DNA from: Candidatus Nealsonbacteria bacterium RIFCSPLOWO2_01_FULL_43_32
GTDB taxonomy: Bacteria > Patescibacteriota > Minisyncoccia > Minisyncoccales > MHMH01
DNA length: 52,092 nucleotides
NCBI GenBank assembly: GCA_001819335.1
Contig: MHMH01000015.1
Span: 1-52,092 of the forward strand
Direction: 5' to 3'
Both the position numbers and the translations under genes were made by a program. The notes under the pieces are model-generated. The model ran no database searches, was not told the origin of the DNA, and was given only the letters and a program-made list of their open reading frames with translations. Positions 1 through 52,092 of the stretch are shown here, in pieces; positions within the stretch are counted from its first letter, which is position 1; every line of letters starts with the position of its first letter.

Positions 1-46
1 TCCAGCGCAGCTTCTCTTCTTTGGTAGATTTTGGCATAGTTTTCAT
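1..46 (-). CDS. 5' fragment of an ORF running off the window edge (MKTMPKSTKEEKLRW...), possibly an IS481-like transposase/integrase
   Basis: ATG at 46 (alternative at 37) preceded by GGGGGC. The N-terminus resembles, from memory, CPR integrase-core proteins (MPKTxKEE.LRW). Only 15 codons are visible. Confidence 0.4.
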   Translation of the reverse strand, partial: MKTMPKSTKEEKLRW

Positions 47-102
47 ATGCCCCCAGATTACCTAGAAAAGTGCAATATGTCTGTATACATTACCACACGC
101 GC

Positions 103-131
103 TTGACAGGTTCAATATTTAGGAGTATAAT
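103..131 (+). promoter_or_regulatory. Consensus sigma70 promoter for the DGR target gene
   Basis: TTGACA(103-108)-17 bp-TATAAT(126-131), perfect consensus. Confidence 0.85.
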
Positions 132-177
132 AGGGATATAATAATTTTGTTCTTTTTAACGAAAATACTTACTAAAA

Positions 178-293
178 AAGTAGTCGTAGCCAAAAGATAC
201 TGATGTTATCGGTATTTTCTGGCTATGACTGCTTCGTTGGCAGGATTGGCCCTATAACCTCGGGAAGAGGTAAAAATTCGGCGAACAGCCGAA
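178..293 (+). promoter_or_regulatory. Structured 5' leader of the DGR target gene (long hairpin plus two short hairpins)
   Basis: 178-204 pairs with 208-234 (27 positions, 1 mismatch, 4 G-U). ACCTC/GAGGT at 257-271; TTCGGC/GCCGAA at 277-293; SD GAGGAG at 295-300. Confidence 0.6.
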
Positions 294-307
294 AGAGGAG
301 TGGAAAA

Positions 308-904
308 ATGAAGTACGGTGAACTGAATCTAGGACAGGTGGAGGCGGTGGTCAATAAGCTTGGCGGCATGGAAGGCGTGAGAATGTTTTTGGCGGGTGAA
401 TTGGTAGTTAAGGAAGCGGAACGGAAGTTTTCCACCTGGAAAACCGTCAAACTCGGGACCGGACTCAAGTCCGCCGACGATTTCCGCCGCACCCTTAACG
501 CTGGCGGAATCAAAATCAGCGATTGGGCCAACGATATTCTCGGGAAACCTGCTTTTTCGGTGGCTGCCGAGGCAACAGAAGTTGACCTAATTAAGGTCAC
601 GGTTGCCGAACTCGGTTTCAAGAAGGGTGCCCGGCGCGACCAGATCTACGAACGCGCCAAAGAGCTTGGACTTCAACTTTGTCCGCCAGAAGTCGGCCCG
701 CAGTTGCGTCTGCAGTACCAGGACCAGCCGAATAACGAGTGGATTCTCGTCGGAATGGAACCGATTGCCGGTTCCGGTGGCAACCTGCGCGTGTTCTCTG
801 TGGAGCGCGATGGCTCGGAGCTGTGGCTCAGCGGCGATTGGGGCTATCCCGACGGTGTCTGGGGTCCTGACGATCGTTTGGCCTTCGTCTTCCCCCGCAA
901 GTAA
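308..904 (+). CDS. DGR target (variable) protein, 198 aa, C-terminal VR; CLec-like fold inferred
   Basis: ATG at 308 follows SD GAGGAG. The longer ORF start at 203 lies inside the leader hairpin. The last 46 codons are the VR. No obvious signal peptide or TM segment. Confidence 0.9.
   Translation: MKYGELNLGQVEAVVNKLGGMEGVRMFLAGELVVKEAERKFSTWKTVKLGTGLKSADDFRRTLNAGGIKISDWANDILGKPAFSVAAEATEVDLIKVTVAELGFKKGARRDQIYERAKELGLQLCPPEVGPQLRLQYQDQPNNEWILVGMEPIAGSGGNLRVFSVERDGSELWLSGDWGYPDGVWGPDDRLAFVFPRK
764..900 (+). repeat. DGR variable repeat (VR), 137 bp
   Basis: Ungapped alignment to 1259-1395 with 18 mismatches, all opposite TR adenines. Confidence 0.97.
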
Positions 905-909
905 AAAAG

Positions 910-967
910 CCCTTGGACCCTTGGATCCCTGGCTCCCGTTTGGGAACTTGGTCCCTTGGCCCTTGGA
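910..967 (+). repeat. CCCTTGG(A) repeat cluster downstream of VR
   Basis: CCCTTGGA at 910, 918 and 960; TCCCTGG at 926; CTTGG at 947; TCCCTTGG at 952; central TCCC-GTTT-GGGA mini-hairpin. Confidence 0.75.
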
Positions 968-974
968 CGGTAAA

Positions 975-1016
975 GCCCTCTCTCGTTTCGTAATACGAGA
1001 GAGGGCCTTTTATTTC
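975..1016 (+). terminator. 12-bp hairpin plus T tract after the target gene (terminator and/or DGR target-recognition hairpin)
   Basis: GCCCTCTCTCGT-ttcgtaat-ACGAGAGAGGGC (975-1006) followed by CTTTTATTT. Confidence 0.8.
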
Positions 1017-1258
1017 AACAGGGATGATTTATAATTAGAATTGGATAATAGGCGAATCTGTCCGCGGTTACGGCTTCGGGCGGCCGAATTCCGGAATTAT
1101 CGCAATGCAGAATCTTGGCGGCTACGGCTTCCAAGAGCGTCATTGATAATTTCCAAAAATAAAGATACTTGGTATAAGGCGTTAGGGTATTTTAGATACC
1201 GCATAAGATGCAGCCCCGAGAGTATTCAGGGGGCAGTGGCTTAGAAGACGCTTTATAC

Positions 1259-1395
1259 ATTACCGATTCCGATGGCAACCTGAACGTGTTCTCTGTGAAG
1301 CGCGATGACTCGGAGCTGTGGCTCAACAGCAATTGGAGCAATCCCGACAATGTCTGGAATCCTGACAATCATTTGGCCTTCGTCTTCCCCCGCAA
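1259..1395 (+). ncRNA. DGR template repeat (TR), 137 bp
   Basis: Adenine-rich copy of VR with many AAC/AAT codons; 32 adenines, 18 of them substituted in VR. Confidence 0.95.
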
Positions 1396-1411
1396 CTCTC
1401 TTTATTTTTTT

Positions 1412-1439
1412 ACCCGTCCAATTAGAGACGGGTTTATTT
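1412..1439 (+). terminator. Hairpin 3' of TR (possible end of TR RNA)
   Basis: ACCCGTC-caattaga-GACGGGT followed by TTATTT; abuts the avd stop codon. Confidence 0.45.
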
Positions 1440-1727
1440 GAGAACCTTAATCCACCCCCCAAGCATTTTGCCGATTTCATTTAATTTTTCAGATATTAAA
1501 ATATATTTTTTATTGTCCAATGATTTTATCTCCCAAGCTATTTGCAGAAAGAATTTTAACAAATCTAATTTTACGGAAGCATTCTTAAGAGAAATAAGTT
1601 TTTCTAATTTGTCTGAATAGCTCGCTTTTATTATTAGTTCAATTGTTTCCAGAAACAAAGAATCAATTTTTGTTCCGATGGTGTAGCGGGAATCTTTTTG
1701 GAAATTAGGCAAGAATTCATGCCACAA
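1434..1727 (-). CDS. avd: Avd-like DGR accessory protein (four-helix-bundle family); true N-terminus probably extends upstream, see the G9 finding
   Basis: Basic helical protein with a RYTIGxKID segment and C-terminal EIGKMLGGW motif typical of bAvd-like proteins; lies between TR and RT; frame open to 1814. Confidence 0.85.
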   Translation of the reverse strand: MWHEFLPNFQKDSRYTIGTKIDSLFLETIELIIKASYSDKLEKLISLKNASVKLDLLKFFLQIAWEIKSLDNKKYILISEKLNEIGKMLGGWIKVLK

Positions 1728-1747
1728 TTTGTAAGCCCGAACTAGTT

Positions 1748-1784
1748 TTTGGATTAAGCTTAATCCAAAGGGGCTGGGGGGGGG
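1748..1784. repeat. Perfect 22-bp palindrome (1748-1769) and G9 homopolymer (1776-1784)
   Basis: TTTGGATTAAGCTTAATCCAAA is its own reverse complement; nine consecutive G follow shortly after. Confidence 0.9.
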
Positions 1785-1806
1785 TATTACCGGTAAAATT
1801 ATTATT

Positions 1807-2802
1807 ATGAAAATTCAATTGGCTCATAATTTCGAAGATATTGTCAGTTTGGATAATTTACTTGAGGCCTGGCCGGAATTTTTAAAGGGAAAAAGAGAGA
1901 AAAAAGACGTTCAGGAATTTTCTTTTCGCTTAATGGACAATGTCATATCTCTCCATTATGATTTAGTTTATCATATCTATAAACATGACGGCTATCAAGC
2001 GTTTAGCATTCAGGACCCAAAACCCAGGAACATTCATAAAGCGAGCGTGCGGGATAGATTGCTTCATCGCGCCATTTACCGCAGACTTTACCCGTTTTTT
2101 GACAAGACATTTATCGCCGATTCTTTTTCCTGCCGCATCGGCAGGGGCACTCACAAGGCACTGGATAGATTTCGTTTGGTTGCTTTTAGGGCTAGTGAGA
2201 ATAATACCAGAACCTGCTGGATATTGAAATGCGACGTTAAAAAATTCTTTGCCAGCATTGACCATGGCATTTTAATAAGCATCCTGCAAAAATATATACC
2301 CGATAAGGATATTTTATGGCTTTTGGGAACGGTAATAAGCAGTTTTCCCGGCCTTGGCCAGAAAACAGGACTGCCGCTCGGCAATTTAACTTCGCAGCTT
2401 TTCGCGAATATCTATATGAATGAATTCGATCAGTTCGTGAAGCACAGACTGAAAGCAAAATATTACATTAGATATGCCGACGATTTTGTTTTACTCTCGG
2501 AGAGCAGGGCTTGGCTAGGGGCGCAGATCCCAGCCATTGATAATTTTTTACAAAGAGAGCTGAAGCTTACTCTGCATCCCCAAAAAATTTCCATCAAAAC
2601 GCTTGCTTCCGGGGTTGATTTCCTCGGCTGGGTGCATTTCTCCGATTATAGGGTATTAAGAACCAGTACAAAGAAAAGAATGCTTAGAAGAATCCGAAGA
2701 CGCTCGTCCCTGTCAACAGCTAATTCTTATTTGGGGCTTTTACGGCACGGCAGTACCTATAAATTACGGGAAGAAGTTTTAAAACAGCATTTGTCGAATT
2801 AG
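1807..2802 (+). CDS. DGR reverse transcriptase, 331 aa
   Basis: YIRYADDF catalytic motif, GLPLGNLTSQLFANIY (DGR-type), LKCDVKKFF, DFLG; no maturase or endonuclease domain. Confidence 0.96.
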   Translation: MKIQLAHNFEDIVSLDNLLEAWPEFLKGKREKKDVQEFSFRLMDNVISLHYDLVYHIYKHDGYQAFSIQDPKPRNIHKASVRDRLLHRAIYRRLYPFFDKTFIADSFSCRIGRGTHKALDRFRLVAFRASENNTRTCWILKCDVKKFFASIDHGILISILQKYIPDKDILWLLGTVISSFPGLGQKTGLPLGNLTSQLFANIYMNEFDQFVKHRLKAKYYIRYADDFVLLSESRAWLGAQIPAIDNFLQRELKLTLHPQKISIKTLASGVDFLGWVHFSDYRVLRTSTKKRMLRRIRRRSSLSTANSYLGLLRHGSTYKLREEVLKQHLSN

Positions 2803-2804
2803 AT

Positions 2805-2833
2805 AAAAGTCGGCTTGGAAAAGCCGATTTTTT
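2805..2833 (+). terminator. Intrinsic terminator after RT
   Basis: AAAAGTCGGCTT-ggaa-AAGCCGATTTTTT. Confidence 0.8.
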
Positions 2834-2863
2834 ATGTTAAGATGAAAAAGTCAAACTTTATTT

Positions 2864-5290
2864 ATGAACTCTTATAATCCTCAGGAAATAGAGCGAAAAT
2901 GGCGGAAGATTTGGGAGGAAAATAAAACCTTCCAGGTTGATTTAAAACATGCCAAAAATCCCTATTACAACCTGATGATGTTCCCTTATCCTTCGGCCGA
3001 AGGCCTGCACGTGGGAAATGTTTACGCCTTTACGGGTTCGGATATCTACGGCCGTTTCAGAAGAATGCAGGGGAACGATGTTTTTGAGCCGATGGGCTTT
3101 GACGCTTTCGGCATCCATTCGGAAAATTTTGCCATTAAAAAAGGCATTCATCCCAAAATTTTAATTAAAAAAAATACTGATAATTTTCGCGAACAGCTGA
3201 AAAACCTGGGTTGTCTTTTTGATTGGGAGCATGAAGTGGATACTACCCGGCCCGAATATTATAAATGGACCCAGTGGTTGTTCTTACAGCTCTATAAGGC
3301 TGGTTTGGCTTACCGGAAAAAAGCGCCGGTTGATTGGTGCCCTTCTTGTAAAACTGTTTTAGCTGATGAACAAGTTATTTCTGGTCAATGCGAAAGATGC
3401 GATTCTGAAGTTATCCAGAAAGAAACCGAGCAGTGGTTTTTTAAAATTACCGAATACGCCGAAAAATTGCTGAAAAATCTAAATACGATTGATTGGTCGG
3501 AAAGAACAAAAATTACGCAGAAAAATTGGATAGGCCGAAGCGAAGGAGTAAATTTAAAAGAAAAGGTGAAAGGTTTAAATATTGAATTTGAGGTTTTTGA
3601 CACTGTTCCCCAAACTTTCCTTGCTCAGACTTTTACCGTTATTGCTCCAGAACATCCATTAGTTAAGGAGCTGGTAAAAAATACAAAATATGAAAAACCA
3701 GTGATGGAATTTATTGAAAAAATCAAGAGAAAAAGAATAGAGGCACCGAACGAAATAGAAAAAGATATTGAAGGGATTTTCATAGGCAGATATATTGATA
3801 ACCCCTTTGGGACGGGCGATTTACCCATTTGGCTTGCTTCTTATGTAATTGCCGGATATGGAACAGGGATTGTCAACTGTAGCGCCCACGACGAACGCGA
3901 CTTCGCTTTCGCTAAAAAATACAATATTCCTTTAAAATTGGCGATGTTACCTTCCGATAAAGAATTATCCGAAAAAGTGAAGAATTTCGAAACCTGTTAT
4001 CATCATGCTCCCGAGGGAATTATTCAAGAACCAATAGAAATGAGGGGTATGACTTGGGAAAAGGCGAGAGGGCCTATTATTGAACATATTGAGAAAAAAG
4101 GTTTTGGTAAAAGAGGAGTCAATTATCACCTGCGCGATTGGCTTATTTCCAGGCAGAGATATTGGGGTCCGCCAATCCCGATTATTTATTGCGCAAAGTG
4201 TGGCGTTGTCCCCGTGCCGGAAAAAGACTTGCCGGTATTATTGCCCGACGTTGAAAATTTCAAGCCCAAAGACACGGGAGAGTCTCCTCTGGCTTTGGTC
4301 TCGAGTTTTGTCAAAACAAAATGCCCACAATGCGGAGGGCCTGCCCGGAGAGAAACGGACGTCTCTGATACTTTCTTAGATTCTTCATGGTATTTTTTCC
4401 GTTACCCTTCGTCTGATTTTAAAAATAAACCATTTGACGAAAATATTACAAAAGAATGGCTGCCCGTTGACATGTATATTGGCGGTCAAGAACATGCTGT
4501 ATTGCATTTGCTTTATACCAGATTTATCACGATGGCCTTAAAAGATTCTGGTTTTATTGATTTTGAAGAGCCATTTAAGAAATTCCGAGCTCACGGTCTT
4601 TTGACTAAGGGCGGAGCCAAGATGTCCAAATCCAAAGGCAACGTGGTCAACCCGGACGATTACTTTAAAAGATTCGGGGCAGACACCTTGAGAATGTATT
4701 TAATGTTTATCGGTCCCTTTGAGGCGGGCGGGGATTGGCAGGATAGAGGAATTATTGGGATTTCGAGATTTTTAGAGAAAGTTTGGGCGCTCCAAAGAAA
4801 ACCAAAAACAGAAATTGAAACCCCAAAAATAGAAAATTTATTACATAAAACAATTAAAAAAGTTGACCAAGATTTGGAGAATCTTCAATACAATACCGCC
4901 ATTTCCGCTTTGATGATTTTAGTCAATGCCTTAGCAGAAATCCCGCAATTGTCAGTAAAAACCTACAAAACGCTTTTATTGCTATTGGCCCCCTTTGCGC
5001 CCCATATTGCAGAGGAGCTTTGGCGCTACTTAGAACCTGGTTCTAAACAGTCTATTCATGATCAAAAATGGCCAGAATACGACTCCGAATTGATCAAAGA
5101 AGACACGATTACCTTGATTGTGCAGGTTAACGGCAAGGTCAGGGATACTTTAGAAGTTAAAGCCGGCATTTCCGAGAGCGAGGCCAAAGAATTGACATTA
5201 AGCCAAAAAAAGGTTAAAAACTATATATTGAACAAAGAGATAAAAAAGATAATTTTCATTAGGAACAAACTTATAAATATAGTCGTATAA
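2864..5290 (+). CDS. leuS: Leucine--tRNA ligase
   Basis: MFPYPS-GLHVGN (HIGH-like), KMSKS, DWLISRQRYWG, C-terminal QVNGKVR. Confidence 0.97.
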   Translation: MNSYNPQEIERKWRKIWEENKTFQVDLKHAKNPYYNLMMFPYPSAEGLHVGNVYAFTGSDIYGRFRRMQGNDVFEPMGFDAFGIHSENFAIKKGIHPKILIKKNTDNFREQLKNLGCLFDWEHEVDTTRPEYYKWTQWLFLQLYKAGLAYRKKAPVDWCPSCKTVLADEQVISGQCERCDSEVIQKETEQWFFKITEYAEKLLKNLNTIDWSERTKITQKNWIGRSEGVNLKEKVKGLNIEFEVFDTVPQTFLAQTFTVIAPEHPLVKELVKNTKYEKPVMEFIEKIKRKRIEAPNEIEKDIEGIFIGRYIDNPFGTGDLPIWLASYVIAGYGTGIVNCSAHDERDFAFAKKYNIPLKLAMLPSDKELSEKVKNFETCYHHAPEGIIQEPIEMRGMTWEKARGPIIEHIEKKGFGKRGVNYHLRDWLISRQRYWGPPIPIIYCAKCGVVPVPEKDLPVLLPDVENFKPKDTGESPLALVSSFVKTKCPQCGGPARRETDVSDTFLDSSWYFFRYPSSDFKNKPFDENITKEWLPVDMYIGGQEHAVLHLLYTRFITMALKDSGFIDFEEPFKKFRAHGLLTKGGAKMSKSKGNVVNPDDYFKRFGADTLRMYLMFIGPFEAGGDWQDRGIIGISRFLEKVWALQRKPKTEIETPKIENLLHKTIKKVDQDLENLQYNTAISALMILVNALAEIPQLSVKTYKTLLLLLAPFAPHIAEELWRYLEPGSKQSIHDQKWPEYDSELIKEDTITLIVQVNGKVRDTLEVKAGISESEAKELTLSQKKVKNYILNKEIKKIIFIRNKLINIVV

Positions 5291-5324
5291 ATTTTGAATT
5301 TTGAGATTTGAGCTTTGAATTTTT
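5290..5324 (+). repeat. Degenerate heptamer tandem repeat (AATTTTG-like x5)
   Basis: aattttg aattttg agatttg agctttg aattttt fills the leuS-glmS spacer. Confidence 0.7.
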
Positions 5325-5327
5325 ATT

Positions 5328-7166
5328 ATGTGCGGCATTGTCGGCTATATTGCCAGAAAACAAAATCCCAATTCTCTTAAACTGGGCATTGAGGCCTTGA
5401 AAAGGCTGGAATACCGCGGATACGACTCCGCCGGTTTTGCTTTTTGGGACGAAAGCAAAAAAGATATTTTCTGCCAGAAAGCGGTGGGCCGCATTGCGGC
5501 CCTGGAGGAAAAAGCCAACGGTGCGGTTAACGCCGCAGCATTGGCGGCCAACCCCTTGATTTTACATACCAGATGGGCCACCCATGGCGGGGTGACCGAA
5601 TCCAACGCCCATCCTCATTTTGATTGCCAAAACAATATTTATTTGGTTCATAACGGTATCGTTGAAAACTACAAAGAATTAAAGGAAATGCTTCAAAAGG
5701 AAGGCCATCAGCTTCATTCTGAAACCGATACCGAGGTTATTGCTCACCTGGTGGAAAAGTTTTTTCAGGGAAATCTGGAAGAAGCGGTGAGAAAAGCCCT
5801 GCCTCTTGTCAAGGGCAGTTACGGGATTGCGGTCATTGCTAAAAAAGATCCGAATAAGCTGGTGGCCGCCCGGCTTTCCAGTCCCTTGCTGCTCGGTTTG
5901 GGAGAGAACGAATATTTTATCGCCTCTGACCCGTCAGCCATTATCGCCCATACCAACAAAGTCATCTATCTTGATGACGGCGAGATTGTGACCATCACCC
6001 CGGATAATTTTTCCATTCTTAAAGAAAAAAAGCCCGAGGAAATCGAGTGGAAGCTGGAAGACGCGCAAAAAGGCGGCTATCCTCACTTTATGCTGAAAGA
6101 AATCATGGAAGAACCCGAAGCCATTGAGAATTCCATTAAGGGCAGACTATTGGTTGAAGAGGGTATGGCTAAATTGGGCGGTCTTCAGGAGGTCATGACT
6201 CGGTTAAGAAATACCAAAAGAATGCTTTTTACCGCCTGCGGCACGGCTTTTTACGCCTCCTTGGTCGGCCGATATATGCTTGAAGAGTACGCGGGGATTC
6301 CGGTGGAGGCGGATATTGCTTCAGAATTTCGCTATCGCAAACCGATTATTGACGAAAATACGGTTTTACTTTGCGTTTCGCAGTCCGGAGAAACAGCCGA
6401 TACTTTAGCCGCTTTGAAAGAAATGAAAATGAAAGGCGTTTTGACCATGAGCGTGGTTAATGTGGTGGGCAGTACGATTGCCCGGGAAACCGACGCGGGA
6501 GTTTATAATCACATTGGTCCGGAAATCGGCGTGGCTTCCACTAAGGCCTTTATTTCTCAATTGACCATTATGGCCCTTTTAACGCTGTTATTGGGCCGTC
6601 AGCGGAACTTAAGTTTGATTAAGGGTCAAAGAATTGCTCAAGACATTATGGCTCTGCCTGAAAAAGCCCGGATTATTTTGGCTCAAGAAGCCCCAAAAAT
6701 AAAAGCCATCGCGGAAAAATATTACAAGCATAATAACTTTATTTTTTTGGGCAGAAAGTACAATTATCCTATCGCTTTGGAAGGAGCTTTGAAATTAAAA
6801 GAAATAGCCTACATTCATGCCGAGGGCTATGCTTCCGGTGAAATGAAGCACGGCCCGATTGCTCTGGCCGACGAAAACCTTCCTTTTGTTTTTATCGTCC
6901 CGCAAGACAGCGTTTATGAAAAAGTTATTTCCAATCTTCAAGAGGTAAAAGCCAGAAAAGCTCCTGTCATAGCCATTGCCACAGAGGGAGATGAAAAGAT
7001 AAAAGAATTGGTTGATGATGTTATTTATATTCCCAAAACCTCGGAAATGCTGACGCCTATTTTAGCCGCCATCCCGCTTCATCTTTTTGCTTATCATATG
7101 GGAGTTTTGCGGGGTTGCGACGTCGACAAGCCCAGGAACTTGGCAAAATCTGTAACAGTGGAGTGA
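5328..7166 (+). CDS. glmS: Glutamine--fructose-6-phosphate aminotransferase
   Basis: N-terminal MCGIVG, HTRWATHG, C-terminal PRNLAKSVTVE. Confidence 0.98.
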   Translation: MCGIVGYIARKQNPNSLKLGIEALKRLEYRGYDSAGFAFWDESKKDIFCQKAVGRIAALEEKANGAVNAAALAANPLILHTRWATHGGVTESNAHPHFDCQNNIYLVHNGIVENYKELKEMLQKEGHQLHSETDTEVIAHLVEKFFQGNLEEAVRKALPLVKGSYGIAVIAKKDPNKLVAARLSSPLLLGLGENEYFIASDPSAIIAHTNKVIYLDDGEIVTITPDNFSILKEKKPEEIEWKLEDAQKGGYPHFMLKEIMEEPEAIENSIKGRLLVEEGMAKLGGLQEVMTRLRNTKRMLFTACGTAFYASLVGRYMLEEYAGIPVEADIASEFRYRKPIIDENTVLLCVSQSGETADTLAALKEMKMKGVLTMSVVNVVGSTIARETDAGVYNHIGPEIGVASTKAFISQLTIMALLTLLLGRQRNLSLIKGQRIAQDIMALPEKARIILAQEAPKIKAIAEKYYKHNNFIFLGRKYNYPIALEGALKLKEIAYIHAEGYASGEMKHGPIALADENLPFVFIVPQDSVYEKVISNLQEVKARKAPVIAIATEGDEKIKELVDDVIYIPKTSEMLTPILAAIPLHLFAYHMGVLRGCDVDKPRNLAKSVTVE

Positions 7167-7170
7167 TATC

Positions 7171-8667
7171 ATGCAAAAAACAATTTTAATCGGCGGGGCG
7201 GCCGGGCTGGGGTCAGCGGTCACCTCACATTTCATCGGCAAGGTCTTTTGTAGCTTGGGTTACCATGTTTTCAATTACAGGGATTACCCCTCCTTAATCA
7301 GGGGAGGGCATAATTTTAATGTGCTCAAGATTTCTGATAAGCCGGTTTATTCCCACGAACACCATTACGATTTTATTCTGGCTTTAGACCAAAAAACCAT
7401 TGCTCTTCATAAAAAAGATTTAAAAAAAGGAGGCCTCATTTTGAAAGCCAAAGAAATGGAGCCGAAAATTTTAGCCAACAATGTTTTAATCGGCATATTT
7501 TTTAAACATTTTGGCATAGACCGGGAGATTGTTTTAAAAGCGGCGGAAAAACTATTCGGCCAGAACGATTCCATCAAGAAAGCCATTGAAGAAGGTTACG
7601 GCTCAACCCAAACAAAAGAAAAATTGAAAGTGGCCGGCCAAGGAAAATATTTTATTTCCGGCAACGAGGGAGTGGCTATTGGGTCAATAGCCGCCGGCAT
7701 GGATTTACACTTAGCTTATCCTATGACGCCAGCCAGCCCTGTTTTGCATTTTTTAGCCAAAAGGCAACTGGAAAACAATATCTTGGTTTTTCAGCCGGAA
7801 AACGAAATTGCGGTAGCTAATATGGCCCTGGGAGCTTCATTCAGAGGCGCCAAAGTAATGGTGGGGACTTCCGGGGGCGGCTTTGCTTTGATGACAGAAG
7901 CCCTAAGTTTGGCCGGCATGGCGGAATTGCCCCTGGTAATTTATCTGGCCCAAAGAACTGCTCCTTCCACTGGCGTTCCCACCCATACCGCTCAGAGCGA
8001 TTTAAAGTTTGCGCTCAACGCCGGTCATGGCGAGTTTGCCAAAATCGTCGTAGCTCCCGGCGACGCCCAAGAAGCCATCACTAGGACGGAGGAAGCTTTT
8101 TACTTGGCCTGTAAATACAGGATTCCTGCCATTGTTCTGGGAGATAAGCATTTGGGAGAGAGCGATTACGCTTTTGACCAGCTGAAAAAATTTCAATTCA
8201 GCGGTGTTTCGTATCCCGTAGATAGAGCAAATAGTTATGAGCACAATGAGTTGGGTTTTACCGTAGAAGATGCGCCGAGCGTAGCCTGGGGGCACGAAAA
8301 AAGATTAAAGAAAATATCGCTGCTGGAAAAAGCGATTTTAAAACTTAACCCCATTTCTCTTTACGGTCAAGGTAAAAATTTAATCGTCAGCCACGGTTCC
8401 ACCAAAGGGGCAATCTTAGATGCTCTGCCCCAACTCCCCGGCTTTAAGTTTTTACAGGTTTCTTATTTAAAGCCGTTTCCCGCAGCATTGGTTGCCCGAG
8501 GAATTAAAAAAGCCAGCAAAGTGATTTTGGTGGAGAATTCAGCCACCGGTGCCCTGGCCGATGTGGTCGCCGAGCAAACAGGCTTGATGATAAAAAATAA
8601 AATTTTAAAATATGACGGCAGGCCTTTTGTGCCCGCAGACATAATTAAAAGAGTAAAACAGAAATAA
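7171..8667 (+). CDS. 2-oxoacid:ferredoxin oxidoreductase alpha subunit
   Basis: YPSLIRGGHN, YPMTPAS, TSGGGFALMTE, PSTGVPT, KYDGRPF. Confidence 0.93.
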   Translation: MQKTILIGGAAGLGSAVTSHFIGKVFCSLGYHVFNYRDYPSLIRGGHNFNVLKISDKPVYSHEHHYDFILALDQKTIALHKKDLKKGGLILKAKEMEPKILANNVLIGIFFKHFGIDREIVLKAAEKLFGQNDSIKKAIEEGYGSTQTKEKLKVAGQGKYFISGNEGVAIGSIAAGMDLHLAYPMTPASPVLHFLAKRQLENNILVFQPENEIAVANMALGASFRGAKVMVGTSGGGFALMTEALSLAGMAELPLVIYLAQRTAPSTGVPTHTAQSDLKFALNAGHGEFAKIVVAPGDAQEAITRTEEAFYLACKYRIPAIVLGDKHLGESDYAFDQLKKFQFSGVSYPVDRANSYEHNELGFTVEDAPSVAWGHEKRLKKISLLEKAILKLNPISLYGQGKNLIVSHGSTKGAILDALPQLPGFKFLQVSYLKPFPAALVARGIKKASKVILVENSATGALADVVAEQTGLMIKNKILKYDGRPFVPADIIKRVKQK

Positions 8668-9525
8668 ATGAAGCCAGAAGATTTATCAACCAAAGAAATA
8701 AATACCTGGTGTCCCGGCTGTCCCAATTTCGGCATTTTGCAGGCCGTCAAAGAGGCTGTTGCCGAGCTGGCTATAGCCAGTAATACGGCCATCGTGACCG
8801 GCATCGGCTGCCATGCCAAAATTTACGATTATCTGAATTTAAAAGCTTTTTACGGAATCCACGGCCGAGTTTTACCGATAGCTTTCGGAACTAAATTGGG
8901 TGATCCCCAAATGACGGTGATTGGTTTTGGCGGAGACGGCGATACTTATGCTGAGGGCATGGAGCATTTTATCCATCACTGCAGGTACAATGCCGATTTA
9001 ACAATGCTGGTCCACAACAACCAGGTTTTTTCTTTGACCACCGGCCAATTTACCCCCACCACGGAAAAAGGATTTAAAGACGGCTCCAGCCCCCTGGGCT
9101 TAGGAGAAAAACCGTTCAATCCCCTTGTTTTGGCTTTGGCAGCGGGCGCCACTTTTGTAGCCAGAGGCTACGCCTTAAACGTTCCGCACCTGAAGGAATT
9201 AATTAAAAAAGCCATTTTACATAAAGGTTTTTCTTTTATTGATATTCTTCAGCCCTGCATTGTCTATCATAAACATTCACTGCCTTATCTCAATAAGAAT
9301 GTTTACCAAATTGAAAAAACGCACGATCTTGGAAATTTAAACCAGGCGCTGGCCAAAGCCCGAGAGTGGGATTATTCTTACGAAAAAGATAGCAAGGTGC
9401 CCATCGGCGTTTTTTACCAAAAACAGCGCCCGACTTTTGAATCCCAATGGCCGCAGTTGAAAAAACCCTGGCATATCGTTGGGAGAAAGCCGGATTGGGC
9501 CAAAATAATCAAAGAATTTAAATAA
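8668..9525 (+). CDS. 2-oxoacid:ferredoxin oxidoreductase beta subunit (TPP-binding)
   Basis: WCPGC, GIGC, HGR, GDGD TPP motif, LQPC. Confidence 0.95.
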   Translation: MKPEDLSTKEINTWCPGCPNFGILQAVKEAVAELAIASNTAIVTGIGCHAKIYDYLNLKAFYGIHGRVLPIAFGTKLGDPQMTVIGFGGDGDTYAEGMEHFIHHCRYNADLTMLVHNNQVFSLTTGQFTPTTEKGFKDGSSPLGLGEKPFNPLVLALAAGATFVARGYALNVPHLKELIKKAILHKGFSFIDILQPCIVYHKHSLPYLNKNVYQIEKTHDLGNLNQALAKAREWDYSYEKDSKVPIGVFYQKQRPTFESQWPQLKKPWHIVGRKPDWAKIIKEFK

Positions 9526-10485
9526 ATGCCCAAAATAAAATATTATAAAATTGCGTGTCTGGGCGGAGGCAATGCCATGCCTCAAGCGGTTTTATCGGGC
9601 CTGAAGAAGTATCCCGTAAAATTATCAGCCATTTCTTCTATGCTGGATTCGGGGGGTTCGGCTGGTAAATTAAGAAAAAGTTTCCAAACTGGCGTTTCTT
9701 TCGGAGATATCAGAAGAGCCATCCTGGCCCTGTCTGAAGCGCCTCAGGCAGTTAAAGCAAGTTTTTCCCAGCGCGATTCAATGGGCCACGTGCTCGCTAA
9801 TGTTTTTTGTACAGCTGTGACTGTGGCCACGGGCAGCCCCGAAACCGCCATCGCTAAACTTAAAGCTCGCTTGGCTTTTCCTGCCCGCCATCAGGCTCTG
9901 CCCGCTACTTTGAGCGACGTCGAGCTCTGCGCCGAATTGAAGAGCGGAGAGGTCATCAATACCGAAACCAAAATAGACGTTCCCGAAGCGAGAAAAAGGC
10001 CACCCATCAAACGAGTCTATCTGTCCGCTCAAGCTACGGCTTATCCTCCGGCCCTGTCAGCCATTAAAAATACGGATTTAATCGTTATCGGTCCCGGTGA
10101 TTTATATTCTTCGTTAGCCCAAATTTTATTAGTCCAGGGCATGGCTCAAGCCATCAGAGCAAGCAGAGCCAAGAAAGTTTATGTCGCCAATGCCATGACC
10201 AAGCACGGCGAAACGAATGGCTTCTCGGTGCTGGATTTGGCCAATGAAATAGAAAAATATTTAGGGCAAAAACTGGACTATGTTGTTTATAATAAGGTTT
10301 TGGCCGCTCAAGATAGGATTGAGGCGACCAAAAAAGGAAATCCTAACCTGGTCGCTGCGGTCAGGGTTGACGAAAACTTGCCGAGCGAGAAATTTATCGG
10401 CGAGAATCTTTTGCCTGACTCCGGGTTGGTGATATACGACCCGCAAAAATTAGCCCAAATTTTATTAAACCTATGCAAGCGATAA
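9526..10485 (+). CDS. yvcK: YvcK/GlmR (CofD-like, UDP-GlcNAc-binding) family protein
   Basis: LGGG, DSGGSAG, GDIRR, IGPGDLYSS, MTKHGET. Confidence 0.88.
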   Translation: MPKIKYYKIACLGGGNAMPQAVLSGLKKYPVKLSAISSMLDSGGSAGKLRKSFQTGVSFGDIRRAILALSEAPQAVKASFSQRDSMGHVLANVFCTAVTVATGSPETAIAKLKARLAFPARHQALPATLSDVELCAELKSGEVINTETKIDVPEARKRPPIKRVYLSAQATAYPPALSAIKNTDLIVIGPGDLYSSLAQILLVQGMAQAIRASRAKKVYVANAMTKHGETNGFSVLDLANEIEKYLGQKLDYVVYNKVLAAQDRIEATKKGNPNLVAAVRVDENLPSEKFIGENLLPDSGLVIYDPQKLAQILLNLCKR

Positions 10486-11660
10486 TTTTAGCGGCCGGGG
10501 AGTCGTCTCGTTTCTGGCCGCTTAACCACGGGCATAAATCCCAGATTAAATTATTGGGCAGGCCTTTGATTTTTTGGACGATCAAAGCGCTGGCCGAAAA
10601 CGGCGTTAAAGATATCGCCCTCATCATCAGCCCCTCCAACACCACCTTAAAAGAAGATTTAAAAACTGTGGCCGGCGATTTAAACGTTAAGCTTTCTTAT
10701 TTTGTCCAAGAAAAGCCCTTGGGAACGGGAAACGCCATATCTCTCGCCAAAAATTTTATCAAAGAGCCGTTTTTTGTTCTTTGGGGGGCAGAGGTTTCAG
10801 CCAAAGAAACCATCGCTGAAATTCTTGAAAAATATCGTTCAGAAAAACCCGCCACTGTCTTAGTTGGCGCTCAAACAAACACTCCCTGGGATTATGGTAT
10901 TCTCAAACTAGAAGGGGAGAGGATTATAGAGATAGTAGAAAATCCCAAATCAGGGCAAGAGCCTTCAAACATTAAAGTGGTTGGGACTTATTTTTTATCT
11001 CCTGATTTTTTTGATGCTTATCAAAAACTGTCCAAACATCACGAAGCCGATTTTGTTGACGCCCTGAACCTTTATTTAAAAGATAAGCCGTCAGAGCTTG
11101 TGCTTTTACCAAAAGACACGCCTTCTTTAAAATATCCCTGGAATCTTTTAGAAATTTCTAAAATCATGCTGGAATCGGAAGATTTTAAAAATTATATTTC
11201 GCCCTCCGCTACTATCGGTGCCAACATGGTCATTAAGGGCAAGGTTTACATCGGCCCTCACTGTCAGATCGGCGACCATAATGTTTTACGGGGGCCTTTA
11301 AACCTGGAGAGCGGCGTTAGAACCGGCGCCTTTTTTGAAATTAAAAATTCGGTGGTCCAGGAGGGCACTCATTTCCACTCCGGCTATGTGGGCGATTCGG
11401 TCATCGGCCGAAACTGCCGCTTTGGCGCCGGATTCATTACGGCTAATCGTCGGCTGGACAGAGGCAGCATTAAATCAGTCGTGAAAGGGAAAAAGACAGA
11501 TACGGGCTTAACTTATTTTGGTACGGTGGTGGGAGATAATACTAGCTTTGGGATTCAGGCCAGCACCATGCCCGGCGTTTTAATCGGTTTTGATGTGAAT
11601 GTTTGGCCGGGCCTGGTAGTCTTTAAAAACATCAAAGATAGTGAAAATTTTAAAAATTAA
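10473..11660 (+). CDS. glmU: Bifunctional sugar-1-phosphate nucleotidyltransferase/acetyltransferase (archaeal-type GlmU-like)
   Basis: ILAAGxSSRFWP, QEKPLGTG, C-terminal hexapeptide repeats, YVGDSVIG. Confidence 0.8.
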   Translation: MQAIILAAGESSRFWPLNHGHKSQIKLLGRPLIFWTIKALAENGVKDIALIISPSNTTLKEDLKTVAGDLNVKLSYFVQEKPLGTGNAISLAKNFIKEPFFVLWGAEVSAKETIAEILEKYRSEKPATVLVGAQTNTPWDYGILKLEGERIIEIVENPKSGQEPSNIKVVGTYFLSPDFFDAYQKLSKHHEADFVDALNLYLKDKPSELVLLPKDTPSLKYPWNLLEISKIMLESEDFKNYISPSATIGANMVIKGKVYIGPHCQIGDHNVLRGPLNLESGVRTGAFFEIKNSVVQEGTHFHSGYVGDSVIGRNCRFGAGFITANRRLDRGSIKSVVKGKKTDTGLTYFGTVVGDNTSFGIQASTMPGVLIGFDVNVWPGLVVFKNIKDSENFKN

Positions 11661-12195
11661 AAAATCTTTAAACGAAGCGATTATCTCAATTAAAAACGGT
11701 CAGGTTTTAATCTGTCCGACCGATACGGTTTATGGGTTGATTTGCGATGCCGGCAACAAAAAAGCGGTTGAGAAAATATATCAAATCAAGCAAAGGCCCA
11801 AAAATAAACTGATGCCTATTTTCGTTAGCGACATTAAAATGGCAAAAAAACTTGCAGAAATAAATAAAAAACAAGAAGGCTTCTTAAAAAAAGTTTGGCC
11901 TGGTACAGTTACCGCCATATTAAAATCAAAAAATGTGAAGGGGACAATTGGCGTTAGAATCCCAAATTATAAATGGTTGCTCGGCTTAGCCGAGCAACTA
12001 AATCAGCCGTTGGCGGAAACTTCAGCCAATATTTCGGGCGAACCAGCTACGACAAAAATCAAAGAAGTTTTAAAATATTTTAAAGGGAGAGAATATCACC
12101 CGGATTTGGCGATTGATGCCGGTAATTTAAAAAAATCCAGGCCGTCCAAAGTCATTGATTTAACCGTATGGCCGCCAAAAATATTAAGGGAATAA
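11641..12195 (+). CDS. tsaC: Threonylcarbamoyl-AMP synthase (TsaC/YrdC/Sua5)
   Basis: PTDTVYGL, KQRP.NK, TSANISG. Confidence 0.93.
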   Translation: MKILKIKKSLNEAIISIKNGQVLICPTDTVYGLICDAGNKKAVEKIYQIKQRPKNKLMPIFVSDIKMAKKLAEINKKQEGFLKKVWPGTVTAILKSKNVKGTIGVRIPNYKWLLGLAEQLNQPLAETSANISGEPATTKIKEVLKYFKGREYHPDLAIDAGNLKKSRPSKVIDLTVWPPKILRE

Positions 12196-13223
12196 AAATT
12201 CTTGGGATAGACACTTCATGCGACGACACAGCCATCAGCGTGATGGAAATTCGAAATTCGAAATTCGAAATTCGAAGCAATGTAGTGTCGTCGCAGGTGA
12301 AATTACATCAAAAATATGGAGGAGTTTATCCTTCTTTGGCCAAGAGAGAGCACCAGAAAAATTTGCCTGTAGTTTTCAGGAAAGCCCTTCGACAAGCTCA
12401 GGGTAAACCTAATGATATTGATTTCATTGGCGTCACCAACGGGCCGGGCTTGGAGCCATGTTTGTGGCAGGGGATAAATTTTGCCAAAGACTTAGCCGAA
12501 AGATTAAAAAAACCAATAGTGCCGGTCAACCATATCGAGGCTCATATTCTTGCCAATCTTATTAATCGACGTCCGCCGTCGATTATGTTTCCGGTAGTGG
12601 CTTTGGTGGTATCGGGCGGGCACACGCAGCTGATTTTGATGAGGGGCATTGGGAAATATAAATTAATCGGCGAGACGAGAGACGATGCGGCGGGCGAATG
12701 TTTTGATAAAACGGCGCGCATTTTGGGTCTTAGCTATCCCGGCGGCCCGGCTATCGCCAAAATCGCTTCACTTGGAAACTTAGTTTCCAAGAAAGAAACT
12801 AAGTTTCCAGTGAGCTTGCCCAGGCCGATGATGCATCAGAAAAACTATGATTTCAGTTTTTCTGGATTAAAAACCGCGGTATTATATAAGGCGAGAGAAC
12901 TAAAAACTATAAACTATAAGCTAAAAACTGAATTATGCGCTGAAATTCAGCAGGCGATTATCGATGTTCTGCTCTACAAAACAATCAAAGCGGCAAAAAA
13001 CTATAAAGCAAGGTCAATTATACTTGGGGGAGGCGTAGCTGCAAATGATGAGTTAAGAAAGCAGTTTAAATTGAAAATTAAAAATTTAAAATTTAAAATT
13101 AATTTTTTCGTACCAGGAAGAATTTATTGCACCGATAATGCCGCTATGGTAGCCATAACAGCTTTTTATCATCGGACACAAAAAGTTAAAAATATCAAGG
13201 CCCAAGCCGACCTGCAAATTTAA
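12168..13223 (+). CDS. tsaD: tRNA N6-adenosine threonylcarbamoyltransferase
   Basis: LGIDTSCDDT, NHIEAH, SGGHT, DDAAGECFDK, FSFSGLKT, CTDNAAM. Confidence 0.96.
   Translation: MAAKNIKGIKILGIDTSCDDTAISVMEIRNSKFEIRSNVVSSQVKLHQKYGGVYPSLAKREHQKNLPVVFRKALRQAQGKPNDIDFIGVTNGPGLEPCLWQGINFAKDLAERLKKPIVPVNHIEAHILANLINRRPPSIMFPVVALVVSGGHTQLILMRGIGKYKLIGETRDDAAGECFDKTARILGLSYPGGPAIAKIASLGNLVSKKETKFPVSLPRPMMHQKNYDFSFSGLKTAVLYKARELKTINYKLKTELCAEIQQAIIDVLLYKTIKAAKNYKARSIILGGGVAANDELRKQFKLKIKNLKFKINFFVPGRIYCTDNAAMVAITAFYHRTQKVKNIKAQADLQI
12769..12812. repeat. Nested palindrome in frame inside tsaD
   Basis: TGGAAACTTAGTTTC(12773-12787)/GAAACTAAGTTTCCA(12795-12809), a perfect 15-bp inverted repeat. Confidence 0.85.
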
Positions 13224-13714
13224 TGGATTACTTTATTTTTCAACAAATTAATAATCTGGCCGGTCAATGGGCATCTTTAGACGCCCTGGGAATTTTTTTT
13301 GCTCAATATCTTGCATATTTATTAGTTGGTTTAGCTATTTTAATTTTTTGGGGCAAGCGGAGAACAATACTGCAAGCATTTATGGCAGTAGTTTTGGCTC
13401 GTTTTGGCATAGTTGAGCTCATCAGGCTTTTTTGGTTAAGACCGCGGCCGTTTGTTGAAAATAATGTTAGTTTGCTTTTAGAGCATAACGGAGCGTCTTT
13501 TCCGTCCGGACACGCCGCTTTCTTTTTTGCTCTGTCATTTATTGTCTATCAATATAATAAAAAAGCCGGCATTGGTTTTTTCGTGGCCAGTTTTTTTATT
13601 TCAATCGCTAGGGTCTTTGTCGGCATCCATTGGCCCTCGGATATTTTAGCCGGAGCCTTAGTCGGTATCTTTTCCGGTTGGTTAGCTATGAGAATTTGGT
13701 GGGCGAAGAGATAA
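13223..13714 (+). CDS. PAP2 family phosphatase (undecaprenyl-diphosphatase BcrC-like)
   Basis: RPRP, SFPSGH, ARVFVGIHWPSD motifs; hydrophobic. Confidence 0.9.
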   Translation: MDYFIFQQINNLAGQWASLDALGIFFAQYLAYLLVGLAILIFWGKRRTILQAFMAVVLARFGIVELIRLFWLRPRPFVENNVSLLLEHNGASFPSGHAAFFFALSFIVYQYNKKAGIGFFVASFFISIARVFVGIHWPSDILAGALVGIFSGWLAMRIWWAKR

Positions 13715-13759
13715 ATCTCTTCTTTACAACTTCACAAATTAGCCGTAATTTGTTCGTTG

Positions 13760-13842
13760 TGGGCGAGGTGGGAGTCGAACCCACATGAGCTTGCGCTCAT
13801 AAGTTTTTGAAACTTACGTGTAAACCATTCCACCACTCGCCC
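13760..13842 (-). tRNA. tRNA-Leu(CAA), CCA not encoded
   Basis: GGGCGAG/CTCGCCC acceptor stem, TAAGT-ttCAAaa-ACTTA anticodon arm, long variable arm, GTTCGAC T-loop. Confidence 0.93.
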
Positions 13843-13918
13843 AACCTTAAAACTACCTAAAAATCTATCATTTTTTTCTTCATTTGTCAATTTAAAAATT
13901 TCATGATAAAATAATTTA

Positions 13919-14743
13919 ATGGCGCGGATTATCTGTGTAATAAATAATAAGGGCGGAACCGGTAAAACAACAACGGCTGTTAATCTTCCTGTTTTTTTGG
14001 CTGCTATGGGTAAAAAAGTTTTGCTGGTAGACCTTGACCACCAGGCCAATGCTACCTATTCCTTGGGTATCAGCCCCCGCAATCTGCCGCTTTCTGTTTA
14101 TCACGCTTTAGCAGGCCAGGTCAGCCCGTCAGCCATTATCCGTAAAAGTTCTTTTTTTAACTATGAGATTATGCCGGCTTCGCCGGATTTGGCCGGCTCT
14201 ACCGTGGAGCTGGTCAGCGCTGACAACCGGGAATTTAAACTGCGTCAGCTCTTGGAAAAAATTCAGGAGCCCTATGATTTCATTATCATTGACTCGCCGC
14301 CCAGCCTGGGACTTTTGACCATTAACGCTCTCTGCGCTTCAAATGAAGTTTTAATCCCGGTTCAGTGCGAGTACTTGGCCCTGGAGGGACTGGGGCAATT
14401 ACTGGATACGATTAATTTGGTGAAAGAAAATCTGGGAAGAGAATTAAAAATTACCGGCGCTCTTTTAACCATGTATAACAGAAATAACAAGCTGTCTCGC
14501 GAAGTGGCCAAGGAAGTCAGGAGGAATTTCCCCGGCTATGTTTTTGATACGGTTATTCCAAGACAAGTATCTTTGGCCGAAGCGCCCAAATTCGGTAAAA
14601 CTATTTTGCAGTATGCCCCCACTTCCTTAGCCGCCCAGGCCTACCGGGAGCTGGCTCAAGAAATAATAAATAGAAATCCGAATGATACGAATATATATCC
14701 GAATGCTCCGAATAATTCGCAGAATTCGGATAGCCATTCGTAG
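13919..14743 (+). CDS. parA: ParA/Soj ATPase
   Basis: KGGTGKTTT deviant Walker A, DLDHQAN, DSPPSLG, IPVQCEYLALEG. Confidence 0.96.
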   Translation: MARIICVINNKGGTGKTTTAVNLPVFLAAMGKKVLLVDLDHQANATYSLGISPRNLPLSVYHALAGQVSPSAIIRKSSFFNYEIMPASPDLAGSTVELVSADNREFKLRQLLEKIQEPYDFIIIDSPPSLGLLTINALCASNEVLIPVQCEYLALEGLGQLLDTINLVKENLGRELKITGALLTMYNRNNKLSREVAKEVRRNFPGYVFDTVIPRQVSLAEAPKFGKTILQYAPTSLAAQAYRELAQEIINRNPNDTNIYPNAPNNSQNSDSHS

Positions 14744-14749
14744 AATTCG
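14679..14749. repeat. Mirror array 4x CGAAT / 4x ATTCG at the parA 3' end
   Basis: CGAAT at 14679, 14688, 14700, 14709; ATTCG at 14715, 14724, 14736, 14745 (9-12-9 spacing on both sides). Confidence 0.85.
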
Positions 14750-14763
14750 CATTATATATTTTT

Positions 14764-15642
14764 ATGAAACAAACTTTTGGCAAAGGATTGGAATCTCTTA
14801 TCCCTAAGAAAACCGATAAAACTCCCAAAACTTTTGAAGTTAAGCAGGAGCCGATTTTTTATATTGAAATTGAAAGAATCAAATCCAATCCCTATCAGCC
14901 CAGAAAAAACTTTGACCATGAGGGCTTGCAGTCTCTGGCCGATTCTATCAAGGAACACGGCGTTTTGCAGCCCATTCTAGTGAGCAGGATTGAAAACGCC
15001 TCGGGCGCGGGCGTGGAGTATCAGTTGGTGGCCGGAGAAAGAAGGCTCTTGGCCTCAAAAATGGTGGGCTTAACCCAGATTCCGGTCATAATCAGGGAGC
15101 CGACCGAGAAAGAAAAACTGGCGGTTTCTCTGGTTGAAAACGTCCAAAGATTGAATTTAAATGCCCTGGAAAAAGCCGAGGCCTACCAGAGAATGCAGGC
15201 CGAGTTTAATTTTTTGCAAAAAGACATTGCCAAATTAGTGGGCGGCAGCCGGGAAGCAGTGGCTAATACTTTAAGACTGCTTGATTTGCCCGAAGAAATC
15301 AAAAGCGCCCTGCGGGACAGCCGCATCACCGAGGGCCATGCCCGGGCCATGCTGGCGGTCAGCGACGTGGCAAAACAAAAAGCCCTGCTGGCCCGCACCG
15401 TCAGAGACGGACTGAATGTCAGAGAGGTGGAGAACTGGGCTCAAAGATTAAGCGTTTGGCAGCCAATCAAAAAGCAGGTTTCAGCCGCTTCAGCAGAAGT
15501 CAAAGCGCTGGAAGAAAAAATCAGGCAGGCCCTGGGCCTCAAAAATCTTAAATTGAGAATTGAAGCCGGCCGGCCCAAGCTCACGGTTTTCTTTAACTCC
15601 AAGAAAGAAATAGAGGCTCTGTTCAAAAAGTTCAGTCTTTAG
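14764..15642 (+). CDS. parB: ParB/Spo0J partition protein
   Basis: NPYQPRK, LVAGERRL, ENVQRxxLN, HTH with VANTLRLL, GHARA. Confidence 0.96.
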   Translation: MKQTFGKGLESLIPKKTDKTPKTFEVKQEPIFYIEIERIKSNPYQPRKNFDHEGLQSLADSIKEHGVLQPILVSRIENASGAGVEYQLVAGERRLLASKMVGLTQIPVIIREPTEKEKLAVSLVENVQRLNLNALEKAEAYQRMQAEFNFLQKDIAKLVGGSREAVANTLRLLDLPEEIKSALRDSRITEGHARAMLAVSDVAKQKALLARTVRDGLNVREVENWAQRLSVWQPIKKQVSAASAEVKALEEKIRQALGLKNLKLRIEAGRPKLTVFFNSKKEIEALFKKFSL

Positions 15643-17405
15643 GTTTTTTGTCTTTGTACCCAGGTGGCTTCAATCACTCTTTGAGGCCATTTTTTTTCCG
15701 CTTCTTTGATATTTTTGCAACTTAGCTGATGAACGATGGCGCCCCGGCCTCGAGTAATAAAAGCCTTAAGCTTGTCGCCGGCTTTGGGCGAACAGCATTT
15801 GGCCAGGGAGATTTGCAGGCCCGTTTGGCCGGCCAAAGAAACCTTCATCTCAATTTCCGGGGCTTTAATGCGCTTTGGGCGGCGCAGCCTGGGCAAACGA
15901 ATAATCATTCCCTTGAGGAATGTCTTCAGCTCCTGAACAGGCGAATCTTGCTTTAAAAAGCCCTTAATCCTGGAGCGGGCCAAATTAGTTTTGACAAATT
16001 TCAGCCAATCCCTGGAAGGTTTTTTATTCTTATCAGTAATAATCTCAACCACGTCGCCGTTTTTTAAAGGACGAGCCAGCTGCATCATCTTGCCGTTAAC
16101 CTTGGCGCCGGTGCAGCGGTGGCCGATGTCGCTATGGACAGCGTAAGCAAAATCCACGGGCGTAGCATTTTCGGGCAGATCAATGACGTCTCCTTTAGGA
16201 GTAAAAACAAAGATTCTATTTTTTAAAAAATCAACTTTCAGACCCTCTAAAAATTCTTTGGATTCCAAAATTTTAGACTGCCAATCCTTTAGCTGTTGGA
16301 CCCAGGCGAATCTTTTGGCTTGGGTTTTCAGATTAACTCTTTCTTTCATGGCCCAGTGAGCGGCAATCCCCCTCTCTGCTTCTTCGTGCATTTCTCTGGT
16401 TTTTACCTGAACTTCAATAATTTTACCTTCAGAGCAGAAAACAGTCGTGTGCAGAGCTTGATAGCCATTTGGTTTGGGCGAGGCGATGTAGTCTTTAATG
16501 CGGCCGGGCAGCGGCCGCCAGAATTCATGAATCGCGCCCAGGGCTTCATAGCAAGTTTTAATATCCTGGACAATGACTCTGATGGCGATGAGGTCGTAGA
16601 TGCTTTCAAAGTTCATATCATTTCTTAGCAGTTTTTGGTAAAGACTCCAATAGTGCTTGGGCCGGGAGTGGATATCGATGGGTTTAATGCCTGCTTGGGC
16701 CAGGATGGCCACCAAAAGCGGTTTAATTTTTGTCAGCTCTTTCTGCCTGACCTCGTATCTTTCTTTAATGTTATTTTTCAGCCATTCGTATTCTTTGGGA
16801 TAAAGATAAGGGAAAGCCAGGTCTTCCAACTTACCCTTCATCTCTCCCATACCTAACCTGTTAGCCAGAGGAGCGAAAACCTCCAAAGTTTCCAGAGCGA
16901 TTCTCTGACGTTTTTCCGGCGGCAGCGCACCCAAGGTTTTCATATTATCCAGCCGGTCGGCTAATTTGATTAAAATAACTCTTAAATCTTCGCTCATGGC
17001 AAAGAACATCTTCCTTAAATTTTCCGCCCTCAAATCCAAATCCACGGGCTTTTTTATTCTGGCTCTGGGCTCCTTAACATCCAAGCCTGTTTTGGGGTAA
17101 CGGAGTTTGCCCAGCTTGCTGACGCCGCCCACCAAAAAAGCGACTTCTTTGCCAAATTCTTTTTCAATATCCTGGAGCGTTTTTTTCGTATCGTCCGGCA
17201 CATCATGCAACAGGCCGGCGGCCACTGTTTTTTGGTCTAGCCGCATGGCGCTTAAAATTTGAGCCACGCTTAAAGGGTGCAGGATATAGCCTTCTCCGGA
17301 AAACCTTTTTTGGCCTTGATGGGCGCCTTCGGCAAATTTAAAAGCTTTCTCAATCAGCTTGGGGTCGGAACTTTGTTTGATTATTTCTTGGAGAAGCTTG
17401 CGCAT
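15639..17405 (-). CDS. relA: (p)ppGpp synthetase/hydrolase (RSH); HD+SYNTH+TGS, no evident ACT domain
   Basis: LLHDV, IKLADRLDNM, PKPNGYQALHT, FVFTPKG, DFAYAVHS. Confidence 0.93.
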   Translation of the reverse strand: MRKLLQEIIKQSSDPKLIEKAFKFAEGAHQGQKRFSGEGYILHPLSVAQILSAMRLDQKTVAAGLLHDVPDDTKKTLQDIEKEFGKEVAFLVGGVSKLGKLRYPKTGLDVKEPRARIKKPVDLDLRAENLRKMFFAMSEDLRVILIKLADRLDNMKTLGALPPEKRQRIALETLEVFAPLANRLGMGEMKGKLEDLAFPYLYPKEYEWLKNNIKERYEVRQKELTKIKPLLVAILAQAGIKPIDIHSRPKHYWSLYQKLLRNDMNFESIYDLIAIRVIVQDIKTCYEALGAIHEFWRPLPGRIKDYIASPKPNGYQALHTTVFCSEGKIIEVQVKTREMHEEAERGIAAHWAMKERVNLKTQAKRFAWVQQLKDWQSKILESKEFLEGLKVDFLKNRIFVFTPKGDVIDLPENATPVDFAYAVHSDIGHRCTGAKVNGKMMQLARPLKNGDVVEIITDKNKKPSRDWLKFVKTNLARSRIKGFLKQDSPVQELKTFLKGMIIRLPRLRRPKRIKAPEIEMKVSLAGQTGLQISLAKCCSPKAGDKLKAFITRGRGAIVHQLSCKNIKEAEKKWPQRVIEATWVQRQKT

Positions 17406-19456
17406 GTTTTGTTGGAGCAGCTTATTTTTTTATTTTTCTCCACCAACAAAGAACCGCACTCGGGGCAAGTTTGGCCGGTGCCTGCCTGCCGGCCAGGCAG
17501 GGGCTTGTCCCATAAAGCAAAGTCGCAGTCCGGGAATTTATTACAGCCATAAAATATTTTATTTTTTCTGGTTCTTTTTTCAACGATTTGCCCCTCTTTA
17601 CATTTCGGGCATTTGATATTTAAAGTATTTTCCGGCAGAGACTCGGTGTAGCGGCACTTGGGGAATTTCGAACAAGCATAAAACTTGCCGAACTTACCTA
17701 ATCTGACGAGCAGTGGGGCTTGGCATTTGGGACATTTTTTGCCGGTGGGTTTTTCAGTAAATTCTTTCTTGGAGACCTCCTGGTATTTTTTCTCCAAATT
17801 GTGGCTGAAATGGCCGTAAAATTCTTTGACAATGTTCTTCCATTTTCTCTGGCCCTGGGCGATATTGTCCAGATTCTCTTCCATATTGGCCGTGAATTTA
17901 ATGTCAACAATTTCAGGGAAATGAGCCACTAAAATATCATTAACGACCAGGCCGATCTCCGTCGGCTTGAAACGTTTCTCATCGTCTTTTTCAACATAGT
18001 TTCTCTCCTGGATAGTGGAAATAATCGGCGCATAGGTTGAGGGCCGACCGATGCCCTCTATTTCCAAAGCCTTAATCAGGGTGGCTTCGCTGAATCGGCC
18101 CGGGGGCTGGGTGAAGTGCTGTAAGGGAGTCAATTTTATCAAGGTTAAAGTTTCTGCTCTCTTTAAGAGAGGCAGGGTAGCTTCAATGATTTTCATCGGA
18201 TAGACTTTTAAAAATCCGTCGAATTTTAAAGTTTGGCCGTTGGCTCTGAAAACATAATTCTTGGCTGAAACATCAATGGTTGTTGAGTCAAACAAAGCTG
18301 CTTTCATCTGGCAGGCAATGAACCTCCGCCAGATTAAATCGTAAAGCTTGTATTGGTTGTTGTCCAACTTGGCTTGAGTTTTTATTTGTTCGGGATTTTT
18401 GTCCGGATAAGCAGGCCTGATGGCTTCATGGGCTTCCTGGGCTCCCTTGGACTTGGTTTTGAATTTTCTGAATTGATGATAAGCTTCTCCGTAATTTTCA
18501 ATAATGAATTTTTGGGCTGTGCTAAGTGCTAAGTCCGAAAGATTTAAAGAGTCGGTGCGATGATAAGTAATCAAGCCTCTCTCGTAAAGATTTTGGGCGA
18601 TTCTCATAGTTTGTTTGCCTGAATAGCGGAATTTTTTAAAAGCTTCCTGCTGGAGCGTGGAAGTGGTCAGGGGTCCCAGGGGATTTTTATTTACTTCTTT
18701 CTTCTCAATATTTTCAACTTTATATTCAGCGTTTTTCAGGTTCTGAACTATTTTCTCTGATTCGTCTTTTGTTTTGATGGCCAATTTATCCAAAACTAGC
18801 CCGTCTTTTTTACTTAAAAAAGCGGAGAATTCGGTCTTGCGGGACCGGAGCAGGGCCTCGATGCTCCAGTATTCTTGCGTTTTGAATTTTTCTATTTCTC
18901 TTTCTCTTTCCACGATTAATTTAACAGCCACTGATTGGACCCGGCCGGCTGAAAGGCCCCGGGCCACTTTTTTCCATAAAAAAGGCGAGAGCTTGTAGCC
19001 CACGATTCTGTCTAACACTCTTCTTGCTTGCTGGGCGTCAACCAGGTTCATGTCGATTTTCCTGGGACTCTCCAGGGCGTTTTCAATGGCTGGCTTGGTG
19101 ATTTCATGAAACACAATCCGTTCGTAGGGTTTCGGATTTCGTGCTTCGGATTTCGGATTTTCCAGGTCCAAGACCTGGGCAAGGTGCCAGGCAATGGCTT
19201 CACCCTCCCGGTCTTCATCCGTGGCGATGATTGTCAATTCTGCTCTCTTGACTTCGTTTTTTAACAGCTGGATTACCTTTCTGGCTTTAAGCGGGATAAT
19301 GTATTTCGGCTGAAAATCGTTTTCCACGTCCACTCCCAGTTCGCTTTTGGGCAAGTCCCGGACATGGCCGTACGAAGAAAGGACCCGGTATTTCGGGCCT
19401 AAAAATCCCTGGATAGTTTTTGATTTCACCGGACTTTCGACCACAACAAGCTTCAT
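17381..19456 (-). CDS. topA: DNA topoisomerase I
   Basis: VVESP, DEDREGE, SAGRVQS, ITYHRTDS, GIGRPSTY, C-terminal Zn ribbons. Confidence 0.97.
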   Translation of the reverse strand: MKLVVVESPVKSKTIQGFLGPKYRVLSSYGHVRDLPKSELGVDVENDFQPKYIIPLKARKVIQLLKNEVKRAELTIIATDEDREGEAIAWHLAQVLDLENPKSEARNPKPYERIVFHEITKPAIENALESPRKIDMNLVDAQQARRVLDRIVGYKLSPFLWKKVARGLSAGRVQSVAVKLIVEREREIEKFKTQEYWSIEALLRSRKTEFSAFLSKKDGLVLDKLAIKTKDESEKIVQNLKNAEYKVENIEKKEVNKNPLGPLTTSTLQQEAFKKFRYSGKQTMRIAQNLYERGLITYHRTDSLNLSDLALSTAQKFIIENYGEAYHQFRKFKTKSKGAQEAHEAIRPAYPDKNPEQIKTQAKLDNNQYKLYDLIWRRFIACQMKAALFDSTTIDVSAKNYVFRANGQTLKFDGFLKVYPMKIIEATLPLLKRAETLTLIKLTPLQHFTQPPGRFSEATLIKALEIEGIGRPSTYAPIISTIQERNYVEKDDEKRFKPTEIGLVVNDILVAHFPEIVDIKFTANMEENLDNIAQGQRKWKNIVKEFYGHFSHNLEKKYQEVSKKEFTEKPTGKKCPKCQAPLLVRLGKFGKFYACSKFPKCRYTESLPENTLNIKCPKCKEGQIVEKRTRKNKIFYGCNKFPDCDFALWDKPLPGRQAGTGQTCPECGSLLVEKNKKISCSNKTCASFSKK

Positions 19457-19495
19457 AATTTTTAATCTAACATCAATTCTCTAAAATTACAAAAG

Positions 19496-21463
19496 TTACG
19501 CATTTTTTATTTTATCAATGGCTTCAGATAGCATCTGGCAGTATAAATTTAAGCCAACCTGGTTGATGTTGCCCGATTGCTCTTTGCCCAAGATGTTGCC
19601 CGCGCCTCTGATTTCCAAGTCTTTCATGGCGATTCGGTAGCCGGAGCCCAGCGCTTCGGCTTCTCTTAAAGCATTCAGTCGTTGCTCGGCTAAGCCGAGC
19701 AACTTTTTAGGATACAGGAAATAAGCAAACGATTGGATGTAGGAGCGGCCGATTCTTCCCCTGATTTGGTAGGCCTGTGAAAGCCCGAGTTTCGTAGCGT
19801 CAGCCACAATGAGAGTATTGACATTGGGCAAATCCAGGCCGTTTTCAATAATGGTAGTCGCTATTAAAACATCTATTTTTTTATTCTGGAAATCTGCCAT
19901 TGTTTTGATTAATTTTCTTTCTGCCATTCTCCCGTGGATTATGCCGAACTTCACTTTAGGCAATAAATTTTCCAGCAATTTTTTGGCTGTTTCAATCGTT
20001 TCCACCCGGTTGTGCAGATAATAAACTTGTCCGTGGCGGGAAACTTCTTCTTTAATGGTTTGCTTGATAATTTCTTTTGACCGCTGTCTGATGAATGTTT
20101 TTATCGGGAGCCGCTGGGCCGGGGGAGTTTGGATGACGCTGATATTTTTCAGAGAAGACATGGCCAGATAAAGGGTTCTGGGTATGGGCGTGGCTGAAAG
20201 AGACAGGACATCCAAAGCTGCCCGCATTTTTTTCAATTTCTCTTTTTGCCTGACGCCGAACCTTTGTTCGTCGTCAATCACCAGCAACCCCAGGTTTTTG
20301 AACTCAAGGTCATTGGATAAAACTCGATGAGTGCCGATTAAAATATCTATTTTGCCTTCTTTCACGTTTTCAATAATCTTTTTTTGTTCTCGCTTGGTCT
20401 GTAGCCTGCTTAATAATTCAACCCCGATGGGCAGGCCCTCCAATCTTTTTTTAAAGGTTTGGAAGTGTTGAGAAGCCAAGATGGTCGTAGGGCAAATCAG
20501 GGCTGCCTGATAGCCGGAATTGACCGCTTTGGCCATGGTTCTTAAGGCTACCTCAGTTTTGCCAAAGCCCACGTCCCCGCAGACGATTCTGTCTAAGGGT
20601 TTTTCTGATTTTTCCAGGTCTTTTTTAATATCTTCCAGTGCTTGTATTTGGTCGGGTGTTTCCTCATAAGGGAAGGTAGCGGCTATTTGGGCGTCAATTT
20701 CAGTGTCTTGAGCATAAACCGGCCGGGTAGCCATTTCTCTCTGGCTATAAATCTCCAAAAGCTCTTTAGCTAATTTTTCTGTCTCCTCTTTTATTTTTCT
20801 TTTGGTTTTTTCCCAGAGAGTAGAACTCAACCGGGAAATTTTTGGCTCTTGGAAGCCCACATACCTGGACAGTTTTCTTTCCAGGCCCAGGGGTACGTAT
20901 AATTTGTCTTCTTGGGCATATTCTAAAACATAATAATCGCTGGGGGTCGGAACTCCCAAGGAGGTCCGACCCCCATAAATTCCTACGCCGTGGTCTAAGT
21001 GGACCAAATAATCTCCTGTCTTGATGCCTTTCAGGTCGGAGAACAGCTTCTGCCTTTTTAATTTCTTTCTGATTCTTTCTTTGACTTCTTTTTCATCGCC
21101 CATTTCCACAGGCAGTTCTTCCATGTTTTCAATCAGATTGCCGTAAAAGTCAATTCTTAAGGCAAAATTGGCATTGATTGGAAAAACGTCAATCACGCCG
21201 CCCTGCCTTGAAAATTCGCCCGGCTCTGATACGTTCTGGACTTTCTCGTAGCCCATTTCATCCAATTTCCTTAAAAATTGGGAAAAATTAAACTCCTTTT
21301 GTTTTTCTACAAATATAATATTGTCTTCGAAAAAAGAAAGGGTTTTCTTGGCTTCTAAAATCTTCTCCAGATTTTCCTCAAACCACAAATTCCTCCTGTC
21401 CAGAAAATAGGGGGTAACGCTGACGATTAAAATCTTATCAATATTCTTGCTTGACAATCCCAT
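19496..21463 (-). CDS. mfd: Short transcription-repair coupling factor (Mfd-like, 655 aa)
   Basis: CarD-like VHLDHGVG, ETPDQ, GDVGFGKTE, DDEQRFG, SATPIPRTL, DLEIRGAGNILG; ends shortly after the TRG motif. Confidence 0.88.
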   Translation of the reverse strand: MGLSSKNIDKILIVSVTPYFLDRRNLWFEENLEKILEAKKTLSFFEDNIIFVEKQKEFNFSQFLRKLDEMGYEKVQNVSEPGEFSRQGGVIDVFPINANFALRIDFYGNLIENMEELPVEMGDEKEVKERIRKKLKRQKLFSDLKGIKTGDYLVHLDHGVGIYGGRTSLGVPTPSDYYVLEYAQEDKLYVPLGLERKLSRYVGFQEPKISRLSSTLWEKTKRKIKEETEKLAKELLEIYSQREMATRPVYAQDTEIDAQIAATFPYEETPDQIQALEDIKKDLEKSEKPLDRIVCGDVGFGKTEVALRTMAKAVNSGYQAALICPTTILASQHFQTFKKRLEGLPIGVELLSRLQTKREQKKIIENVKEGKIDILIGTHRVLSNDLEFKNLGLLVIDDEQRFGVRQKEKLKKMRAALDVLSLSATPIPRTLYLAMSSLKNISVIQTPPAQRLPIKTFIRQRSKEIIKQTIKEEVSRHGQVYYLHNRVETIETAKKLLENLLPKVKFGIIHGRMAERKLIKTMADFQNKKIDVLIATTIIENGLDLPNVNTLIVADATKLGLSQAYQIRGRIGRSYIQSFAYFLYPKKLLGLAEQRLNALREAEALGSGYRIAMKDLEIRGAGNILGKEQSGNINQVGLNLYCQMLSEAIDKIKNA

Positions 21464-21478
21464 CTAAAATAGTATAAT
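21451..21478 (+). promoter_or_regulatory. sigma70 promoter overlapping the divergent mfd start
   Basis: TTGACA(21451)-16 bp-TATAAT(21473); downstream gene has SD AGGAGGTG. Confidence 0.7.
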
Positions 21479-21528
21479 CTAATAAGTTAATTCGGGTCAA
21501 ATTCAAATAATGCAATAGGAGGTGTCAA

Positions 21529-21792
21529 ATGCCGAATTGTGGTTTTTGCGGCAAACCCCAGCAATCAGGGGCCAAGTCTCGAAAAATAGTCGTAGAGACG
21601 AGGTTGATTATAACGGGTATCTTTCAGGAGGAAGACCCAAAGACCGGCCTGGTGAGAGTTTACTCCAAGGGTCGGGTAGAGACCGTTAAGGAGAAATCAG
21701 CCTGTCCTGTCTGTGCAGGGCAACCTCACTTCGCCCAAACTGTTGAGTTTAGGGACGAATCACAGCCCGTTCTAAGCGAAGCCAAGACATGA
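21529..21792 (+). CDS. Small hypothetical protein with two CxxC motifs (possible Zn ribbon)
   Basis: CGFC and CPVC; strong SD and own promoter. Confidence 0.7.
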   Translation: MPNCGFCGKPQQSGAKSRKIVVETRLIITGIFQEEDPKTGLVRVYSKGRVETVKEKSACPVCAGQPHFAQTVEFRDESQPVLSEAKT

Positions 21793-21805
21793 TTGTCTTG
21801 GCTTC

Positions 21806-22282
21806 TTACTTTATAAAATTATTAATTTCTTCAATTACCTTCGGAATGACTTCTTTAAGAATTTCTTCTTCGTCTTTGGTAAATTTTTCCAGCACAAATT
21901 TTTCAGTACTACGGAACGGTCTATAGTACTGTTCTGGCTTAATGCCGATTCTTATGCGGGTAAAATCTTTTGTGCCCAAGGAGTCAATGATCGACTGCAC
22001 TCCTTTGTGGCCGGCCGAACCCCTGTTTTTTTGGATTTTGAATTCGCCCAGAGGCAAATCAATATCATCATGGACAACGATTAAGTTTTCAGTTTTTAGT
22101 TTATAGTTTTTAGTTATTTTTTTAACTGCGCGGCCGGATTCATTCATAAAGGTGGTGGGTTGCACCAGAATGATATCTTTCAAATTCAATGACTTCAGCT
22201 CGCCAACAACGCGCGAGCCGACATTATGCCGAGTTTTCTCGTATTTCTTCCCGGGATTGCCCAGGCCGACGATTAATAGCAT
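21806..22282 (-). CDS. pth: Peptidyl-tRNA hydrolase
   Basis: GLGNPG..Y..TRHNVG, TFMNESG, HDDID, GSAGHKG. Confidence 0.95.
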   Translation of the reverse strand: MLLIVGLGNPGKKYEKTRHNVGSRVVGELKSLNLKDIILVQPTTFMNESGRAVKKITKNYKLKTENLIVVHDDIDLPLGEFKIQKNRGSAGHKGVQSIIDSLGTKDFTRIRIGIKPEQYYRPFRSTEKFVLEKFTKDEEEILKEVIPKVIEEINNFIK

Positions 22283-22323
22283 CTTGCTTGTATTTTAGCA
22301 TAAACTTAGGTATAATTAGAAAA

Positions 22324-22378
22324 GGTCAAAGAGGCTGGAGCCTCTTTTCCGCCTTCGTCCCACAAAGTGGGACTCGGT
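22324..22378 (+). repeat. Two-hairpin repeat element, copy B
   Basis: GGTC-AAAGAGGCT-gg-AGCCTCTTT-TCCG-CCTTCG-TCCCAC-aaa-GTGGGA-CTCGGT. Confidence 0.75.
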
Positions 22379-22380
22379 TT

Positions 22381-22926
22381 ATGAAAAAGCTTCTTTTGTT
22401 TATCTGGGAAATATCAAAAATTGTCATCGTCGCCTTATTGATTGTGGTGCCCATCCGTTATTTTATCTTTCAGCCGTTTTTTGTCAGAGGGCAAAGCATG
22501 GAGCCAAATTTTTTTCAAGGCGATTATTTAATTATTGATGAGTTGAGCTATCAGTTCAGGGCGCCCGAACGGGGCGAAGTGATTGTTTTGAAATATCCCC
22601 AGGATCCTTCCCAGCGTTATATCAAAAGAATCATCGGCCTGCCCGGCGAAACATTGAGAATTCAGGGTGGCCAGGTGTTTGTTTTTAGAGACGGAGCAGC
22701 GCAAGCTTTAGATGAACTTGCTTATCTTGCTCAATTTGTCAGTACTTCAGGAGATATAGAGATGACTTTAGATAAAAATGAATATTTTGTTTTGGGAGAT
22801 AACCGTCCAGTTTCAGCTGATTCGCGGCGTTGGGGCTTATTGCCGGAAGGGAATATTATCGGCCGGGTTTTTTTAAGAGTCTGGCCTTTCGCCGCTTTAG
22901 CTAAAATTGAAATCCCAAACTACTAA
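22381..22926 (+). CDS. lepB: Signal peptidase I
   Basis: GQSMEP, YIKRIIGLPGE, GDNRPVSADSR; start moved to ATG 22381. Confidence 0.95.
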   Translation: MKKLLLFIWEISKIVIVALLIVVPIRYFIFQPFFVRGQSMEPNFFQGDYLIIDELSYQFRAPERGEVIVLKYPQDPSQRYIKRIIGLPGETLRIQGGQVFVFRDGAAQALDELAYLAQFVSTSGDIEMTLDKNEYFVLGDNRPVSADSRRWGLLPEGNIIGRVFLRVWPFAALAKIEIPNY

Positions 22927-22928
22927 TC

Positions 22929-24218
22929 ATGGTTAAGACACCAAAACTTAGAAGTCCGACTGGCATGCACGATATTTTGCCGGCAGATCAGAGCTTTTTC
23001 CAAAAAGTCTATACGACAGCCAGCAGTATCGCCAATTTTTATGGTTTCGAAAAAATAGATACGCCGTTGGTGGAAGACGCCGAGCTTTTTGTAAAAAGCA
23101 TCGGTATGAGTACCGACATTATTGAAAAGCAGATGTATGTTTTCCGCAGCAAGGGAGGAGATTTATTGGCTTTAAGGCCGGAGTTTACCGCCGGGATTGC
23201 TCGAGCCTATATTGAACACGGTATGTTTAACCTGCCTCAACCCTTGAAATTTTATTCCTTTGGTCCGTTATTTCGGTTAGAGAGGCCGCAAGCCGGCAGG
23301 TTTCGTCAGTTTCATCAGATTGATTTCGAAGTTTTCGGCGAACAAAGTCCGGTAATCGACGCCCAGATTATCCAGATTTTCTATAATCTTCTCCGGGAGC
23401 TGAAATTTAAAAATCTCATGGTAGAAATTAACAGCATCGGCGACAGGCAGTGCCGGCCTTATTATAAAAAATTATTAGTGAACTATTTTCGTTCCAGGGA
23501 AAATTCTTTATGCGCTGATTGCCGACGGCGGCTAAGATATAATCCCTTGAGGATTTTGGACTGCAAAGAAGAAAAGTGCCAACCCGTCAAGGCCCAGGCG
23601 CCTCAAATAGTTGACCACCTGTGCCTGGAGTGTAAGTCGCATTTTAAAGAAGTTTTGGAGTTTTTAGACGAGGTTGAGTTACCTTATCGCCTTAATCCTT
23701 ATTTGGTCAGGGGTTTGGACTACTACACGAAAACCGTTTTTGAGATTTTTGATGGTTCGGAAGAAGGTCAGAAAGGAGATGCTTTGGTCGGCGGTGGCCG
23801 GTTCGATGCACTGGTGAGGTTGTTGGGCGGTAGGAATACGCCCGCTTGCGGCGCGGCGGCCGGCGTCGAAAGAATTATCCAGGTTTTGAAAGAAAGGAGC
23901 AAAAAAGAATCAGCGCCCCCTGTACAGGTTAAAGACGTCTTTTTGGCTCAATTGGGAGGCTTGGCCAAAAGAAAGAGCTTAAAGCTGTTTGAAGAATTCA
24001 GAAGGGCCAAAATTTCTTCGGCCGAGTCTTTAAGCAAGGATTCTTTAAAGACGCAGTTGAGAAGTGCCGATAAGGCCGGGGTAAGGTATGCGTTGATTCT
24101 CGGCCAAAGAGAAGCCCTGGAAGGCACGATTATTATCCGAGATATGAAAACCGGCAAGCAGGAAACCGTCAAAATAGAAAAAGTGATTAAGGAAATACAA
24201 AAAAGGCTAAAGAGATAA
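22929..24218 (+). CDS. hisS: Histidine--tRNA ligase
   Basis: LRPEFTA, ERPQAGRFRQFHQ, LVRGLDYY, GGGRFD. Confidence 0.97.
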   Translation: MVKTPKLRSPTGMHDILPADQSFFQKVYTTASSIANFYGFEKIDTPLVEDAELFVKSIGMSTDIIEKQMYVFRSKGGDLLALRPEFTAGIARAYIEHGMFNLPQPLKFYSFGPLFRLERPQAGRFRQFHQIDFEVFGEQSPVIDAQIIQIFYNLLRELKFKNLMVEINSIGDRQCRPYYKKLLVNYFRSRENSLCADCRRRLRYNPLRILDCKEEKCQPVKAQAPQIVDHLCLECKSHFKEVLEFLDEVELPYRLNPYLVRGLDYYTKTVFEIFDGSEEGQKGDALVGGGRFDALVRLLGGRNTPACGAAAGVERIIQVLKERSKKESAPPVQVKDVFLAQLGGLAKRKSLKLFEEFRRAKISSAESLSKDSLKTQLRSADKAGVRYALILGQREALEGTIIIRDMKTGKQETVKIEKVIKEIQKRLKR

Positions 24219-24219
24219 T

Positions 24220-24555
24220 ATGCCATGTTTATTCTGTAAAATTATCAATAAGGAAATGCCTGCAGAAATTGTTTATGAAGATGAGAAATTTTCAGTGATT
24301 AAGGATATTAAGCCAGTGGCCCCGATTCACTTTTTAATTATGCCTAAAAAACACCTTGTTTCGGTCAATCAATTAACGGCATCAGACAAAGAATTAATTG
24401 GCGAGCTGTTCTTAGCGGCTAAAAAAGTGGCTCAAGACGCTGGGGTATCGGCAAGCGGCTATAGATTAATTTTCAATATAGGGGAAAAGGCTGGTCAAAG
24501 TATTGACCATTTGCATTTACATCTATTAGGCGGTAAAACATTACCATGGCCTTAG
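24220..24555 (+). CDS. hinT: HIT family nucleotide-binding protein
   Basis: CLFCKI, HLHLHLLGG histidine triad. Confidence 0.92.
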   Translation: MPCLFCKIINKEMPAEIVYEDEKFSVIKDIKPVAPIHFLIMPKKHLVSVNQLTASDKELIGELFLAAKKVAQDAGVSASGYRLIFNIGEKAGQSIDHLHLHLLGGKTLPWP

Positions 24556-24764
24556 AAGTTAAAAAACAAGAAAGGGAAACAGCTCAAAGCTTAGTGAGGC
24601 GCTTTGGTAAGCGAGTACAGCAGAGCGGTCTTTTGATTCGCGCCAGAAAAACCAGGTTCAGGAAGCGGCCTAAAAGCCATTTGGCCAAAAAGCGAGCCGC
24701 TTTAAGGCGGGAAGAATTAAGAAAGGAATACCAAAAATTAAAGAAATTAGGCAAAATCAACTAA
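24546..24764 (+). CDS. rpsU: 30S ribosomal protein bS21
   Basis: Small basic protein with E...L.RRF...V..SG pattern; hit-rpsU-yqeY synteny. Confidence 0.75.
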   Translation: MALEVKKQERETAQSLVRRFGKRVQQSGLLIRARKTRFRKRPKSHLAKKRAALRREELRKEYQKLKKLGKIN

Positions 24765-24767
24765 TCG

Positions 24768-24820
24768 CGAATCAGTTACGAATTTACGAATTCGTATATT
24801 CGCAAGAAATTCGTTATTCG
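24768..24820. repeat. Second CGAAT/ATTCG mirror array
   Basis: CGAAT at 24768, 24779, 24787; ATTCG at 24790, 24798, 24809, 24816. Confidence 0.75.
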
Positions 24821-24827
24821 CTGATTT

Positions 24828-25301
24828 ATGTTAAAAGAAAAAATTCAAGCAGACCTCAAGAATTCCATGAAGCAAAAAGAAGAATTGACTCTTTCGGTTT
24901 TGCGTATGTTGAGCGCGGCTATCGTAAATAAAGAGAAAGAGAAAAGATTCAAAAGCGGCCAGAGTCAAGACATTGCCTTGACCGATGAAGAAATCATTGA
25001 GGTGATTGCCACAGAAATTAAAAAAAGAAAAGAAGCGGCTCTGGCGTATGAACAAGGGGACAGAAAAGAATTGAGCGAAAAAGAAAAGAAAGAAGCAGAG
25101 ATTTTGCAGCAATATCTGCCCGAGCAACTGTCTGAAGCTGAAGTTAAAAAACTGGTTAAAACTGCCATTGAGAAGGTAGGCGCTAAAACCCAGAAAGACA
25201 TGGGTAAGGTAATGCAAGAGTTAATGCCCAAAGTCAAAGGCAAGGCCGATGGGAGTTTAGTTTCCAAACTCGTCAAAGATTTATTGTCGCAAGAATTATA
25301 A
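24828..25301 (+). CDS. yqeY: GatB/YqeY domain protein
   Basis: LSVLRML, YLPEQLSE, DMGKVM, GKADG. Confidence 0.93.
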   Translation: MLKEKIQADLKNSMKQKEELTLSVLRMLSAAIVNKEKEKRFKSGQSQDIALTDEEIIEVIATEIKKRKEAALAYEQGDRKELSEKEKKEAEILQQYLPEQLSEAEVKKLVKTAIEKVGAKTQKDMGKVMQELMPKVKGKADGSLVSKLVKDLLSQEL

Positions 25302-25310
25302 AATTTTTAT

Positions 25311-25339
25311 TTGACAATAATCTAAAAACATAGTAAGCT
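25311..25339 (+). promoter_or_regulatory. Putative promoter of hicBA
   Basis: TTGACA-17 bp-TAAGCT. Confidence 0.55.
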
Positions 25340-25345
25340 AAAAAT

Positions 25346-25591
25346 ATGAAGAATATACTCCACTACAATGTTATTTTTCGTCCGGAGAGAGAGGGCGGAT
25401 TTACGGTTGTCGTCCCCAGCTTGCCCGGATGCGTTACTTACGGGAAAAGTTTGAAAGAAGCGAAAAAAATGGTTGCCGATGCGATTGAGGGGTATATCGC
25501 CAGTTTGAAAAAACACAAAGAGCCAATTCCTACCGATGAGGAAAATTTTTTCACTTCGGTAGATATTAAAAAGAATTTGGTTCATGCCTAA
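25346..25591 (+). CDS. hicB: HicB family antitoxin (short, no DNA-binding domain)
   Basis: EGGFTVVVPSLPGCVTYGKSLKEA. Confidence 0.9.
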   Translation: MKNILHYNVIFRPEREGGFTVVVPSLPGCVTYGKSLKEAKKMVADAIEGYIASLKKHKEPIPTDEENFFTSVDIKKNLVHA

Positions 25592-25805
25592 ACTCCCCGT
25601 TATTAGTTATAAAAAATTAGTAAAAATTTTAGTAAAGTTTGGTTTCCAGTTAGACCATACAACAGGAAGCCATTTTATTTTTTATCACCCGCAAACCAAG
25701 AAAAGAGCCGTAGTCCCGCGTCACTTAAAGGACTTGCCTAAAGGAACATTGATGAGTATTTTAAGAGAAGCAGGTATAGGTAAGGAAGAACTCGGAAAGC
25801 GATGA
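25584..25805 (+). CDS. hicA: HicA family mRNase toxin
   Basis: GF...TGSH, VVPRH..DLPKGTL.SILREAG. Confidence 0.9.
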   Translation: MPKLPVISYKKLVKILVKFGFQLDHTTGSHFIFYHPQTKKRAVVPRHLKDLPKGTLMSILREAGIGKEELGKR

Positions 25806-25852
25806 AGCAGCAGCTTCATCTTTATCTGCGTTTTTAATAAATTAAAAACTTG

Positions 25853-26266
25853 ATGATAGAGGTTAATAATTTGACGAAGCACAGGGTGAATAAAGAGTTT
25901 TTGAAGGGACTTGCTAAAAAGGTTTTGGAGGGAGAGAATAACCCGCCAAAAGCCAGAGCATTTGGGCGGGCCCGCCGCAATGCGAAGCTTTGGGCGGGGA
26001 AAGAATTTAATCTATCTATTGCTTTAGTTGGACAGAGCACGATAAAAGAGTTAAATAAGAGATATAGAGGAAAGAATCAATCCACCGATGTGCTATCTTT
26101 TCAGTACGATGGCTCAGGAGAAGTGGTAATTTGCCCGGAAGCCGTTGAGAAAAATGCTCGCCAGTTTAAATTAATCTATCAAAAAGAACTGGCTCGGGTC
26201 TTGGTCCACGGCATTTTACACGTTTTGGGATACAACCACCAGCAGATGAAGCAAAAAAATGGCTAA
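25853..26266 (+). CDS. ybeY: rRNA maturation RNase YbeY (with in-frame palindromic insert)
   Basis: LNKRYRGK..STDVLSF, HGILHVLGYNH. Confidence 0.9.
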   Translation: MIEVNNLTKHRVNKEFLKGLAKKVLEGENNPPKARAFGRARRNAKLWAGKEFNLSIALVGQSTIKELNKRYRGKNQSTDVLSFQYDGSGEVVICPEAVEKNARQFKLIYQKELARVLVHGILHVLGYNHQQMKQKNG

Positions 26267-27488
26267 AACAAAAATCATTACCGGTCTGGATATCGGCACT
26301 TACTCCATCAAGGCTTTGGCGGCTAGTCAAAATCTGGACACGGGCGCCTTGGAGGTTTTAGGCAAGGTGGAAGCGCCGTCTTTTGGCACCAGACGAGCCG
26401 TGGTGGTTAAGGTTGATGAGGTTGCAAAACATATCGGAGAAGCGCTGGACCAGCTGCAGCAAGCCATCAGCCGCCGCATTGAAGACGTGAACGTTAATAT
26501 CGGAGGTTCTCATTTATTTTGCACTTCTTCTCACGGCACAGTGATTGTTTCCAGAGCCGACCAGAAAATTTCCAAAGAAGATGTCAGTCGGGTTATCCAG
26601 GCGGCCGAATCCATTCCTTTAGCTTCCAATAAGGAGATTTTAGAGGTTTTCCCCAAGGATTTTATGGTTGACGGCGCGCCGATTAAAGAGCCGCTGGACA
26701 TGCACGGCTTAAGGCTGGAGGTTGATATTTTGGCCCTGGGCGGTTTCTCCCCGTATTTAAAAAACTTGACCACGGCTGTTTTGAACGCTGGTTTCCAGGT
26801 CGCTGACACGGTGCCCTCTATTTTAGCCAGTGCCCAGGCGGTCTTGACTTCCTCGCAAAAAGAATTAGGGGTTTGCCTGCTGGATATCGGCGGAGGCACG
26901 ACCGATTTAGCCGTTTACGAAGAAGGAGACTTGGTGCACACAGCTGTTTTTCCGATTGGTTCTGAGCGCATTACTCACGACTTGGCCGTTGGTTTGAAAA
27001 CCGATGTGGAGATTGCGGAAAAAATAAAGCAGGAATTCGGCAGCTGCCTGTCCAAAGGCAGCAATAAGAAGGAGAAAATTGAAATACCAAGAGAATCGGG
27101 CAACAGTGAAATTCTGACTTTTCCCAATAAAATGCTGGTTAAAATTATTGAAGCCAGGGTTTCTGAAATCTTTCATTTAGCCGAAAAAGAACTGAAAACG
27201 CTTTCTCTTAAAGGTCTTTTGCCGGCGGGCGTTGTTTTAACCGGCGGGGGAGCCAAACTGCCCAAGATCGTGGAATTGGCCAAAAAAGAATTAAAGCTGC
27301 CCGTGAGAATCGGTGTGCCTCAAATTTTGGAAGGCCAAGAAAGAGACCCTTCTTTCAGCACCTGCTTTGGCTTGGTGCTCCTGGCTCAAGAAGGAGGCAT
27401 ACTGGATGGCGCAGCGAGCGGACATCCGGGTCCGAAACAAGGCGTCGGAGGGATAATGAAGAAAGTCTTAAAAATATTTATACCATGA
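26259..27488 (+). CDS. ftsA: Cell division protein FtsA
   Basis: GLDIGT, LDIGGGTT, AEKIK, VLTGGGAKL; upstream of ftsZ. Confidence 0.95.
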   Translation: MAKTKIITGLDIGTYSIKALAASQNLDTGALEVLGKVEAPSFGTRRAVVVKVDEVAKHIGEALDQLQQAISRRIEDVNVNIGGSHLFCTSSHGTVIVSRADQKISKEDVSRVIQAAESIPLASNKEILEVFPKDFMVDGAPIKEPLDMHGLRLEVDILALGGFSPYLKNLTTAVLNAGFQVADTVPSILASAQAVLTSSQKELGVCLLDIGGGTTDLAVYEEGDLVHTAVFPIGSERITHDLAVGLKTDVEIAEKIKQEFGSCLSKGSNKKEKIEIPRESGNSEILTFPNKMLVKIIEARVSEIFHLAEKELKTLSLKGLLPAGVVLTGGGAKLPKIVELAKKELKLPVRIGVPQILEGQERDPSFSTCFGLVLLAQEGGILDGAASGHPGPKQGVGGIMKKVLKIFIP

Positions 27489-28423
27489 AAGCGGCGACTA
27501 AAATAAAAGTCGTGGGAGTCGGGGGAGCGGGCGGCAACGCCGTCTCGCGCATGGCTGCCTGCAAAACGCAGGGCGTGGAACTGATTGCCATTAATTGCGA
27601 CGTCCAAGACCTGCAGAAGGCCAGAGCTCATCAGAAGCTGCGCATCGGGCGCAGCTTAACGCAAGGCTTGGGTGCTGGCATGAATCCGGAAAAGGGTAGG
27701 CTAGCTGCGCTGGAGAATAAAGAAGATATTAGTGAGCTTTTAGCGGGGGCTGATATGGTTTTTGTGGCTTGCGGTTTGGGCGGAGGCACGGGTTCCGGGG
27801 CTGCGCCGGTTGTGGCTGAAATTGCCAAAGCCCAAGGGGCCTTGGTGATAGCCGTGGTCACGACTCCCTTTTCGTTTGAAGGAACCTACAGGCATCAGGT
27901 GGCCAAAGGAGCCTTGGAAATCCTGAAAAACAAAGTGGACACCTTGTTGGTCGTGCCTAACGACAAAATCCTCTCGCAGGAAAATAAAGGCGCTACTTTA
28001 CTTGCTGCTTTTTGGGCTTGCGACGAGGTGTTAAGGCAGGCGGTTCAGGGGATTACTGATTTGATTTTCTTTTCCGGCATCATTAATGTTGATTTTGCCG
28101 ACGTTAAAACCATTATGAAGAATGCCGGCCCCGCTTTCTTCGGTCAGGGCAAGGCCAGAGGGGAAAGAAGGGTGGAAACGGCCGTGAACCTGGCCATTCA
28201 TTCGCCTTTGCTTGATTTTTCCATCAGCGGAGCTAAAGGAATTCTGTTTAATGTTTCCGGCGGTGACGATTTGAGTCTGACCGAGATCAACGAAGCCGCC
28301 AATCTGATTACTCAAACCGTCGATCCCAGGGCCAAGATAATTTTCGGCGCCGTTCACGATAAGCATCTCCAGAAAGAAGAGATAAAATTGACGGTCATCG
28401 CCACTGGTTTTGAAAAAAAGTAA
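27485..28423 (+). CDS. ftsZ: Cell division protein FtsZ lacking linker and C-terminal peptide
   Basis: VGVGGAGGNAV, GLGAG, GLGGGTGSG, INVDFADV; ends TVIATGFEKK. Confidence 0.93.
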   Translation: MKAATKIKVVGVGGAGGNAVSRMAACKTQGVELIAINCDVQDLQKARAHQKLRIGRSLTQGLGAGMNPEKGRLAALENKEDISELLAGADMVFVACGLGGGTGSGAAPVVAEIAKAQGALVIAVVTTPFSFEGTYRHQVAKGALEILKNKVDTLLVVPNDKILSQENKGATLLAAFWACDEVLRQAVQGITDLIFFSGIINVDFADVKTIMKNAGPAFFGQGKARGERRVETAVNLAIHSPLLDFSISGAKGILFNVSGGDDLSLTEINEAANLITQTVDPRAKIIFGAVHDKHLQKEEIKLTVIATGFEKK

Positions 28424-28424
28424 T

Positions 28425-28467
28425 CTGTGGAACGTAATATTTGCTATGCAAATAAACGTTCCAACAG
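28425..28467. terminator. Long imperfect hairpin after ftsZ
   Basis: CTGT-GGAACGT-aa-TATTTGC-tat-GCAAATA-a-ACGTTCC-a-ACAG; no clear T tract. Confidence 0.5.
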
Positions 28468-28498
28468 CGTTTAAATTTTTTAAGAAAATTTATTACGC

Positions 28499-28567
28499 TG
28501 TGGATAAGTCAGAATCCTCAATAGGGGTTGACAGGGGTTTGACCCCCTTTTTTTATCGGGGTAAAAT
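28499..28567 (+). promoter_or_regulatory. DnaA box plus sigma70 promoter upstream of nrdD
   Basis: TGTGGATAA (= TTATCCACA on the minus strand) at 28499-28507; TTGACC(28539)-17 bp-TAAAAT(28562). Confidence 0.6.
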
Positions 28568-28623
28568 GGAGTAATCTTTTAATTTTCTCTACTCAAAGAG
28601 ATTTTTTTATCGCCACGGACAAT

Positions 28624-30759
28624 ATGGTAGCCGACAAAATTAAAAAAATTCAAAAAAGAGACGGCCGAGTAGTTGATTTTGACCAGCAGAAGATTACCGA
28701 CGCCATCGAGAAAGCGGTGACAGCGAGCGGCCAGGGGGACGGAGAAGAATCAAAGCGGGTTTCCGACAAAGTGGTTGAATTATTGAACCGCCGGTTTAGA
28801 GATAATGGAGTGCCTCAAGTGGAACAGATTCAGGACATTGTGGAAGAAACTTTGATTGCGGAAAATTTAGCCGAAACCGCCAAAGCCTACATTCTTTACA
28901 GAGAGCAGCGAAGGAGAATCAGAGAGGCAGCCGGCGGTATTGATGAGTCGCTGGAAATGATTGATAAATACATCAAAGAATTGGACTGGCAGGTTTACGA
29001 AAACGCCAACATGGCTTATTCTTTGCAGGGCCTGAACCATTACGGCGTTTCCGCTTTGACCAAAAGGTACTGGCTCAACAAAGTTTATCCCAAGGAAATC
29101 AGGGAAGCGGCTGAAGGCGGAGACTTTCACATTCATAATTTAGACACGTTGGCGACTTACTGCAATGGCTGGGACCTTTACGATTTGCTTTTAAGGGGCT
29201 TTGGCGGAGTTCAGGGCAAAGTAGAGTCCAAGCCGGCCAAGCACTTGGCCAGTGCTTTGGGCCAGCTGGTTAATTTCTGGTACATCGTGCAAGGAGAAAG
29301 CGCCGGGGCCCAAGCGATTTCCTCGTTTGATACTTTATTGGCGCCTTTTGTCCGCTACGATAATTTAAATTATCATCAGGTTAAGCAAGCCATGCAGGAA
29401 TTCCTGTTCAACTGCTCCATTTCCACCAGGGTGGGGTTTCAAAATCCTTTTACCAATCTGACGATAGACATCAAGCCGTCGCCGGCCTTAGCCAAACAGC
29501 CGGTCATTATCGGGGGTAAAGCGCAAAAAGAAACCTACGGCGAGTTTCAAGAGGAAATGAACATGATCAACCGGGCCTTTTACGAAGGATTAATGGAGGG
29601 AGACGCCAAGGGCCGGCCTTTTACCTTTCCCATTCCCACGGTCAATATTACCAAGGACTTTGACTGGGACGACCCGAATCTGGACCCCTTATGGGAAGCG
29701 ACCGCCAAATACGGCGTGAATTATTTCAGCAATTTCATCAATTCCGACATGAAGCCCGAAGACGTGAGGAGTATGTGTTGCCGACTTCGTTTATCAAATA
29801 AAGAGCTTTATAAAAGAGGCGGGGGGTTGTTCGGCTCGCAACCCTTAACAGGAAGTATTGGCGTCGTGACGATTAACATGCCGAGAATCGGCTATCTTTC
29901 CAAAACCAAAAAAGAATTTTTTGAAAGACTGGGCCATATGATGGACTTGGCCAAAGAAAGCTTGGAGATTAAAAGAAAATCTCTGGATAATTTTATGGAA
30001 AAAGGCCTTTATCCTTATTCCAAGCATTATCTTTCCGGCATCAAGCAAATGAGAGGCAATTATTACGGCAATCATTTTTCCACCATCGGCTTGGTGGGTA
30101 TGAACGAAACCATGCTGAATTTTATCGGAGAAAATATCGGTTCCAAGCAGGGAAAAAAATTAGCCCTTGAAATTATGGATTTTATGAGGGAAAGGCTGAT
30201 TAAATACCAGGAAGAAACTAACAATCCGTATAATCTGGAAGCGACTCCGGCTGAATCAACCGCCTATCGGTTAGCCCAGAAAGACAAAGAAAAGTATCCC
30301 GACATTATTACGGCCGGCGAACAAGCGCCCTATTACACCAACTCCATCCATCTGCCGGTCAACTATACCGATGATTTGTTCGAGGTTTTAAAGCTTCAGG
30401 ACGAGCTTCAGACGAAATTTACCGGCGGCACGGTCATCCACCTGTTTTTGGGGGAACGGATTTTTGACATTCAAACGGTGAAAAGCCTGATTAAGAAGAT
30501 TTTTGAGAATTTCCGTCTGCCCTACATCACCCTGACTCCGACTTTTTCCATTTGCCCCTCTCACGGCTATTTAAACGGCGAGCATTTCGAGTGCCCCAAA
30601 TGCACCATCAAACAGCCCTGCGAGGTTTATTCGCGCATTGTGGGCTATCTCCGGCCGGTTCAGCAGTGGAACAAAGGCAAGAAAGAAGAATTCAGGCAGC
30701 GAGAGGAGTTTCAGGTTCAAGAGCCCCCAAAGGCGTTGATGGTCGCATCAACAAAGTGA
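28624..30759 (+). CDS. nrdD: Anaerobic (class III) ribonucleoside-triphosphate reductase with ATP cone
   Basis: N-terminal KRDG ATP cone, EATPAES, CPSHG...CPKC, SRIVGYLRP glycyl-radical motif. Confidence 0.95.
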   Translation: MVADKIKKIQKRDGRVVDFDQQKITDAIEKAVTASGQGDGEESKRVSDKVVELLNRRFRDNGVPQVEQIQDIVEETLIAENLAETAKAYILYREQRRRIREAAGGIDESLEMIDKYIKELDWQVYENANMAYSLQGLNHYGVSALTKRYWLNKVYPKEIREAAEGGDFHIHNLDTLATYCNGWDLYDLLLRGFGGVQGKVESKPAKHLASALGQLVNFWYIVQGESAGAQAISSFDTLLAPFVRYDNLNYHQVKQAMQEFLFNCSISTRVGFQNPFTNLTIDIKPSPALAKQPVIIGGKAQKETYGEFQEEMNMINRAFYEGLMEGDAKGRPFTFPIPTVNITKDFDWDDPNLDPLWEATAKYGVNYFSNFINSDMKPEDVRSMCCRLRLSNKELYKRGGGLFGSQPLTGSIGVVTINMPRIGYLSKTKKEFFERLGHMMDLAKESLEIKRKSLDNFMEKGLYPYSKHYLSGIKQMRGNYYGNHFSTIGLVGMNETMLNFIGENIGSKQGKKLALEIMDFMRERLIKYQEETNNPYNLEATPAESTAYRLAQKDKEKYPDIITAGEQAPYYTNSIHLPVNYTDDLFEVLKLQDELQTKFTGGTVIHLFLGERIFDIQTVKSLIKKIFENFRLPYITLTPTFSICPSHGYLNGEHFECPKCTIKQPCEVYSRIVGYLRPVQQWNKGKKEEFRQREEFQVQEPPKALMVASTK

Positions 30760-31502
30760 TGCTCATTGGCGGCTTACAAAAGAATACCTTAATCGACTTC
30801 CCGGGCCGCTTAGCGGCCACGGTTTTTCTTTGCTCGTGTAATTTCCGATGCCCTTGGTGCTACTCCAGAGAGCTTGTGTTGCCCGAAGCCATAGAAAATC
30901 AGCCCAAAATTCCGGAAAAAGATTTTTTTGATTTTTTGGAACAGAGAAGGGGTTTGCTGGAGGGGGTGGTCGTTTGCGGGGGAGAGCCGACGATGAATAA
31001 AGATTTGCCGGAATTCATAAAAAAAATTAAAGACTTGGGATATTTAGTCAAGCTTGATACCAACGGTTCCAATCCGGAGATGCTGAAAAAATTAATTAGT
31101 AAGAAGGCGAAGAGAGATTCTCTCTCTTCTTCAACTTCGTTTCCGCAAAGCGGAAACTCGTTAGTTGATTACGTGGCCATGGACGTAAAATTGCCTAAAG
31201 AGAGATATCAAGAAGTTTTGGGAGTTGATGTAAAAAAGATTGATGAGAGCATCAAGATTTTAAAAAAAGGAGAAGTAGATTACGAGTTTCGAAGCACAAT
31301 AGTGCCCACCATCCATACCAAAGAAGATATTGTGGAAATAGCAAAATGGATAGGCGGGCGAGGAAGATATTATCTGCAGAATTTCCGGCCGGAAAAAACC
31401 ATTGACCCAGAATTCGAAAAACTCAAACCGTATCCGGAAGAATATCTTATGGAAATCAAAAAAGCCATTGCCCCATTTTTTGAAATTTGCAAGATACGAT
31501 AA
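30759..31502 (+). CDS. nrdG: Class III RNR activating radical SAM enzyme (with ~18-aa repeat-derived insert)
   Basis: CNFRCPWC, GGEPT, KLDTNGS; start at the TGATG overlap with nrdD. Confidence 0.92.
   Translation: MLIGGLQKNTLIDFPGRLAATVFLCSCNFRCPWCYSRELVLPEAIENQPKIPEKDFFDFLEQRRGLLEGVVVCGGEPTMNKDLPEFIKKIKDLGYLVKLDTNGSNPEMLKKLISKKAKRDSLSSSTSFPQSGNSLVDYVAMDVKLPKERYQEVLGVDVKKIDESIKILKKGEVDYEFRSTIVPTIHTKEDIVEIAKWIGGRGRYYLQNFRPEKTIDPEFEKLKPYPEEYLMEIKKAIAPFFEICKIR
31106..31162 (+). repeat. Two-hairpin repeat element, copy D, in frame in nrdG
   Basis: GGC-GAAGAGAGA-ttc-TCTCTCTTC-TTCA-ACTTCG-TTTCCGC-aaa-GCGGAAA-CTCGTT. Confidence 0.8.
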
Positions 31503-31511
31503 AATGAAAGA

Positions 31512-32855
31512 ATGACTGCCTCAAGAGTTTTCTTATATTTTTGTCTCTCTTTTATCATAGGAATTTTTGTCAGTTCGCTTGCACCGGTTTCCCGGTTTTT
31601 TATACTGGGACTTTTAATTTTAGGAATATTTTTAATAAGCATATTTTGGCATGTTAAAAAATTAGTAGTCATAGGTTTCTGTGTACTATTTCTGGTGTTA
31701 GGCATTGGGCGACACCAAACGATTGAATCGGCTATTCCCAACATCACAGAACAAAATATTAATTTTGTAGGCGTGGTTTCAGAAGAGCCGGATATCAGAG
31801 ATAAATACACCAAATTAATCGTTGAAACAACAGCCGTTGAGGGCAAGGTTTTAGTCAACGCCAGCCGTTATCCCGAATATCAATACGGCGACCAGCTGAA
31901 AATTACTGGCAAGCTGGAAAAACCGCCAATCTTCGACAACTTTAACTACCATGATTATCTTAAAAAAGACGGCATTTTCACGACCATGAATTTTCCTGAA
32001 ATATCCTTAGCTGGCCAAAACTCCGGCCATCCGATTTATCAAGCTATTTTTTCTTTTAAAAATAAATTCAAAGAAACCGCCCGGAAATTTATTGTACCGC
32101 CCCAAGTCGGTCTTTTAGAAGCTTTGATTTTCGGGGATGAAGGCGGCATTTCAAAAGAGTGGCGCGATAAACTAAACCTTACTGGCACGCGCCATATCGC
32201 CGCGGTTTCGGGAATGAATATTACGATTATTTCAGTTTTGATTTTAAATTTTCTTCTGGCGCTGGGCCTTTGGCGCAAGCAAGCTTTTTATTTTACCGTT
32301 GTTCTGCTGGTGCTTTACGTTTTAATGGTGGGCGCTCCGGCTTCGGCGGTCCGGGCCGGGATCATGGGCGGCCTTTTTTTAACTGCCCGGCATCTGGGCA
32401 GAATGTCGGCTGCTTTCAGGGCAATTGTTTTCGCCGGTACTGTCATGCTAGCTTTCAACCCCTTGCTTTTAAGATTGGATATTGGTTTCCAGCTGTCATT
32501 TTTGGCCATTACAGGCATAATTGAGCTTCAGCCGGTTTTCTCCAAGTTTTTAAAAAAAATTCCCGATTACAGATTTTTCCCCATCAAAACCACCTTAGCG
32601 GCCACGTTTTCCGCCCAAATTTTTACCTTGCCGATTTTAATCTATAATTTTGGCCGCATCCCCATACTTTCACCAATTACCAATATTTTAATCGTGCCGT
32701 TTTTGGCGCCTATCACCGTTCTGATTTTTGTTTTTGGGATAACTTCAATGATTTTTTCGCCGCTGGGTTATGTTTTATCCTGGCCGGTCTGGTTTTCTTT
32801 ATCATATATGACCAACATTATCGACGTCTTTTCCAAACTTCCTAAAATTTGGTAG
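31512..32855 (+). CDS. comEC: ComEC/Rec2 competence protein (no C-terminal MBL domain)
   Basis: GTRHIAAVSGMNI, SAVRAGIM, GFQLSF; multiple TM segments. Confidence 0.92.
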   Translation: MTASRVFLYFCLSFIIGIFVSSLAPVSRFFILGLLILGIFLISIFWHVKKLVVIGFCVLFLVLGIGRHQTIESAIPNITEQNINFVGVVSEEPDIRDKYTKLIVETTAVEGKVLVNASRYPEYQYGDQLKITGKLEKPPIFDNFNYHDYLKKDGIFTTMNFPEISLAGQNSGHPIYQAIFSFKNKFKETARKFIVPPQVGLLEALIFGDEGGISKEWRDKLNLTGTRHIAAVSGMNITIISVLILNFLLALGLWRKQAFYFTVVLLVLYVLMVGAPASAVRAGIMGGLFLTARHLGRMSAAFRAIVFAGTVMLAFNPLLLRLDIGFQLSFLAITGIIELQPVFSKFLKKIPDYRFFPIKTTLAATFSAQIFTLPILIYNFGRIPILSPITNILIVPFLAPITVLIFVFGITSMIFSPLGYVLSWPVWFSLSYMTNIIDVFSKLPKIW

Positions 32856-32867
32856 AATGAAACAATT

Positions 32868-34139
32868 ATGGATAAAAAAGCCTGGGTGATAGCGGTCGAT
32901 ATGGGTTATGGTCATCAAAGGACGGCTTATCCTTTGAGGCACTTGGCTTTTGAAGGAAAGGTGATTAACGCCAACAATTACGAGGGCATTCCCAAAAGAG
33001 ACAAAGAAATTTGGCAAAAAGCCAAGAATGGCTATGAATTTATTTCCGCTTTCAGGCGAACGCCCGTCATTGGCCCCTTAGTTTTTGGAGCTTTTAATAA
33101 GCTTCAAAGAATCTTGAGTTTTTATCCCAAAAGAGATTTATCAGAACCCAATTTTCAGCTGCGCCAAACCCTGGCGCCGATTCAAAAAGGCTGGGGCAGG
33201 GATTTGATAGAAACCCTTCGACTTCGCTCAGGGCGAGAACCCTTGCCCCTAATCGCCACCTTTTTTACGGCCGTTTTTATGGCCGAGTATTTTAAATATC
33301 CGGGCGAAATCTATTGCGTAGTTTGCGATACCGACATCTCCAGAACCTGGGCGCCCTTAAGACCGCAAAAGAGCAAGATAAAATATTTTACCCCGACGGC
33401 CCGAGTAGCCGAACGTTTGCAGCTTTATGGCGTGAGGCCAGAAAATATCTTTCTGACCGGTTATCCGCTGCCCCAGGAGAACATCGGTTCTGAAAAGACG
33501 GAAATTTTAAAAGAAGACCTGAAGCATCGCTTGGTGAATCTGGACCCCCGAGGAAGATATTTTAAAAACTATCAAGACCTCATTGAGCTGAAATTAGGCA
33601 AATTGCCTAAAAAATCAAACCACCCCTTAACGGTTATGTTTGCGGTCGGGGGAGCGGGCGCGCAGAGAGAAATCGGGGTGAAGATTGTTAATCATTTAGC
33701 TAAAAAAATTAAATCAGGTCAAGTCAAAGTTATTTTAGTGGCGGGTGTCAGAGAAAAAATCAGAAACTATTTTAGAGGCAAGACCAGGGGTTTGGACATT
33801 GAAATCATCTTTGATGAAAACATTACAAATTATTTCCAAAAATTTAACCAGGCTTTGAGGAAAACCGACATTTTATGGACCAAGCCCTCGGAACTTTCCT
33901 TCTATTCGGCCTTGGGTTTGCCGATTGTCATTGCTCCGCCCATCGGCTCCCAGGAAGAATTCAATCAAAGATGGCTTTTGAATTCGGGCTTTGGCATTTT
34001 GCAGAAAGACGTCAATTATCTTGAGCAATGGCTTTTTGACTGGCTGGACCAGGGGTATTTGGCTGAATGCGCCATGCAGGGTTTTGTTGAGGGTGAAAAA
34101 TTAGGCACTTTTAATATTCAAAAAATATGCTTTGGTTAG
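32868..34139 (+). CDS. Conserved hypothetical protein, GT-B glycosyltransferase-like
   Basis: DMGYGHQR N-terminus; TKPSE and PIGSQEEFN resemble MGDG-synthase/GT28 motifs. Confidence 0.55.
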   Translation: MDKKAWVIAVDMGYGHQRTAYPLRHLAFEGKVINANNYEGIPKRDKEIWQKAKNGYEFISAFRRTPVIGPLVFGAFNKLQRILSFYPKRDLSEPNFQLRQTLAPIQKGWGRDLIETLRLRSGREPLPLIATFFTAVFMAEYFKYPGEIYCVVCDTDISRTWAPLRPQKSKIKYFTPTARVAERLQLYGVRPENIFLTGYPLPQENIGSEKTEILKEDLKHRLVNLDPRGRYFKNYQDLIELKLGKLPKKSNHPLTVMFAVGGAGAQREIGVKIVNHLAKKIKSGQVKVILVAGVREKIRNYFRGKTRGLDIEIIFDENITNYFQKFNQALRKTDILWTKPSELSFYSALGLPIVIAPPIGSQEEFNQRWLLNSGFGILQKDVNYLEQWLFDWLDQGYLAECAMQGFVEGEKLGTFNIQKICFG

Positions 34140-35041
34140 CTATTGCTATCTTCTCTTATTTGATTCTGGCCATGGTGGCGTTGGTCGATAAATGGTTTTT
34201 AGCCGGTCCAGTGCCCAGCCCCAAAACCTATATTTTTTATATAGGTACGCTCCAAATTTTCGCCGTGCTGCTGATTCCTTTTGTCGGCTTGGCTGTCCCG
34301 GGAATTCCCCAATTTTTTTTGGCCTTGGCTTCCGGAGCTTTTTTTGTCTTTGGGCTCTATTGGTTTTTTAAAGGCTTGCAGTTTTTTGAGCCTTCAAGAA
34401 TTGTGCCGGCCGTGGGGGGGCTTTTGCCCATTTTCAGTTTTTTGTTCATTTTTATTTTTTCTGGTGGCCGGGAAACAATCAGCCCCGGAGATTTCTTGGC
34501 GTTCTTTTTATTGGTGGTAGGGTCGGTCCTGCTGACTTACGAAAGAGCTAAAAAATTTTCTTGGGCCAGCATCAAAATATCCACAATTACAGCCATTCTT
34601 ATTGCTCTTTCTTTTGTTCTGGCTAAATATGTTTATTTGGGCATAGACTTTTGGTCGGGTTTTATCTGGATAAAAGCCGGGAGTTTCCTGGCGGGCATTT
34701 CGTTCCTTTTGCTTTTTAGGAAAGAAATTTTGGCCGAAGTTTTTAAGAAAAAAGAAGACAGCGCCCGTAAAAAGACTACGGCCGTCTTCTTCCTTAACCA
34801 AGGAGTGGCCGCCGGAGCAAACATTCTGCAGAATTGGGCGATTGCTTTAGCTCCGCTGGCTTATGTTGCTTTTATCAACGCTCTTCAGGGCGTCCAGTAC
34901 GCTTTCTTATTGATTTTAGCCGTTTTGCTTTCTTCAAGATTTCCCAGATTATTGAAAGAACAAGTTGCCCGGGAAGTAATTTTACAAAAAATCATGGCTA
35001 TTTTAATTATCGGCGGCGGGTTAGCAATTTTAGCCCTATAA
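34127..35041 (+). CDS. EamA/DMT-like membrane transporter
   Basis: About 10 hydrophobic segments in two repeats. Confidence 0.6.
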   Translation: MLWLAIAIFSYLILAMVALVDKWFLAGPVPSPKTYIFYIGTLQIFAVLLIPFVGLAVPGIPQFFLALASGAFFVFGLYWFFKGLQFFEPSRIVPAVGGLLPIFSFLFIFIFSGGRETISPGDFLAFFLLVVGSVLLTYERAKKFSWASIKISTITAILIALSFVLAKYVYLGIDFWSGFIWIKAGSFLAGISFLLLFRKEILAEVFKKKEDSARKKTTAVFFLNQGVAAGANILQNWAIALAPLAYVAFINALQGVQYAFLLILAVLLSSRFPRLLKEQVAREVILQKIMAILIIGGGLAILAL

Positions 35042-35097
35042 GGCGATGAAGAAATTATTCTTCATCTTCACCTTCGTCCCGTAAAACGGGACTCGGT
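35042..35097 (+). repeat. Two-hairpin repeat element, copy E
   Basis: GGC-GATGAAGAA-atta-TTCTTCATC-TTCA-CCTTCG-TCCCGT-aaa-ACGGGA-CTCGGT. Confidence 0.8.
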
Positions 35098-35099
35098 CA

Positions 35100-36095
35100 A
35101 TGAAGAAGATTTTTAAGAAAATTTTAATAATTCTTGCGGTTCTGGTTTTGATTTTTATTGGCTATTTTTCCACTGGTTCGGCGCCTCAAGCGCTGGAAAT
35201 CGCCTGGGGCGTTAATTTTTCTCAAAGGCATGCTGAATATTTAGGGCTTGATTGGCAAGAGACTTATTTGGCTTTCATTAACGACCTTGGGGTGAAAAGA
35301 ATAAAAATAGCCAGCCAGTGGGACCTGATTGAGCCGCTGGAGGGGGAATATCATTTCAGAGATTTAGATTGGCAGATTCAAAAAGCCCAGGACGCGGGGG
35401 TGGCAACTCTTTTGGTTATAGGAATAAAAACCGGCCGTTGGCCAGAGTGCCGTATTCCCGATTGGGCAAAATACTTGACGAAAGCAAATCAACAGGAAAA
35501 GATTCTAAGATTAATTGAAAATATTGTTCTAAGATACAAAGATTCAAGCTCCGTCAAATACTGGCAAGTAGAAAACGAACCGTTTTTCCCGTTCGGAGAT
35601 TGTCCCTGGCAAGATAAGAACTTCTTGAAAAAAGAAATCAATCTGGTAAAATCTTTAGACCCGACTCGTCCGGTCGTTATTTCCGACAGCGGCGAATTCT
35701 CTTTCTGGCTCACTGCCGCGAAACTTGGAGACGTAGTCAGCACCACTTTGCATCGCAAGGTTTGGTTCCAAGAGATCAAAACTTACATCACCTATCCCTT
35801 GAGACCAGTTTTTTATTGGAAGAAATCACAAATTATTAGGAGGTTTTTTGGCAAAGAAGTCATCGGCGGGGAGCTTCAGGCCGAACCTTGGTGTCCTCAA
35901 GGCATTAGCGATTGCGAGCTTTTTGAGCAGGCCAAAACCATGAATCCTCAACTCTTTAAAGAAAACATTGGATTCGCCCAAAAAACCGGCTTAAAAGAAT
36001 TTTACCTTTGGGGTAGCGAGTGGTGGTATTGGCTCAAAGAGAAGCAGAATAAGCCAGAAATTTGGAATGAAGCTAAAAAATTACTTACCCCGTAG
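35100..36095 (+). CDS. Membrane-anchored clan GH-A glycoside hydrolase-like protein
   Basis: N-terminal TM segment; W..IEP..G.Y.F..LD, WQVENEP (acid/base), GELQAEPW (nucleophile). Confidence 0.75.
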   Translation: MKKIFKKILIILAVLVLIFIGYFSTGSAPQALEIAWGVNFSQRHAEYLGLDWQETYLAFINDLGVKRIKIASQWDLIEPLEGEYHFRDLDWQIQKAQDAGVATLLVIGIKTGRWPECRIPDWAKYLTKANQQEKILRLIENIVLRYKDSSSVKYWQVENEPFFPFGDCPWQDKNFLKKEINLVKSLDPTRPVVISDSGEFSFWLTAAKLGDVVSTTLHRKVWFQEIKTYITYPLRPVFYWKKSQIIRRFFGKEVIGGELQAEPWCPQGISDCELFEQAKTMNPQLFKENIGFAQKTGLKEFYLWGSEWWYWLKEKQNKPEIWNEAKKLLTP

Positions 36096-36125
36096 TTAAA
36101 TTCAAAAAATTTATACTACCGGGGT
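36087..36125. repeat. ACCCCGTAG...CTACCGGGGT palindromic element supplying the GH stop codon
   Basis: Imperfect inverted repeat ACCCCGTAGT-TAAATT / AATTTA-TACTACCGGGGT. Confidence 0.6.
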
Positions 36126-36190
36126 TTAAATAAAATAAAATATGAAAAATCGTCCGAATTTTATGATAAATAAATTACAAATAAATGGGC

Positions 36191-36272
36191 TTGACAAGGG
36201 TACCAGCTTTGCTATACTTATAATAGTTAATCCCACCGCTCTCTCGGTTCGCCGGGACAGCGGTTTTTATTT
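36191..36272 (+). promoter_or_regulatory. Promoter followed by a terminator-like hairpin directly before the NYN gene
   Basis: TTGACA(36191)-16 bp-TATACT(36213) with extended TG; hairpin 36235-36264 with TTCG loop, then TTTTATTT-ATG. Confidence 0.65.
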
Positions 36273-36836
36273 ATGAATAAAATAGCCTTTGTTTTTATTG
36301 ATGGCGGCAATTTCTATTTCAAATTGAAAGAACTAGCTTCTGAATTGGACGGAAAGCACAGTTTGATTGATTTTAATTTTAGAGGATTTTCCGAATGGTT
36401 AGTTAAACCAAATGAATTATCGGAAGTTAGATATTATCTCGGGATAGTGAAAAGAGAACGAAATAATTCCAAAAGCGAGAAATTATACGCGGATCAGCAG
36501 AGACTTATTGGCAAACTTCAACAACAAAACATTAATATTACTTTCGGCCATGTTATTCGCCATCCCGATAAAACTCATCACGAAAAAGGCGTTGATGTGC
36601 GTTTGGCCGTTGAAATGATCAGATTTGCTAGGGAAAATAAATACGACATTGCTTATTTAGTTAGCTCCGACACAGATTTGGTGGCGGCGGTGGAGGAAGT
36701 TCAGGCTTTCGGTAAAAAAGTCCAATATGTAGGAATTTTTAAAGGCCAATCGTACGGTCTTTCAAGCGTTACTGACGATGTTAGATTATTAAGAGCAGAA
36801 GAGATGAGGCAATTCTTTTCCAATTCATTAATATAA
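36273..36836 (+). CDS. NYN domain (LabA/DUF88, PIN-like) protein
   Basis: FIDGGNF, EKGVDVRLAV, LVSSDTDL. Confidence 0.9.
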   Translation: MNKIAFVFIDGGNFYFKLKELASELDGKHSLIDFNFRGFSEWLVKPNELSEVRYYLGIVKRERNNSKSEKLYADQQRLIGKLQQQNINITFGHVIRHPDKTHHEKGVDVRLAVEMIRFARENKYDIAYLVSSDTDLVAAVEEVQAFGKKVQYVGIFKGQSYGLSSVTDDVRLLRAEEMRQFFSNSLI

Positions 36837-36850
36837 AACAATAAAACTTT

Positions 36851-37438
36851 ATGGGTTTTGATTTATTTACTCAAACTATTTTTCTCTTTGTCTTTTGTCT
36901 GGTCTTGGCTGCTTATGAGACGCAAATAGAGGGGGCTTTCGGCTGGGCGCAGAATCTGCCCACCTGGCGACCATCTCCCACCAATCTAATTGCGCGCCTT
37001 TACCGAAAGATTATGGGTGGCAGGGAAATGACTCTTTACCATGTCTTGGTTTTTACTTTAGTGGTTATTTTTATGCATTATCCTTATTTTGCTGGCAAAG
37101 CCTGGAGCTTTTCCTCGGAGTTAACTACGCTCTCTTTCTTTTTTCTGGTCGTAGTGATTTGGGATTTCTTGTGGTTCGTGGTTAATCCCAGGTATGATTT
37201 CGGACAGTTTTGGGGCCAGCATGTTTTGTGGCACAAAAAGTGGTTTTGGCACATGCCCACTGATTATTGGTTTGCCCTTATCGTCTCCGCCCTATTATAC
37301 GCGAGATTTTCTTTGAAATGGTTTCTGCTGAAAGAATGGCTGGAGATCGTTGGTTTGTCGCTTATTCTGACCCTGGCCGTCATCACCTTCTCTATAGCCA
37401 TCGGCATCTTTAAAGTAAAAGAAGAATTTAAACGATAA
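36851..37438 (+). CDS. Hypothetical membrane protein
   Basis: About 5 TM segments; E.QIEG..GWA.NLP and DFLWF..NP. Confidence 0.7.
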   Translation: MGFDLFTQTIFLFVFCLVLAAYETQIEGAFGWAQNLPTWRPSPTNLIARLYRKIMGGREMTLYHVLVFTLVVIFMHYPYFAGKAWSFSSELTTLSFFFLVVVIWDFLWFVVNPRYDFGQFWGQHVLWHKKWFWHMPTDYWFALIVSALLYARFSLKWFLLKEWLEIVGLSLILTLAVITFSIAIGIFKVKEEFKR

Positions 37439-37443
37439 CGGTC

Positions 37444-39003
37444 ATGAGGATTAGTCCTGAAAAATACTATCTTAACGTTGGCCGGGCGACGGATTTGAAA
37501 AATCCCAAAGCAAGAAGAATTTACCGTACTCTGGAGATTTTGCCCGGGGCTTTGGTTTGGGCGACCCTCATGGGCATGTTTCTTTTTTCATGGTTAAAAC
37601 CCATTTGGGTGGCTTATTTTATCATTGCCTTCAGCGTTTATTGGCTGTTGAGGACCCTCCATTTCTCCTTGCATATTATGGCCGCTTACCAGAAAATGAA
37701 AGCAAATCTGACGACCGATTGGCTTTTGAAATTAGACGAATTGACAGGGAAGCATCCGGATAAAGATTGGCGCAAAATATATCATTTGATCATTTTCCCC
37801 ATGTACCAAGAGAGCTTGGTGGTGATTGAAGGTTCGTTTGAGGCGTTGCTTAACGCTCGCTATCCCAAAGAGAAAACGATGGTGGTTTTGGCGATTGAAG
37901 AAAGGGCGGGCCAAGCCGCTCGAGAAACCGCTCAAGCCATTGCCAGGCAATATCAGGATAAATTTTTTCGATTTTTAATCACCGAGCATCCCAGGGATAT
38001 TGCTGGCGAAATCGCTGGCAAGGGCTCCAATGAAAGTTGGGCCGGGAAACAAGCTCAAAAGCTCGTTATCGACCCCTTGAAAATACCTCATGAAAACGTG
38101 ATTGTTTCTTCTTTTGATGTGGACGCTCAAGTTTACCCTCAATATTTTTCTTGCCTGACTTATTACTATTTGACCAGCGCTAACCCGACGCGGTCCAGCT
38201 TCCAGCCCATTCCCGTATATTTCAATAATTTTGCTGAAGCCCCCTTTTTTTCACGCATTGTTTCTTCGTGCAATTTTTTTTGGCAGCTCATGCAGCAACA
38301 GCGTCCGGAAAAAATCACCACCTATTCTTCTCATTCCATGAATCTTAAAACCCTGGTGGAGATGGATTTCTGGCAAACCAATGTGGTTTCAGAGGATGCG
38401 GGCGTTTTCTGGAAGGCCTTCTTATTTTATGACGGCGCTTATCAGATCATGCCCATCCATTATCCTTTGTCCATGGATGCGTGCGTGGGAGATACTGTCT
38501 GGAAGACGGTCATCAACCAATACAAGCAGCAGCGGAGATGGGCTTGGGGTTCAGAGGGCATCCCCTACCTATTATTCGGTTTTTTAAGAAATAACAAGAT
38601 ACCGTTTTATAAAAAATTTCGTTATGCGTTTTTAATGCTCGAATCTTTTTGGGCCTGGGGCACTAACGCCCTGCTCATTCTTTTCTTGGGCTGGCTGCCC
38701 CTTTTGCTGGGCGGCGGGGAATTTAATGCCACGGTTTTATCTTACAACCTGCCTCAGATTGTACGTAATTTAATGACTTTCGCCTTGGTCGGCGTTTTTG
38801 CGGCCATTATCATCAATACCTTATTGGTCAAGGCAAATTTTTCTTTAAGAGGCAAATGGCAGAATGTTTTCATCGTCGCCCAGTGGGTCTTTCTGCCGAT
38901 TTCTTTGATCGTTTTCGGAGCCGTTCCGGCAATTGAAGCCCAGACCAGGTTGATGCTGGGCCAATACATGGGTTTTTGGGTCACAGAGAAGGTCAGGAGA
39001 TAA
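37444..39003 (+). CDS. Family 2 processive glycosyltransferase (cellulose-synthase-like)
   Basis: GKGSN, FDVD (DxD), VSED, QQRRW (QxxRW); N- and C-terminal TM segments. Confidence 0.85.
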   Translation: MRISPEKYYLNVGRATDLKNPKARRIYRTLEILPGALVWATLMGMFLFSWLKPIWVAYFIIAFSVYWLLRTLHFSLHIMAAYQKMKANLTTDWLLKLDELTGKHPDKDWRKIYHLIIFPMYQESLVVIEGSFEALLNARYPKEKTMVVLAIEERAGQAARETAQAIARQYQDKFFRFLITEHPRDIAGEIAGKGSNESWAGKQAQKLVIDPLKIPHENVIVSSFDVDAQVYPQYFSCLTYYYLTSANPTRSSFQPIPVYFNNFAEAPFFSRIVSSCNFFWQLMQQQRPEKITTYSSHSMNLKTLVEMDFWQTNVVSEDAGVFWKAFLFYDGAYQIMPIHYPLSMDACVGDTVWKTVINQYKQQRRWAWGSEGIPYLLFGFLRNNKIPFYKKFRYAFLMLESFWAWGTNALLILFLGWLPLLLGGGEFNATVLSYNLPQIVRNLMTFALVGVFAAIIINTLLVKANFSLRGKWQNVFIVAQWVFLPISLIVFGAVPAIEAQTRLMLGQYMGFWVTEKVRR

Positions 39004-39050
39004 GCCCCTTTTATTTTGACGAGATTTCCTTTATAATAGAATATGCAATT

Positions 39051-40217
39051 ATGGCAAAAATCTACTTAGATTACGCGGCCACCACTCCCCTTAATCCCAA
39101 CGTCTTTAAGGCGATGCTGCCTTATTTGAAGCAAGACTTTGGCAATACTTCTTCCATCCACAGCCTGGGACAGCAAGCTTTGGGCGCAATTGACGAAGCT
39201 CGCGCCGTGCTGGCTGATTTTTTAGGATGCGATGCTCAAGAAATTATTTTTACCGGTTCGGCCACCGAGGCCAATAATCTGGCGGTTTTGGGAACGGTCC
39301 AAGCCGTCAAAAACAAGCAACCCCACGTCATTACGACGCCAATTGAGCATCATGCTGTTTTGGAGCCTTGTCGTGAGCTGGAAAAGCAGGGTGTTGAGGT
39401 GAGCTATCTGCCAGTTGATAAAGAAGGATTGGTAACCCTAGCCGATGTTAAAAAAGCTCTTAAGCCGAACACGGTTTTGGTTTCAATCATGTACGCCAAT
39501 AATGAAGTCGGCGCTATCCAGCCGATTCAAGAGATTGGTCAGCTCATCAAGAAAACAAGTCCCAAAATTTTGTTTCATACCGATGCTGTTCAGGCTGTCA
39601 ATTATCTGGACTGCAACGTGGAAAAACTTGGCGTTGATCTTTTGACTTTAAGCGCGCATAAAATTTACGGGCCCAAGGGCGTAGGTGCGCTTTTCGTGAA
39701 AAATGGCATATTGATAAAACCGTTGATTTATGGCGGCGGCCAGGAAGCAGGGTTGAGGTCGGGGACAGAAAATGTGGCCGGCATTGTCGGCTTGGCCTCT
39801 GCCATCAAAGAAATTCAAAACCCCAAACACAAAATCCAAAATATCAGAACCAGACAGTTCAGGGACAAACTGATTAAAAACATCTTAAAAATTATTCCCG
39901 ATGCCCATCTTAACGGTTCACTGGTTCACCGTCTGCCCAATAATGTTAATATCAGTTTTCGCGGAGTAGAAGGCGAAGCCATTGTCATTGCCTTAGACCA
40001 AAAAGGCATTGCTGCTTCTACGGGCTCGGCTTGTTCGTCAAAAAGCCTGGAACCTTCGCATGTTCTTTTAGCTATGGGGTTTTCCGAAGAAGAAGCCCAT
40101 GGTTCCTTAAGAATCACCTTGGGCCGGCCCACTACTCCGAAAGACCTGGAAAGATTATTGAAAGTTTTGCCGCCTATTATTCAAAAATTAAGACAAATTT
40201 CCGGCTACCAACTATGA
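39051..40217 (+). CDS. iscS: Cysteine desulfurase
   Basis: YLDYAATTP, HTDAVQ, SAHKIYGPKG, RSGTEN, STGSACSS; start moved to 39051. Confidence 0.95.
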   Translation: MAKIYLDYAATTPLNPNVFKAMLPYLKQDFGNTSSIHSLGQQALGAIDEARAVLADFLGCDAQEIIFTGSATEANNLAVLGTVQAVKNKQPHVITTPIEHHAVLEPCRELEKQGVEVSYLPVDKEGLVTLADVKKALKPNTVLVSIMYANNEVGAIQPIQEIGQLIKKTSPKILFHTDAVQAVNYLDCNVEKLGVDLLTLSAHKIYGPKGVGALFVKNGILIKPLIYGGGQEAGLRSGTENVAGIVGLASAIKEIQNPKHKIQNIRTRQFRDKLIKNILKIIPDAHLNGSLVHRLPNNVNISFRGVEGEAIVIALDQKGIAASTGSACSSKSLEPSHVLLAMGFSEEEAHGSLRITLGRPTTPKDLERLLKVLPPIIQKLRQISGYQL

Positions 40218-40606
40218 AGCCATATTATTCCAAACAAGTCATTGAACACTTTCTCCACCCTAAAAATTTAGGCAAGCTCAAAGATGCCGATGGGGTGGGC
40301 AAGGTGGGAAACCCCGCTTGCGGGGATGTGATGGAGCTTTTTATAAAAGTTGAAAAGAAAAACAGTAAAGAGATTATCAAAGACATAAAATTTTACACTT
40401 TAGGTTGTGCCGCTGCCATAGCTACCTCCGATATGGCTTGCGAATTGGTTAAGGGGAAAACCATCCAAGAGGCCCTGGAAATAAATTATCAGGATATTGT
40501 TGGTGAGTTAGGTGATTTGCCTCCAATAAAAATCCATTGCAGTGTTTTGGCCCGGGAAGGGCTGAAAGCCGCCGTCGAAGATTACAGAAAAAAATCCAAA
40601 AAATAG
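40214..40606 (+). CDS. iscU: Fe-S cluster scaffold IscU/NifU-N
   Basis: GNPACGD, GCAAAIA, LPPIKIHCS; start at ATG 40214. Confidence 0.94.
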   Translation: MKPYYSKQVIEHFLHPKNLGKLKDADGVGKVGNPACGDVMELFIKVEKKNSKEIIKDIKFYTLGCAAAIATSDMACELVKGKTIQEALEINYQDIVGELGDLPPIKIHCSVLAREGLKAAVEDYRKKSKK

Positions 40607-40607
40607 C

Positions 40608-41900
40608 ATGTCCATTTACGATTTGTCGCCATTCCATCCGCCCAAGATTAAATGGCCGAAAATAAATGGTAGGGGCCTGGTTTTGACTGTTTTGATTTCC
40701 GCTATCTTCGGATTTTCCGCCGGTTTGGTCGCCGCCAGTTTTTTTTATTTGGAAATAAAGAATTTTCTTTTAGAGGCGCCCGGTTTCCAGGGTATCAGCG
40801 ACAAAGTCGCTGAGAAAGAGTACGTGCCTCAAACGAGCCAGGAACAGGCGATTATTGACGTGGTGCAAGAAACTTCTCCGGCCGTGGTCAGCATTGTCAT
40901 TACCAAAGATATGCCCGTGTTGGAGCAGTATTATATCAGTCCGTTTGAAGAATTTTTTAATATTCCGCAGTATCGCCAAAAAGGCACCCAAAAACAGGAG
41001 ATCGGCGGGGGCAGCGGCTTTATTGTTTCTGAAGACGGCATGGTTTTAACCAATAAGCATGTGGCTTTGGACGAAGGGGCGGATTACACCGTTCTAACCA
41101 ACGACGGCAAAAAATTCCCGGCCCGGGTTTTAGCCAGAGACCCCTTGCAGGACTTGGCCATTCTGAAAATTGAGACGGAAAAAAAGATTGACGGCAACGG
41201 CGGTTTGGTTGAAACCAAGTTCCCGGTCGTGAAAATGGGCGATTCTGATAAACTGCAAAGCGGCCAGACGGTCATAGCCATTGGCAATGCTTTGGGAGAG
41301 TTCAGAAATACGGTTTCGGTCGGCGTGATTTCGGGCTTGGGCCGCACGATTACCGCTTCGGGCGGAGGACTAGTGGAAACGATTGAAGACGTTATTCAGA
41401 CGGATGCCGCTATTAATAAAGGGAATTCGGGCGGTCCGCTGCTCAATCTAAGGGGCGAGGTGATGGGTATTAATACGGCTACGGTCCTTGAGGCGCAAAG
41501 CATTGGTTTTGCCATCCCGGTCAACAAAGCCAAAAAAGACATTGAGCAGATTATAAGCTTCGGCAAAATAGTTTATGCTTATTTGGGTGTTTACTACGCC
41601 ATTATTAATGAAGATTTGCAGCTCAAATACGATTTGCCGGTTGATTACGGTGCTTGGGTAGGCCGAGACGCAGCCGGCGCTCAAACCCCAACCGCTGTCA
41701 TTAAGAACAGTGCGGCTGAAAAAGCTGGTCTTAAGCAAGACGATATTATTTTGGAATTCAACAGCGAGAAAATTACCACCGACAATTCCTTGGCCAAAAT
41801 GATTCAGAAGCGCAATCCGGGTGACGAGATAATTTTGAAAGTCCTGCGGGACAAAACTGAAATGACTCTTGAAGCCACCCTGGGCGAACGCGAAGAGTAA
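40608..41900 (+). CDS. htrA: HtrA/DegP serine protease with one PDZ domain
   Basis: GSGF, TNKHV, DLAILK, DAAINKGNSGGPL, C-terminal PDZ. Confidence 0.94.
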   Translation: MSIYDLSPFHPPKIKWPKINGRGLVLTVLISAIFGFSAGLVAASFFYLEIKNFLLEAPGFQGISDKVAEKEYVPQTSQEQAIIDVVQETSPAVVSIVITKDMPVLEQYYISPFEEFFNIPQYRQKGTQKQEIGGGSGFIVSEDGMVLTNKHVALDEGADYTVLTNDGKKFPARVLARDPLQDLAILKIETEKKIDGNGGLVETKFPVVKMGDSDKLQSGQTVIAIGNALGEFRNTVSVGVISGLGRTITASGGGLVETIEDVIQTDAAINKGNSGGPLLNLRGEVMGINTATVLEAQSIGFAIPVNKAKKDIEQIISFGKIVYAYLGVYYAIINEDLQLKYDLPVDYGAWVGRDAAGAQTPTAVIKNSAAEKAGLKQDDIILEFNSEKITTDNSLAKMIQKRNPGDEIILKVLRDKTEMTLEATLGEREE

Positions 41901-41946
41901 GTGACTCCCGAAGTTACTTAAAAACTATGAATAGGAAAGAGGGAAG

Positions 41947-42375
41947 ATGATTTACTTAGTGGCTGTGCCGGGAGGAAAGGGCTGTCTTTATCCTAAACCA
42001 GGCGCTGAAGGCCAAGATGTTATCTTAGAATTTGACCCGAAAAGGCCGGGAAGCCTTCAAGAGGAAATTTACCACATTAAACTGGGCCATCACCGGGAAT
42101 TGGGCAAAGGAATTTCTCGTAAAAGAAAATGGGAGATGGAGCAAGAAGTCACCGAACTGAAAATAACCATTGGCGCAGTGAATATCAACCAGGCTATTAT
42201 GTGTTTATATAATGTTCGTCAGGACATAATTGCCTCGGCTGATGAAGGCAGGCAGATAGATGTGGAAGACAGGAGGTGGTTTTCTTGGCCTTCTTTTTTA
42301 AGTCAGGTTGAAGAAATGACCGGCGTTTCCCAAGATTATATTCAGGATTATCTTGCTAAGGAATCCAATCAATAA
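41947..42375 (+). CDS. Hypothetical protein
   Basis: 142-aa ORF with purine-rich SD-like upstream sequence and a downstream terminator. Confidence 0.6.
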   Translation: MIYLVAVPGGKGCLYPKPGAEGQDVILEFDPKRPGSLQEEIYHIKLGHHRELGKGISRKRKWEMEQEVTELKITIGAVNINQAIMCLYNVRQDIIASADEGRQIDVEDRRWFSWPSFLSQVEEMTGVSQDYIQDYLAKESNQ

Positions 42376-42412
42376 GCGGTGCGAGCCAAAATATTCGCGC
42401 CGCTTTTATTTT
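42374..42412 (+). terminator. Intrinsic terminator
   Basis: AAGCGGTGCGA...TCGCGCCGCTT followed by TTATTTTT. Confidence 0.75.
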
Positions 42413-42475
42413 TGTTTTCTTGATTTTTCTTGAGATTTATGATAAAAAAGAATGTAGTATAATGGTATATATACG

Positions 42476-45184
42476 ATGAACGGCGCAGGCAATTTTACCC
42501 ACAAAGCCCAGGAGGCGATTATGGAAGCCCAAGACACGGCCCGCCAGGCCGGCCAGCAGCAAATTGACGCTTTGCACTTGCTTTTCGCTTTAATTTCGCA
42601 AGAAGGCAGCGTGGTTTTGACTTTGCTTCAGAAAATCGGCGTTGATATTGAGAACTTGAAAAAGAGGGCCAAAAGCGCTCTGGAAAAAATTCCGGTCATC
42701 GCCACACCCCAGACCTTAGGCCAATTTTACTTAACCCAGGATATGGCCAAGGTTTTGGACAGAGCGCGTCAGGAATCAATGAAAATGGGCGATGAGTTTA
42801 TTTCCGTTGAGCATTTGTTTTTAGCTCTGCTTGATACCGAAAGCAAGGCCAAAGAAATTTTAGACAAAGCCAGCTTTCTGCAATCGGGCGAGGCAGCCAC
42901 CCTGGAGTTCGGCAAGTTAAGCTATGCCGAGGCGCTGAAAATCTTGGCTCAAATCAGGGGCGGCACGCGCATCACCGACCCTGAACCGGAATCCAAATAC
43001 CAGGTGATTGAAAAATACGCCCGCAATCTGACTCAGCTGGCCCGGGAAGGCAAGCTTGACCCGGTTATCGGTCGAGAAAACGAAATCCGCAGGTTGATGC
43101 AGGTTTTGTCCAGAAGAACCAAGAATAACCCGGTGCTCATCGGCGAAGCCGGGGTCGGGAAAACCGCTATCGTCGAGGGCTTGGCCCAGCGCATTATCAG
43201 AAAGGATGTGCCCGAAAGCTTGAAAGAAAAAGAAATTATTGCCTTGGATTTGGGCGCGATTATTGCCGGCACCAGATACCGGGGCGAATTTGAAGATAGA
43301 ATCAAGGCTTTGTTAAAAGAGGTGAACAGGGCGCAGGGCCGATACATTTTATTTATTGACGAACTTCATACCCTGGTGGGCGCGGGTGCGGCCGAAGGCG
43401 CCATTGACGCCTCCAATCTTTTAAAGCCGGCTTTAGCCCGGGGCGAGTTAAAAGCTATTGGCGCTACCACTTTGAAAGAGTATCAAAAATACATGGAAAG
43501 AGACCCGGCCCTGGAAAGAAGGTTCCAGCCGATTTACGTGGCTGAACCCTCCATTGAAGATACGCTGGCTGTTTTAAGAGGCATTAAAGAAAAATACGAA
43601 GTCCATCACGGCGTCAAAATCAAAGACGCGGCTTTGGTGGCCGCCGCCGAATTGGCTGACCGCTATATCAGCGACCGATTTTTGCCAGACAAGGCCGTTG
43701 ACTTGATGGACGAAGCCGCTTCAGCTTTGAGGCTGGAAATTGAATCAGAGCCTTCGGACCTGGACGAGTTGAAGCAGGAAATTCAAAAGCTGGAGATTGA
43801 GAAACAATCTCTGAAAAACGAAAAAACCCCTGTTGCTGCTAAAAAAACAGCGGTCATCAACCGCTCTCTGGCTGATTTGAAAGAAAAAGCTCAAAACATT
43901 GAATTGAAATGGCAGACTGAAAAAGATTTGATTCAGGCTGTCCGAACCATGAGAAAAGAAATAGACGACTTGACTTTTCAAACCGAAGTGGCCCAGCGTG
44001 AGGGCGATTTGCAGAAGGTAGCCGAGATTAAATACGGGAAAATTCCCGAACTTTTAAAAGAAATCCAGAAAAAAGAAAAGGCCCTGGTCCGTTTCCAGCA
44101 AAAACACCGCATCATTAAAGAGGAAGTGGGCGAGGAAGAGGTGGCCCAGGTAGTTTCCCGCTGGACCGGCATTCCGGTCACCAGATTAATTGAAGAAGAA
44201 GCCAAAAAATTGGAAAGAATGGAAGATATTATCGCTAAGCAGGTGGTCGGCCAGGAAGAAGCCATTTCCGCTGTTTCTCGGGCTATTCGGCGCTCTCGAG
44301 CCGGCATTGCCGAAGAACAAAGGCCTATGGGTTCTTTTATGTTCTTGGGGCCCACGGGCGTGGGCAAAACCGAAACAGCTCGGGCCCTGGCTGGATTTTT
44401 ATTTAACGACGAATCGGCTTTGGTCAGGCTGGATATGTCAGAATATATGGAAAGACACACGGTCAGTAAAATGATCGGCAGCCCGCCCGGCTACGTGGGC
44501 TATGAAGAAGGCGGCCAGTTAACTGAAAAAATCCGCCGCCGGCCTTATGCCGTTATTTTATTGGACGAAATTGAGAAAGCCCATCCCGAAGTTTTTAATA
44601 TTCTTTTGCAGATTTTGGAGGACGGTCGTTTGACCGATGCCAAGGGCCGGACCGCTTCTTTTAAAAACACTATTTTAATCATGACTTCCAATGTCGGTTC
44701 CGAGCACATTGCTAAAATGGGTTCTTTGGGCTTTTTGGGCGACAACGTCGAAGCCACCAAGGCGGATTTGAAAGAGAAAGTTATGGAAGCTTTGAGAGAA
44801 AATTTCCGGCCGGAGTTTTTAAACAGAATTGACGAAATTGTCATTTTCAATTATCTGGGCAAGCCAGAGATTAAAAGAATCGTTGAACTGGAGCTGGAAA
44901 AAGTGATTCGAAGATTGGCCGATAAAAAAATTGAAATTAAAACAACCGGAAGCGCCAAAGATCTTTTGGCCGAGCAGGGTTTTGACGCCAATTTGGGCGC
45001 TCGACCCTTAAAAAGAGTGATTCAAAAATTGGTGCTTGACCCCCTGGCTTTAAAAATCGTGGCCGGAAATATTAAAGAAAAAGATGAGGTTGTCATTGAC
45101 GCCGAAAAAGACCAGATTGTTTTTAGAATGCCCAGTGATTTAGTGCACAAAGTTCCATGGCCAAAAATATCCTCAAAATCTTGA
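42476..45184 (+). CDS. clpB: ATP-dependent chaperone ClpB
   Basis: Two AAA+ modules ([16 protein letters not shown]), long coiled-coil M domain, GARPLKR. Confidence 0.94.
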
Positions 45185-45879
45185 GTATCTTCATCGTCGG
45201 CGCAGTGGGCGGCATTTTTGCCGACCAAATTCTCTGGCCCTATTTCATTGAGCGGCCGCTTTTTTATCAGTATAGATTGGAGCAGACGCCGATTTATGTG
45301 ACCCAGAAGCAAGAAACCACCATGTATGTCCAGGAGAATTTTGCTTTAAGGGAAGCAGTGGAGAAAGTGGCCAAAGTCGTAGTTGGCGTCAAAACCAAAA
45401 CCGAAGCACGAGAGATTTTGGAAGGTTCGGGTCTGGTCGTCACTTCGGATGGCCTCATCGTCACCTTGGCTTCGCTGGTGCCGCCGGGCTCTGCCTTTTC
45501 TTTTTTTGTTGAGGGTCAGTGGCCCAATTACCAAATTTTAAAAAGAGATTTGACAAACAATTTAGCTTTGGTCAAACTTGAAAGCAGCAGATTGTCAACG
45601 GTCGGTTTTGCCGACTTGGAGAAAACCAAAGTCGGGGAGCGGGTTTTTCTCATAGGCACGGACTTCAGCACGACCACGCCCCGGGCCGTGGTCAACGAAG
45701 GCATTATCAGTTTTTTTAGCGAAGATTTAATTAAGACGAATATTTTTGAAGACCAAGTTGTTCGGGGCAGTCCTTTATTCAATCTTGAAGGTAAGGCCGT
45801 CGGCCTGAACATACTTGATGAAACCGGCCGGGTTCAGACTATTCCTATCAACGTTATCCGCGCCTTCATCGGTTTGTAG
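45157..45879 (+). CDS. Membrane-anchored trypsin-like protein, catalytic triad apparently lost
   Basis: GSGLVVTSDG fold motif, but TLASLV, NNLAL and VRGSP replace the His, Asp and Ser motifs. Confidence 0.7.
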   Translation: MAKNILKILSIFIVGAVGGIFADQILWPYFIERPLFYQYRLEQTPIYVTQKQETTMYVQENFALREAVEKVAKVVVGVKTKTEAREILEGSGLVVTSDGLIVTLASLVPPGSAFSFFVEGQWPNYQILKRDLTNNLALVKLESSRLSTVGFADLEKTKVGERVFLIGTDFSTTTPRAVVNEGIISFFSEDLIKTNIFEDQVVRGSPLFNLEGKAVGLNILDETGRVQTIPINVIRAFIGL

Positions 45880-45914
45880 CCTTAACAATTAAATTAAAAA
45901 AGGAGGAAACGGTC

Positions 45915-46394
45915 TTGGCCATAAGTAAGCTTAGTTTAATGCGAGAAGAAGTTTTGAGGCTGGTCAGGCAAAATGACGGCAAATTGTCGGTAAGCGACGT
46001 AAAAGCAAGACTCGGCAACCCTGACGTCGCATGCTCATCGATGGTAGATTACATGGAGTTTAATTCTAAAGTTATTTATACCAAAAAGATCGGGACAAAA
46101 AGGATGCTCTTTCTCAACAGAAGAACCCAGGCGGCAGATGGCGTTCCGTTGACAGAAGTTGACTGCGGGCTGATGGCAAGATTTAATCTGGATATTCTTG
46201 ATTTCAAAATTCTGGAAGCGCCCGAGAGCGAATCGTCGTATGGCTTAGCTGATAGGCTAAAAGTTTTAGAAAACCAGGTCGTAGCCAGGGTTGAGCGAAG
46301 TATTCCCCTTAAATTCAAAGTCGCGAAATTTCAAGAAGCCCAAGAAATCTTTCATAAGTGCAGGCAAGAGTTAGCAGCGCTCCAGGTGGTGTGA
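45915..46394 (+). CDS. Hypothetical protein, possibly HTH-containing
   Basis: SD AGGAGG at 45901, TTG start, 159 aa. Confidence 0.55.
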   Translation: MAISKLSLMREEVLRLVRQNDGKLSVSDVKARLGNPDVACSSMVDYMEFNSKVIYTKKIGTKRMLFLNRRTQAADGVPLTEVDCGLMARFNLDILDFKILEAPESESSYGLADRLKVLENQVVARVERSIPLKFKVAKFQEAQEIFHKCRQELAALQVV

Positions 46395-46429
46395 GAACCC
46401 ATCAATCTCGCACCACTTTTTAATTAATC

Positions 46430-47296
46430 ACCTCCCGAGGGTACTTACCTAAACATTTTCCGAAGGGACTTTTATACCTATTTCTCCAAAAGTTTGTTAT
46501 ACTAAAATAAATACCTCCCGAGGGTACTTCAAGAGGGTACTTAAATTTATGCCATATCGAAGAATATATTTTGAAAAAAATAAGCCCGTCCATATCGTTT
46601 CTCGATCGGTGATAGATGTTTTTAAGCAAAAAGAAGATTGTTATAGGTTTATTTTCCAATTTTATGTTACCAATTTAGGTAAAAGAGGTTTTAATGTCAC
46701 CGCGAAAGATGCTATCAAAGCAGGACAAGCTTTGTTATATGAAGAGAAAATTCCTCCAAGGTTTGTGTCCGAAGAACATTCCTCCTTTGTTTATTTATTA
46801 GATTTTTCTTTAGTGATGAATCATTATCACTTCTATTTGTTACCGACCAGCGAGAACGTAATACCTATTTTTATGCAAAAACTAAACAATGGTTTTGCCC
46901 AATCTTTCAATCTACTTCATAAACGGAAAGATGCTGTTTTTGGAAGTAGATACAAGGGCGTAGTAGTTGAGGATGAATTTCAATCTCACGCGGTAAGTCG
47001 ATATGTTAGCATAATTAATCCTCTTGATATTTTTCAGCCAGGATGGAGAGAGGCTGGATTAAAAAATTCAAACGAAGCTTTTAATTTTTTGGAGGATTAT
47101 GAATTTTCGACTTTTCCGGATAAAATAAGGAAAAGAAAGGCTCAAATATTAGCTCCTCAAGAAATTTTAGAGCAATATGCTCCCTTTTGGGGAGACGAAA
47201 ACGAATATCGAGAATTTGCCGAAGAATTTTTAAAAGAAAGATTAACCTCTTCTCGCCCTGCATTTATTGAATAAACACCCTCGGGAGGTGTTTATT
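46430..47296 (+). mobile_element. Y1 (IS200/RAYT-like) transposase locus flanked by ACCTCCCGAGGGT repeats
   Basis: Direct copies at 46430 and 46513, partial copy at 46533, inverted copy at 47277-47289 inside hairpin 47270-47296. Confidence 0.75.
46549..47274 (+). CDS. HUH/Y1 tyrosine transposase (REP-associated type)
   Basis: HIVSR, MNHYH (HUH), FN..HKR...VF.SRYK, RYVSIINP (YIHxNP-like). Confidence 0.85.
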   Translation: MPYRRIYFEKNKPVHIVSRSVIDVFKQKEDCYRFIFQFYVTNLGKRGFNVTAKDAIKAGQALLYEEKIPPRFVSEEHSSFVYLLDFSLVMNHYHFYLLPTSENVIPIFMQKLNNGFAQSFNLLHKRKDAVFGSRYKGVVVEDEFQSHAVSRYVSIINPLDIFQPGWREAGLKNSNEAFNFLEDYEFSTFPDKIRKRKAQILAPQEILEQYAPFWGDENEYREFAEEFLKERLTSSRPAFIE

Positions 47297-47311
47297 TGGG
47301 GATATACACAG

Positions 47312-47339
47312 TTGACAGGGGTTTTCGGGGGCATAAAAT
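47312..47339 (+). promoter_or_regulatory. Putative sigma70 promoter
   Basis: TTGACA-16 bp-TAAAAT, 8 bp before the ATG at 47348. Confidence 0.55.
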
Positions 47340-47347
47340 AAAAGTAT

Positions 47348-47914
47348 ATGGCGCAGAGAATTGTTTTTTTGATTTCGGGCATTGTCGTTTTAGTCCTCAT
47401 CAGCGGAGGATTTTTTTATTGGCAGCAAAACCAGGCAGATGTCAGAGAGCTTAATAAAACCCTGCCCGCGGGGGTGAGGGTGGCAAAGAGTTTAATTGGT
47501 AATGAATACAAAGTAGTGAATAAAATAGACGGGTACGATTTTAAGGTGCCGATGGAGTGGAGGGGGATAAAAGAAGTGGAATATATATCAGAGAGAGAGG
47601 AGAGTGGATTTCGCGGTACAAGTATAAATATTGAAGGATTAGAGGGTGGGGCTAGGGGGTTGGGTGTTGATCGTTTCAAGATAGAACGCAACCCAAATTT
47701 AATTGATTGGGCAAAAAATATGTTTAGTACAGTGGGCCTAGATGGCGATTTTAAAAGCGAAACTATTAAAAATTTTGAAGTGATTAAAACGCAAGAAAAC
47801 CTACATTTAGTAGGCATGTATATGTATTTTTTCAAAAAAGATTCGGCAATTTACTCTATAACTAATGGTTCTGAAGAATTCATTCGCTATATAATTACTA
47901 ATGGTCAATGGTAA
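47348..47914 (+). CDS. Hypothetical membrane-anchored extracellular protein (PsbP-like possible)
   Basis: N-terminal TM segment, GYDFKVPMEW motif. Confidence 0.65.
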   Translation: MAQRIVFLISGIVVLVLISGGFFYWQQNQADVRELNKTLPAGVRVAKSLIGNEYKVVNKIDGYDFKVPMEWRGIKEVEYISEREESGFRGTSINIEGLEGGARGLGVDRFKIERNPNLIDWAKNMFSTVGLDGDFKSETIKNFEVIKTQENLHLVGMYMYFFKKDSAIYSITNGSEEFIRYIITNGQW

Positions 47915-50900
47915 TTTAAGAGGAGGTAAACCCATAGTGATTATACTAATAATCACTATTTTTTTGTTTAGTAATGTCGCTTTGGCAGCAAAGATGAAAA
48001 TCAGCGCCCAGCAGGCCGAAGAGATAAAAAAAGTTTTAGGTATAACCCAAACACTTCTTAATATTTCCAAACTTATCGTAAACGATAACGACTTGGCAAC
48101 TATTTTAAATAAAGCGATAGGCGTTGGCCAAACCGGCACTGACGCCACTTACGGCCTGCTTGTTTTAAGCGCTTTAAACGAAATGGACTTGATGGATTTG
48201 GTGCTTTCGCAAAGATATAAGGAAGAAGCCAGGGATTATTTTAACAAAGTATTGAAAGAAAAGACAGACCTGCTTTCCTATTGGAAAGGCGTAGGTTTTG
48301 ATATCCCCAAAGTGGTTTCTGGTTATATCACCGGGCCCATGGCTGGTTTAACCTTAAATAGTTTTGCTATTACCGACAAAGCCATTGCGATCTTCGGTGA
48401 GTTTTATATTTTGGAAACAATGAAGTTATACGACGGTTTGTGGCGTTATTTTGATGAGAGAAGAAATGGCGAATTGCATCAAGGGGCTTGGGAATTGGCT
48501 GAACCTGAAATGGGTTTTGCGGCACTAAGAGGATGGAGTTTTTCTTATAAAAAGCCATCGGATCGAAATTCATACGAGCTTGAAGCTAAATTTTTAGCGC
48601 TTTGGGATAAATGGGGACCTTACGCCACTCCCTATGGCATAAGCAAAAAATACAAAGACCAGCTAGCTGGCGAGTTGAGAGATACTTTAGTCGCAGCCAT
48701 ACAAACTCAACCCCTTGCCAAAGAAGCGCCGCAATTTTCATTGATAGACAAATTGTATAATCAATTTATCAAGCTGAAAGAGGTAGCAACAACTTTAATC
48801 AATCAAATCAATCCCTTTAAGGCTGGTCCGATAATTGATTTATCCAGGGAATCGGTTGAACCTGGTTTAGCTAATGAGGGGAAAGTGGCAGCCATTGAGT
48901 CTGCGCCCGTTGACGCCCGAAATATTAAATCAGCGGAGAACAGTTCTCCGCTGGTAGAGAGTTTGGCAGAGGATAGTCCCTCGGGAAGTCCGGAGGAAAT
49001 TAAGGAGCCAGAAGAAATTTTAGAGCCTGAACCTGCGCCACCAATTCCTATAACGCCGAAACCAGTACCGGAGCCAGCCTCCAAACCGGCGCCAATTTCC
49101 GGACCAATATTGTGCGAAAGAGATAGTGGTAATCCAACAAGATTCAGAGTTTTTATTGATGAGGTTGCTTGGATGGGAACAGCAAATTCCTCTAACGACG
49201 AGTGGATTGAGCTCAAAAATATCTGGGGCATCCCAGTTAAATTAAATGGCTGGCAGCTTTTAGATAAAGATCGGCAAATTGAAATAATCTTCGGCGAAGG
49301 CGATATTATCCCCGCCAACGGTTATTATCTCCTGGAGCGGACCGATGATAATTCGATGCCGGACGCCAAAGCAGATTTGATTTATACCGGCGCCTTAAAT
49401 AACACCGACGAGGCTTTATATCTTTTTGACGACCAGTGCAATATTGAAGACGAAGTTTTAGCCAATCCCAGCTGGCCGGCCGGAGACAATACTCTTAAAA
49501 AGCCGATGGCAAGATTAGATGTTTTGGATTGGTATAGCGGCGTCAGCACTCCTAGGGGTGAAAATAGCTCTCCGCCAGTAATTCGTTCTTCCGCCAGCGT
49601 TCCAATTCCCTCACCGACACCGTCTTCTATCTCGCCTCAAATTTTTATCACCGAAACATACATTGGAAGCGAGGGCAGCCAAAAAGATGATTTCGTCGAA
49701 CTTTACAATCCTAATTCAGCGGCGGCCAATTTAACTGGTTGGTATCTCCAAAGAAAAACAAGCGGCGCTCAAGATTTTTCTTCTTATGTCCCTCACGAAT
49801 TGTTCGTTGGTAAAACAATCGGGGCCCAAGATTATTTTTTAATCGCTAACGCTTCCTCATCTTTTGCCACCTCAGCTGACGTCGTGACCACCTACCCTTT
49901 GACTGAAAACAATACTCTAGTTTTGAAAAACAGTCAGCAGGAAATTATTGACCAGGTTTCCACCGATAACCCTTCTTTAGGCAAAAGTTATGGCCGTAAA
50001 TGGTCGAGTACCACCCTAAGTTATACGGAAGATTTTGAGGCTCAAACTCCTACTCCTCGAGCTCAAAATCAGAATTCGGCCGCCGAAGATGGCGAGGAAG
50101 AGGAACCATTACCAGTGGTTATTAATGAAGTCGCTTGGGCTGGTACGCAAGCTAATCATTTTGACGAATGGCTTGAGCTTTTAGTAAATTCAACGACCAG
50201 TTTTGACGGCTGGAAGATTCTAGGCACTAAAAATGGAACCACTACGATAGAAATTCCCCTTTCTGGCTACGCTTCTTCGTCAACTTATCTATTAATTGAA
50301 AGAACCGACGATAATACAATCAGCGATATTCTGGCAGATTTCTTTTTTACCGGTGGTTTAGATAATAATGGCATGAAATTAGAACTTTGGGATTCAGAGG
50401 GCGCTTTAGTTGATTCGGTCGATGGTTCTTCCGGCTGGTTTGCCGGTTCGGCTTCGCCCGATTATGTTTCCATGGAAAGAATTAATCCATTAGCGGGGTC
50501 CGACCCCGCTAATTGGGCCGGCAATAATCGAGTTCCTTGGGAAGGTCAGCAAGGGAAAGACGCCGGCGGGGAATGGGTTAACGGCACTCCCAAATCAAAA
50601 AACAGCGTGGCCAAAGAATTAACCACCGTTATCGCCGGTGGTTTTCAAATAGAGAATGATTTTACTTTGGCTTTACTCGGTAGCCCCTATCTTGTGGAAG
50701 GTTCGATTAACGTGGTGGCCGGAGCAAAATTAATTATTGAGCCGGGTGTGACAATTAAGTTTAAGCACAATAATTCTTGGAAGTCAGAATTAAAAGTGGA
50801 AGGAGAGTTGATGGCTATTGGCACCGAAGTTCAAAGAATTATTTTTACTTCTTCCAGCACCCAGCCTGCGGCGGGCGATTGGGAATGGCTTTATTTTAAG

Positions 50901-52013
50901 AATGCTCAAGCCATCCTGAACAATGTGGTTATTCAATACGCCGGCAAAAAAGAAGGCAATCCGCCTTTTTCACCGCCCTTTACCCGAGGGGCTGTTTATA
51001 TTGAAGGTGGAAACGTGCAGATTAAAAATTCAACCATTGAAAACAACCAAACCATAGGTGTTTGGTTGAAAGACTCTGCCGATAGCTTGATTGATAACGT
51101 GGTCTTCGCCGATATCCAGGGAGACTGGGAGAAGCCGGCGGCCATCTTGATTGAAAATAGCAGCCCTATTATTAAAAATTCAACTTTTCAGAATAATAAC
51201 GTCGGGATTTGGATTGATAGCTCGGCCAGCTCGACCATTGAAAATAATGTTTTTGAAAGTAATCAAACTCCGATTAAAACCAACACCCTTTTAGCTACTT
51301 TTTCCGGCAATATTGCTCAAAATAATAATTTAAACGGCATTTTAGTTTCAAGCTTCGGTTTTTCCGACACAATCAACCAGGTTGATTGGCAAAAAGCCAA
51401 TTTGCCTTATATTTTTGAAAGCTATGCCATAATTTTTCCTGGGCAAACTTTGAATATTAAGCCGGGCGTAGTGATTAAATTGAAAAGCAACGGCCGGATT
51501 TATGTTGATGGCACTTTAAGGGCAGAAGGCAGTGAAAACGAGAAAATCACTTTCACTTCTCTTGAGCAGGCTTCGCCCGGCGCCTGGGGCTTTATTTCTT
51601 TTTCCGCTTCAAGCATTAATTCAATTCTTGACAATGTGATTGTCAGGTATGGGGGATGGTATAGCCAACCTTTTAAAAGTGGGGCCGTGAAGATAAACAA
51701 TACAGATGTTATTATTTCTAACTCTCTTTTTGAAGATAATCTTTTTGCCGGGTTAGAGCTGGAAAACAGTACGACGACTATTATCAACACTGTTTTTAAA
51801 GACCATCGGGCGAAATATAATTATGATATGGAAAACTCAAAAGGGGTTTTCATAAACAATGCCACGCCAATATTTACCAATGCGATTTTTAATAATAATT
51901 ACTACGGGGTGTATGTTGAGCCGGGGGAGTGTCCGGATTTGACGGAGGTGAGTTTTGGCGCAGGGGATGAAGCTAATTCCGTTGACGTCTGGCCGGAAAG
52001 TTGTCTGTTTTAG
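47901..52013 (+). CDS. Large secreted protein: helical N-terminus, Pro-rich linker, three lamin-tail domains, C-terminal beta-helix
   Basis: Signal peptide; repeats of I.EVAW.GT...DEWIEL and LERTDDN; DDFVELYN; two copies of I.PGV.IK...L.A.G.....I.FTS. Confidence 0.82.
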   Translation: MVNGNLRGGKPIVIILIITIFLFSNVALAAKMKISAQQAEEIKKVLGITQTLLNISKLIVNDNDLATILNKAIGVGQTGTDATYGLLVLSALNEMDLMDLVLSQRYKEEARDYFNKVLKEKTDLLSYWKGVGFDIPKVVSGYITGPMAGLTLNSFAITDKAIAIFGEFYILETMKLYDGLWRYFDERRNGELHQGAWELAEPEMGFAALRGWSFSYKKPSDRNSYELEAKFLALWDKWGPYATPYGISKKYKDQLAGELRDTLVAAIQTQPLAKEAPQFSLIDKLYNQFIKLKEVATTLINQINPFKAGPIIDLSRESVEPGLANEGKVAAIESAPVDARNIKSAENSSPLVESLAEDSPSGSPEEIKEPEEILEPEPAPPIPITPKPVPEPASKPAPISGPILCERDSGNPTRFRVFIDEVAWMGTANSSNDEWIELKNIWGIPVKLNGWQLLDKDRQIEIIFGEGDIIPANGYYLLERTDDNSMPDAKADLIYTGALNNTDEALYLFDDQCNIEDEVLANPSWPAGDNTLKKPMARLDVLDWYSGVSTPRGENSSPPVIRSSASVPIPSPTPSSISPQIFITETYIGSEGSQKDDFVELYNPNSAAANLTGWYLQRKTSGAQDFSSYVPHELFVGKTIGAQDYFLIANASSSFATSADVVTTYPLTENNTLVLKNSQQEIIDQVSTDNPSLGKSYGRKWSSTTLSYTEDFEAQTPTPRAQNQNSAAEDGEEEEPLPVVINEVAWAGTQANHFDEWLELLVNSTTSFDGWKILGTKNGTTTIEIPLSGYASSSTYLLIERTDDNTISDILADFFFTGGLDNNGMKLELWDSEGALVDSVDGSSGWFAGSASPDYVSMERINPLAGSDPANWAGNNRVPWEGQQGKDAGGEWVNGTPKSKNSVAKELTTVIAGGFQIENDFTLALLGSPYLVEGSINVVAGAKLIIEPGVTIKFKHNNSWKSELKVEGELMAIGTEVQRIIFTSSSTQPAAGDWEWLYFKNAQAILNNVVIQYAGKKEGNPPFSPPFTRGAVYIEGGNVQIKNSTIENNQTIGVWLKDSADSLIDNVVFADIQGDWEKPAAILIENSSPIIKNSTFQNNNVGIWIDSSASSTIENNVFESNQTPIKTNTLLATFSGNIAQNNNLNGILVSSFGFSDTINQVDWQKANLPYIFESYAIIFPGQTLNIKPGVVIKLKSNGRIYVDGTLRAEGSENEKITFTSLEQASPGAWGFISFSASSINSILDNVIVRYGGWYSQPFKSGAVKINNTDVIISNSLFEDNLFAGLELENSTTTIINTVFKDHRAKYNYDMENSKGVFINNATPIFTNAIFNNNYYGVYVEPGECPDLTEVSFGAGDEANSVDVWPESCLF

Positions 52014-52092
52014 ATACAGACATTTTGCACTCACAATCTAAGGGCTTGGTTAGGAGTTAAACCGTTAAGTCCGCAGTGTTTGGTGTCATTGT

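Follow-up and report, generated by a model that had tools for sequence, protein, structure and literature searches.

How DGRs are controlled is largely an open question, and it is costly to let mutagenesis of a functional binding protein run unchecked. In phage BPP-1, cDNA synthesis needs Avd together with the reverse transcriptase (RT). The BPP-1 element, ordered avd-TR-brt (structures 4DWL and 8UB7), is built from the same parts as the element described here, i.e., an RT, an Avd four-helix bundle, a TR/VR pair, and a hairpin after VR. According to sections of the article text of Wu et al. (2018, NAR 46:11, PMC5758913), 90% of the DGRs of CPR bacteria have a different order, TR-(avd)-RT, termed architecture B3.

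The poly-G/C contingency loci of Campylobacter, Neisseria, and Haemophilus provide a second point of comparison. As portrayed in portions of their literature, they are like the avd gene analyzed here in having a homopolymer of 8 to 14 units just past the start codon, polymorphic in length, with both ON and OFF alleles. In Haemophilus influenzae, an intergenic (TA)n repeat between the divergent promoters of hifA and hifB alters promoter spacing; there, likewise, a repeat is found where divergent genes meet and one tract could affect both, whereas the avd repeat lies inside coding sequence.

The window, i.e., the whole stretch of DNA subjected to our analysis, is a whole 52-kb contig (52,092 nt), one of the 23 that make up a 552-kb genome with a completeness of 88%. 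A DGR occupies its first 2.8 kb, in the order target gene with VR, TR, reversed avd, and RT. Our best reading, to which we assign a probability of roughly 60%, is that the simple repeat near the avd start serves as a slipped-strand phase switch on avd and that the copy in the window is OFF. The features of the element are the following (coordinates, strand, description).

308..904, plus strand: DGR target gene, 198 aa from ATG 308, with VR at its 3' end
764..900, plus strand: VR, a 137-nt repeat of TR that ends 4 nt short of the target stop codon
975..1006, plus strand: hairpin 3' of VR, 12 bp, GC-rich, followed by a T tract
1259..1395, plus strand: TR, 137 nt, 87% identity to VR
1412..1433, plus strand: hairpin after TR, a 7-bp stem followed by TTTATTTG, abutting the avd stop codon
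1434..1775, minus strand: avd body frame, predicted four-helix bundle, with its stop codon at 1434-1436 and its first canonical start at TTG 1727
1776..1784, no strand assigned: simple repeat, G9 on the plus strand and C9 (Pro codons) in the avd sense, where the two avd frames meet
1785..1827, minus strand: 5' part of avd as read from the ATG (MSQLNFHNNNFTGN...), not in frame with the body in the window copy
1807..1827, no strand assigned: overlap of the avd and RT starts, 21 nt, head-to-head
1807..2802, plus strand: DGR reverse transcriptase, 331 aa, intact, with LGNLTSQ and YADD motifs

Both the repeats and the RT mark the element as a DGR. All 18 mismatches between TR and VR fall at TR adenines, VR sits at the 3' end of the target gene, and this sequence footprint, VR differing from TR at adenines, is what suggests mutagenic retrohoming. 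The adjacent RT appears to be of the DGR type: it matches PF00078 (E = 2e-26) and carries LGNLTSQ and YADD, which we take to be DGR hallmark motifs, and it scored under the cut-offs of the models for group II introns and retrons. It is 59-69% identical to the RTs of 80 other loci, and TR/VR pairs were present in 64 of the 65 of these that were testable. The target gene has a Shine-Dalgarno sequence (GAGGAG) 7 nt 5' of ATG 308 and yielded zero matches in Pfam or NCBIfam, and the hairpin at 975-1006 is the target-gene terminator, the DGR hairpin, or both. A longer target-gene ORF, likewise uninterrupted, opens at ATG 203. The Rfam search returned only a weak and partial match, to RT-7 RNA at 1106-1201 (26.8 bits, with a gathering score of 116.8); among related loci, this RNA was detected in none of 10 at E <= 0.1 and in none of 20 at the gathering score.

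With regard to layout, our survey set comprised the 80 loci with an RT that shares 59-69% identity with that of the window; 77 of them have room upstream of RT, and 3 have <100 nt. The earlier note had called for a survey of avd orientation across CPR DGRs, and we found avd on the minus strand, directly 5' of RT, in all 77 related loci with room. A TR-like repeat on the plus strand ends beside the avd stop, mostly within 0-40 nt, in 64 of the 65 loci with enough flank, and in these loci a VR lies 360-680 nt upstream on the same strand. Since at least 80% of the TR/VR mismatches occur at TR adenines in 62 of 65 loci, out-of-frame loci (see below) among them, these DGRs have been active in the past.

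By order and strand, the window element is an ordinary CPR-type DGR of architecture B3. It shares with the B3 elements covered in the article text of Wu et al. (2018, PMC5758913) the order, the strands, a CPR-like host, and the adenine-specific mismatches, and as far as that text goes its layout is no different. The order and strands given by the earlier note, i.e., TR(+), avd(-), and RT(+), were borne out by the repeat pair, the ORFs, and the profiles, and so were its RT start at ATG 1807 and its distance of 38 bp between the avd stop (1434-1436) and the TR 3' end (1395). The label of non-canonical that it attached to this layout holds only against phage BPP-1 and fails against architecture B3, as described in sections of PMC5758913, and against 77/77 related loci. 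Compared with BPP-1, avd in the window runs on the other strand, is placed between TR and RT, and shares a head-to-head overlap with RT; the sequence that follows TR on its 3' side is antisense to the end of avd and contains a terminator-like hairpin; and Avd has a predicted disordered N-terminal extension that bears the simple repeat.

Given this layout, the earlier note had argued that any read-through transcript from TR into RT is antisense to the avd mRNA. Antisense pairing or polymerase collision, acting either between such a transcript and the avd mRNA or between divergent, overlapping avd and RT transcripts, could in principle be the main form of control. The 21-nt overlap of the two starts would place each promoter inside the other gene and give the transcripts complementary 5' ends; since the avd start is inside RT, the avd promoter would have to be there too, just as the note had proposed. 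Promoter-like hexamers are present inside RT on the minus strand (1998-1970), but such sites occur at the level of shuffled sequence (7 versus 5.0 +/- 2.2). A hairpin and T tract equivalent to that at 1412-1433, straddling the avd stop, is found on the plus strand in 56 of 74 loci, whereas the minus strand and shuffled sequences each have one in only 1 of 74. The hairpin at 1412-1433 is likely to form the 3' end of the TR RNA, and its conservation on the plus strand after TR indicates that this RNA probably terminates ahead of avd, which speaks against obligatory read-through. We consider antisense or collision as the main control very unlikely; the idea is compatible with a repeat switch, and the anatomy is explained without it.

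The minus-strand ORF was tested against the profiles and structures of known Avd proteins. It matches PF22296 (bAvd; E = 2.3e-19, 70.3 bits against a cut-off of 40) and, marginally, NF033474 (DivGenRetAVD; 80.4 bits against a cut-off of 80), in the latter case over the whole profile (positions 1-104), and the Avd profile match begins 14 residues ahead of TTG 1727. An AlphaFold (AF2) model, which was built from a full-length homologue and 50 relatives, has a pLDDT of 84.8 and predicts four helices (20-42, 45-70, 74-100, and 106-130), with residues 1-17 disordered and outside the bundle. When this model was submitted to Foldseek, the Avd chains of 8ub7 together with 4dwl were in the top 7, all with a probability of 1.00. 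The superposition on the 8ub7 Avd chains has a TM of 0.75 (query length) or 0.88 (target length) and an rmsd of 1.5, and 4dwl superposes as well. When the PDB was searched with the sequence only, the match to 4dwl was weak (E = 0.05). Taken together, the profile matches above curated cut-offs and the predicted bAvd-like four-helix fold indicate that the minus-strand ORF is a real Avd, in line with the identity given in the earlier note.

The start of this gene is a different matter. The interval given in the earlier note, 1396-1827, does not correspond to an ORF. Its proposed start, ATG 1827, does overlap RT by 21 nt, but the 394 nt from there to 1434 put this ATG out of frame with the Avd body; its own frame reads MSQLNFHNNNFTGNTPPQPLW... 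and reaches a stop after 36 residues. The body sits in the +1 frame relative to the ATG 1827 frame, and the junction between the two falls in the C9 run. From its upstream stop to TTG 1727, the body frame contains zero ATG, GTG, or TTG codons, and the first Leu codon of helix 1 is TTA. A product begun at TTG 1727, the first canonical start, would have 97 aa and would be without most of helix 1 and without the invariant Tyr33, so the C9 copy in the window has no intact avd ORF with a start codon. Full-length homologues in the databases have 128-132 aa and start with M[ST]QLNFH...PPP...LSLIQKLV, which amounts to both window frames fused, and gene callers give only remnants of 92-97 aa for the window sequence. 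In the C10 allele, the third frame is shut by stops 5' of the tract. Judging from the reading frames, a full Avd of 130-132 aa would be made only with a repeat length of 8, 11, or 14, and the window copy (C9), with no canonical rescue start, would be OFF. Its VR nevertheless keeps the adenine-specific footprint of past activity despite the OFF avd. The body frame 5' of the tract also has ATT and ATA codons, which are possible weak initiators.

We then looked at the repeat site across the related loci. A poly-C run of 6-14 occupies it in 64 of the 77 loci (at least 8 in 62 of those 64), and the other 13 have (CA)8-16 (n = 6), (CT)7-10 (n = 2), (GA)10 (n = 1), a heptamer present six times (n = 1), or no repeat (n = 3). 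In other words, a mono-, di-, or heptanucleotide repeat is found at the same site in 74/77 loci, and the unit in the 5' coding region is not divisible by 3, as in contingency loci. That any repeat unit which is not a multiple of 3 will do points to selection for slippage rather than to a signal specific for G or C. Three-frame translation of the 10 loci with non-C repeats found 3 in frame, 6 out of frame, and 1 unclear. In all 3 repeat-free loci, the upstream ATG shares the frame of the Avd body. In the genome of the window itself, G9 is the longest G/C homopolymer within 552 kb, and G/C runs of at least 7 are depleted (7 observed versus 19 expected).

Frame statistics were obtained for 48 loci, counting the window, in which an ATG at +21 is combined with a C run. 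ATG and body share a frame in 7 of them, whereas the ATG is shifted by +1 in 19 and by +2 in 22. Another four carry a GTG that is in frame and 5' of the tract, which brings the in-frame count to 11/48; the deficit of 7/48 against 16 expected is not significant once these four are counted. The in-frame class is not enriched. Up to the tract, the ATG frame is uninterrupted in 48/48 loci, as opposed to 36/48 and 23/48 for the other two frames (in the part clear of RT), and from the tract to helix 1 the body frame is uninterrupted in 48/48, as opposed to 37/48 and 41/48. Since both frames are open in every locus, both flanks of the tract look like coding sequence. The 21-nt overlap between avd and RT recurs in 49 loci, with the window counted. 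However, the avd ATG (1827-1825) is complementary to CAT, codon His7 of RT, just as the RT ATG is complementary to CAT, codon His7 of avd, so the avd ATG at +21 is partly forced by the opposite strand and its conservation alone is no proof.

An alternative explanation for these numbers is that Avd is made at any tract length from a start 3' of the repeat, such as the TTG of helix 1 or a near-cognate codon, in which case the ATG segment would be no more than a short uORF or an untranslated leader, and the role of the repeat would be to adjust the expression of avd or RT instead of gating it. The first Leu codon of helix 1 is start-capable in 33 of 62 loci (TTG in 30, ATG in 2, GTG in 1), and TTG is enriched at this position (30/62, compared with 17.7% of the Leu codons elsewhere in avd). 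The lack of enrichment of the in-frame class, the disorder predicted for residues 1-17 outside the bundle, and the many Avd versions of 103-109 aa held in databases point in the same direction. The window, on the other hand, has TTA at this position, and its TTG 1727 would cost the protein most of helix 1 and Tyr33; moreover, 13-14 of the 41 out-of-frame loci are also without any such start. An ATG frame that is open to the tract in 48/48 loci and an upstream ATG that is in frame in 3/3 repeat-free loci are further arguments against a mere leader. Zero Shine-Dalgarno sequences were found ahead of the helix-1 TTG, a position that is occupied by the C run. We regard a downstream start as an unlikely account of the locus as a whole. 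Nonetheless, a start-capable codon in about half of the loci means that a short, tract-independent Avd is possible there and that the proposed phase switch could be leaky.

If the repeat is a switch, its length should vary on otherwise matching DNA. We read tract lengths from assembled contigs, and the tract was spanned in 3 of the 4 sequencing runs searched (X2, X4, and X11, out of X2, X4, X8, and X11). G9 was observed in the window, in an otherwise identical metagenome contig (L082), and in contigs from X2 (1371 nt) and X11 (258 nt). G10 was observed in a 920-nt contig of run X4 (depth 17.3) that has 0 other differences from the window over 1515-2400. In addition, a protein of 131 aa (P0001), encoded on a 1,790-nt contig, consists of both window frames fused in frame via ...NTPPPSPFG..., which would correspond to C11 and an ON allele. 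The window element is thus seen at 9 and 10 repeat units and, as judged from the protein sequence, at 11, of which only 11 would be in frame. A second case is provided by two related loci (L023 and L024) with identical flanks, one with C10 (out of frame) and the other with C9 (in frame). Length polymorphism with ON and OFF alleles, as in contingency loci, is present here, with G11 deduced from the protein.

The same alleles bear on the possibility that recoding, and not DNA length, supplies Avd. RNA polymerase slippage, or +1/-1 slippage of the ribosome on the CCC Pro codons, would produce a small and constant fraction of full-length Avd at any DNA length, and such programmed recoding would keep Avd scarce. 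tRNA-Pro slips on CCC-C, and polymerase slips on long homopolymers. Each of the three frame states is common, with the body intact and conserved, as this explanation would have it, and in the window slippage by +1 on CCC-C would yield ...NTPPSPFG.... However, recoding is much less plausible for the (CA)n, (CT)n, (GA)n, or heptamer repeats that occupy the site in 10 of 77 loci, where DNA slippage is classical, and length alleles do exist in the DNA. We consider recoding distinctly unlikely.

Short-read data are error-prone at long G runs, and runs of at least 9 are hard for short-read platforms, which raises the question of whether the frameshift is an assembly or sequencing error. Alternatively, avd may be a dead gene, for which the remnants given by gene callers could be adduced. 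Yet G9 recurs in independent contigs (the window, L082, X2, and X11), and the out-of-frame pattern recurs in 41/48 loci from many studies, extending to C8 tracts and to dinucleotide repeats. Dinucleotide and heptamer repeats at the same site make homopolymer sequencing error an insufficient explanation, and in combination with the G10 contig at depth 17 they make error unlikely as a general one. As to a dead gene, the Avd body has no stop and matches its profile over the full length, and VR differs from TR adenine-specifically. Error or gene death is, in our judgment, extremely improbable.

We therefore return to the slipped-strand phase switch on avd as the preferred reading. Replication slippage would alter the repeat length (C9, C10, C11), and each change would shift the conserved ATG 1827 into or out of frame with the Avd body. 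Since Avd is required for cDNA synthesis in BPP-1, and by extension presumably here, the avd repeat would turn targeted hypermutation on and off at random, in a manner that is inherited and can be reversed. The anatomy, the conserved repeat site, the length polymorphism on identical DNA, and alleles of both the ON and the OFF kind are observed; what we infer from them is that OFF alleles lose Avd, how fast the tract switches, and how mutagenesis is affected.

The comparison with contingency loci can be taken further, within the limits of the portions of that literature referred to above. MutS and MutL were not found in the 88%-complete genome of the window, and this apparent absence of mismatch repair genes is a further likeness. 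In contrast to those loci, the gated gene is part of another hypermutation machine rather than a surface or restriction gene, the host belongs to the CPR, switching is deduced from contig alleles, and the repeat at the same time falls within the 5' region of a divergent gene, that of the RT. In the window, G9 is placed 22 nt 5' of the RT ATG. We tentatively propose, with slightly less than even confidence, that the repeat at the avd/RT junction acts as a random master switch by which CPR bacteria, which apparently have no mismatch repair, control targeted hypermutation, with most cells OFF and rare ON cells diversifying the target. Since in most loci the repeat also lies 13-24 nt 5' of where RT starts, it might control RT too, and the varied repeat types would reflect selection for mutability itself. 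Any effect of the avd repeat on RT is a conjecture.

Three other roles for the tract were considered and rejected. Pairing of the repeat with the G-rich codons of the MLGGW motif (GGGGGGTGG; CCACCCCCC on the plus strand, 1452-1460) has no conserved partner; the Gly codons of this motif are GGG in 19 of 134 cases across 67 loci, akin to Gly usage in RT (187/1068). A G run serving as the Shine-Dalgarno sequence of RT is at odds with its distance from the ATG, mostly 13-24 nt, and with the other repeat types in 10 loci. The same 10 loci, in which other repeat types replace the C run, argue against polyproline stalling as the purpose of the tract.

Architecture B3 is already in print and is ordinary for CPR DGRs, while our search uncovered no published description of a repeat switch on avd. 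The avd repeat, the frame problems, and the post-TR hairpin are unmentioned in the covered article text of Wu et al. (2018, PMC5758913). Among the papers listed by our literature search, none linked DGRs with a repeat switch, phase variation, or a homopolymer, and the terms avd, homopolymer, and frameshift are all absent from the preprint of Roux et al. 2020.

If the preferred reading is true, a heritable and reversible repeat switch on Avd would represent a simple population-level control in CPR bacteria, the largest natural reservoir of DGRs, and would explain why avd is frequently annotated in their genomes as a truncated 'four helix bundle protein'. Surveys that score the completeness or activity of DGRs by called ORFs will misjudge such elements. 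Among 60 host relatives, the DGR region was matched in only 5, which means that the element is patchily distributed. The host sequence itself occurs in groundwater and soil metagenomes, and in time-series metagenomes tract phase could be set against VR diversity.

In the host genome (G000), the second-longest G/C homopolymer is a G8 run (G000:C23:3024-3031). Tract length at the avd/RT junction bears on the proposed phase switch of avd, in which ON denotes an ATG codon in frame with the Avd body. We found that, in the avd 5' regions of some RT/avd loci (L026, L081, and L045), two or three reading frames contain an ATG ahead of the repeat, so that, judged from the sequence, more than one tract-length class could be ON at loci with multi-frame ATGs such as these. 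Moreover, a relative's genome (G019) from the same order as the host contains three RT/avd pairs on a single contig, C4 (L086, L089, and L092), and their junctions comprise a G7 tract, a G10 tract, and one without a G run of at least 7.

At the other end of avd, we observed that the conserved + strand hairpin has a left arm antisense to the codons that specify the C-terminal tail of Avd (...K-T-P-A), for example in the related loci L066, L040, and L051. One stretch therefore doubles, on opposite strands, as coding sequence and as a terminator-like hairpin.

The interval between the target gene and TR holds a direct repeat (family D7), the copies of which lie 54 nt apart:

1064-1077: first copy of GCGG(T/C)TACGGCTTC
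1118-1131: second copy of the same repeat

Just upstream of TR, a weak partial match to RT-7 RNA (Rfam RF03028) was detected at 1106-1201 (+). This match covers the 5' hairpin only, scoring 26.8 bits versus a gathering score of 116.8, and the hairpin in question is formed by the second copy of the direct repeat. A search of 10 related loci with a threshold of E <= 0.1 gave no match to RT-7 RNA.

With respect to the genomic neighborhood, leucyl-tRNA synthetase directly follows RT (window coordinates 2810-2827 (-) and 2864-5290 (+)), thus placing the DGR among housekeeping genes, and no phage genes adjoin it in the first 7 kb of the window.

A CCCTTGG-like word (repeat family D3) is present four to five times at 905-965, in the stretch that separates the target-gene stop codon from the terminator hairpin. 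Its copies occupy the region downstream of VR where DGR recognition elements would be expected.

Follow-up and report, generated by a model that had tools for sequence, protein, structure and literature searches.

Two questions are open about cellular diversity-generating retroelements (DGRs): what regulates them, and by what means a useful variant of the variable repeat (VR) is retained once it has arisen. A DGR near the start of contig MHMH01000015.1 of Candidatus Nealsonbacteria bacterium RIFCSPLOWO2_01_FULL_43_32, analysed here in a window of 52,092 nucleotides (the whole stretch of DNA under study), raises both questions in a specific form. The frame of its accessory gene, avd, is broken at a run of nine identical bases, and the gene might be dead, or its frame might be set by the length of the run. 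The earlier note on this DNA had proposed a slipped-strand switch within avd rather than a dead gene, a proposal now supported by in-frame and out-of-frame alleles found on identical backgrounds, and by homologues that lack the tract and are in frame.

The locus (Table 1) has two elements that define a DGR, an adenine-specific pair of template repeat (TR) and VR with an adjoining reverse transcriptase (RT) gene whose catalytic motif is intact. TR and VR were found to differ at 18 positions; each of the 18 falls on a TR adenine and on the first or second position of a codon. The suggestion that the VR of this copy is frozen is without support. In the other samples (X4, X5, X6 and X12), no listed contig spanned the whole VR (the X4 pieces stop at 770 and resume at 874, those of X6 stop at 847 and resume at 877), and these gaps in cover carry no evidence. 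RT and avd are divergent, with the RT ATG 22 nt downstream of the G tract and the first 21 nt of avd overlapping the RT start in antisense. One terminator-like hairpin was found, compared to 0.5 +/- 0.6 expected in shuffles, and a promoter scan of 1150-2050 returned 4 sites, compared to 2.9 +/- 1.6 expected.

Table 1. Positions of the DGR features in the window.
Feature	Position	Strand	Remark
Variable repeat (VR)	764..900	+	3' end of target gene 203-904
Template repeat (TR)	1259..1395	+	pairs with VR as 137-nt repeat
Terminator-like hairpin, then TTATTTGAGA	1412..1433	+	between TR and avd 3' end
avd body, bAvd-domain frame after the tract to stop TAA 1436-1434	1434..1775	-	PF22296, E 2.7e-19
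36-aa ORF from ATG 1827, MSQLNFHNNNFTGNTPPQPLW..., unshifted C9 reading	1717..1827	-	ends at TGA 1719-1717
Poly-C tract, C9 on the avd strand = G9 on the + strand	1776..1784	-	inside avd 5' coding region
avd 5' segment, true start ATG 1827 to tract, MSQLNFHNNNFTGNT...	1785..1827	-	same N-terminal peptide in frame with Avd in 48 natural homologues
DGR reverse transcriptase (RT)	1807..2802	+	331 aa, RVT_1 E 2e-26, YADD present

The reading frames are as the earlier note had described them: a G9 tract, avd split between two frames, a 36-aa ORF from ATG 1827, and no ATG in the Avd frame upstream of TTG 1727. On the minus strand, the Avd frame is open from stop TGA 1817-1815 to TAA 1436-1434 (it reads IFIIIILPVIPPPSPFGLSLIQKLVRAYKLWHEF...), and its only ATG, GTG or TTG is TTG 1727, from which a 97-aa product would be read. 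At C9, a one-base offset separates the frame of the 5' segment from that of the Avd body, and reading of the segment ends in the 36-aa ORF, which gave no Pfam match and whose stop lies 8 nt past TTG 1727. Dropping one C (CCCC read as a single step) fuses the frames into a 130-aa Avd (MSQLNFHNNNFTGNTPPSPFGLSLIQKLV...), as had been predicted, and residues 25-128 of this read-through protein match positions 4-106 of the 107 in the Pfam bAvd profile (PF22296) with E 2.7e-19 and 70.1 bits, against a cut-off of 40. The 97-aa product covers profile positions 15-106 only. The nine Gs at this site are the only G/C run of at least nine in the genome (552,629 bases), and independence of bases would predict about 0.9 such runs, so that the tract of one genome proves little and the weight of the argument comes from the homologues.

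The length of the tract at this locus was found to vary between samples. G9 was reproduced in a second assembly, metagenome contig L095, which is identical over 150+300 nt of flank, and it is backed by three runs containing all sampled 31-mers of 1300-2300. Three other runs (X4, X6 and X12) carry G10, with the extra G behind 1775 and 0 other differences in each, and G10 is present in the sole tract-spanning contig of X4 (17.3/17.3), X6 (4.7/4.7) and X12 (4.3/4.3). The contigs of X5 break exactly within the tract (end 1784, start 1776). Neither G8 nor G11 was seen at this locus among the assembled contigs, on which, rather than on reads, tract lengths were scored, so that length mixtures within a sample are invisible. 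Both alleles, G9 and G10, are out of frame. The claim that this copy is OFF holds at the DNA level only, for the G10 allele as well, and slippage in transcription or translation could still give some Avd.

Comparison with related loci revealed that the broken frame is not private to this copy, as the earlier note had framed it, but a family-wide feature of the CPR TR-(avd)-RT architecture. A run of C7-C15 occupies the same avd position in 110 de-duplicated TR-(avd)-RT loci of Patescibacteria, the comparison set being loci with C7 or longer. Run lengths among the homologues were 6 in six cases, 7 in eight, 8 in 13, 9 in 33, 10 in 43, 11 in 14 and 15 in one; modal lengths of 9-10 are typical of the poly-G/C contingency loci of Campylobacter jejuni, Neisseria and Haemophilus. 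Relative to the upstream ATG, the frame is kept in 29 of the 110 loci, the run has a surplus C in 57 and lacks one C in 23, and the last locus has no ATG. Among 20 de-duplicated tract-less homologues with divergent RT, 18 were in frame by the farthest-ATG rule and 19 had an in-frame ATG. The in-frame share of the C7+ loci (29/110) differs from that of the tract-less homologues with a Fisher p of 5.8e-9, and when only unambiguous cases were counted the shares were 25/110 and 16/20 (p=1.6e-6); the loci are related by descent, so both p-values overstate independence, and the farthest-ATG rule is a heuristic, ATG ORFs being present in more than one frame in 20/110 entries. The in-frame share was equal in both collections (15/56 and 13/49).

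The frame state tracks the run length. At lengths of 8 or less, 12 loci need one more C and 5 need one less, whereas at lengths of 10 or more, 5 need one more and 37 one less (p=2e-5), as expected if lengths drift around an in-frame length near 9. Past the tract, the Avd frame stays open for 111-128 codons in 109/109 entries with a stop inside the locus; avd is without decay downstream of the tract in the homologues. Natural in-frame Avd proteins (n=48, 118-141 aa) read M.QLNFHN..PPP..F.L..IQKL, and the homologous CPR avd-RT junctions bear out the conserved tract of variable length and the conserved N-terminus that the earlier note had proposed as a check. In other lineages, the same spot is occupied by (CT)9, (CA)9, (CA)10, (GA)18, and (CT)18 or (CT)8. 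CCC makes up 36% of the proline codons in this genome, and three in succession would be expected 4.6% of the time; the tract is selected as DNA and not as prolines. An evenly drawn sample of the phylum gave 25 scorable loci, 11 with C8-C17 (3 in frame), 4 with dinucleotide repeats and 10 without a repeat, and 9/10 of the repeat-less loci were in frame by the farthest-ATG rule. The excess of alleles one C too long over those one C too short was reversed in this sample (2 versus 6).

Single-base alleles were also found on identical backgrounds. Three contig pairs differ by one C alone, their flanks of 150+300 nt being free of mismatches and gaps, and each pair contains one in-frame allele: C10 (out) in L004 and C9 (in) in L100, C9 (out) in L101 and C10 (in) in L113, and C8 (in) in L151 and C9 (out) in L156. 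For any single pair, a homopolymer length error in a short-read assembly may be responsible; out-of-frame alleles recur in independent assemblies (L101/102/103, L156/157, L119/125, L126/128, L165/166, L031/145 and L001/L095). At the level of contigs, a one-C length polymorphism thus produces in-frame and out-of-frame alleles, as in a contingency locus.

In a contingency locus, the true start also lies upstream of a repeat contained in the reading frame, and this is the arrangement found here. Comparison of the homologues shows the upstream ATG (ATG 1827 here) to be the real start of avd, because it is in frame in 19/20 tract-less homologues and in the 48 natural full-length proteins. Several other candidates were considered and set aside. 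A non-canonical start upstream of the tract would have to be drawn, at this locus, from an Avd frame that holds only ATT/ATA codons there, and in the G10 allele, L007 and L009 this frame is closed by a TAA just before the run. An internal start does not hold as a general rule, in that an ATG, GTG or TTG within 24 nt past the tract was present in 18/29 in-frame versus 40/80 out-of-frame loci, with no enrichment, and none of the three occurs in that interval at this locus. A start at TTG 1727 would delete bAvd profile positions 1-14, and the arrangement is absent from L004; re-initiation there is conceivable at this locus, where the 36-aa ORF stops 8 nt further on. Many loci have an RT frame that runs open through the tract, but any frame can be read through GGG, and the ATG of most RTs lies after the tract.

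The tract is conserved and polymorphic in length, and the frame is broken solely at the tract. On balance, the poly-C run is probably a conserved contingency repeat through which Avd becomes phase-variable and, with it, DGR mutagenesis. According to this model, replication slippage at a poly-C run within the first ~20 avd codons of the CPR-type TR-(avd)-RT cassette would lengthen or shorten it in steps of one C. At this locus, only lengths of 8 or 11 (mostly 9 in relatives) would join ATG 1827 to the frame of the predicted Avd four-helix bundle, and at the remaining lengths translation would end in a short peptide. Switching would be fast and reversible, and functional Avd would be missing from out-of-frame alleles. 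The RT of the Bordetella phage DGR is described as requiring Avd for cDNA synthesis (PMC6602519). If this requirement, carried over here from the Bordetella phage DGR, extends to CPR reverse transcriptases, a DGR would presumably halt without Avd, and changes in tract length would randomly start and stop adenine mutagenesis of the target gene in each lineage; ON cells would explore VR variants and OFF cells would keep the current one. Among the points against the model are the 57 too-long and 23 too-short alleles, which a pure random switch does not predict (an imbalance that runs the opposite way in the evenly drawn sample), and the out-of-frame state of G9 as well as G10 at this locus.

Both points would fit slippage in decoding without a DNA switch, in which RNA polymerase stutter, or a tRNA-Pro slip on CCC-C, would supply a low, set level of full-length Avd from out-of-frame alleles and the tract would be an attenuator or a sensor of translation state. 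The commonest state among the homologues, one C too long (57/110), could be corrected by a +1 ribosomal slip or a one-base transcript deletion, 9-11 identical bases would let tRNA-Pro re-pair in either neighbouring frame, and the VR at this locus has its 18 adenine-specific changes even though both known alleles are out of frame. Slippage in the +1 direction does occur at CCC-C, where it is restrained by EF-P and m1G37. We nevertheless consider this explanation unlikely. The fixed, conserved offset that characterizes programmed ribosomal frameshifting is not found (29 in frame, 57 needing one C less and 23 one C more, n=110); there are three frame states, and near-identical sequences differ in state. 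The evenly drawn sample is biased oppositely (6 need one more C, 2 need one less), the dinucleotide repeats of up to 18 units that replace the C run elsewhere are not slippery sites for tRNA-Pro, and neither a stop nor a rare codon lies directly past C9, where the ATG 1827 frame continues for 19 codons. Decoding slippage could coexist with a DNA switch.

The main role of the tract might instead be that of a G run in the RT promoter or 5' leader, with RT transcription or translation adjusted by the length of the run, perhaps on top of an effect on the avd frame. Such a role would resemble spacer-length phase variation at divergent promoters; repeat tracts in divergent-promoter spacers include those of the Haemophilus hif and Bordetella fim promoters. 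As with these, the repeat lies between two divergent genes, so that one tract could affect both; unlike in hif and fim, the coding regions overlap here and the tract lies inside one of them, and the promoter role is a geometric hint in a subclade. The G run was found 11-38 nt upstream of the RT ATG in 93/96 loci, and all 12 of the 12 loci with a distance of 13 nt show the run, TAnnAT, 7 nt and ATG, which is the -10 box geometry of a leaderless mRNA. The letters that vary are at the first two positions of avd codons, a pattern that resembles a DNA signal more than a peptide constraint, the terminator-like hairpin past TR suggests that RT needs its own promoter, and a spacer function would be open to any type of repeat. 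The distance to the RT ATG is variable, however, with modes at 13, 18-20 and 24; a TANNNT that ends 5-9 nt ahead of the ATG was found in 30/113 loci only, with no excess over neighbouring offsets; and the promoter scan placed no + strand site before the RT ATG in the window. An RT-side role would also leave unexplained why nearly all tract-less homologues are in frame and why frame state tracks run length, and as the main function of the tract it seems improbable, and more so than decoding slippage.

Homopolymers of 9-10 are error-prone, contigs rather than reads were inspected, and the X5 contigs break at the tract, but a miscalled homopolymer in short-read assemblies, or a decayed avd pseudogene in this genome, is highly improbable, given that G9 is repeated in L095 and three runs contain all the sampled words, that out-of-frame alleles recur across independent assemblies in seven clusters, that out-of-frame loci make up some three quarters of the 110, which come from many studies, a proportion not expected from random error about a true in-frame length, and that RT is intact, as is the Avd frame after the tract in 109/109 entries.

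The phase-variable reading of avd can be extended, more tentatively, to the phylum. DGR hypermutation in Patescibacteria as a whole could be phase-variable through a selected, hypermutable avd repeat, present in roughly one third of the genomes in a sample of the phylum, with other types of repeat in its place in some lineages. Lineages would then alternate at random between diversification of a surface or ligand-binding protein and retention of the current variant. The tract, 11-38 nt ahead of where the divergent RT begins, may govern both the avd frame and RT expression, as a master switch for the element. If this is true, a random on/off switch in an accessory gene would answer the question of DGR regulation for CPR bacteria, the largest natural reservoir of DGRs, and would constitute a two-level evolvability device in which a mutable repeat controls a targeted mutator. 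The avd repeat is a ready marker for population studies in which single long reads connect the state of the switch with the diversity of the VR. Gene callers will report such avd genes as truncated, missing or pseudogenes, so that surveys may undercount Avd in CPR DGRs.

The tract resembles the poly-G/C contingency loci described for Campylobacter jejuni, Neisseria and Haemophilus in the portions of the literature considered (PMC8355987, PMC4965091, PMC2831843), in which a G/C homopolymer of at least 7 lies near the 5' end of a coding sequence and one-base changes toggle the frame; 29 loci with polyG/polyC of seven or more are reported for C. jejuni strain NCTC11168 (PMC4965091). As in those loci, the alleles found here differ in length on otherwise identical DNA. 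The known loci are mostly genes for surface structures or restriction-modification in host-associated pathogens, whereas the gene here is a hypermutation accessory factor in free-living, ultra-small groundwater bacteria, and the repeat is kept at one orthologous site across much of the phylum. Phage contingency loci, as presented in the sections of PMC12633550 covered here, likewise hedge bets in a mobile or accessory system through hypermutable repeats whose frameshifts are reversible; they sit in coliphage T2/T4 genes, without a tie to a retroelement. The titles, abstracts and passages searched connected neither DGRs nor avd with repeats, homopolymers or phase-variable switches.

The gene order corresponds exactly to DGR architecture B3, TR-(avd)-RT, of the CPR set in Wu et al. 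2018 (PMC5758913), whose passages on frameshifts, gene orientation and the CPR make no mention of an avd repeat or a broken frame. Like the BPP-1 DGR (avd-TR-brt), the cassette comprises an RT, a protein of the bAvd family, an adenine-specific TR/VR pair and a target with a C-terminal VR. Unlike in BPP-1, avd lies on the opposite strand between TR and RT, its first codons overlap the RT start in antisense, and it bears a repeat; no repeat in BPP-1 avd is described in the literature found. When compared with the solved structure of BPP-1 Avd (4dwl_A), the Avd profile aligned co-linearly but weakly (E 0.42), with profile positions 56-130 matched to residues 52-126 of the chain.

A complete diversity-generating retroelement (DGR) occupies the window's first 2.8 kb and is present once in the source genome assembly (552,629 bases, 23 contigs). 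Its gene order, TR-(avd)-RT, is that of architecture 'B3', to which Wu et al. (PMC5758913) assign 90% of their CPR set. Of the 137 positions compared, 18 differ between VR and TR; each of them is an adenine in the TR and falls at codon position 1 or 2, and the changes comprise 16 A-to-G, one A-to-C and one A-to-T. The coding regions of avd and RT overlap antisense by 21 nt (1807-1827), the avd ATG (1827-1825) lying precisely opposite RT codon 7 (CAT, His), and this M-x6-H pairing was seen again in relatives.

Features of the retroelement in the window
Feature	Position	Strand	Remark
Target gene	203-904	+	VR inside
Variable repeat (VR)	764-900	+	137-nt comparison with TR
Template repeat (TR)	1259-1395	+	
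avd	about 1434-1827	-	between TR and RT
Reverse transcriptase (RT), 331 aa	1807-2802	+	

The avd reading frame is broken at a G9 run on the + strand (1776-1784; C9 on the avd strand). The Avd frame is open upstream as far as a TGA (1817-1815), with a TTG at 1727 as its sole canonical start, and the ATG at 1827 (- strand) starts a 36-aa frame that reaches into the C run. If one C is skipped, both frames fuse into a 130-aa protein, whose Pfam bAvd match starts at residue 25 (profile position 4), whereas the TTG product enters the profile only at position 15; thus, the bAvd domain begins upstream of the sole canonical in-frame start. The earlier note had described the run, the open frame, both starts and the one-C fusion correctly. 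This copy is not frameshifted in any special way, the tract being present across homologous loci.

A close relative (Avd 87% identical) has the same divergent avd/RT layout, a C10 run and the identical one-base offset, and more distant relatives carry C7, C10, C10, C13 and one (CT) repeat at the tract position. Homologous loci were taken from the 80 best of 277 confirmed relatives in a genome collection and the 80 best of 304 in a metagenome collection. Of 172 loci, 157 included the N-terminal region of Avd together with 80 nt or more of upstream sequence (the remainder being partial or at a contig edge); once these were de-duplicated at 98% identity of each flank, with one entry per tract allele, 142 entries were left. 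Among them, 110 combine a divergent RT with a C run of at least 7, 6 have C6, and 2 have other repeats, (CT)9 and (CA)9; 20 were repeat-free and 4 had no divergent RT. Runs of 9 and 10 are the commonest (C6 in 6 entries, C7 in 8, C8 in 13, C9 in 33, C10 in 43, C11 in 14, C15 in 1). The alignment of avd-RT junctions, proposed earlier as a check, revealed a conserved tract of variable length and a conserved N-terminus (M.QLNFHN...PPP), and on this comparison the tract is a feature of the family, not a lesion of one copy. One contig (C4 of genome G019) holds three avd copies (L006, L013, L014), each with a repeat at the tract position: C10, C7 and (CT).

By the farthest-ATG rule, 18 of the 20 repeat-free entries have the homologous ATG in frame, and an in-frame ATG is present in 19; the one left, L154, has an in-frame GTG, identified by eye. 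The opening avd codons, from the homologous ATG on, lie antisense to the opening codons of RT. The 48 natural in-frame Avd proteins (118-141 aa) have M.QLNFHN...PPP..F.L..IQKL in common, and residues directly past the tract align with surely translated residues of tract-less relatives. These comparisons show the upstream ATG (1827 here) to be the true avd start. This ATG is joined to Avd in 29 of the 110 tract-bearing entries; of the rest, 57 carry one C too many, 23 have one too few and 1 is without ATG (25, 48 and 16 by a strict, unambiguous count, with 20 ambiguous). The in-frame share is far lower in tract-bearing than in repeat-free entries (Fisher p=5.8e-9; strict counts, 1.6e-6), although kinship of the loci makes these values generous, and is alike in the two collections (15/56 and 13/49). 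From tract to stop, the Avd frame spans 111-128 codons in 109/109 entries with the stop inside the locus, an intactness that rules out pseudogene decay. Short runs more often need an added C (12, versus 5 needing one fewer) and long runs one fewer (37 versus 5; p=2e-5), as expected if lengths drift about an in-frame value close to 9.

Length variants were also found on identical backgrounds. Three locus pairs (L004 C10 and L100 C9; L101 C9 and L113 C10; L151 C8 and L156 C9) differ by one C between flanks of 150+300 nt with 0 mismatches and 0 gaps, one allele of each pair being in frame. The window locus has G9 in the window, in contig L095 and in three runs containing all sampled words; in sequencing runs X4, X6 and X12, the sole tract-spanning contigs have one extra G and are otherwise identical over 520-920 nt. 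This G10 allele is out of frame too, needing one more C. The earlier description of this copy as OFF applies to the DNA level only, where C9 is out of frame, and the proposal that its VR is frozen found no support. Out-of-frame alleles recurred in independent assemblies of seven clusters, so that random miscalls fail to explain them; with the Avd frame intact past the tract as well, artefact or decay is very improbable.

CCC makes up 36% of proline codons in the source genome, and three consecutive CCC would be expected at about 4.6% if PPP alone mattered. An evenly drawn phylum sample (121 genomes searched, 38 with this Avd clade) returned 29 loci, 25 of them scorable. C8-C17 runs were present in 11/25 (3 in frame, 6 needing one more C, 2 one fewer), (CA)10, (GA)18, (CT)18 or (CT)8 stood at the tract position in 4/25, and 10/25 were repeat-free, 9 of these in frame by rule. 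That repeats of such different chemistry occupy one orthologous site favours selection of the repeat as a repeat, for its mutability. These differences disfavour a poly-proline or G-specific nucleic-acid function of the tract. The sole other long G/C run in the source genome, outside the window (contig C23, 3024-3031), is a C8 within the opening codons of a radical-SAM-like ORF (2426-3064, -; MQDTSFCLFTPPPKGKK...CNMLCKHC); it is in frame and may be a second contingency locus.

The conserved variable-length tract, the occurrence of all frame states and the alleles on identical flanks make a translational contingency switch in avd, the slipped-strand switch proposed earlier, the best-supported reading and a probable one. 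A slipped-strand length change would join the start codon to the Avd body, or part it from it. In the Bordetella phage system, cDNA synthesis by the RT depends on Avd (introduction of PMC6602519), and by extension individual lineages would turn targeted mutagenesis on and off; we infer both that out-of-frame alleles make no Avd and that mutagenesis stops without it. Decoding slippage at the tract, instead of a DNA switch, is rather unlikely. A +1 slip would repair the surplus one-C-too-long alleles, and both window-locus alleles are out of frame, yet the VR shows the DGR signature; however, the offset varies among loci, the even sample is biased the other way, and in other lineages dinucleotide repeats fill this role.

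An action of the tract on the RT side is less likely still. In 93/96 loci, the RT ATG follows the G run at a distance of 11-38 nt, and where this distance is 13 nt, all 12 loci (L055, L057, L061, L063, L065, L066, L070, L071, L078, L085, L091, L094) read TAnnAT, 7 nt, ATG directly past the run. In addition, a terminator-like hairpin (1412-1433, +; 7 pairs, 5 G-C, then TTATTTGAGA) lies past the TR and before the avd stop, so that the TR transcript may end short of RT. However, the run-to-ATG distance varies, a general -10 signal is absent across the loci examined, and the frame statistics are left unexplained. An RT-side role could nevertheless add to the avd switch. TAnnAT, which is TAGAAT in 7 of the 12 loci and whose two variable letters are avd codon positions 1 and 2, is placed, in RT sense, as the -10 box of a leaderless mRNA would be. 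In L007 (genome G015), the RT frame has no ATG, GTG or TTG ahead of the conserved N-terminal motif and the Met-aligned position falls within the G run; L069 has ATA in place of its relatives' RT ATG.

Repeat-mediated phase variation and DGRs are each well known by themselves. A literature search, covering mostly titles and abstract openings, and otherwise main texts, returned nothing linking the two and no description of a repeat in avd; within that coverage, their link in a DGR avd appears new.

Between target gene and TR, 1106-1201 (+) gave a sub-threshold match to the Rfam RT-7 RNA (RF03028; 26.8 bits, E 0.0011; gathering score 116.8), and there are direct repeats, GCGGTTACGGCTTC and GCGGCTACGGCTTC, at 1064 and 1118. 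Hairpins are often present downstream of the VR in DGRs. Here, an inverted repeat (972-1009, +; 15 nt, 93% complementary, 8-nt loop, then a T-rich stretch) begins 68 nt past the target gene stop, and could be the target gene terminator or a post-VR hairpin.
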